Part shown: in pieces, positions 1 to 33,934 of the stretch
Position numbering within the stretch: position 1 is the stretch's first letter
Layout: each line of letters begins with the position of its first letter
IMG/VR virus record: IMGVR_UViG_3300028765_000034
Span: 1-33,934 of that record
Origin: a virus
Taxonomy: Duplodnaviria; Caudoviricetes
Length of the DNA: 33,934 nucleotides
Strand: one strand, 5' to 3'
Program-made: the position numbers and the translations under genes
The notes under the pieces: model-generated
Told to the model about the DNA's origin: nothing
The model's input: only the letters and a program-made list of their open reading frames with translations
Databases searched by the model: none

Positions 1-2
1 TC

Positions 3-3000
3 AATGGCCCAGCCAATGATTTTGCCAAGAAATTCGGGCTGAAAGAGCGCAACGGAGATACTGTCTCGCGCTCTGAGATGATGGCCAACAAGGCGCTGCT
101 TGAGCACTACGGAAAAGACAGCGGACTCTTCAAGACGGAGATGCAGGCCATAATTACCGATGCGCAGGGAAACCCAGTTGGAGCCCCAATTAAAATTTCT
201 AATCCATCAGCCGCCGAAGGCTCATGGACGCATACGACCGACGAGAGCGGAAATCCAAAGATCACCCAGACTCGGGGATATGGCCAGATTCCAGACGAAA
301 TACAAGGTGTTACAATTCCTTCCGGCGGACAAGTCCACGTCGAGAACCAGTTCGTCTATCAGCCTGATGGCGAGACTCCAATTCTCAACAGCCCCAAGGA
401 TGTCAAAAATATCCTGAAAGCTCGCGGAACACTCATTCGTGATGCCATCGACAATACTCCTGATGTAGGGGCTCCAAACCGATTCCGCGCAGTCAGTGCC
501 GATGGTCTTACCTACAAAGGCACGATGACGCCTCTCCAGATCAAGGCGATCCAAGCCCTTCCAGAATCGATTGTTCCACGGTCTATCAAGGAAAAGATTC
601 TCACGCTGAATGAGGCGATCGCACGCAACGATGGCAGCAGGTTCATTGGCGACTACGCATCGCGCATCGACAAGAATGGCCGCTACGTTCCGTTCTCCTC
701 GAAGCACATCGACTTTATCCCGGTCGGCATGCATTTCAGCAAGGATGGTCACTTCCTTGTCACCACCATTTCCGTAAGCCGTATGTTTGACAAGCTGGCT
801 GCATGGAGAGACCGCATGCCAGCACGCCTTGCCCCATGGGGAGGCGATGCGGAGAAGTTCTTCAACGAGATGGTGTCTGACTACCTCAAGAACTGGCAGG
901 AGGGCAGGAAGGGTGCTGAAGGGCTCGATCCAGACCCTCAGGTCGCTCAGGCCAAGGCAAACATCTACAACGATTTCCTGAACATCTACGACAACGCGAA
1001 CGAGGGCTCCAATCCTGACCGTACTCGCCTTCCAAAGAAGACCGGGAAACTTACCAAGGAAGAGCGCCGTGACAATGCCAGCAGCGACGCAAACACGATT
1101 GTCCGCTCGCGCAGGCTCGACGCATTTGCTGACCTGATCCCTCATGCTGGGCCAAAGATTCCGATCGACTACGAGAAGGCGAAGATCAACTGGATGCCAG
1201 CTCGCTACTCCCCGGCCAAAGACCGCGAAGAATACCCAACATCCGAAGAGGGCCTGTACAGCAACCTCCAGAAAACGATCGACGCCAAAATCCAAGGCAA
1301 GGCCGCATCTCCCGAACAACTCAAGGCCCTGATTAATAATCCTCAGTCTGGAATCAAGCAGGAAGAGATCAAGTGGACTGGCGTGAACGACGCCATTGAT
1401 CGCATTGCAGCAGAGAATGGCGGGAAGGTTCCCAAGCAGGCGCTGATGGACTATCTTCGCAACGAGGGGGCCGTGAAGCTGGAGCGAGTTAATCCGAGCG
1501 GGAAGGAGTTCACTGACGATCAAATATCTGAAGGAAATTTTGAACTCAGGGATTATGGGGTTAGGGCCATTTCTCGCGGAAATTATGTTAATCTCTTTAA
1601 GACGGGATCGCATCAGGCAGTGGATTACGACGACCTTCCGCCAGACGCCCAAGATGTGTACGACAGGCATTTCAGTGAAGGCCCTGTCGGAAAGTACAAG
1701 CATTACTCGGTGCCAAGTGGGACGAATTATCAGGAGCATGTTTTGAAGATAACTCAAAATATCGCAAAGCAAGAAGCCGACGAGCTTCAATACCGACAGT
1801 CACTGAAAGACAAATACGGCGCGGGGAATGTTATCCGGCTTGCAACCCCAGAAGAAATCAAAAAGCTAGACTCGCTCGGAAAGCCAATCAGGGAAGCCGC
1901 TCAAAATTCCTTTACAGACACAGTGCATTATCCCGGCCTGTCGGGTTATGTCGCACACTCCAGAAGGGCCGACAATGTGATTAACGGAGAGCGCGGGTTG
2001 CTGCTTGAGGAAATGCAGGCAACCGGCCACCAGCGAGCAAGAAAAGAAGGCTATCGGCAGGACAGGGACGCGGAGCTGGCGTCGTTAAAGCAGGAAATGG
2101 ATTCACTTCCTGATGATGTCGGCTCGGAACCCAAGAGGCTCGAAATAAGACAAAAGATGAGGGAAGTCATGGCTGGCCCCGTGGGAATACCCGACATGCC
2201 CTTCAGGAGCACTGGTGACTGGATCACTCAACTATTCAAGCGCTCCCTGATCGACGCCGTGAAGGACGGCAAGAAATGGCTAGGCTGGGTAGGCGGAGAA
2301 GAGCAGGCTGATCGCTACGATTTGAGCAAGCAAGTTGATCGCGTTGAATACACGCTCAATGACGACGGAACCGCCAATTTCAGCGCTATTGGAAATGATA
2401 GCTTTTCTGATTTGATGTCGAAAGATCATGCGTCCAAGCAAGATGTTGCTGAAGCCTTGGGAAAAGAGGTTGCAGAGTCAATGTTCAACGACGAAGGAAT
2501 GGAAGACGAGAGCTTTGGCGAAGGAGTGAAGGCGCTCACAGGCCATCAACTCAAGGTCGGCGACGAGAAAATGAAAAAATTCTATGACGTTCAGGCCCTG
2601 AATGAGATCAAGAAATTCCTCAAGAAAATCGATCCGTCCGCAACGGTCGAGCAAACTGAAATCCCCAAAGAATCAGGCGAAGGATTTGGTCTCGGCGGAA
2701 AGCCCCGCAAAGGCGATGTGCCGATGGTGAAAATATGGAAGGTCAGCATCACTCCCGAAATCGCTCGCGTCGTGAAAGAGCAGGGACTTCCTCAATTCTC
2801 ACCAGCGAGGGAAGAGAGTGAAAAAAACCTCGTCGCGGTTCACAATACGACAGAGAAAAAAATTGAGCAGGCGCTCAAGATTGGAGGATTTGCAGCTCCG
2901 TCAATGGCTATTATCAGGAGCGACAAATCCCCGTACTCAAGCTTTGGAGACATTACCCTCGTCGCTCATCCTGACCTTGTTGACCCCCAGGCAAATAAGC

Positions 3001-4181
3001 ATTCCAGGGTGTTTAATGCGGATATTTACAGCCCAAGATACCCATCCATCAACTACAGCCTTCCCGCCGATCAGGCCAAGAAGCTATGGAAAGCAATTAA
3101 CGAAAAGCTGCCGGACATGCCAAGCGGAAAAAAGCCATTCTGGTCGCTGGATACAGACCGGAGGGATAAGCCAATCAACGAAGAGCTGCGCAATAATTAT
3201 GCCGTACAAATGGCCTTCCTGAACGATACCGACAACCTGGATAAGGTTAAGTGGAAGCTGGCAGAAAATCCAAGGTATCAGGACAATGTTGACCAAGCCG
3301 CCATTCGTGATGCCGTGACTCCTTGGGGAGAAACGGAGGGGATTGGAAAGCAATACGAAGCATGGCTCGACAATCTCATTTCCAAAAACCACATCTCCGA
3401 GAAAGAAGAAATCTTCAAGGGACACACGCCATCAGGTAGCCGAAAATATATTCCCCATTCGCTGGATAATGTCGTGAAGATGATGACAAAAACCATCCGA
3501 GATGGAGAAGGGTTCAGTTATGGCGTCCCAAGCATTCGTAGTAATGTTGCCAAGCAGTTCAAGGCCATGAAAGACATCGCCAAGAGCAGGGAGCATGTCG
3601 TGACTAAGGAGGAAATGGAATCCCTAAAGAAAGAGGTGAATGAAGAATTTCAAGAGCTTGCAGACAAGGCAATGCCAATGAGGCAAAATCAAGGAAGAGT
3701 CGGATTTGGACAGCTTGAGGCATTTTCAGACGACCTGAAGGCACTGGCTGATGGAGATATGGCGCACTTGCGCGAAATGTATCCAGACGGAGCCCCGTTT
3801 CAAGAGTGGCGCGTATATCTGGAAAAGCTGAGAAACCTCCCAACGGAATACTTTGAGTCGAAGATCCAGCGAGGCGTGCAACTAAATGAGTTTTCCGGCG
3901 CTATTGTTCCTGATGATACTTCGGAGGGAATGCTTTCAAAGCTCAAGGGTCTCGGGCTCCAGGTTAGAACTTATCCAGCAGGAGATCAGGAAGCAAGGCA
4001 GGGCGCAGTCCGAGACCTCTCTGGATCAATGGATGTGCATTTCCAGCCAGCAAGAAATAGTCAGCCGTCTTCCGCGAATGACGCGATAGAAAAGGCACTG
4101 AAGGTACTGGAGGATATTAAGAGAGAGGGGGCGATGCGGGGCGCGTCTATAACCCCACAGCCAGACAAGAATCGCCAGTAG
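3..4181 (+). CDS. Giant modular polyvalent/internal-virion-type protein, 5'-truncated by the window
   Basis: Frame is open from nt 3 to the TAG ending at 4181. Modules are separated by [WYF]xPA[RK] linkers. The middle module (GIKQEEIKWTG...HSR...EEMQ...PF...W...FYD) and the last module (VAVHN...GGFAAPSMA...FGDITL...YFESK) resemble domains of phage large polyvalent proteins. Confidence 0.7.
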   Translation, partial: NGPANDFAKKFGLKERNGDTVSRSEMMANKALLEHYGKDSGLFKTEMQAIITDAQGNPVGAPIKISNPSAAEGSWTHTTDESGNPKITQTRGYGQIPDEIQGVTIPSGGQVHVENQFVYQPDGETPILNSPKDVKNILKARGTLIRDAIDNTPDVGAPNRFRAVSADGLTYKGTMTPLQIKAIQALPESIVPRSIKEKILTLNEAIARNDGSRFIGDYASRIDKNGRYVPFSSKHIDFIPVGMHFSKDGHFLVTTISVSRMFDKLAAWRDRMPARLAPWGGDAEKFFNEMVSDYLKNWQEGRKGAEGLDPDPQVAQAKANIYNDFLNIYDNANEGSNPDRTRLPKKTGKLTKEERRDNASSDANTIVRSRRLDAFADLIPHAGPKIPIDYEKAKINWMPARYSPAKDREEYPTSEEGLYSNLQKTIDAKIQGKAASPEQLKALINNPQSGIKQEEIKWTGVNDAIDRIAAENGGKVPKQALMDYLRNEGAVKLERVNPSGKEFTDDQISEGNFELRDYGVRAISRGNYVNLFKTGSHQAVDYDDLPPDAQDVYDRHFSEGPVGKYKHYSVPSGTNYQEHVLKITQNIAKQEADELQYRQSLKDKYGAGNVIRLATPEEIKKLDSLGKPIREAAQNSFTDTVHYPGLSGYVAHSRRADNVINGERGLLLEEMQATGHQRARKEGYRQDRDAELASLKQEMDSLPDDVGSEPKRLEIRQKMREVMAGPVGIPDMPFRSTGDWITQLFKRSLIDAVKDGKKWLGWVGGEEQADRYDLSKQVDRVEYTLNDDGTANFSAIGNDSFSDLMSKDHASKQDVAEALGKEVAESMFNDEGMEDESFGEGVKALTGHQLKVGDEKMKKFYDVQALNEIKKFLKKIDPSATVEQTEIPKESGEGFGLGGKPRKGDVPMVKIWKVSITPEIARVVKEQGLPQFSPAREESEKNLVAVHNTTEKKIEQALKIGGFAAPSMAIIRSDKSPYSSFGDITLVAHPDLVDPQANKHSRVFNADIYSPRYPSINYSLPADQAKKLWKAINEKLPDMPSGKKPFWSLDTDRRDKPINEELRNNYAVQMAFLNDTDNLDKVKWKLAENPRYQDNVDQAAIRDAVTPWGETEGIGKQYEAWLDNLISKNHISEKEEIFKGHTPSGSRKYIPHSLDNVVKMMTKTIRDGEGFSYGVPSIRSNVAKQFKAMKDIAKSREHVVTKEEMESLKKEVNEEFQELADKAMPMRQNQGRVGFGQLEAFSDDLKALADGDMAHLREMYPDGAPFQEWRVYLEKLRNLPTEYFESKIQRGVQLNEFSGAIVPDDTSEGMLSKLKGLGLQVRTYPAGDQEARQGAVRDLSGSMDVHFQPARNSQPSSANDAIEKALKVLEDIKREGAMRGASITPQPDKNRQ

Positions 4182-4295
4182 GGCCAAGCGACCAAAATCC
4201 TTGAAACGATCAACAAAGTAAGACATCATTGGTCATTGAAAAACATTTGACTCGATAAGAACGAAGGAAAATTTAACCACAAAAATCACCACGAC

Positions 4296-6674
4296 ATGAG
4301 CGCAGATAAAACCCCCAAAAGCCTTGCAGACATCAAAGACCCAAAGGATGTAGTCTGCATCATGGTGGATAATGGCATTTTTGGACATTTTGCCGAGCGC
4401 CTAGCAAAGACGTACAAGAAGGTTTACTTGGTTACTCCCTGGATTAGCGCCTTCCCGAAATTCAATCTAACGCACGTTGGGTACGGCGTTGAGAATGTTC
4501 ACATCGTTGATTCAATTTATGGCCCTCACTTTCTGGAGGCGGATTTGTTTTTTTATCCAGATATTTATTTTGGGCCGGAGCAGGAGCATCTTATCAGCCT
4601 CGGAAAGAAGGTGTGGGGATGCCGCACGGGGGAATGCCTTGAACTCTCCAGGCGCGGGATGAAGTCCATTCTCACCGCGCTTGATCTGCCGGTTGGAAAG
4701 TTCGCCCATATTGTCGGCATGGATAATCTTAGGGCCTATCTTAAAGAGCATAATAATGTCCATGTTAAAATCGACAAACACAGAGGGTCTTTTGAAACAT
4801 TTAAGTCAACTAACTATGATTACGTTATGCCTAAGCTGGACGAGATCGAGTGTTCGCTTGGCGCATTCAAGACAATCGTGCAATTCACGGTCGAGGACGA
4901 CCTTCCTGATTGTGTAGAGCTTGGAACTGATGCTTTTGCCATTACCGGCGCTGATGGGGTTTGTCAATACCCATCTAAACTAATATCAGGAATAGAGATA
5001 AAAGATGTTGGTTTTCTCGCGAAATATACAAAATATACAGACCTCCCAAAACAGCTAACTGAGTTTAATGAGGCCATCAAGCCGGTTCTGGCCGCATATG
5101 ACTGGAGAGGATTCTTCTCTACCGAAGTCCGCATCGCGCAAGGCGGCAAAAATTACATGATTGATTTTTGCTTCGACAACGAGACCGAAGTGCTCACGCA
5201 TGACGGCTGGAAGCTATTTGCTAACTCTACGGCATCCGATAAATTTGCCACGCTCAATCTCGACAGGTTAGAGACAGAATATCAGCAGGCGAGCCGATAT
5301 ATTGAATACCCCTATCAGGGAAAAATGATTCATATCAGCAATCGCAAAAAATCAATTGAGTGCCTCGTTACGCCAGAGCATGAAATTCTGAGAACAGATA
5401 GAGGCAAGAATCGAATCTTTAAGGAGCGAGCCGACTCACTTACGGACAAGGGGTTTATTCCTCGCGTCGCTCCTTATTATGGCGGCAGCGACGAGCCATT
5501 CTTTGTGCTTCCAGCATACCATCATGAGTGGGATTTTATAGGTCAATACGGGCACAAGATTTGCACGAAGGCAAAAGATTGCCCGGAAGTTAAAATTCCC
5601 ATTAAGGATTGGGCGGCATTTATGGGATGGTATCTTTCTGAAGGATCGACATCCAATAGTTATGTGACGCAGATTTCGCAGACCAAGCTGGTGGCTGAAT
5701 GTGAGGAGGTTCTGGATCGTCTTCCGTTCGACTTTGATTATGACGGAAATATGTTCCGGTGCAGCAATGTGCAGCTCGCCACCTACCTGAAGAAATACGG
5801 ACTGTGCGATAAAAAATATATCCCCGACTATATCCGTCACGCAAAAAAGGATGTGATCGAGGCATTCCTGCTGGCATTTTCGATGGGCGACGGAAGCTAT
5901 TTGACTGACAGAGATAAGTATTACACTTCGTCAAAGGTAATGGCAGACCAATTACAGGAGCTTATCTTCAAGATCGGAAAGCTTGCCAACATTCACGTTC
6001 GGAAAACCAAAGGAACCCAAACAACAGGGTTTGTAAAAAACTACACCCGCAAGCACGATATGTACGTTCTTGAGGTTCATGATTCATTCACGGATTTCTG
6101 GTTTGAAACCCAGGCCCGCAAGTCGCAATACATCAACGAGGTCGATTATGACGGAACAGTGCATTGCGTTACCGTTCCAAACGGAACGCTGTATGTGCGC
6201 AGAAACGGAAAGCCATTCTGGGCGTGCAACTGTGCGCGAGCCCCATCTCCGCCAGGAGAACTCTACTGTGAAATGTACAGTAACTTGCCCGAGGTCGTCT
6301 GGGCTGGCGCTAACGGGATTCTCCTTGAGCCAGAGAGCGAATTTTCTCACGGCGTCGAACTGATGCTTCACAGCTCTTTTGCCGACAGTGGATTCCAACC
6401 AATTTCCTTTCCGAAAGAAATTGAGCGGTTTGTAAAAATCAGAAACCACTGCGTCATTGATGATGTTCATTATGCTATCCCGCAGGCCGTAGGTCTCCCT
6501 GAGTGCGGGGCCGTCATCGGCATGGGAAATAGCATTGAAGAGGCAATGGATCACGCGGTCGAAAATTCCGAGCAGGTCACGGGATACTACCTGGAGGCCA
6601 AGACCGGAGCAATCGACGACATCAAGAAGCAGCTTGATATTATGGACGAGAGAGGGTTGAACTATTTCAAATAG
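4296..6674 (+). CDS. PurD-like ATP-grasp ligase precursor containing an intein (438 aa after splicing)
   Basis: VWG...LELSRRGMKSIL...LPV, VKID, and spliced GFFSTEVRI...YMIDF/CARAPSP match the PurD/ATP-grasp IEFNxR region. C-terminal GAVIGMGNSIEEA resembles the PurD C-domain. Confidence 0.75.
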   Translation: MSADKTPKSLADIKDPKDVVCIMVDNGIFGHFAERLAKTYKKVYLVTPWISAFPKFNLTHVGYGVENVHIVDSIYGPHFLEADLFFYPDIYFGPEQEHLISLGKKVWGCRTGECLELSRRGMKSILTALDLPVGKFAHIVGMDNLRAYLKEHNNVHVKIDKHRGSFETFKSTNYDYVMPKLDEIECSLGAFKTIVQFTVEDDLPDCVELGTDAFAITGADGVCQYPSKLISGIEIKDVGFLAKYTKYTDLPKQLTEFNEAIKPVLAAYDWRGFFSTEVRIAQGGKNYMIDFCFDNETEVLTHDGWKLFANSTASDKFATLNLDRLETEYQQASRYIEYPYQGKMIHISNRKKSIECLVTPEHEILRTDRGKNRIFKERADSLTDKGFIPRVAPYYGGSDEPFFVLPAYHHEWDFIGQYGHKICTKAKDCPEVKIPIKDWAAFMGWYLSEGSTSNSYVTQISQTKLVAECEEVLDRLPFDFDYDGNMFRCSNVQLATYLKKYGLCDKKYIPDYIRHAKKDVIEAFLLAFSMGDGSYLTDRDKYYTSSKVMADQLQELIFKIGKLANIHVRKTKGTQTTGFVKNYTRKHDMYVLEVHDSFTDFWFETQARKSQYINEVDYDGTVHCVTVPNGTLYVRRNGKPFWACNCARAPSPPGELYCEMYSNLPEVVWAGANGILLEPESEFSHGVELMLHSSFADSGFQPISFPKEIERFVKIRNHCVIDDVHYAIPQAVGLPECGAVIGMGNSIEEAMDHAVENSEQVTGYYLEAKTGAIDDIKKQLDIMDERGLNYFK
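5169..6230 (+). mobile_element. Intein with LAGLIDADG homing endonuclease (354 aa)
   Basis: Block A CFDNETEVLTHDGW, block B VTPEHEIL, LAGLIDADG blocks FMGWYLSEGS and FLLAFSMGDGS, blocks F/G VHCVTVPNGTLYVRRNGKPFWACN followed by +1 Cys. Confidence 0.93.
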
Positions 6675-7111
6675 TGACCCCCTCATTCTCCGCTCGCATC
6701 CTCCCTCCTTCCGCCATGCCGTATCAAACGGCGGGCGATTGGAAGATTGACCAATGGGGCAACATCACGGCCTCATGCGCCCACCTACCAGGGATGGACG
6801 CATCGGTAACGCTTGTAATGTGCCACGAGGTCATTGAGGCCATCCTCTGCCGTCACCTCGGCATCTCCGAGCAATCCGTCACCGACTTCGACACCTCCCA
6901 TCTTGAACTCGACGAACCAGGCGACTCGCCGCACGCCCCCTATAACGCGGCTCACATGGCCGCAATGGACTTAGAACGTCGCCTCTGCGAATACATGAAC
7001 CTCCCCTGGGAACAACACGAACAAAACGTCGCCCAGATCGCGGACGCAGTTGACATCGCCCTACAAAGTAAGACATCCGAACCTCCCCCAACCAACGACT
7101 TCCTGCCGTGA
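6674..7111 (+). CDS. Putative zincin-like metalloprotein (HExxE)
   Basis: YQTAGDW, CHEVIEAILC, EPGDSPHAPY...H...A...ER motifs. The GTG start overlaps the upstream stop. Confidence 0.6.
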   Translation: MTPSFSARILPPSAMPYQTAGDWKIDQWGNITASCAHLPGMDASVTLVMCHEVIEAILCRHLGISEQSVTDFDTSHLELDEPGDSPHAPYNAAHMAAMDLERRLCEYMNLPWEQHEQNVAQIADAVDIALQSKTSEPPPTNDFLP

Positions 7112-7395
7112 ACTTCCGCCGCATCACCTCTGCGGTCATTCTCGGCAAACGCTACACCTTCGGCTTCGGATTCCCCGGCTCCCAAAAGCGCATCGTGGAC
7201 GACGGTGCGTGCCAGTACCACAACAGGCGCGTCATCATCCGATCCAAAGATCGCGGGCGAAGCGAGTCGCTACTAGAGTGCGTGATCCACGAAGCACTTC
7301 ACGCACGCTTTCCTGACCTCTCCGAAGAGGCCGTTGACGACTTCGCCAAGCTGGCAACCAAGGTATTTACCAGGATGAGTGCCCATGAAAAATAA
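7108..7395 (+). CDS. Small HExxH zincin-like metallopeptidase
   Basis: DGAC...RRVII...LECVIHEALHARFPDLSEEAV. GTGA overlap with the upstream gene. Confidence 0.7.
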   Translation: MNFRRITSAVILGKRYTFGFGFPGSQKRIVDDGACQYHNRRVIIRSKDRGRSESLLECVIHEALHARFPDLSEEAVDDFAKLATKVFTRMSAHEK

Positions 7396-7446
7396 TTAAA
7401 AATAAATCTTGTAACCCAAGCAGCTTGGGTTTATGGTCTGTCTCGT
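7388..7446 (+). promoter_or_regulatory. Sigma70-like promoter with palindromic operator
   Basis: A-rich UP element, TTGTAA(7409)-N17-TATGGT(7432), and palindrome AACCCAAG-cag-CTTGGGTT at 7413-7431. Confidence 0.7.
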
Positions 7447-7472
7447 AGTCAACAAATCAATCAATCAATCCA

Positions 7473-7751
7473 ATGAATAAAGTAGCCGTAACGCGGAAGA
7501 TATTCAAAAAGACAGAAGGCGACCTGATCTTAAACTCTCCCGTATGGGAGCGGTTGGATTGTGGCTCTGCTTATGCCGAGTTGAATGGCTTAACTGGAGA
7601 TTGGTTCTGTTATGGCCAGAAAGGCAATGAGCGTTACCCGTATTTAGTTGAGACTGTCGCGCAGGCCGCTCGCTTCTGCGCCCGCATCGACCACTGGAAC
7701 GCGACCGGAGAAATCAAATCCATTCCTGTCAGTATTATCCCTAAAAAATGA
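7473..7751 (+). CDS. Hypothetical protein
   Basis: First ORF after the promoter, with an A/C-rich leader. Confidence 0.7.
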   Translation: MNKVAVTRKIFKKTEGDLILNSPVWERLDCGSAYAELNGLTGDWFCYGQKGNERYPYLVETVAQAARFCARIDHWNATGEIKSIPVSIIPKK

Positions 7752-8215
7752 GCGCATCAACCTACCTCGCCAAACTCTACGCCACCATCCAATCCATGAA
7801 ATCAAACAAACCTCCAATCAGCCTGTCCGATCCAGGCTGGATCATCTTTTCTGCCCAGAACCCCGGCGCGAAGAAGCTCGATAAATTTGAGAATCTTCGA
7901 CTCCATGAAAAGTTAATACTGGAGCTAAAATCGTGCGAGGCGGATTTCCAAGAGGTCGAAAGCGTCTATGGCGGAAATGTCGAGCCGGGCGTTCTTATCA
8001 GACATCGGAACCCATACGGAAAGCATCTGGCTGCACTGATCGCCACCCAGCGCCTTCAGGAGTCCGTCCTCACGGCGGATGGATTAATCTACCGAGACGG
8101 CTCCTGCCATAAGGCAACATCCATCTTCACCTATCCCGAAAAACCAAACGGCGATTACACAAGGATTGGAAACCAATACGTCGTCGTCACAATCGACTTC
8201 TTAAATAAAATCTAG
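7748..8215 (+). CDS. Probable SAM lyase (T3 SAMase/DUF3293-like)
   Basis: IIFSAQNP...ENLRLH...VYGG..E..VLI...QESVL...GLIY.DG follows the T3 SAMase motif pattern. Confidence 0.6.
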   Translation: MSASTYLAKLYATIQSMKSNKPPISLSDPGWIIFSAQNPGAKKLDKFENLRLHEKLILELKSCEADFQEVESVYGGNVEPGVLIRHRNPYGKHLAALIATQRLQESVLTADGLIYRDGSCHKATSIFTYPEKPNGDYTRIGNQYVVVTIDFLNKI

Positions 8216-8217
8216 CC

Positions 8218-8487
8218 ATGGACTTTACCATCTTCACTTGGATCGAGCACCTAGCAAGCGTAGGCAAAAAGGCCAATGAAATCCCCGTTGGCGAGCCAGT
8301 GGTTCAGCCCCTGTTCGGCAGGGAGCAATGGGAGAAAAATCTCGCAGAGATAGGCTGCAAGATGGCCAAAACAGCCGAAAAGGGAGGACACTCAAAATCT
8401 AACAACGTCGGGATCAGAAAAACAGGATTCGCCTTCATCCAATGGCAAGAAAACCACCCTCAACTACCAATGTTCCACAAATCATGA
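8218..8487 (+). CDS. Hypothetical protein
   Basis: Tightly packed ORF. Confidence 0.6.
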   Translation: MDFTIFTWIEHLASVGKKANEIPVGEPVVQPLFGREQWEKNLAEIGCKMAKTAEKGGHSKSNNVGIRKTGFAFIQWQENHPQLPMFHKS

Positions 8488-8834
8488 AACTCAACAACAT
8501 CTACATCGAATCACACAAAATCCCCATGGCTGTCGAGCAAGCAGCCAAGCTCATCCTGCGCCACTTCAATGTGGTATACGGCTACGGGTTCTGGGCCTTC
8601 ATGGGCATCTGCTCTCGCGATTGCGTCACGATCCTTGAGATCAAGAACGCCTCCCTTCGCGGCCAGCTCAAGGGCCTGCATCGGGCTCGCAGAACGCGGG
8701 AGAAGGAGTTGGAGGAGCAGGTAGAAAAGCTCAAGCAGTGCAACGCCGCTCTACGCGCCATGAACTTTATTGTGAAGTACCAGCGCGACGATGCCAAGAT
8801 GAAGCTCGGTCGCATCCGCAAATTCACACCATGA
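8484..8834 (+). CDS. Hypothetical coiled-coil protein
   Basis: ATGA overlap start at 8484, coiled-coil C-half. Confidence 0.6.
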   Translation: MKLNNIYIESHKIPMAVEQAAKLILRHFNVVYGYGFWAFMGICSRDCVTILEIKNASLRGQLKGLHRARRTREKELEEQVEKLKQCNAALRAMNFIVKYQRDDAKMKLGRIRKFTP

Positions 8835-9052
8835 ACAAACAACTGAAAATAGGCCGCAAGGCCACCATTACCAAAGGAGCCCTCTATGGATACAAGGGCG
8901 TCCTTAAAAGCAAGGCTATCTGTGCGAAGACCGGGGAGGAAGGGTTTCACTTAATGCTACCTCCCGATCGCTACCTTAATCGCTATCATCTCGTCTTCGT
9001 GACATCCGACATGCTGGAGCGTAAGCCCGGGCCGTCGAGAAATGACGCTTGA
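8831..9052 (+). CDS. Small KOW-motif-like protein
   Basis: LKIGRKATITKGALYGYKGVL resembles a KOW motif. ATGA overlap. Confidence 0.5.
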   Translation: MNKQLKIGRKATITKGALYGYKGVLKSKAICAKTGEEGFHLMLPPDRYLNRYHLVFVTSDMLERKPGPSRNDA

Positions 9053-9084
9053 CAATGTAATACAATCGCTGTATCCGCTCTTGC

Positions 9085-9324
9085 ATGGATCAGCGAATAA
9101 ATCAATCGGAATACGACCGCGCATACCAGAATGGTCTTGATGACATGCGCGAGCGGTTGATTGCGATGATCTATAACGAATACTCTGCGCAGAAAGGTTA
9201 TCACGGTAAAGACCACCATACCGTAGCAACCCTTAATGGCTTGATACTTGACATCCGCGAGGATCAAGGTAAAGAAATTGACGCGCTCAAAAACCACACA
9301 ATCAATCATGATCAAGCCAGCTAA
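9085..9324 (+). CDS. Hypothetical protein, probably leaderless
   Basis: TTGACA(9049)-N17-TATCCG-N7-ATG. Confidence 0.65.
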   Translation: MDQRINQSEYDRAYQNGLDDMRERLIAMIYNEYSAQKGYHGKDHHTVATLNGLILDIREDQGKEIDALKNHTINHDQAS

Positions 9325-9550
9325 TTTTCCCGCCTTCCCTCTCCTACCATTTCCCGGCGATGAAGAAAATCCCCCTCGCCCCGGAAACACAGGGATGAGC
9401 TGCCTTCACGTTTTTACTGCCGCCGCCCTTCCCGGTGTGATATGCTCTATCGACGAGAAAGCTACCCGCGAAGACATCGCTAAGGAAGCTGTTGATATTG
9501 CTGAAGCAGCAATGTCTGAAGTCGCACAACGCCAAGCCCGCCGCCGCTAA
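9308..9550 (+). CDS. Conserved phage hypothetical protein
   Basis: PAFP...GMS...FTAAAL...IAKEAVDIAEA pattern, common in small phage proteins. Confidence 0.65.
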   Translation: MIKPANFPAFPLLPFPGDEENPPRPGNTGMSCLHVFTAAALPGVICSIDEKATREDIAKEAVDIAEAAMSEVAQRQARRR

Positions 9551-9555
9551 ACCCC

Positions 9556-9765
9556 ATGCCTCCAAAAAACCCACTCCAAAACCTCGGAACCTTCGCTCAT
9601 CCCGCCAAGGCTAAAAAGCCAGCAAAAGCCATGAAGCCCGATGCCGTCAACCCTTCTGCCGTGAAACCAAAAAAGGTATCTGGCCCATCCATGGGTAAGG
9701 GCTTCACTCGCCCCAACCACGAGAACAATTTCGGACGCGTCACAAAGTCGCCGTTCGGAGCATAA
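9556..9765 (+). CDS. Small basic K/P-rich protein
   Basis: Packed ORF, low complexity. Confidence 0.55.
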   Translation: MPPKNPLQNLGTFAHPAKAKKPAKAMKPDAVNPSAVKPKKVSGPSMGKGFTRPNHENNFGRVTKSPFGA

Positions 9766-9787
9766 AAAACAACCAACCCATAAACAC

Positions 9788-10156
9788 ATGAGTCAAGATC
9801 AGGCGGAAAAAAATGAACCGTGCGTTTGCGCGTGCGAAGCAGAGCGCAAACTCACCAAGGCCGAGCGCCTTATTATTGAGGCACAGGCAAAGGTCGATGA
9901 GGCCAATGCCATTAATGAGCACGAGGCAACCATTCAGTTCGTAAAGGGACTGCGTGTCGGCTTTGACGAAAACCTCCAGAAGCTGAAACAGCTTCCTGAG
10001 TCAGTTGAGCTTCAGATCGCGGCAACGCGTATCAAGGAAGGAATTATGTGGCTCGGAATGGAGCTAAAGCGCCTTGGTGAAGCCAATCCTTATCCCAACA
10101 GCTACAACGCTGAAAACGCCACGGTCGATCCGACCGCTGACGGATTGAAATTGTAA
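9788..10156 (+). CDS. Helical-hairpin protein, possibly Acb2/Tad1-like
   Basis: SVELQIAATRIKEGIMWLGMELKR resembles the sponge-family 'aiTklqEa.MW' helix. Confidence 0.45.
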   Translation: MSQDQAEKNEPCVCACEAERKLTKAERLIIEAQAKVDEANAINEHEATIQFVKGLRVGFDENLQKLKQLPESVELQIAATRIKEGIMWLGMELKRLGEANPYPNSYNAENATVDPTADGLKL

Positions 10157-10194
10157 CATTCACCCATCAACCAACAACAAACACATCCATACCC

Positions 10195-10788
10195 ATGTCT
10201 GAAGAAACCACCACGGCTCCAGAGCAGCCAACCAACGTCGTCGAAGGCAACCTCGGTGCCGCCGCATCTCCCGGGCCAGCCGAGCCCGTACAGGAAGCCC
10301 CAGAGCAGCCATTGAGTGGTTCTGGACTCCCTCCTGAGTACGTCGCCGCCCTCGAAAAAGCCAACACTCACCACATCTTTGGTGAGATCAAGAACCACGT
10401 CGCCAATTTTGGCTACACCATGCTTTCCGGCTTCAAGGCGCTTGAGCACATCATCATGCGCGACTCGGCGGCACACGCCGACGCCAGTTCCGCGTGGGAT
10501 CGCGTTGAAGCAGCCCTTGATCAGGCTGGTGCCAACTTCGAGGATGAGAAGGCCGCAATCAAGGCTTGGTTCCGCGCTAGTGACCCTCGCCCTCCGATCC
10601 TGACACAGCCACAGGCCCCAACCGACCCAGTTGCCGACCCGGCAACCGACCCAGTTGCTGAAGCCACGACAGAAACGCCCGCAAACGAATCAGTTGTAGA
10701 GCCGGTCGCAGAACCTGTGTCGGAAGCTCCAGCAGAAACTCCACTCGTGGAGTCCGCGCCTGAAGTCCCGAATATCCGCTTGGAATAA
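10195..10788 (+). CDS. Acidic P/A/E-rich hypothetical protein
   Basis: Low-complexity termini with TDPVA repeats. Confidence 0.7.
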   Translation: MSEETTTAPEQPTNVVEGNLGAAASPGPAEPVQEAPEQPLSGSGLPPEYVAALEKANTHHIFGEIKNHVANFGYTMLSGFKALEHIIMRDSAAHADASSAWDRVEAALDQAGANFEDEKAAIKAWFRASDPRPPILTQPQAPTDPVADPATDPVAEATTETPANESVVEPVAEPVSEAPAETPLVESAPEVPNIRLE

Positions 10789-10930
10789 CAATCCATGTCC
10801 GTCCGCAAGGATCATCGCGCACCAACGCGCCTTGCTCCTGTCTGGGAGACCCTGAAGTGGAAATCTCCCAGACCTGCGGCGGAGGTGTTAAAATCACCAG
10901 AATCCAATCAATCAAAACCAAAACTTATCA

Positions 10931-11830
10931 ATGAAAAAAACCATCTACATAGCAGGGCCAATGCAAAATTGCCCTCTTTTCAATTTCCCAGCATTCGACG
11001 CGGCGCGTGATAAACTCATAGCAGAAGGCTGGAACGTCATTTCCCCAGCCGACCTTGATCGTGCTATTGGATTTCACGAAACATTCCCCGCGAGCCAAAT
11101 AAATACAGCTTTCCTTGATGAGGCCCTCAAGCGAGATGTCGATGCCATACTGAAAAGCGATGCCATTTACATGCTTCGAGGCTGGAAAAATTCAACTGGA
11201 GCTACCGCTGAATACTGGCTTGCCAAATGGAGGCATATCGAAATCATTGAGCAGCCAACTCCAAAAATCATCGCCTTCACCGGCAAGGCTGGATCGGGAA
11301 AAAACCTTGCCGCCAGCCTGCTTCCGCAGGGATTGGAATATGGCTCATGGGATGAAATTGCATTTGCTGGCCCGTTGAAAAGCATGATTCATGTGCTGAT
11401 GGGAAACTTGACGCATAGCCATCAAGCGTACCGCGATCACCGAGACGGAATTAACCAGCCGTCCAAAGAGGAAGAAATCCCACACCTCAGGAAGTCGCTT
11501 CGCCAAATAATGCAGACACTCGGAACTGAATGGGGTAGAGAAATGGTTTGTGACGACCTTTGGATTCAGTGCTTCCGAGCCAGCGTTGCCCGCATACGCG
11601 AGTTTTGCCCGGACGCCAACATTGTTGTCACCGACCTTCGATTTCCCAACGAAGAAAAGTGTATCCGCGAAATGGGCGGAACAATCATTCGCATCGTACG
11701 CTCCAGCCGTAAAGACGTGGCCTCACATAAAAGCGAAGAGCAGCCCATCTCCGCTGATCATGTCATCTACAATGATGGATCACTTGAAGACCTGAAGGTA
11801 GAAGTGGACAAAATCATCAACACAAAATGA
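10931..11830 (+). CDS. DUF4406/nucleoside deoxyribosyltransferase-like domain fused to a dNMP kinase
   Basis: N-terminal IYIAGPM...NFPAF...SPA...DAIYMLRGW..S.GA..E. C-terminal GKAGSGK, FAGPLK, RQIMQTLGTEWGR, TDLRFPNE (T4 gp1-like). Confidence 0.85.
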   Translation: MKKTIYIAGPMQNCPLFNFPAFDAARDKLIAEGWNVISPADLDRAIGFHETFPASQINTAFLDEALKRDVDAILKSDAIYMLRGWKNSTGATAEYWLAKWRHIEIIEQPTPKIIAFTGKAGSGKNLAASLLPQGLEYGSWDEIAFAGPLKSMIHVLMGNLTHSHQAYRDHRDGINQPSKEEEIPHLRKSLRQIMQTLGTEWGREMVCDDLWIQCFRASVARIREFCPDANIVVTDLRFPNEEKCIREMGGTIIRIVRSSRKDVASHKSEEQPISADHVIYNDGSLEDLKVEVDKIINTK

Positions 11831-12174
11831 AAGACTGGCTGTTCTCTCGTCTTTACAAGTGGTTCGTATGGCCATTCGTCATGCGCTCCATGGCTCGCGA
11901 TGCCACAAAATCTATCATCTCTGACGGCGAGGTTGTGCTGGAATGGTGGGTGGATGGCAAGAGGACAGCCAGCGCTGGCTCGGGAGGGCTGAAGCAGGCA
12001 TGGAACTCAGGAATTTCTAAAGAGTATGGGAAATACGATCGCGACTTCGACGAGACATTAAATCCGATAACCCAAGCATTCCCGAAAGAGTTTTCCACCA
12101 CAGGAATCGACAGGATCACCCGAAAATACCGCTCAACTGACGGAGATGGCGGATGCGAAGAAATTACAACGTAA
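11827..12174 (+). CDS. Hypothetical protein
   Basis: ATGA overlap. Confidence 0.55.
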   Translation: MKDWLFSRLYKWFVWPFVMRSMARDATKSIISDGEVVLEWWVDGKRTASAGSGGLKQAWNSGISKEYGKYDRDFDETLNPITQAFPKEFSTTGIDRITRKYRSTDGDGGCEEITT

Positions 12175-12185
12175 GACAATATCCT

Positions 12186-12359
12186 ATGAGTGAAATCATT
12201 CCAAAATCTCAAATGAGCTGGGGGGCCGGGAAAGGTGATTGGGAAAGACCCATCGACCCCAAGGTTTACAAGGAAAACCTATCCAATGTGAAATTCTCAG
12301 GAAAGCACTCCGGGACGCCAGTTCGCAAGAAACTCGGGAAGACGACGTACAAGTATTAG
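12186..12359 (+). CDS. Small phage protein (GKGDxxRP motif)
   Basis: ATG 8 nt after the TAAGAC motif; GAGKGDWERP. Confidence 0.6.
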   Translation: MSEIIPKSQMSWGAGKGDWERPIDPKVYKENLSNVKFSGKHSGTPVRKKLGKTTYKY

Positions 12360-12397
12360 GTCGTAGAGCTAGTATTCATGGGCGTCTGTGGCCCATG

Positions 12398-12452
12398 AAA
12401 ATAATTGAAAGTTTTTCTCGACAGTTTCTGTGGTTGGGTTATTTTGGGTCTC
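12398..12452 (+). promoter_or_regulatory. Promoter of the repeated family
   Basis: AAAATAATTGAAA...TCGACA(12418)-N16-TATTTT, with GTTGGGTT in the spacer and TCTCG downstream. Confidence 0.55.
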
Positions 12453-12484
12453 GAAAGTTAATCAATCAATCAATTCATAAATAA

Positions 12485-13264
12485 ATGAAACTTCAAATTA
12501 CCCATCGTTTAGATTCATCCAAAGTGCTGTTTAAGGGAGATGCAGATTCAATTCTCGCATTGCTCAAAATGGCAATTTCATCCGGTGCCAACCTGTCCGG
12601 TGCCAACCTGTACAGTGCCGACCTGTCCGGTGCCGACCTGTCCCGTGCCGACCTGTCCGGTGCCAACCTGTCCGGTGCCAACCTGTCCGGTGCCAACCTG
12701 TACAGTGCCGACCTGTACAGTGCCGACCTGTCCGGTGCCAACCTGTCCGGTGCCAACCTGTCCGGTGCCAACCTGTACAGTGCCGACCTGTCCCGTGCCG
12801 ACCTGTCCGGTGCCAACCTGTCCGGTGCCAACCTGTACAGTGCCGACCTGTCCGGTGCCGACCTGTCCGGTGCCGACCTGTCCCGTGCCGACCTGTCCGG
12901 TGCCAACCTGTCCGGTGCTTTGAATGCGGATCTTGTTATCGCCAGAACCCGCATTCTCGGGGAAGGTGACTTGATTGGATGGAAGAAATGCCAATACGGT
13001 AAAATCGTCAAACTACTTATTCCCAAAGATGCGAAACGATCTCACGCATTTGGCAGAAAATGCCGCGCTGAGTACGCCGATGTATTGGAAATCTCGGAAG
13101 GCAAAACTGCTAAAAGCAATAGTGATACAAACAGCAGTGTAAAACCTCTTACCTATAAGGCTGGAGAGAGGGTTGTAGCACATGAATGGTGCGAGGATTT
13201 CACACAAGAATGCGCCGCAGGAATCCATTTTTACATCACCGAAATCGAGGCGAAGAATCACTAA
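12485..13264 (+). CDS. Pentapeptide-repeat protein with DUF5758-like C-terminus
   Basis: A(N/D)LS(G/R) repeats, then IGWKKC...KCRAE.A.V...[11 protein letters not shown]. Confidence 0.9.
12581..12918 (+). repeat. 15-bp tandem repeat (22 full units plus a partial one)
   Basis: Units of the form TCCGGT/TACAGT/TCCCGT + GCC(A/G)ACCTG. Confidence 0.95.
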
Positions 13265-13282
13265 TCTAACCCAATAAATCCC

Positions 13283-14362
13283 ATGTATACAGGAATCGAC
13301 ACAATCACCCTCTCAAAAGCCATCAGCGATGCTGGCTCCGTCTTCCCAGTCCAGCGCGACTACATCACCGCTAAGGCGGAGGCGATGTTCCTTCGATGGA
13401 CATACGCCTTCCTGCCTGTGCTGGAGGTTCACGATGTTCTGGAGGTGGAGAGCGAATTTGCATTCGAGCTCCTGAACCCCGAGACGGGCGGATCATCTAA
13501 GACCTTCCTTGAGGCTGGCAAAAAGGATGGCGTCCTCCGTCATCGTGCCACCCGGGAGATCAAGCTGCTGGAGCACAAGACGACCAGCGACCAGATTGGC
13601 GCTGATTCGGACTACTGGGCAGCTCTCGTAATGGACACACAAATAAGTAAGTACATCATCGACATTTCTCGGCAGTACCCCGAGTGCCGCAGCGTGCTGT
13701 ACAACGTGATGCGCAAGCCCGCTAACCGACCCCTCAATGTTCCAGTTCTCGATGCCGACGGCGTCAAGCAGGTAGTCAACCTCGAAGGCGAGCGCGTCCG
13801 CACCAAGGACGGCAAAAAGTGGCGTGAGTCGGCCAGCGTGGATGACGGCTACTCGCTTGTCACTCGCAAGGAAACTCCCGATGAGTATTACGTCCGCCTT
13901 CACGATGAGATCGAAAGTGATCCCTTCAACTACTTCGTCCAGCGTGAGATCGTCCGATCCAATCGTGACCTCGAGGCGTACATGAAGGACGCATGGTCTC
14001 AGTCGCAGGTCATCCTGTACAACCGCCGCAATGCCCTCTGGCCAAAGAACCCAGATGCCTGCCATCAGTACAGCACCTGTGAGATGTTCAATCTCTGCGC
14101 TGGTCGGGCATCTGTGGACGGCATCAACTACGCCCGGAAAGAGGTAAAGCACGCAGAGCTGTCAGAAAAAACTAACAGTATTTCTGACAAGTCTCTCCTG
14201 ACAAACTCATCCCTGCGAGCCCTCCGCAAATGCCCTCAATACTACTTCCTGAAGTACGAGGAACCCGTGGAGCGCGTTGGGGACGACAAGGAGGCCCTGA
14301 TCCTCGGATCGTATGTCCACGCAGCCATAGAGGCCTTCCTGAAGCCCTTCATTGTATTATGA
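13283..14362 (+). CDS. PD-(D/E)XK RecB/Cas4-like exonuclease, apparently circularly permuted
   Basis: VESEF, AGKKDGV, LLEHKTT, TQISKY, C-x5-C-x5-C. The family's usual N-terminal motif (LTNSSL...CPQYY...LGSYVHAAIE) sits at the C-terminus. Confidence 0.8.
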   Translation: MYTGIDTITLSKAISDAGSVFPVQRDYITAKAEAMFLRWTYAFLPVLEVHDVLEVESEFAFELLNPETGGSSKTFLEAGKKDGVLRHRATREIKLLEHKTTSDQIGADSDYWAALVMDTQISKYIIDISRQYPECRSVLYNVMRKPANRPLNVPVLDADGVKQVVNLEGERVRTKDGKKWRESASVDDGYSLVTRKETPDEYYVRLHDEIESDPFNYFVQREIVRSNRDLEAYMKDAWSQSQVILYNRRNALWPKNPDACHQYSTCEMFNLCAGRASVDGINYARKEVKHAELSEKTNSISDKSLLTNSSLRALRKCPQYYFLKYEEPVERVGDDKEALILGSYVHAAIEAFLKPFIVL

Positions 14363-14368
14363 ATAATT

Positions 14369-14453
14369 TGAACCAAGGGAACTGGCGTAAGCGGGGTGGT
14401 GTTTCATTTGTGCGCCACGCCAAGACGAAAGGTTTGTACCGGCCCTTGGTTCA
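14369..14453 (+). ncRNA. Candidate structured RNA or cis-element
   Basis: Perfect 11-bp closing stem TGAACCAAGGG/CCCTTGGTTCA enclosing inner hairpins; intergenic. Confidence 0.45.
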
Positions 14454-14488
14454 TCCACTCACCAACCAACCCAAAATAAACAAACACC

Positions 14489-14767
14489 ATGCAACGTCAA
14501 AACCACAACAGTATCGGCCTAGTCAACCAAATGGAGCGCGGATACCGCCGTATCCTTATCGCGATGGCCATCGCGTCATCGTCATCTGGCTTCGGCCTGT
14601 TCGATAAGATTGGAAAATTCGCTCGCAAGGGGCGCATCCGCTTTAAGGATTATTACGATCCAAAAACCCGCGAGATCGATCGCATGATCAAGCGCCGGTC
14701 TCTCGACGCTTGGGCTGCATCGCAAAATTATGCAGGTTGGGCTGGACACCCAAACTCGCCTCAGTAA
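14489..14767 (+). CDS. Hypothetical protein
   Basis: A/C-rich leader. Confidence 0.55.
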   Translation: MQRQNHNSIGLVNQMERGYRRILIAMAIASSSSGFGLFDKIGKFARKGRIRFKDYYDPKTREIDRMIKRRSLDAWAASQNYAGWAGHPNSPQ

Positions 14768-14798
14768 TAGTCCACATCCACATCAAACCAATACATCA

Positions 14799-15035
14799 AT
14801 GAACCAACGTCTCGCTACCTGTGGTTGCGCTGAAACCATCATCAATGGTCGGCGTCTTCCGTTCGTCCCGTTCCATGATTGTGAGTACATCCACAATCGC
14901 AATCTCCGCATTCCAACAGCAACCAAGCTGGCGGAAAAATCATCAGGCGATCCCAAGTCGGAAGGCTTTGGACGCCGCTTCACACAAGCATTCAGCAACC
15001 ACATGGATCGCCTCAGTGCCGTCCTCCTTAAGTAA
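14799..15035 (+). CDS. Hypothetical protein
   Basis: ATG at 14799 after an A/C-rich leader. Confidence 0.6.
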   Translation: MNQRLATCGCAETIINGRRLPFVPFHDCEYIHNRNLRIPTATKLAEKSSGDPKSEGFGRRFTQAFSNHMDRLSAVLLK

Positions 15036-15041
15036 AACATC

Positions 15042-15941
15042 ATGAGTATCCTCGACAACATCAAACGCGGCGGTCAAAACCTCCCGCCTCGCGTCCTTCT
15101 CTGCGGGCCTGAAGGTATCGGCAAGAGTTCTTTTGGAGCCGCATTTCCTGACCCTCTCTTTCTGGCACCAGAGGAAGGTCTCACTGGGCTCGACCATGTC
15201 GCGCATCTTTCCCCGGCATCGTGGGAAGAGGTGCTCGATACTGTCCAAGCGCTGACGGTAGATGCACATGGCCACAAGTCATTCGTCATCGACACCAGCG
15301 ACTCACTGGAGCGCCTACTGCACGACTACCTTGTTCGCAAGGCTAACTCGCCAAAGATTCAGTCGATCGAGGACGTTGGTGGGGGCTGGCAGAAAGGTTA
15401 CAAGGCGGCGGAACAGGAGCTTTCTGTTCTTCTCCAAAAACTCGATCTGCTTCGCGCTCGCCAGAATATGTCGATTGTCATCCTCTCCCATGTTGAAATC
15501 AAAAACTTCATGTCGCCAGACGGCACCGCATGGGATCGCTACCAACTCAAAGGACACAAGTTCTTTACAGCTCTCCTGCGCGAATGGCCAGACGCCTGCC
15601 TATTCGCCACCTATGAGGTTTTTAAAATGAAGGAAGGACGCAGCGAGAAGGCTATCGCCGGGGATCGCGTGATCCACACCAACTGGAGCCCTGCATGGGA
15701 AGCCAAGAATCGCCTTGGATTGCCTGATGTGCTTCCATTGGATTACGAAGTTTTCATCAGGGAGGTTGAGAAAAACAGCCCTCCATCGCTTCGTAAAAAA
15801 TTCCTCGAACTGCTCGAAACATCCACGCTGGATGCCGAGACGAGGAAAGCATGGGTTAAAACCCCAATTGAGCAAGTTGCCCCTGATCGTATCAGGGCAG
15901 GAATCGCGAAGCTGGAAAATCTCCAGCCAGCGAAAAAGTAA
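15042..15941 (+). CDS. Sak4-like AAA_24 ATPase (recombinase)
   Basis: Walker A GPEGIGKS, Walker B FVIDT, GGGWQKGY, ILSH, AKNR. Confidence 0.88.
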   Translation: MSILDNIKRGGQNLPPRVLLCGPEGIGKSSFGAAFPDPLFLAPEEGLTGLDHVAHLSPASWEEVLDTVQALTVDAHGHKSFVIDTSDSLERLLHDYLVRKANSPKIQSIEDVGGGWQKGYKAAEQELSVLLQKLDLLRARQNMSIVILSHVEIKNFMSPDGTAWDRYQLKGHKFFTALLREWPDACLFATYEVFKMKEGRSEKAIAGDRVIHTNWSPAWEAKNRLGLPDVLPLDYEVFIREVEKNSPPSLRKKFLELLETSTLDAETRKAWVKTPIEQVAPDRIRAGIAKLENLQPAKK

Positions 15942-15968
15942 ACACCCAACAATAAGGAAAACAGACAC

Positions 15969-16520
15969 ATGAACCAGCACGGTTATTTAGACAAGGCGGG
16001 CGAATTTATCGTCCGCGTGGAACCTCGGTATGACTCTTGGTGGACAACCTCCAAGAACGGATCAGCAGGACTCAGGCTCACCCTCATCGTTGATGAAGGC
16101 CCAGAGGAAGGCGCAAAAACCGAATACACGGGATGGTTGACCCCTGCGGCAGAAGATCGCACGATTACGACCTTCGCCAAGGTGTTCGGCATTGACATCG
16201 CCAACGGCGACATTGATTCCCTGATTGGAAGAAGGGCTCGGGTCTCGGTTGAGATGGAGGAGTACGACGGAAAGATTCGCGCCAAGGTGGCGTGGCTCAA
16301 TCCTCTTGAGGGGGGAGGTGGAAATACCGCTCCAGAACCATCTAAGCTCGACTCCATCCTGAGCCGCCTGCGGAGCAAATCCAAGCATATTACCAGCAAG
16401 GTGTTGGAAGAGAGCGGACTTCCGGCTCCAGAGAATACAAGGAGTCGCGCACCTATCGCAGATTCTGACCTCCCATGGCCAGATGGAAGCGAGAAGGTAG
16501 GGTCAGACGTTCCGTACTAA
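15969..16520 (+). CDS. DUF669-like single-stranded DNA-binding protein
   Basis: OB-fold-like pattern with acidic tail ending SDVPY; follows the Sak4-like gene. Confidence 0.7.
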   Translation: MNQHGYLDKAGEFIVRVEPRYDSWWTTSKNGSAGLRLTLIVDEGPEEGAKTEYTGWLTPAAEDRTITTFAKVFGIDIANGDIDSLIGRRARVSVEMEEYDGKIRAKVAWLNPLEGGGGNTAPEPSKLDSILSRLRSKSKHITSKVLEESGLPAPENTRSRAPIADSDLPWPDGSEKVGSDVPY

Positions 16521-16525
16521 ACGCC

Positions 16526-16723
16526 ATGGGAGCCACCGTCACAAAACGAGAGGCTTCCCTTGAATCAAAATATCCTTGCCGTGATTGCGAGCGCGTAATC
16601 ACTGGCAAGGAGGTTCAGGAAGGAGTACAAGTCTATTACGCCGACAGACACCGAGACCCACTACTGACAACCTATCGTTGCTCAGAGTGCTTCGACGATC
16701 GCCTTCAATCATTTCACCATTGA
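16526..16723 (+). CDS. Small zinc-finger protein
   Basis: CRDC...CSEC. Confidence 0.55.
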   Translation: MGATVTKREASLESKYPCRDCERVITGKEVQEGVQVYYADRHRDPLLTTYRCSECFDDRLQSFHH

Positions 16724-17004
16724 AAATCGCAGAGAAAATAATTCAAAAGGCAATCACAAGTTGTCTTGATAGGCTGGGGATTCCCCACATCTGTCCGCCG
16801 ATGTACATGCGATCAACCCTCCCGGTTGGTTGGCCTGACCTCACGTTCGTTGTGAAGGGAATCCCTTATGCCGTCGAAGTCAAAACAGCCGTAGGTAAGC
16901 GCAGTAAAGAGCAAATCGAGATGCACGAGCGCCTATCGCGCAACGGCTGGCATGTTCACACCGTCCGATCTCTCGATGAATTTCTGAAAGTCATCAACCC
17001 TTGA
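16720..17004 (+). CDS. VRR-NUC nuclease/resolvase
   Basis: EKIIQ...GWPDL...VEVKT..GK.S.EQ. TTG start; the stop codon comes from the IS right end. Confidence 0.85.
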   Translation: MKIAEKIIQKAITSCLDRLGIPHICPPMYMRSTLPVGWPDLTFVVKGIPYAVEVKTAVGKRSKEQIEMHERLSRNGWHVHTVRSLDEFLKVINP

Positions 17005-17170
17005 CATCCTCCCCGGCCTGAAGGCGCGGGGATTCCAAGAATACAAATATGCTAGACATTTGCAGAGCTAGGTTGGTTGACACTTCGACGAGCATTGCGC
17101 GCCGAGGCCGAAGCCTTGGCGTGACTGATATGCTCTCCATGTCCTTTAACCGGCTGTCCACCGGCAAATT
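16981..17170 (-). ncRNA. Predicted omegaRNA/reRNA with guide GGGUUGAUGACUUUCAGAAA
   Basis: Right-end hairpin plus flanking sequence, as established for TnpB. The 5' end is approximate. Confidence 0.6.
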
Positions 17171-18291
17171 GAAGAATGTTTTTCGCGGCATTCTGATCTC
17201 TGTCCAAATGCTCGCCGCAGTTTTCGCATTTGAACTCGCGCACTTCCAAACCAAGGCTGCTGTGTATGTATCCGCAGGAATTGCACCGCCTGCTGCTTGG
17301 GAAGAATCTGTCTGCTACGCGCAACTCGCGGCCATACCAGGCACACTTGTAAGTCAGCATCGAACGGAACTGCCCAAAGCTGGCGCAACTGATATGCTTT
17401 GCGAGTTTGTGGTTCTTGACCATGCCGCGCACGTTCAAGTCCTCGATTGCCAGAACATCGAACCGGCGCACCAAATCTGTGGTGAGCTTGTCCAGTGTGT
17501 CCTTCCGGCAGTTGGCGATCTTGGCGTGCAAACGAGCCACTTTCAACCGCTGCTGATTCCAACGGCCGCTGCCCTTGATGCGACGGGCGAGAACCCGTTG
17601 CAATCTCGCCAGCCTTGCGGCGTGGCGGGCAGTGTGGCGTGGGTTGGCTATTCGAGTGCCGTCACTCAAGGTTGCCAAACGGCTAATTCCAAGGTCAATC
17701 CCGACCTTGCTTCCAGTCTTGGGGAGCGCGGCCTTGGCTGGTTCGTCCAGACAAAGACTCACGAAATAGCGTCCATCCCTGCCCTTGGTTATCGTGCAGG
17801 TAGTAGGCTCGCTCGCGAAACCGCGACTCCATTTGACATGAAGCCGACCGACTTTGGAAATTGTGAGGTTGCGGTTTTCCGCATCCCATTTGAAACCGCC
17901 AGAATGATATTCGGCGGATTGCTTGCCGTGCTTGGAAGCAAACCTTGGATAGGCTGTCCGCTTGGCAAAGAAATTGGAGAACGCAGTTTGCAAGTGCCGC
18001 AATGCCTGCTGCTGTGGGATGCTGGACGATTCACGCAGAAAAGCAAACTCGCCGGTATTACGATGTTTAGTCCAAGCCGCGCTGCTGGCGTTGTAATTGA
18101 CCGGCTTGCCGTCTTTGAAGCTGTCCGTGCGGAGGCGCAAGGCAAAATTGTAGGCGTGCCTGACACAGCCGAACTCCCGCGCCAGTTGCCGCGCTTGGCG
18201 GTCTGTCGGGTAGCATCGGAATGTCATGCGAACTTTCACTTGCAAGAATCTACTCCGTCTTGTAAGGTTTGTCCAATGCTAATTTCAACCC
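17001..18291 (-). mobile_element. TnpB-only IS200/IS605-family (IS1341-like) element
   Basis: The - strand ends in GGAATCCCCGCGCCTTCAGGCCGGGGAGGATGTCAA, a classic right end. No tnpA. Left boundary inferred next to TTTAT. Confidence 0.85.
17052..18239 (-). CDS. tnpB: RNA-guided endonuclease TnpB
   Basis: FRCYPT HTH, RuvC motifs GIDLG, IEDL and DRDQNAA all intact, CxxC-CxxC zinc finger. Likely GTG start 7 nt after TAGATT. Confidence 0.95.
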   Translation of the reverse strand: MKVRMTFRCYPTDRQARQLAREFGCVRHAYNFALRLRTDSFKDGKPVNYNASSAAWTKHRNTGEFAFLRESSSIPQQQALRHLQTAFSNFFAKRTAYPRFASKHGKQSAEYHSGGFKWDAENRNLTISKVGRLHVKWSRGFASEPTTCTITKGRDGRYFVSLCLDEPAKAALPKTGSKVGIDLGISRLATLSDGTRIANPRHTARHAARLARLQRVLARRIKGSGRWNQQRLKVARLHAKIANCRKDTLDKLTTDLVRRFDVLAIEDLNVRGMVKNHKLAKHISCASFGQFRSMLTYKCAWYGRELRVADRFFPSSRRCNSCGYIHSSLGLEVREFKCENCGEHLDRDQNAAKNILQFAGGQPVKGHGEHISHAKASASARNARRSVNQPSSANV

Positions 18292-18304
18292 ATAAATAAA
18301 TCCA

Positions 18305-18523
18305 ATGAACCCAAATAAAAACCCCACACAATGCGAAGCTATCCTCAACTTCCTCCAGAATGGCCATGTCCTGACCGCGCTGGATGCCCTACAGCTCTTC
18401 GGATGCTTCCGTCTGGCGTCTCGCATCCACGAACTCAACAAACTCCCGGGAGTGACCATTGAGAGCAAGAAGGTCGAAGGCGAGAATGGTAAGCACTGGA
18501 ATGAATACAGGATTGCTGCGTGA
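18305..18523 (+). CDS. Winged HTH DNA-binding protein (HTH_39-like)
   Basis: TQCEAILNFL...LTALDA...FGCFRLASRIHEL. Confidence 0.8.
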   Translation: MNPNKNPTQCEAILNFLQNGHVLTALDALQLFGCFRLASRIHELNKLPGVTIESKKVEGENGKHWNEYRIAA

Positions 18524-19443
18524 ACTACTTCCAGCACCACATCGGAGACTATCGCAGGGACACTAGTCACCTCTCCCTGCTTGAGCATGGCGTTTACCGC
18601 CAGCTACTCGATTGGTACTACCTTGACGAGAAACCAATACCCGCCGAAACCCAAGTGGTTTATCGTCGGTTATCGGCAAAAACCGAGTCGGATCAGGCCG
18701 CTGTTGATGCGGTGCTCGCTGACTTCTTTCGACCCACCAAAGAGGGATGGAAGCACAAGAAATGCGAAGAGGTTATCGAGGAGTATCACAAAAACTCTGA
18801 AAAAAATAAGGAAAATGGGAAAAAAGGAGGCCGTCCTCCAAAAGAGAAAAATAACCCACAAGAAACCCAGTCGGTTATTGTTGGGTTGCCAGAACAAACC
18901 GAATCAAAAGGCAACCAAGAACCATTAACCAATAAACCAGAAACCAAAGAACCACAAACCAGTCTACCCCCTAAGCCCCCAAGGGGGCGAGAGAGTGACT
19001 TCGAGACTTTTTGGGCGGCATACCCCCGAAAGGTTGGAAAGGATGCGGCTCGCCGCTGTTGGATGAAAAAGAAGAACCTTCCGCCTGTTGAGAATGTTCT
19101 GGCTGCTGTGAAGAAGCAGGTGAGGTCTCAAGAGTGGCAGCGCGATAGCGGACAGTTCATCCCTCACCCGGCAACTTGGATCAATCAAGGTCGATGGGAC
19201 GATGGCGGAATGGACTACCAAGCGCTCTCGGGCAAGCCTCAGCGGGCCGCATCACCACCAGCCCCACAGGGGCCTTCGGTTGAAGAGCAACGCGAGGCGC
19301 TGGCGCAGGAGTGGTTTAACAAACAAACATTCGCCTCCGCTCCGCTTCCTCACAAAGATTGGCCACCAGAGCTCAAAAAACAGTATGAGGATTATCTGGC
19401 CGCCGAGATGGCTGAAGCATTTGCAAAAATCCGCCGATCATGA
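18520..19443 (+). CDS. YdaU/DUF1376-family replication initiator
   Basis: NYFQHHIGDY...HLSLLEHGVY..LLD.YY; C-terminal FETFWAAYPRKVGK...IPHPATWINQGRW. Confidence 0.88.
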   Translation: MNYFQHHIGDYRRDTSHLSLLEHGVYRQLLDWYYLDEKPIPAETQVVYRRLSAKTESDQAAVDAVLADFFRPTKEGWKHKKCEEVIEEYHKNSEKNKENGKKGGRPPKEKNNPQETQSVIVGLPEQTESKGNQEPLTNKPETKEPQTSLPPKPPRGRESDFETFWAAYPRKVGKDAARRCWMKKKNLPPVENVLAAVKKQVRSQEWQRDSGQFIPHPATWINQGRWDDGGMDYQALSGKPQRAASPPAPQGPSVEEQREALAQEWFNKQTFASAPLPHKDWPPELKKQYEDYLAAEMAEAFAKIRRS

Positions 19444-19964
19444 GTAGAAAACTCGACGCTGTAAAAAACCTTGCCCTCCACCCCGGAACCGGGGAAACGG
19501 AGTGGCAAGCTGCTGCGATCGCATACTTCCGAATCCTCCGGGCCAATGGAGGCAAGGAGCCAGTTGATAAACCGCAGGGCGTTCGCATGGAGCACCCCAT
19601 GCATCAAAACCCTGATCCATGGTATCCATTTGGTCAGGCAAGTGCCAAGGCAGATGCGGAGGCACGAACACATCACCACTTTTATAAATCGCCCGAGGAG
19701 CAGGCGAGGGAGGCAGGTAATTTGCGCAGGCAGCGCGAGGATAATGCCGCACGGAAACGTCGAGACGCTGAAGAGGAATTTGCGAAGTGGAAAGAAGGAC
19801 AGCGCAAAAAGGATGAGGAGAACAAATTCTCAAAACCATTTTCCGAGACGTGGAATGGAGGTGTAAGACATGAGACCGCAACCGAAGCTAATATAAGGCA
19901 AGAGAATGCAGAGATTGCACGCCGCGTTATGGAAGACATTTACCGTCGCGCAAATGGCGGTTAA
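19440..19964 (+). CDS. Hypothetical protein
   Basis: ATGA overlap. Confidence 0.65.
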   Translation: MSRKLDAVKNLALHPGTGETEWQAAAIAYFRILRANGGKEPVDKPQGVRMEHPMHQNPDPWYPFGQASAKADAEARTHHHFYKSPEEQAREAGNLRRQREDNAARKRRDAEEEFAKWKEGQRKKDEENKFSKPFSETWNGGVRHETATEANIRQENAEIARRVMEDIYRRANGG

Positions 19965-20020
19965 AAATAATTGAAAATAGTTGTTGCCATTCAAACCCAA
20001 GCGACTATCTTAAATCTCGA
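19963..20020 (+). promoter_or_regulatory. Promoter of the repeated family
   Basis: AAAAATAATTGAAAATA, TTGCCA(19984)-N16-TATCTT(20006), AACCCAAGC in the spacer, TCTCG downstream. Confidence 0.7.
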
Positions 20021-20058
20021 ACGAGGGAAACCTCACAACAACCAAGGAAACACACATC

Positions 20059-20217
20059 ATGAACGGACACGCATCAAACATCTACACCGCAGACGGACTT
20101 CCTCACAAAGTCACTCACGGAGACTACCTATCCAGCCTCAAGCTGGAAAAACGCAAGAAGGTTGCGGAGCGAGCCCAGAAGGCATCTGCTCTCGCCAACA
20201 AGTTCCGGGCAGAGTAA
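20059..20217 (+). CDS. Small hypothetical protein (52 aa; not in the ORF track)
   Basis: MNGHASNIY...KFRAE, directly after the promoter. Confidence 0.55.
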   Translation: MNGHASNIYTADGLPHKVTHGDYLSSLKLEKRKKVAERAQKASALANKFRAE

Positions 20218-20232
20218 TCATTTCTCCATGAT

Positions 20233-20288
20233 GCACGGGGTCGCTCCCTGTTCTCCAAAATAGCGTGACAGCCGGGAAAGTACCGGCA
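20233..20288 (+). ncRNA. Candidate two-hairpin RNA element
   Basis: ACGGGG-tcgct-CCCTGT, then GTGACA-GCCGG-gaaagta-CCGGC. Confidence 0.4.
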
Positions 20289-20310
20289 CTAATTTCAATC
20301 AATAAATCCA

Positions 20311-20790
20311 ATGAGCAGATCAGTATCACACCACCCATACGCCATCGCAAAGGCGTACCTTTCGTTTGAGCTGGGCGACCACCTCGGAGACTGGACAGAT
20401 TTTCTGTATTACATTCGTGATGTTTTCACAGGTAAAGCGGGTCTCGAAATCAACATCGCGGGACAAAAAATCACCCATTTTCCGGCGATGGAAGAAGTGG
20501 ATTCATGGGAGGGCAGGGAAACCAATATAATCCTTCAGGGGGAGCTATCCGAAATCTCCGTCAGTACGTATGGAGGAATCGCCCGTGTTTCACTATCTCC
20601 GATCGACCCGGACGACACCCATCACGTCATGGCATGCCATCACGCCGGGGCTGCGTTCCAAGCATTCATGCTGGCAGCATTCCCTGCAACCTCTTTGAAA
20701 AAAGTAGGAACTTTTTCAAGTGGCGAGGAAGTTTTCACGCGGATCAACCCAGAGCCACCAGTGGTCGCTCCACAACAACAAGACGCATGA
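20311..20790 (+). CDS. Hypothetical protein
   Basis: AATAAATCCA leader. Confidence 0.7.
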   Translation: MSRSVSHHPYAIAKAYLSFELGDHLGDWTDFLYYIRDVFTGKAGLEINIAGQKITHFPAMEEVDSWEGRETNIILQGELSEISVSTYGGIARVSLSPIDPDDTHHVMACHHAGAAFQAFMLAAFPATSLKKVGTFSSGEEVFTRINPEPPVVAPQQQDA

Positions 20791-21161
20791 GTAAACGCGA
20801 TACATCAACCGTGCTACTGGTACACAGCCAGCACATCCCAAAAGAGACCATTATGCCGAAAGGTGTGGAGGTCGCAGCGTGGCAGGAGATTCTGGAGCGA
20901 TTACAGCCCCATGAGCACTTTGTCGGCTGCAACCCATTCACTGAGACGGGCAAGTCAAACAACCGCATCTGGGTGGCATCACAGCGCGGCAGGCTGTGTC
21001 CTGTGTTCGTATCAGCTCACACCAAAATCATCGACGCGGTGAAAAAAGTGCGGCAGTTGAATCGTATTTACCCGCGCTATATTGGATCGACCCCAATAGG
21101 AGGATTGTTCGAGGCTTCTGATGTGCCTGAATCCCCGGCAACCGAGGAAACCGGACTGTGA
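20787..21161 (+). CDS. Hypothetical protein
   Basis: ATGA overlap start. Confidence 0.6.
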   Translation: MSKRDTSTVLLVHSQHIPKETIMPKGVEVAAWQEILERLQPHEHFVGCNPFTETGKSNNRIWVASQRGRLCPVFVSAHTKIIDAVKKVRQLNRIYPRYIGSTPIGGLFEASDVPESPATEETGL

Positions 21162-21286
21162 AAGCAACCAAATCCAAAATCATGGCCAAGATTGGCCGAA
21201 AGGGAGGACGAAGCAAATCCCCAATTAAACAGGCAACCGCCATCCTAAATGGACGTAAGGGAGGCAGGCCCAAGAAAAAGAAATGA
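21158..21286 (+). CDS. Tiny basic KGG-repeat protein (42 aa)
   Basis: GRKGGRS...NGRKGGRPKKKK; overlaps neighbouring genes on both sides. Confidence 0.6.
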   Translation: MKATKSKIMAKIGRKGGRSKSPIKQATAILNGRKGGRPKKKK

Positions 21287-21567
21287 GGCGATCACCATTA
21301 ACTCGTAAGACACCCATGAAGCGAGTGTCTGACAAGATGAAGGTGAAAAACGCCGAGTACAAAAAACTCCGATTAATCTATCTCAATGAAAACCCTATCT
21401 GCGAAGCCTGTAAAGCCTCACCAGCCCAAGAGCTTCACCATAAAAGTTCCCGGGGTATCAATCATAACAATACCGCCACTTTTTGCGCGACGTGTAGCGC
21501 CTGCCACCGCAAAATCCACAACCATCCAAGCTGGGCTAGAGAAAACGGATTCCTCGTACGAGCCTGA
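21283..21567 (+). CDS. HNH endonuclease
   Basis: CEAC...ELHH...N...CSACHRKIH. Confidence 0.85.
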   Translation: MRRSPLTRKTPMKRVSDKMKVKNAEYKKLRLIYLNENPICEACKASPAQELHHKSSRGINHNNTATFCATCSACHRKIHNHPSWARENGFLVRA

Positions 21568-21739
21568 ACGCGACCACTGCCTATGGGTTGGAGATCAGGA
21601 CGGATTTATGCGAACAGAATGCGAGAACATCTTTTGCTTCGACGAGGAGTTTAATCCATCCATGCAATATCGCTATTGCCCCGGATGCAGTAAACCGATT
21701 TGTGTGACATCGCAAGACCACGAACCAGACATCGACTAA
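21386..21739 (+). CDS. Small Cys-containing protein (true start probably near 21560)
   Basis: C.W...TECE...YCPGCSKPI. Start codon uncertain. Confidence 0.45.
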   Translation: MKTLSAKPVKPHQPKSFTIKVPGVSIITIPPLFARRVAPATAKSTTIQAGLEKTDSSYEPERDHCLWVGDQDGFMRTECENIFCFDEEFNPSMQYRYCPGCSKPICVTSQDHEPDID

Positions 21740-21952
21740 ATGAGCTTTCACCACACCAAATGCAAAGGCGAGATCATAAGGAGCGATCCATCTCCAGACG
21801 CCATTACGCGTGTTCTACGCGAGCGGACACACTGGTGCAATTGCTCCAACTGGAAGATTCAGCCAAATGGGTACTACAAAGTCTTCAGATATGGATTCTG
21901 GGAGGAGCCAGAGAGCGGTGAGGTAATGGAGGTTCAAAGAAGGAAAAAATAA
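21740..21952 (+). CDS. Hypothetical protein
   Basis: Packed ORF. Confidence 0.55.
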   Translation: MSFHHTKCKGEIIRSDPSPDAITRVLRERTHWCNCSNWKIQPNGYYKVFRYGFWEEPESGEVMEVQRRKK

Positions 21953-22007
21953 AACTTGAAGACGCTTGGGATATGCCCATAGTCAAAACCATCAATCAAT
22001 AAATCTC

Positions 22008-22274
22008 ATGAACCCGATCATCCTCATCATTGTATGGCCGCTCATCTGGAATACCGTCATATGGCCTATGCCAAAACCTGATCCAACGCCGAAGGCAAAG
22101 CCGACACCACCCAGCCATTCAAGGGCGATACCTACGCCTATTCCTACTCCTCGACCAACGCCGACACCCAAGCCAACGCCAACGCCAACTCCACCAAACA
22201 TCCTAATCAAACAAGTCTGCCCTCCGGGCAACCCAACGCCAGCCACATCGCGACTAACACCGTTCAGCAACTAA
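22008..22274 (+). CDS. Membrane-anchored Pro-Thr-repeat protein
   Basis: Hydrophobic N-terminus followed by a PTPTP tract. Confidence 0.6.
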   Translation: MNPIILIIVWPLIWNTVIWPMPKPDPTPKAKPTPPSHSRAIPTPIPTPRPTPTPKPTPTPTPPNILIKQVCPPGNPTPATSRLTPFSN

Positions 22275-22283
22275 CCTAATAAA

Positions 22284-22784
22284 ATGAAAATAACACATAA
22301 AATCACAGGCGCGACTCTATTTGAGTCAGAAGCCGAAACGATGAAGCAGCTTTTAGAATACGCACACCTTGGAGACGCAGACCTTGGAGGCGCAGACCTT
22401 AGAGACGCAGACCTTGTAGGCGCAGACCTTAGAGGCGCATACCTTGGAGACGCATACCTTGGAGGCGCAGACCTTAGAGACGCAAAATTGCCATACGCTC
22501 CCAAGATCGAAAACATTGATTCAAGGATTCTGGCAGCTATTGAGTCTGGCGGCTCTCTAAACATGGGACAATGGCACTCATGCGAAACCACCCATTGCAG
22601 AGCAGGGTGGGCCATTCACCTAACAGGAGAGGCTGGAAAAGTTCTTGAGGATCAAATTGGGTCAGCCAATGCAGCAGTTTTGATCTACATGGCAAGTCGA
22701 GGGAGTTTCCCTAATTTCTATGCCGACGATGCAACGGCTATGGCTGATATTAAGGCGTGTGCAGCTAAGGAGAAGAGAGAATAG
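22284..22784 (+). CDS. Second pentapeptide-repeat protein
   Basis: Eight 15-bp units at 22362-22481; C-terminal [14 protein letters not shown]. Confidence 0.85.
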
Positions 22785-22786
22785 CT

Positions 22787-23035
22787 ATGAACCCCTCACC
22801 CATCAAAGAAATGAGCTGCACCAAACTTACTAATCACGAGAAAAACGCCATCGCTGTATTGAAGAATATAGCTAAAGCATGGCCTAAATCACTTTGGCTG
22901 TTTTCTGGGGGTGGAACTCTTCATGTAATGAAAGTTGGCAAGAATGGCGGCAAGGTGGTGACGAATACCGGCGCATTCGACCCTGACTACTCAGTTGCGA
23001 CTATCAACATAGAAAACGATGGAGGGGACTGGTAA
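22787..23035 (+). CDS. Hypothetical protein
   Basis: Ends in NDGGDW. Confidence 0.65.
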   Translation: MNPSPIKEMSCTKLTNHEKNAIAVLKNIAKAWPKSLWLFSGGGTLHVMKVGKNGGKVVTNTGAFDPDYSVATINIENDGGDW

Positions 23036-23036
23036 C

Positions 23037-23429
23037 ATGACAACTGAAATCACGCCGGAGAAATGCCCTCCTGATACTTGCCCCAAGTGTGGATCAAAAT
23101 ATAAAACATCAACCGTTTTTGACGGATGCCATCTACATTATTACAAATGCGATACCATTTACAACCGAAACGAGTTAAACTCTCGAACACCCCTCTGCCG
23201 CGCACTTGAGCGAGCGCAGAAAGCGGAAGCGGAGCTAAAACTTCAAACCGGAAGAGTAGCCGTGCTTCTTGGAACCATCAAGGAAAGGGATTTGCTGAAA
23301 TCCGAGAACGCCAAGCTGCGAGGGATTGCGGATAGACTTATTCAGTATATCAGGGACTCGGACAATGATTACACTGCCGATGTTTTCCGCGCCGAGTACG
23401 AACAACTAACCAGAAACGACAATGAGTGA
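23037..23429 (+). CDS. Zn-ribbon plus coiled-coil hypothetical protein
   Basis: CPKCG...C...C. Confidence 0.6.
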   Translation: MTTEITPEKCPPDTCPKCGSKYKTSTVFDGCHLHYYKCDTIYNRNELNSRTPLCRALERAQKAEAELKLQTGRVAVLLGTIKERDLLKSENAKLRGIADRLIQYIRDSDNDYTADVFRAEYEQLTRNDNE

Positions 23430-23766
23430 TAAAACGCCAAGGACTGAACGCGAGTTCCACGACATCCATATCAGACATGAGGTGGCGCACTTGCTCGCCT
23501 TCCGTGAGGCAAAATGCTTTAGCGAGAAACTAGAGTCAGAACTCGCCGCCGCAAACGAACGCGCCGAGGCATACAAGCAAGTTGCGGAGGAGTTGGGTAA
23601 AACTCTATGGGGATGCTATACAAGGCTGAGAATCGCTCTCGGAGAATCCATTGGGGAAATCATTGATATTCCTGAAGCGCCTTCACGGCGCGACAATATC
23701 AAGGCTATTGGTGCAGCCCTCGACAAACTCGAAGCCATCAACCAACTCAAAAAGGAGATCAAATGA
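23422..23766 (+). CDS. Hypothetical coiled-coil protein
   Basis: SDKTPRT start, packed ORF. Confidence 0.6.
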   Translation: MSDKTPRTEREFHDIHIRHEVAHLLAFREAKCFSEKLESELAAANERAEAYKQVAEELGKTLWGCYTRLRIALGESIGEIIDIPEAPSRRDNIKAIGAALDKLEAINQLKKEIK

Positions 23767-24176
23767 CAACTGAAACACCAACGCAAGAGGCTCTTGCTAA
23801 ATTTAAGGGGCCGTTTCGGTACGATGATGAAATTATCTTAGAGGTAATTGATTCAGAAGGAAATCCCGTCGCCTTTCCATCCTCTTTTGATAACGAAAGT
23901 GACGAAGAGGCAAAACTTATCGGCACCGCAATAGCCGACTTCCTCAACCAGCAGGTGAAGAGGGATGTTTATACGGTCGATAAAGAAACGGAATTGCTCT
24001 ATCCGATCATCAGGAAAAACGGCGAGTTTTTTATGGCGATTCACTCAGGAGAAGATGACGCAAAGATCATCACAGACAAGCTTAATCGGCTCGCGGGAGG
24101 TCATCGCTCGGAATTTATCTGCGAACGATGCCTACTTAGACAGGACGACACATTCCCCAAAAATCATGACTTCTAA
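23763..24176 (+). CDS. Hypothetical protein
   Basis: ATGA overlap. Confidence 0.6.
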   Translation: MTTETPTQEALAKFKGPFRYDDEIILEVIDSEGNPVAFPSSFDNESDEEAKLIGTAIADFLNQQVKRDVYTVDKETELLYPIIRKNGEFFMAIHSGEDDAKIITDKLNRLAGGHRSEFICERCLLRQDDTFPKNHDF

Positions 24177-24477
24177 AGAACCCCACATCCACATTGTAGG
24201 ACACGAGAGTGACTACGACGACTCGCATGTCATCCATGAGACTGAGGATGACTTCTATCGCTACTCATCTCCCGACATCAACTTCTACAAGTTCTGTCCA
24301 GAATGCGGGGCGCTGAACAATACCAAGTTCAGGGGTAAGCGGTGGGATCGGTATCATCAGAGGAAAGCGAAGAAGCAGAAGCCTTATGTCCCGACCGGGA
24401 AAGAGGTGCCGAGTCCATTTTTTAGGTGCATTGAGAGAGGGGAGCTGCCCGGAGGCATGGAGGGAAGGAAAAAATGA
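24166..24477 (+). CDS. Hypothetical protein (FCPECG)
   Basis: ATG at 24166. Confidence 0.55.
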   Translation: MTSKEPHIHIVGHESDYDDSHVIHETEDDFYRYSSPDINFYKFCPECGALNNTKFRGKRWDRYHQRKAKKQKPYVPTGKEVPSPFFRCIERGELPGGMEGRKK

Positions 24478-24674
24478 AGGCTGCCATAATAGACCTGACT
24501 CAAGTCCTCAGAGAGATGCTCGACGAGTACCGGGAGCAGAGAAATTTCTATTGCGACATCCCAGACTGCTACGATCAGTGCGTTCATCACCTGCATACCC
24601 AGAAGGGAATCATCAGGCGTTGTGCCAAGCACAAAGGTATGGATGTCATCGCAGTGCCGCACCTTCCGTCGTAA
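24474..24674 (+). CDS. Small Cys/His protein
   Basis: CDIPDC...CAKH. Confidence 0.55.
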   Translation: MKAAIIDLTQVLREMLDEYREQRNFYCDIPDCYDQCVHHLHTQKGIIRRCAKHKGMDVIAVPHLPS

Positions 24675-24781
24675 AGTAAGACATTGACACCTGTAGCCAC
24701 GCAGGATAACGGTAGCTCTCGGGAATCAAGGGTACTCAAAACCCGTCAAGCATAAAAGTCAATCCATTAAATCATAACAGT

Positions 24782-25342
24782 GTGGCACCTCGAAAAAAAA
24801 AGACACCAGAACCCGATCAACAGGAGAGAAGGCTTGTCGTTTATGTGCCATCCACCAAGCATGGAGTACGCAATCCTGACGCCGAAGTAAATCAGCGCGT
24901 TGGTGCCGTGATAAAGCTCTTGCTCGAAGGTGAGCCTTATTCTGAAATCGTGTCGAAATGCAGCGAATGGTACGGGGTTTGCTCAAGGACGACAGATCGA
25001 TACATCAAGGCTGGCAACGAGAAGATCAGGGAGGTTATGAAACATGAGATTAAATCAATCGCATCTATCAACATTAACTATCTACGTTATACTGCTAAGT
25101 TAGCTGAGAAGATGGGACAGCCGGGAGTCTGTGTTTCTGCCATCAAGGAAATCAACTCCATGCTTGGCATAGGCCCGGACACAATCACTGCATCGGACAA
25201 GTTCGGAAATTCGATCACGTTCAACCTAACTCGCCGGCACAACATTGATACCGAACAAGTGGACGGTATGGGCGATGACTCGATAGACGTTGAGATTGAG
25301 GAGGACAACAGCGATCTACCAACTGGGCTGATACCGCTATGA
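24782..25342 (+). CDS. terS: Probable terminase small subunit
   Basis: HTH-like segment (YSEIV...YGVCSRTTDRYI) and acidic tail, immediately upstream of terL. Confidence 0.55.
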   Translation: MAPRKKKTPEPDQQERRLVVYVPSTKHGVRNPDAEVNQRVGAVIKLLLEGEPYSEIVSKCSEWYGVCSRTTDRYIKAGNEKIREVMKHEIKSIASININYLRYTAKLAEKMGQPGVCVSAIKEINSMLGIGPDTITASDKFGNSITFNLTRRHNIDTEQVDGMGDDSIDVEIEEDNSDLPTGLIPL

Positions 25343-27225
25343 GAAAGCCATTGACCAAGAAGAGAGCCGTCATCATGGCTCACAACATCCGAGCTCAATA
25401 CGAGGGCTACAAAGAGCAGGGCATGCTCGCTGCCGCGAAATACATTCTACTCTACGCGGTTGAGCATCCAGAGGAAGACAAGGACGATAAGACCCTCGAC
25501 TATGCCGAGGCCGAGAACGTCGTGCGATCATTCATCAAGCACCTCCTCAATAATAACCAGTTTGAGGCAGCCGCCGTGCTCATGTGGGGCAAGCAGGTAT
25601 TCAACTACGAGCCAAAGAGCGTACGAGACGTCTGGAGGTGTTGCGAGCAGTACGACAAGCTGCTGATCCCCGGCTCTGGAGCCATGGGTAAGTCTTACAA
25701 TGTGGGCGCAAAGTTCTACCTCGAGTGGTGGAAAGACCCAGAGTACACCTGCATCAAGGTCGTCAGCGCCACCAAGGAGCACGCCAAGACGAACATTTTC
25801 GCCTCCATGCAGAACTTTCACCGGCTGGCAATCTTGAGGCCCAAAGGCTGTGAGAGCCACGAGGCCGCTGAATCGATCAAGTGCAACTCAGACGAGAAGC
25901 AGGGCATTCACCTCATGGCTATCGCAAAGGGCGAGAGTGGAGCTGGTGTGCTGCGTGGATTCCATCCTGTTCCCCGCCAAGGAGAACCCCACCCGGAGTT
26001 CGGCATACTCTCCCGGGTGTTCGCGCTTCTGGATGAGGCCGAGGCAATCCCGTTCGGATGCTGGGAAGGTGTCAACAACATCGCATCCACGATCGACAGC
26101 TCATCCAAGAGCGGGCAAATCAAGATTGTGGCAGCGAGCAACCCAAAGAACCGAGCCAGCGACTTTGGGCAGCGATGCGAGCCGGTTGGCGGATGGACGA
26201 TGATTGATAAAGAGACAGACCTCGAATGGACAAGCAAGGAGGGCTATCACGTCCTGCGGCTGGACGCTGCACAGAGCGAGAACGTCATCCAAAAGAAGAT
26301 GATCTATGAGGGCTTCCAAACATACGACGGTTACATGGCGTATCTTCAGGCCGGGAGAACTGCGGAAAGCGACACCATGGCCCGGGGATGGTTCCCCGCC
26401 GAGGGTACAGCAATGTGCATCATCACCCCAGCCATGTTCGAAAACTCGATCGGCATCTACCGCTTCATCGGGCCGGTCGTCCCATTGACAGGCATCGATC
26501 TAGCCCTAGAAGGCAACGACAATATGGTGGCGGCTCATGGCCGATTCGGACTTGTGGATGGATGGACGCCACAGTCAGGAAAGATCATTGCCTTCAACGA
26601 GCCGAGGGTAGGACTCCAGCTCGACGGGCTGGTGATGTTTCCGAAAGGCGATACCGTGAAGCAGACCAATGCCATCAAAGACTTTTGTAAGACAATGCGC
26701 ATCAAGCCTGGTTGGTGCTGCGTCGATCGTACCGGCAATGGATCGGGAGTACACGACTGCCTGCGTAACGACATCCACTTCGGAGAAGATGTGATGGGAG
26801 TCAACTACGGTGAGGCAGCGACAGACAGCCGCGTGATGGCAGACGACGCCAAGACATGCCAAGAACAGTACGACGGGATCGTGACCGAACTGATCTTCGC
26901 ATTGGCGAGATTCTTGGAGTTTGGCTACATCAAGATCAGTCCGTCATTCAGGAATGAAGAGCTGTCCAAGCAATGTGTGAGTCGCCGGTACAAGCAGAAG
27001 GGCAAGGGCCTCAATCGCGTGGAGCCGAAGAAGGAGTACATGCACCGCCTTCAAGCCAAGAGCCCGGACGCGATGGACGCTGTCAGCTTGATGGTTCACT
27101 TGTTCCGCATGAAGTCTGGCGAGATTGGATCGATGACTCCGCAGAAACCACCACAGAGAGAGGATCGCCAGCGCGAGCAGTTTGATGTTGGGAAACTCGA
27201 TTTCATTGATTTCTCAGGTGATTAA
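25339..27225 (+). CDS. terL: Terminase large subunit
   Basis: Walker A GSGAMGKS, Walker B LLDEA, ASNP, nuclease motifs GIDLA, DRTGNG, SPDAMDA. Confidence 0.9.
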   Translation: MRKPLTKKRAVIMAHNIRAQYEGYKEQGMLAAAKYILLYAVEHPEEDKDDKTLDYAEAENVVRSFIKHLLNNNQFEAAAVLMWGKQVFNYEPKSVRDVWRCCEQYDKLLIPGSGAMGKSYNVGAKFYLEWWKDPEYTCIKVVSATKEHAKTNIFASMQNFHRLAILRPKGCESHEAAESIKCNSDEKQGIHLMAIAKGESGAGVLRGFHPVPRQGEPHPEFGILSRVFALLDEAEAIPFGCWEGVNNIASTIDSSSKSGQIKIVAASNPKNRASDFGQRCEPVGGWTMIDKETDLEWTSKEGYHVLRLDAAQSENVIQKKMIYEGFQTYDGYMAYLQAGRTAESDTMARGWFPAEGTAMCIITPAMFENSIGIYRFIGPVVPLTGIDLALEGNDNMVAAHGRFGLVDGWTPQSGKIIAFNEPRVGLQLDGLVMFPKGDTVKQTNAIKDFCKTMRIKPGWCCVDRTGNGSGVHDCLRNDIHFGEDVMGVNYGEAATDSRVMADDAKTCQEQYDGIVTELIFALARFLEFGYIKISPSFRNEELSKQCVSRRYKQKGKGLNRVEPKKEYMHRLQAKSPDAMDAVSLMVHLFRMKSGEIGSMTPQKPPQREDRQREQFDVGKLDFIDFSGD

Positions 27226-27278
27226 AAATAGTCGAAAATAAAGTTGACGGCGATATTGCTTGGGTTATTGTAATCTCA
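27224..27278 (+). promoter_or_regulatory. Promoter of the repeated family
   Basis: TTGACG(27244)-N16-TATTGT(27266), GCTTGGGTT abutting the -10, TCTC downstream. Confidence 0.7.
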
Positions 27279-27292
27279 ATCAATAAATACCA

Positions 27293-27481
27293 ATGAAACT
27301 CGCTCGATCAAAATCACAAATCAACTCGGCGCTCAAGAGAGCTGGAATACCTTTAGAAATCCAGAATAACCGCGGCGGATATTCGTATTTTACAGACATG
27401 GAGGGCAATCAAGTCGGAGAATCGGTAATGGTTTGCTATTTGTCTCAGATTTCAGTGGGGGCGTGGATTGCTGAGGCATAA
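27293..27481 (+). CDS. Hypothetical protein
   Basis: First ORF after the promoter. Confidence 0.6.
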   Translation: MKLARSKSQINSALKRAGIPLEIQNNRGGYSYFTDMEGNQVGESVMVCYLSQISVGAWIAEA

Positions 27482-27495
27482 AACCGAATTGAAAA

Positions 27496-27687
27496 ATGAA
27501 ATTATCACAGAAAAAGACCTGCAATGAGTGTAAGGCGCTTGGAGGCTTCAGCTATCGCCCTGTATGCTTGCTTGGATTTTCCATAAAGGCAGGAAAGCGT
27601 CAATTTGATGCGGCGGTTCCTATGGAGCCATGCCAAAAGCCAAAAACAACCACGGGTCTTGTTTCTCTATTGAACAAGCGCCGATAA
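27496..27687 (+). CDS. Small Cys-rich protein
   Basis: KTCNECKA...C.LG...P.EPC.KP. Confidence 0.6.
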   Translation: MKLSQKKTCNECKALGGFSYRPVCLLGFSIKAGKRQFDAAVPMEPCQKPKTTTGLVSLLNKRR

Positions 27688-27704
27688 TACAACCAATAAA
27701 TCCA

Positions 27705-28316
27705 ATGGCCCTACAGCAATACACTATAAAACAAATTTCCTATACCGAGGCAATGAAGCTGGTGGTGGAAAGGCACTATCTGCATCGCAGGTGCCCGTGC
27801 AGCATAGCCTTCGGGCTGTTTCTGGGCGAGGAGATAAAGGGGGTTGTTTGTTACGGTACGCCCAGCAGCTCGTCATTAAGGTGTGGAATTGCTGGCCCAG
27901 AGAATGCAAAAAATGTCATAGAGCTGACTCGCCTTTGGGTGTGCGATTCTGTTCCGAAAAATGGAGAGTCATTCCTCATTGGGAACACAGTGCGGAAATC
28001 TGGAAAGGAGATCGTGGTTTCGTATGCAGAGATAAATCAAGGACACTTGGGTGTTGTTTATCAGGCAACGAATTGGATTTACACCGGTCTTTCCGCAAAG
28101 CGGACGAATTGGACAATTGCAGGAATAGATAAGCACTGCCAAACCATAGCGGACAAATATACAGCGGAGGAGATACGCCAGAAATACGGAGATAGATTCA
28201 GCCTGCAAGAGCGCCCAAGAAAGCACAGATATGTTTTCATCAACGCATCCAAGCCCAGAAAGAATAAGTTGCTTTCCGTGCTGCGATACCCCGTACTTCC
28301 ATATCCAAAAAAATAA
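27705..28316 (+). CDS. mom: Mom-like (GNAT-fold) adenine DNA modification enzyme
   Basis: HYLHR, GVVCYGTP, ELTRLW, KNGESFLI, VSYA...GH.G.VYQATNWIYTG, KHRY. Confidence 0.85.
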   Translation: MALQQYTIKQISYTEAMKLVVERHYLHRRCPCSIAFGLFLGEEIKGVVCYGTPSSSSLRCGIAGPENAKNVIELTRLWVCDSVPKNGESFLIGNTVRKSGKEIVVSYAEINQGHLGVVYQATNWIYTGLSAKRTNWTIAGIDKHCQTIADKYTAEEIRQKYGDRFSLQERPRKHRYVFINASKPRKNKLLSVLRYPVLPYPKK

Positions 28317-28383
28317 TCCAAAAATACCTTTGAAAACCCAAGCGATATTTGGGAGAGATGGATCGCAACCAATCAATAAAACT

Positions 28384-28983
28384 ATGAGCTACGGAATCAA
28401 CCCACCAAAAGGAGTCGCGTTTCTGCGCGCTCTTGTATCCAGCATCAAGAACATCGAAAGGGAGGCCATATTACTCATCGGAGAACTGGAGCAGGACAAT
28501 GTAAGACGAAACACAGAGACCGATCGAGAGTTGCATGGCTCTTACCAATCTCAAGAGCCGCGCCGCCCCTGTCTAAGCGAGTATGTTGGAGCATATGGAA
28601 ACACATATAAATGCGGAAAGCCAAGCGGTCACGGAGGCACGCACGCGCCGTATCCCATCGGCTCTCCGATATGGACGGACGCCATGGAGAAAAACAACAA
28701 GAACGCGCCAAAGACCTGTGGCAACACATTCACCAACTGCGCGGGCGACACCTACTCATGCTCGCGCCCAAAAGGCCACGCCGGACATCACGCCGCCAAG
28801 ACGGAGTTGGGATTTGAGACGCAGTGGCCGCAGGGATATGGGGAGAAGCCAGCCTTTCAATGCACCGACACAATGTCTGTAGAGGCTTGCGGCGAGGCCA
28901 GGTTCTACCGCTGCACCAAGCCTCATGGCCATGAAGTTCCTCACGAGAATCGGAAGTCATCGGGCCTCATTTTTAATTGGTAA
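28384..28983 (+). CDS. Protein with three CCHH-type repeats
   Basis: C-x13/16-C-x2-P-x-GH-x3-H...W occurs three times. Confidence 0.7.
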   Translation: MSYGINPPKGVAFLRALVSSIKNIEREAILLIGELEQDNVRRNTETDRELHGSYQSQEPRRPCLSEYVGAYGNTYKCGKPSGHGGTHAPYPIGSPIWTDAMEKNNKNAPKTCGNTFTNCAGDTYSCSRPKGHAGHHAAKTELGFETQWPQGYGEKPAFQCTDTMSVEACGEARFYRCTKPHGHEVPHENRKSSGLIFNW

Positions 28984-29027
28984 AATAATCCTTGCCATCA
29001 ACAACCCAACCAAATAAACATTTCCAT

Positions 29028-29174
29028 TGACGGTTGAAGAAAGAGCGACCATTCACTGCAAAAAACTGAGGCCGAGCCACCAATGCCCAAGGTCTTGCGA
29101 CCAACAGGCGGGAAAGATCACATAATGGGGTGAGTGGCAACACCGGGCGAAGATTGCTCTTTCTTCAGTCGTCA
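29028..29174 (+). ncRNA. Candidate ~147-nt structured ncRNA
   Basis: 21-bp closing stem (3 G-U pairs) and internal hairpins; begins just after a promoter-like motif. Confidence 0.6.
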
Positions 29175-29201
29175 TAAATAAACATCCAACCAAATAAATA
29201 A

Positions 29202-29414
29202 ATGAACATCGATCAAATCCTCGCCATTGCAGCCATCGCGCTCATCACGTTCGCATTCCTCATTCAGGTGCATGAGGCGGACTTCATTAACAACAATATC
29301 GACAAATATACTCCAGTCGCCTTAGTGCTTGAGATTGTCTTGAGACTCACGATCTCCGCCTGCCTTGGATTCGCTGCCGTCGAATGCATCAAGGTCATCT
29401 TTCAACTGTCATGA
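29202..29414 (+). CDS. Small 2-TM membrane protein
   Basis: Two hydrophobic segments. Confidence 0.65.
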   Translation: MNIDQILAIAAIALITFAFLIQVHEADFINNNIDKYTPVALVLEIVLRLTISACLGFAAVECIKVIFQLS

Positions 29415-29491
29415 AATTCTTCATCGCAATAATCGTCGTGGCCGCATTTGTCCTGATTGTGGCCGCATTAATTCCACCATCACCACTATGA
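29411..29491 (+). CDS. Tiny 1-TM peptide (26 aa)
   Basis: MKFFIAIIVVAAFVLIVAALIPPSPL; ATGA overlaps on both sides. Confidence 0.55.
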   Translation: MKFFIAIIVVAAFVLIVAALIPPSPL

Positions 29492-29682
29492 GCCCGCTTG
29501 CTCAATCTTTAGCCCTCACAATGCTCAGGGCATGCCTTGTGCTTGGTGCTATCTTCTGGGTAGGTCTGGCATCTATGTGCGTGAAGACCGCCGTATCAAA
29601 GCGCCAGTATGGATACATCATGGGCGCCGTGTTCTTATACTTCGTGGCGCTCGCTTACGGCATGCTTGCCGCATTCTTGTGA
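29488..29682 (+). CDS. Small 2-TM membrane protein
   Basis: Hydrophobic; ATGA overlap. Confidence 0.6.
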   Translation: MSPLAQSLALTMLRACLVLGAIFWVGLASMCVKTAVSKRQYGYIMGAVFLYFVALAYGMLAAFL

Positions 29683-29843
29683 GAACCATTCACGTTGTAA
29701 CAGGAGCACTGCTGATCGCCTGCGCATGGGTCGTGCTATATTTCAGCGACCAACTGGAGATGTGGTTTCCTGACTCAATGCCCGACATGATGTTGTTTGG
29801 AGGATTCCTATATGGCGCAGGAATTGCTTTCCTTCTGCTATGA
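29679..29843 (+). CDS. Small 2-TM membrane protein
   Basis: GTGA overlap; hydrophobic. Confidence 0.6.
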   Translation: MRTIHVVTGALLIACAWVVLYFSDQLEMWFPDSMPDMMLFGGFLYGAGIAFLLL

Positions 29844-30016
29844 ACGTATCAGAACGCACCCGGCTACGACAGCCATGCAGACACTGCGGACGATGGTTTG
29901 GGGCTCACAAGGCCGGAACACTTCACTGTCCCATGACTCAGTCGCCATACACGCACTACCACAAGGTTCAGAGGTTCGAGAAAAAACCCCTTGACGCGCA
30001 ACAGGCGACAACGTAA
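29840..30016 (+). CDS. Small CxxC-H-C protein (58 aa)
   Basis: PCRHCGRWFGAHKAGTLHCP; ATGA overlap. Confidence 0.5.
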   Translation: MNVSERTRLRQPCRHCGRWFGAHKAGTLHCPMTQSPYTHYHKVQRFEKKPLDAQQATT

Positions 30017-30026
30017 GACATCCCAA

Positions 30027-30383
30027 ATGGGATTGTACCAATTTACTAGAAACAGGATTCTTGCGAATTTTCCAAATCCCGGATGGTGGCAACCCGGAGG
30101 GCCAGCGGCACGACATGGGTATGCGCAAACTGACCCTAACTATGTTGCACCCTATTACGGCTATCGAACCCCGGTATTTTCTGTTCGAGTAGCACAGATA
30201 TTTGGGGGCTATGTGGGACTTCAAAACGAAATATGGGGCTTTTACGGTGACTTTGAAATTTTTACAGCCAATGCCACAACCCAATACATACGCCCGCTTG
30301 AAAACTGGAGTTTAGATCAGATATATGAAGGCTCCAGACAAAAGCCGTGGATGGCGTGCGGCGGCAGCGTGATTGATCCTTGA
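30027..30383 (+). CDS. Hypothetical protein, probably leaderless
   Basis: TTGACG-N17-TAAGAC-N7-ATG. Confidence 0.65.
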   Translation: MGLYQFTRNRILANFPNPGWWQPGGPAARHGYAQTDPNYVAPYYGYRTPVFSVRVAQIFGGYVGLQNEIWGFYGDFEIFTANATTQYIRPLENWSLDQIYEGSRQKPWMACGGSVIDP

Positions 30384-30415
30384 CCAATTTCAATGTAAAG
30401 CGTAAGACATCTCCC

Positions 30416-30679
30416 ATGGCAAAATTCATCGAAGGCAATACCTACAGCAATTTCCCGGCGCCCAACTACGGGACGAACAAATCCACAACTACGCCCAATG
30501 TTCAGGCATCTGCCGAACCAGTGATGACCAAGGTTGCCACAAGGGTCACAAAGACCTACGCAACCTTTGCTGATGTGACGCTCCATTACCCCCAGAGGTT
30601 CAAAATTTATTCCGACGCGCTTGGCTCCTTCGTTTACCCGAAGGGTCGGTTCCCTGGAGCGCCGATCTTCAGAGCGTAA
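30416..30679 (+). CDS. Hypothetical protein, probably leaderless
   Basis: TTGACC-N17-TAAGAC-N7-ATG. Confidence 0.65.
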   Translation: MAKFIEGNTYSNFPAPNYGTNKSTTTPNVQASAEPVMTKVATRVTKTYATFADVTLHYPQRFKIYSDALGSFVYPKGRFPGAPIFRA

Positions 30680-30690
30680 ACAATTTCCTT

Positions 30691-30776
30691 GCAGCGCCAG
30701 CTCCAGTTGAAGCTAACTACCCTGGTTACAGCACAACATAGGACTCAACCCAGTGAAAGTCTGGGAGCCTGCTCCA
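30691..30776 (+). ncRNA. Degenerate tRNA-like element
   Basis: GCAG../..CTGC-T-CCA end, D-arm-like AGCT..AGCT, T-arm CCCAG-tgaaagt-CTGGG; anticodon arm non-canonical. Confidence 0.4.
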
Positions 30777-30783
30777 ATTTCAT

Positions 30784-30859
30784 AGCGCGGTGGACAAGTG
30801 GTTAAGTCACCAGTCTCATAAGCTGGGGATCGTGGGTTCAAATCCCACCCTCGCTACCA
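30784..30859 (+). tRNA. tRNA with CAT anticodon (Met, or Ile2 if lysidinylated)
   Basis: 76-nt cloverleaf: CCAGT-ctCATaa-GCTGG, GGTTCAAATCC T-arm, encoded CCA, one acceptor mismatch. Confidence 0.92.
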
Positions 30860-30890
30860 ATTTCATCCACTATGTTGTGGAAGGAGTTAC

Positions 30891-30923
30891 GAGATCGCTT
30901 TGGCGGTCTCAGCCAATTTTCTT
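30891..30923 (+). terminator. Possible terminator hairpin
   Basis: GAGATCGCT-ttt-GGCGGTCTC, followed shortly by a T-rich tract. Confidence 0.35.
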
Positions 30924-31063
30924 ACGGAAAAAGTGATTAGAATTTCCATTAGAAATCCCCTCATAGGGTATAAATGCAGCAAAGATCAATCGATTTATAC
31001 CCGATCGGCAATAAAGAACGCCCGGATGTCCATTAAGCACCAAATCCTACCGTACGGGATATG

Positions 31064-31315
31064 TCAGCGCCCCTTATCGCCCTTACACCGAGGACGCGCC
31101 ACTTTCTTCGACTTGGGCTCCTCTTCGTTCGTCACCGCACGACCGTAGATCGTTTTACGAGCGATTTCATTTGGGAGCTGCTGGACGAATATCTTCAGGC
31201 GAAGTTGTCGCTCTCCGTCCATCAATTTGCAGAGATGGGAAAAATCCTCACCGCCTGAAGCTAGCTTCTCGGCATCCCTGAGCGCCTGACACTGCAATTC
31301 ATCGTATTGATTCAT
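31064..31315 (-). CDS. Hypothetical protein, divergent and probably leaderless
   Basis: CTGCAC-N17-TAGTGT-N6-ATG on the - strand. Confidence 0.55.
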   Translation of the reverse strand: MNQYDELQCQALRDAEKLASGGEDFSHLCKLMDGERQLRLKIFVQQLPNEIARKTIYGRAVTNEEEPKSKKVARPRCKGDKGR

Positions 31316-31443
31316 GGCGGCACACTACACTGACTGACTGCGGCGTGCAGCAAAAAAAGTCGTTGCCACGCGATGCGTTCTATCGTAAGACATTGACCCA
31401 TGCCTCCAGTCAAGGTTTCACAATCAATTAACACGATCTAATC

Positions 31444-32034
31444 ATGTCCACACCAATTAAGGGAATGGTCTTCCCCGGCGGTTATCATTTCTTTGAAGGC
31501 GACGTGAGGCTCGACTCTCACTTTGACCTCGACAATCTGTATGAGGTGGTCAAAGCGTACCGAGCCAACAACAACCTGCCAGTTGGTGATGTTGTGGGTG
31601 ATGTAAACCGGCAGCTATGCGGGCGCGTCCCGACCTTCTGCCATGGAGTTGATTCAGTGGAAGTGAACTTCTCATCCGTTGAGCGACCAACGCCACAGGG
31701 CGACCTGCTCAACGATGTGGTGACATGGGCAAGCAACCTTCTAGCTACAGGAGAACAGATCAAGCTGGTTTCCGACACCGAGGCATCACGCAGGTCGTCC
31801 ATCTGCGCCGCCTGTCCGAACAATGCCAACTTCAGGGTCGAATGCCAACCATGCACCGACAATGCGCTCCGGGTCTGCGCGTCAGTACGTCAGGCCAGAG
31901 ATGTTGGCATGAGTAAGATTCTGGGCGGATGTCACGTCCTTCGCCACGACAACAGAACCGCGATCTTCATTGAGAAAGATCAGCTCTCCAAAGCACAAAA
32001 CCTCCCAGATTCCTGCTGGATGAACGAAGCATAA
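31444..32034 (+). CDS. Cys-rich conserved phage protein preceding the portal
   Basis: RRSSICAACPNN...CQPC...GGCHV...CW. Confidence 0.75.
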   Translation: MSTPIKGMVFPGGYHFFEGDVRLDSHFDLDNLYEVVKAYRANNNLPVGDVVGDVNRQLCGRVPTFCHGVDSVEVNFSSVERPTPQGDLLNDVVTWASNLLATGEQIKLVSDTEASRRSSICAACPNNANFRVECQPCTDNALRVCASVRQARDVGMSKILGGCHVLRHDNRTAIFIEKDQLSKAQNLPDSCWMNEA

Positions 32035-32035
32035 A

Positions 32036-33934
32036 ATGGCCACAACAAAACCACTTCCGGCCAAAGTCACCAACCATTTTGCGAACATAGCGCCACGCGT
32101 TACGGATGCCCATGGAGCCCCAAGAGAGCTTGACCTTCCGTACGAGCCAGCTTCGGGCAATTCAACGGACATCATCAATGAGGATACGTTTGCCGTTCAG
32201 CGGGTATTCAAGGACTCTGCGCAGGCGGCTAGCTGCTACAAGCGCCTCAAGAACGACAACAACGATCGAAACAAGAAAAACCAGACGATCCAAAAGAAGC
32301 TCAACAACGAGCCGCCAAATGACCAGAAAAAGCTCGAAAGTATGGGTCAGGGATGGAGAAGCAACCGGCCAACGGGATTCTTATCCACGATGGTCTCACG
32401 CATTCAGCCTCCATTCAAAGAGGTTATTGAAACCGCCAGCACATTAACATTCTCAAAATATCCAATTGAATCAGCCGACTCAGAACATAAGACCAAGGTA
32501 TTCCGCGAGGAAATTACCAAGACCATCCGGGGGTGGAAGGGACATGCCGACCTTCTTGCTCAGACAACTCATGAAAATACAACCTTCGGATTCTGCGCAT
32601 GGACATGGGATGACCTTCGGGACTGGAAGCCAGAGTTCCTTCGTCAAGACAACGTATTCTTCCCAATCGAAGCCCCTCAAGATGCCAACGCACTGCCTCT
32701 CTGGGGAAGAAAGCGCCGCTATCAAATTTCCGAGCTTCTTCCAGTGTTTGAGAATCCTCGTCTCTCTGCTCTTGCTGGTTGGCATCTCGATAATCTTGCA
32801 AAGGCTATAAATCAAGCCGTTCCAGCATCCCGTTCACTCAATAGCGACGAGGACGCAAGGCGCTGGGAGGATTGGATTCGTGAGGGTGGATACGGAGCCG
32901 CCTACGAGACCGACGCCAAGTACGTTGAGATCGGAGAGGTTGTGGTGCGCGAGCCGAAAGGGAAGGTTTCCCGCTACGTCATGAACGACAAAGACGGATC
33001 GGAGATTTGCACGCAGCTCGATCGGTACGACTCCATGAGTGAGGCAATTAATCTGTTTGCCGTGGAAGTTGGAAGCGGATCACTTATGTCTTCCCGCGGC
33101 GCAGGCCGAGACTTATACAACACGCACATTGCAATCGACCGAGCCCGAAACCTCGTGATCGACAACGTCTATCTCGCCAGCGTCATTCTCCTGAAGAAAA
33201 CCATGAACGCGAAGCCGGGAATAGCGCCGCTGACCGTGGCGCATCCGATCGCCTACATCAGTGAAGGATTTGAAGTGGAGCAGCACGGCATTCAGGCCAA
33301 TGTTCAAGACTTCCTCGACCTTGATAAATTCTGTTCAGGACTGGCAGAGATTCAGGTTGGAACATTCCTCCCCGGTCAAGTCACCGATCCAAACTCAGGC
33401 GATAAAGAAACCGCGTCCGAAGTCAATCGCGTAGCAGCCATTGAGAACCAACTACGTCAGGGCATCTTGATGCGCTGGTCTATTCAATACTGCTTCGGAG
33501 TGGAGCGCATGCAGCGTGGAATCTGCCATCCCGAGCATGTCAAGGCCGCTTCTGATCTATTTACCAAACTAAGCGCAGCGCGACAGATGGAGGGTAATGA
33601 AGCAGCCGTATGGGCTCGCAAATCAGTTGTCTCAGCGTTTGAGAAGAGCTGGCTGACGCTTCCGGCATTCCTCGTTCCATTCGATGTGCCGTCACATCTC
33701 GACGAGGACGCTATCGCATGCTGCTTGAACATGTTTGAGCGAAATCTCGACGCGGCAGACATTCTGATGATGGCATACTCTCCAGCCGAAGAGCTTCTTC
33801 CTGATACAACTCAGCAGGATGCTACATCACTTGACCTTGTTGTTCAACGCTACACCGGCAACGCCAATGTGAATCAGGCGGAGCTGATGAAGATGGACAT
33901 CGCCAGCAAGATCGGGGAAGAGACTGCAAATTCG
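32036..33934 (+). CDS. Probable portal protein, 3'-truncated (absent from the ORF track)
   Basis: Long reading frame from MATTKPLPAK to the window end; NEPP..QKKL...GQGWRSN; KETASEV late in the protein; head-module position. Confidence 0.6.
   Translation, partial: MATTKPLPAKVTNHFANIAPRVTDAHGAPRELDLPYEPASGNSTDIINEDTFAVQRVFKDSAQAASCYKRLKNDNNDRNKKNQTIQKKLNNEPPNDQKKLESMGQGWRSNRPTGFLSTMVSRIQPPFKEVIETASTLTFSKYPIESADSEHKTKVFREEITKTIRGWKGHADLLAQTTHENTTFGFCAWTWDDLRDWKPEFLRQDNVFFPIEAPQDANALPLWGRKRRYQISELLPVFENPRLSALAGWHLDNLAKAINQAVPASRSLNSDEDARRWEDWIREGGYGAAYETDAKYVEIGEVVVREPKGKVSRYVMNDKDGSEICTQLDRYDSMSEAINLFAVEVGSGSLMSSRGAGRDLYNTHIAIDRARNLVIDNVYLASVILLKKTMNAKPGIAPLTVAHPIAYISEGFEVEQHGIQANVQDFLDLDKFCSGLAEIQVGTFLPGQVTDPNSGDKETASEVNRVAAIENQLRQGILMRWSIQYCFGVERMQRGICHPEHVKAASDLFTKLSAARQMEGNEAAVWARKSVVSAFEKSWLTLPAFLVPFDVPSHLDEDAIACCLNMFERNLDAADILMMAYSPAEELLPDTTQQDATSLDLVVQRYTGNANVNQAELMKMDIASKIGEETANS

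Follow-up and report, generated by a model that had tools for sequence, protein, structure and literature searches.

How did a tnpB gene with no transposase gene at its side come to lie at the end of a phage nuclease gene, and what does its RNA guide do there? The window, by which we mean the whole stretch of DNA that was analysed, is a linear virus record of 33,934 nucleotides (33.9 kb, about 54% complete), and its genes include terminase, SSB, AAA_24, DUF1376 and Mom. Related records are labelled L or G, and sequencing runs are labelled X. The runs that contain the window are peat metagenomes by label, and in 18 of the 24 listed ones at least 98% of its sampled words are present; all 18 are flagged as possible sources of the record and possibly belong to one campaign. 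The tnpB element lies on the minus strand, opposing a run of plus-strand genes, and sits in reverse orientation at the stop codon of the phage's VRR-NUC-like nuclease/resolvase gene (16720..17004, plus strand). The VRR-NUC label, given by the original prediction, is weak, the Pfam match of the window gene itself (E 0.035) being below the cut-off. The homolog L010 has a Pfam match above the cut-off, and PHROGs matches are to endonuclease/resolvase (1e-11 to 1e-12). On the other side of the element, a winged-HTH gene (18305..18523, plus strand) starts with ATGA, which reads TCAT on the minus strand and is an alternative motif candidate.

Elsewhere in the window, a 792-aa ORF (4296-6674) with weak intein and LAGLIDADG matches may be a further mobile nuclease of this phage, and a 1367-aa protein (78-4181) has a PBECR5 nuclease domain. 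Two pentapeptide-repeat genes and a Mom-family DNA modification gene lie at 12485-13264, 22284-22784 and 27630-28316; the first of the two pentapeptide-repeat genes differs in length among related phages. Within the small ORF preceding the VRR-NUC-like gene, 39 bp (16573-16611) align to their own reverse complement.

The tnpB gene and its right end

The tnpB ORF (17052..18245, minus strand) encodes 397 aa from a TTG codon; judging from the position of the -10 box and the starts of relatives, translation more likely begins without a leader at the GTG at 18239. The ORF carries three Pfam TnpB domains, HTH_OrfB, OrfB_IS605 and Zn-ribbon. The RuvC D/E/D triad is intact, as had been predicted. D184, E268 and D350 line up in an alignment with the catalytic columns of ISDra2, and the triad and the four cysteines of the intact Zn finger are invariant in 40/40 aligned homologs. 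D191 is named as an ISDra2 catalytic residue (PMC8612924). The expected absence of tnpA was confirmed for the 33.9-kb record (about 54% complete), in which no Y1 tnpA was found, and none of the three related records searched contains one (0/3).

The right end (17001..17035, minus strand; fold z -2.05) consists of the DNA guide GAAT, a hairpin and the terminal TCAA, an arrangement that is that of IS608 (PMC5934647). The ...GTCAA noticed earlier at 17001 is thus part of a canonical GAAT-hairpin-GTCAA end. The reverse strand of this end gives the host gene its TGA stop. It had been proposed that removal of the element restores the VRR-NUC gene, but removal restores nothing, because the right end provides TGA at 17002-17004 and the ORF reads INP-stop in the filled allele too; the protein end is the same with or without the insertion.

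A predicted omegaRNA scaffold (16988..17137, minus strand; fold z -2.0) overlaps the 3' end of tnpB and the right end. It has a weak match to Rfam HgcC (full model covered, E 0.0022, below the gathering score), a family that we take to be linked to TnpB. The guide is encoded by the host flank (16981..17000, minus strand), which is the 3' end of the VRR-NUC-like gene and matches the target in the element-free allele L185 at 20/20 positions. A sigma-70-type tnpB promoter is predicted at 18247..18275 (minus strand; TGGACA, 17 nt, TAGATT) by consensus match only; two such matches were found versus 0.8 in shuffles. The contigs of the RNA runs X19 and X20 extend over tnpB alone, with letters other than those of the window or with an intact hairpin. 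Therefore, these contigs stem from other copies.

The left end

No left-end hairpin was found at the window element by a fold test (z 0.05), in agreement with the original prediction. A copy of the element, L003, lies in another phage, at another site and with another guide, and is 98.1% identical in nucleotides over 16998-18289. Its left end reads TTATGGGTTGAAA, a hairpin, and then GTTGAAATTAG. Since this 98%-identical copy keeps the left-end hairpin, the window copy has lost it. The window lacks 38 bp, hairpin included, that lie between two GTTGAAA repeats of L003; GTTGAAA at 18283..18289 (minus strand) marks the deletion junction, and sequence unique to the element starts from 18284. RNA run X19, which belongs to another study, likewise has the intact hairpin, there as a loose end at 18289. 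Because excision in ISGst elements requires the left-end guide and hairpin (10.1101/2023.03.14.532601), the window copy is likely immobile for TnpA. Judged by its two ends, the element derives from an IS605-family tnpB element by deletion of the left end and is not an intact member. For the left boundary of L003 there are several candidates, at a distance of 6, 17 or 19-20 nt from the DNA guide on its upstream side, and a search for its empty site did not find one. The window and L003 tnpB genes differ by 7 amino-acid and 11 silent codon changes, which are too few to prove selection.

The element-free allele

The original prediction held that removal of 17001-18291 gives the empty site, with TTTAT directly 5' of the guide target. 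A real empty allele was found, and it differs from this. In run X17, a 244-nt contig (depth 13.5) connects 17000 to 18285 alongside filled contigs (depth 22.8-29.4), contig depth not being a share of cells. The empty contig is listed in one of the five DNA runs compared over the junction, and X17 may be the source sample of the window itself. The first letters of the contig matched one metagenome contig, L185; its junction motif gave 0 matches in viral contigs and 1 in metagenome contigs. Run X8 has L185-type letters at 16758-16761 and no empty joint listed; contigs drop rare variants.

In L185, the nuclease gene ends INP-TAA, and TTAT, with G before it, stands directly 5' of the 20/20 guide target. 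A 191-bp unit (L185 2872-3062; 42% GC) lies between two 11-bp host repeats, TCAACCCATAA, both of which stand before a start codon. The same 11-mer, as the host repeat before the HTH gene, occurs also in the left end of L003, an identity for which shared composition accounts only in part. The 191-bp unit contains an orphan 66-aa ORF without a family; among 1.84 billion proteins, it matched its own fragment and, weakly, one repeat protein. The real allele thus carries 191 extra bases at the junction, and its letters are G-TTAT, not TTTAT. The original prediction had said that a different empty junction or a motif other than TTTAT would speak against it, and each of these was seen in part. The clean junction had a single match in viral contigs, L012, which was discarded as chance, having no blastn similarity to the window, and among the close alleles examined for it only filled ones were found.

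L185 contains a second, unrelated IS605 tnpB element (1312-2595; 380 aa, intact ends) after TTGAA. It is inserted at the start codon of the VRR-NUC-like gene, and its protein is 37% identical to the window TnpB. Its empty site in the window is 16724..16725 (plus strand). Against the guide of this second tnpB, the window has mismatches at positions 4, 7 and 19, of which those at 4 and 7 are silent. It is possible that the two silent mismatches represent escape from the second tnpB.

The insertion motif

TAM recognition is treated in PMC10097598; TTTAT is the motif of ISGst2 (10.1101/2023.03.14.532601) and TTAT that of ISDge10 (PMC13507860). Insertion lies 3' of a 4-5-nt motif that matches the left-end DNA guide, the motif being TTAT in L185 and the guide AAAA in L003. 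Among the 159 loci with a TnpB match that we surveyed, the left end could be read in 75 distinct contexts. TCAT stands 10-20 nt upstream of GA-type DNA guides in 55/61 contexts, whereas the 14 contexts with AA-type guides have TTAT (9), both motifs (2), neither (2) or TCAT (1). By this clade rule, the AAAA guide of L003 predicts TTAT; in L003, TTAT lies at 17 nt and again at 6 nt, and TCAT lies at 20 nt. Together with the observed empty junction, this favours TTAT as the insertion motif. The 5-nt motif TTTAT was rejected as unsupported; the empty allele reads GTTAT.

Evidence on the motif of the nuclease is split. E112, which is retained in the window TnpB, is present in 56/57 TCAT relatives and in 0/10 TTAT relatives, and the nearest labelled relative, L004 (87%), uses TCAT; both point to TCAT. 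T114 is present in 57/57 TCAT relatives, is replaced by H in the window and differs in 9/10 TTAT relatives, which points to TTAT. The motif labels of L109, L110 and L112 were assigned by eye, and about three TTAT origins suffice to explain the 31 rows of the tree, so that the residue contrasts are few. The DNA guide AAAA and T114H arose together on one branch, which is what a joint switch to TTAT would produce. We consider it fairly probable that this TnpB is able to cut behind TTAT. If it still requires TCAT, the observed empty allele could not be cut.

Independent switches from TCAT to TTAT (L129; the L139/L143 group) coincide with E112T, a candidate position for motif specificity. Elements of the TCAT clade (L026-L184) lie backwards at ATG starts, with the frame open for at least 60 codons in 39/50 versus 24/100 control frames; they often lie at stops as well (24/50 versus 32/100 control frames). 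In this clade, TGA comes from the right end, and a Shine-Dalgarno motif often comes from the left end (33/51). Many of the viral loci L147-L184 form a group of tnpB loci about 41% identical, with a common AT-rich upstream region and no pattern-recognised ends.

The seed match upstream of tnpB

As the original prediction described, TCAACCC is present on both sides of the element (16994-17000 and 18285-18291), and TTTAT followed by exactly 7 seed bases forms a self half-site (18285..18296, minus strand) close to the promoter, 9 nt upstream of the predicted -35 box at 18275. The half-site matches only 7 of the first 16 guide positions. The exact TTATGGGTTGA is expected only about 0.02 times in the window (our own estimate, for uniform base composition), and the self-match is therefore not uniform chance. 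The IS200/IS605 family makes no target repeat of such a kind (PMC13565253), and both copies of the 7-bp flanking repeat pre-exist in the element-free allele. Because both repeats exist in L185, the seed copy at 18285-18291 is host sequence. Most simply, the self-match upstream of the -35 box would be the second host repeat, moved beside tnpB by deletion. The 7-bp duplication and the self-match are probably by-products and not a transposition signature, and the occurrence of a short match beside the element's own predicted promoter is probably an accident. The deletion may have been triggered by a TnpB cut, though the host repeat suffices. A second TTTAT, with a 6-nt seed match, lies at 9773-9783, within the start region of the 9788 gene; a near copy of the host repeat stands before this gene. 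In 39 starts hand-picked from the ORF list, phage gene starts are A/C-rich and have no Shine-Dalgarno motifs; ATAAA occurs at 10/39 of them (1.7 expected) and CAACCC at 2/39 (0.5 expected).

Among the relatives, the motif with at least 7 own seed bases was found upstream of tnpB for 2/90 distinct guides, compared with 0/8010 cross pairs; the other guides follow the null. L085 (Streptomyces spinoverrucosus) has TCAT, 9 target bases and 10 extra bases before the left end (1314-1345). Its Streptomyces relatives have a single copy, and 4/14 loci read TCAT-ACCC (L191, L195, L198 and L199). Since the copy is single in the related genomes, the seed copy of L085 is a true duplication. In L143 and L145, the left end lies about 110 nt upstream of tnpB, and its base 5 is unlike that of the siblings and matches the own guide; this change yields a 7-nt seed copy behind TTAT. 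Seed copies of the L085 and L143 type would fit recombinants between empty and filled alleles, with a motif-side end shorter than the TnpB cut distance of 15-21 bp (PMC8612924). About 2% of related elements have true guide-seed copies at their left junctions, and such copies may be a trace of repair by recombination. A wider search for left ends in Streptomyces (15/201 genomes) gave 16 contexts and 7 readable guides (6 distinct), with 0 long seed copies by eye.

Two other sources of identity between left end and target were considered and rejected. In IS608, extended transposon-target pairing joins bases that lie 3' of the hairpin to bases that precede the motif in the target (PMC5934647), and this geometry differs from that seen here. 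A general preference for left-end-like targets was not observed, as in-register identity in 60 elements was 2.95 of 10 for own and 2.88 of 10 for cross comparisons. An anti-Shine-Dalgarno motif was found in 33/51 left ends and 20/51 guides, versus 6/51 control flanks. Left ends mimic the displaced start region, and this is a general background to the seed likeness.

Spread between phages

The records G264 and G265 carry the same deleted element, and their upstream arm is 98.4-98.9% identical to L185, including an HNH-like gene. This gene (phrog_2340) encodes a putative endonuclease, is located after the SSB gene at L185 635-1111 and in L007 and L008, and is absent from the window, whose own SSB gene shows only about 76% identity. 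The window and G264 share a tract (16526..19491), a candidate co-conversion tract, in which 16526-18519 shows 0 differences and the remainder up to 19491 shows 2; the adjoining bins have 73% and 83-94% identity. Because the tract is identical in phages with differing flanks, the element-bearing tract moved between backgrounds. No other near-identical run between the window and G264 is as long. Further stretches of 0.5-1 kb are 100% identical between the two, and ordinary phage mosaicism can therefore make such a tract. The pattern fits homing without proving it.

The original prediction also suggested that the element homes into, or cuts, relatives that lack it. An empty allele with a 20/20 target behind TTAT in the same run supports this predicted homing or cutting, as does the unchanged element-bearing tract in backgrounds with different flanks. 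In X17, the target in the co-occurring element-free allele is intact, and the coexistence of empty and filled alleles means that any drive is incomplete. The literature searched, mostly outside subscription journals and without supplements, contained no case of a left-end-less TnpB homing between phages.

Explanations for the locus

With moderate confidence, we propose that the element is an IS605-type tnpB without a left-end hairpin, which spreads by cut-and-copy homing between co-infecting phages. TnpA acting in trans would first have inserted the element after TTAT, the reverse of the host A-TAA stop; in the product that is observed, the right end gives a new TGA and the protein still ends INP. 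A microhomology deletion, perhaps during repair of a TnpB cut, would then have removed the left-end hairpin and the 191-bp host segment, in one step via GTTGA or in two via the 11-bp and 7-bp repeats; its products are seen in the window, and its place in the order is our reading. As a result, the second host copy of TTATGGGTTGA, which belongs to the HTH translation-start region, would have come to lie 9 nt from the tnpB -35 box. The window allele would thus follow from insertion at the first repeat and deletion to the second. In the last step, TnpB and its omegaRNA would cut element-free genomes within the nuclease gene, at a depth of 15-21 bp, and the element would be copied in together with its flanks during repair. 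Given the intact-looking nuclease and the predicted guide, a role as a homing endonuclease among peat phages is likely.

It is also conceivable, although we regard it as rather unlikely, that the same insertion and deletion left a decaying passenger, whose TnpB, through a motif mismatch or lack of expression, no longer cuts the empty allele and whose tract was spread by ordinary phage recombination. Both E112 and the nearest relative suggest TCAT, whereas TTAT is what the empty allele has; the two alleles coexist, other identical tracts exist, and the few codon changes against L003 (7 amino-acid, 11 silent) do not amount to proof of selection. However, TnpB keeps its catalytic triad and Zn finger, the right end, the scaffold and the promoter are likewise intact, the guide matches the target perfectly, the AAAA guide and T114H changed together as for a joint TTAT switch, and the longest near-identical run covers the element.

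A pure homing scar would place duplication and hairpin loss in one event. A clean empty allele, with TTTAT directly before the target and without the 191-bp unit, would have existed; the motif-side end of the cut, with 7 target bases, would have joined the donor left end via GTTGA, and the 191-bp unit would be a later insertion. True seed duplications in relatives agree with this (TCAT and 9 target bases in L085; 7 bases with one position unlike the siblings in L143), as do the 2/90 guides against 0/8010 cross pairs, copy lengths that are all below the 15-21-bp cut distance, and the 66-aa ORF without a family in the 191-bp unit. Against it, the sole match to the clean junction arose by chance and only filled close alleles were found, both sightings of the empty allele contain the 191-bp unit, and the host repeat already accounts for the seed copy. 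Such an origin is distinctly unlikely.

We also consider quite improbable a combined reading, in which the TnpB has turned into a pure RNA-guided homing endonuclease of a wild phage population. Locked by loss of its left end, it would drive a 2-3-kb tract through co-infecting phages, evict a rival TnpB that occupies the opposite end of the 280-bp gene, and throttle its promoter by seed-only binding to the host repeat that the deletion brought beside the -35 box. In this combined reading, the window allele mismatches the rival TnpB guide at two seed positions.

Autorepression of tnpB through seed-only binding was the most surprising idea of the original prediction and is little supported. In its selected form, TnpB would bind TTTAT and the 7 seed bases without cutting and damp its own promoter, and the deleted allele would be common for this reason. 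Indeed, the half-site lies 9 nt from the -35 box, 18/24 listed runs contain 98-99% of the words of the filled stretch (one campaign or source being possible), TldR proteins bind via a motif and a seed of about 6 nt (PMC10705468), dTnpB2 has limited seed requirements in ChIP-seq (10.1101/2023.03.14.532601), and the TnpB of ISDge10, when given a 10-nt guide, binds but does not cut (PMC13507860). Occupancy of the self half-site by TnpB is therefore plausible, provided that the motif is TTAT, and the geometry would allow repression. However, the half-site is host sequence that occurs as a repeat in the element-free allele, it matches 7/16 positions and lies outside the promoter hexamers, and binding in ChIP is not repression. 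Furthermore, it is not conserved: the guides of L003 and L004 have no match in their own upstream regions, and a comparable match occurs for 2/90 relatives. If the motif is TCAT, the idea fails outright. IS605 tnpB promoters are known to be controlled by Arc (10.64898/2026.09.24.754181), and no report of natural seed-only TnpB autorepression was found in literature mostly outside subscription journals, supplements excluded. Functional autorepression by the half-site is improbable, and selection for it is lower still and very improbable.

Finally, it is scarcely credible that the motif is TCAT of the clade, with insertion at the ATGA stop-start overlap of the nuclease and HTH genes and 18285-18304 as the left end: TTCAT does stand at 18305-18309, 18 nt before GAAA (clade range 11-18 nt), TCAT relatives often lie at start codons (39/50 versus 24/100 control frames) and E112 is kept, but the 20 bases of 18285-18304 exist in the element-free allele and are therefore host sequence, their first 9-10 nt differ from L003 despite 98% identity elsewhere, and no empty allele at the ATGA overlap was found.

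Comparison with known systems

The locus is a natural pair of filled and element-free alleles from the same peat sample, in which excision by TnpA is likely impossible; any spread must therefore be homing between phages. TnpB homing has so far been shown as a back-up to TnpA excision, and 'non-restorative homing' is listed in a review table (PMC13565253). This allele pair makes it directly testable with short synthetic targets. The locus would also serve as a test of the switch from TCAT to TTAT, with residues 112 and 114 as candidates, and of competition between two RNA-guided nucleases that flank one gene.

The element shares with tnpB-only members of IS200/IS605 (IS1341-type; ISDra2, IS608, ISGst2, ISDge10) the TnpB domains, the triad, the GAAT-hairpin-TCAA right end, a guide from the right flank, a short motif 5' of the insertion point and the absence of tnpA; about 25% of tnpB genes have tnpA nearby (10.1101/2023.03.14.532601). 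It differs from them in having no left-end hairpin and in its 7-bp repeat, which the family does not make. As in TnpB cut-and-copy homing (Karvelis 2021, PMC8612924; Meers 2023, 10.1101/2023.03.14.532601), the guide targets the element-free allele and repair would copy the element. The work consulted on such homing deals with the donor joint or sister chromosome after TnpA excision, whereas here excision is likely impossible and the target would be a co-occurring phage relative, the case that the review table names 'non-restorative homing'. TldR repressors likewise bind a motif and a short seed near a promoter, but they are nuclease-dead, with a degenerate RuvC and conserved promoter targets, whereas the RuvC active site of the window TnpB is intact and its match to the promoter region is not conserved across loci (2/90 relatives). 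Arc also acts on the tnpB promoters of IS605 elements but is a separate protein, and no arc gene is present in the ORF list of the window. Free-standing homing endonucleases of phages (T4 Seg/Mob, intronless homing) are similar in being stand-alone nucleases between conserved genes, with a target in the neighbouring gene and a shared flanking tract, and co-conversion by them is described in PMC13565253. Their recognition is specified by protein, whereas that of the present element would be by an RNA-guided RuvC nuclease, and self-protection here comes from separation of the motif from the target, unlike in the protein-specified enzymes.
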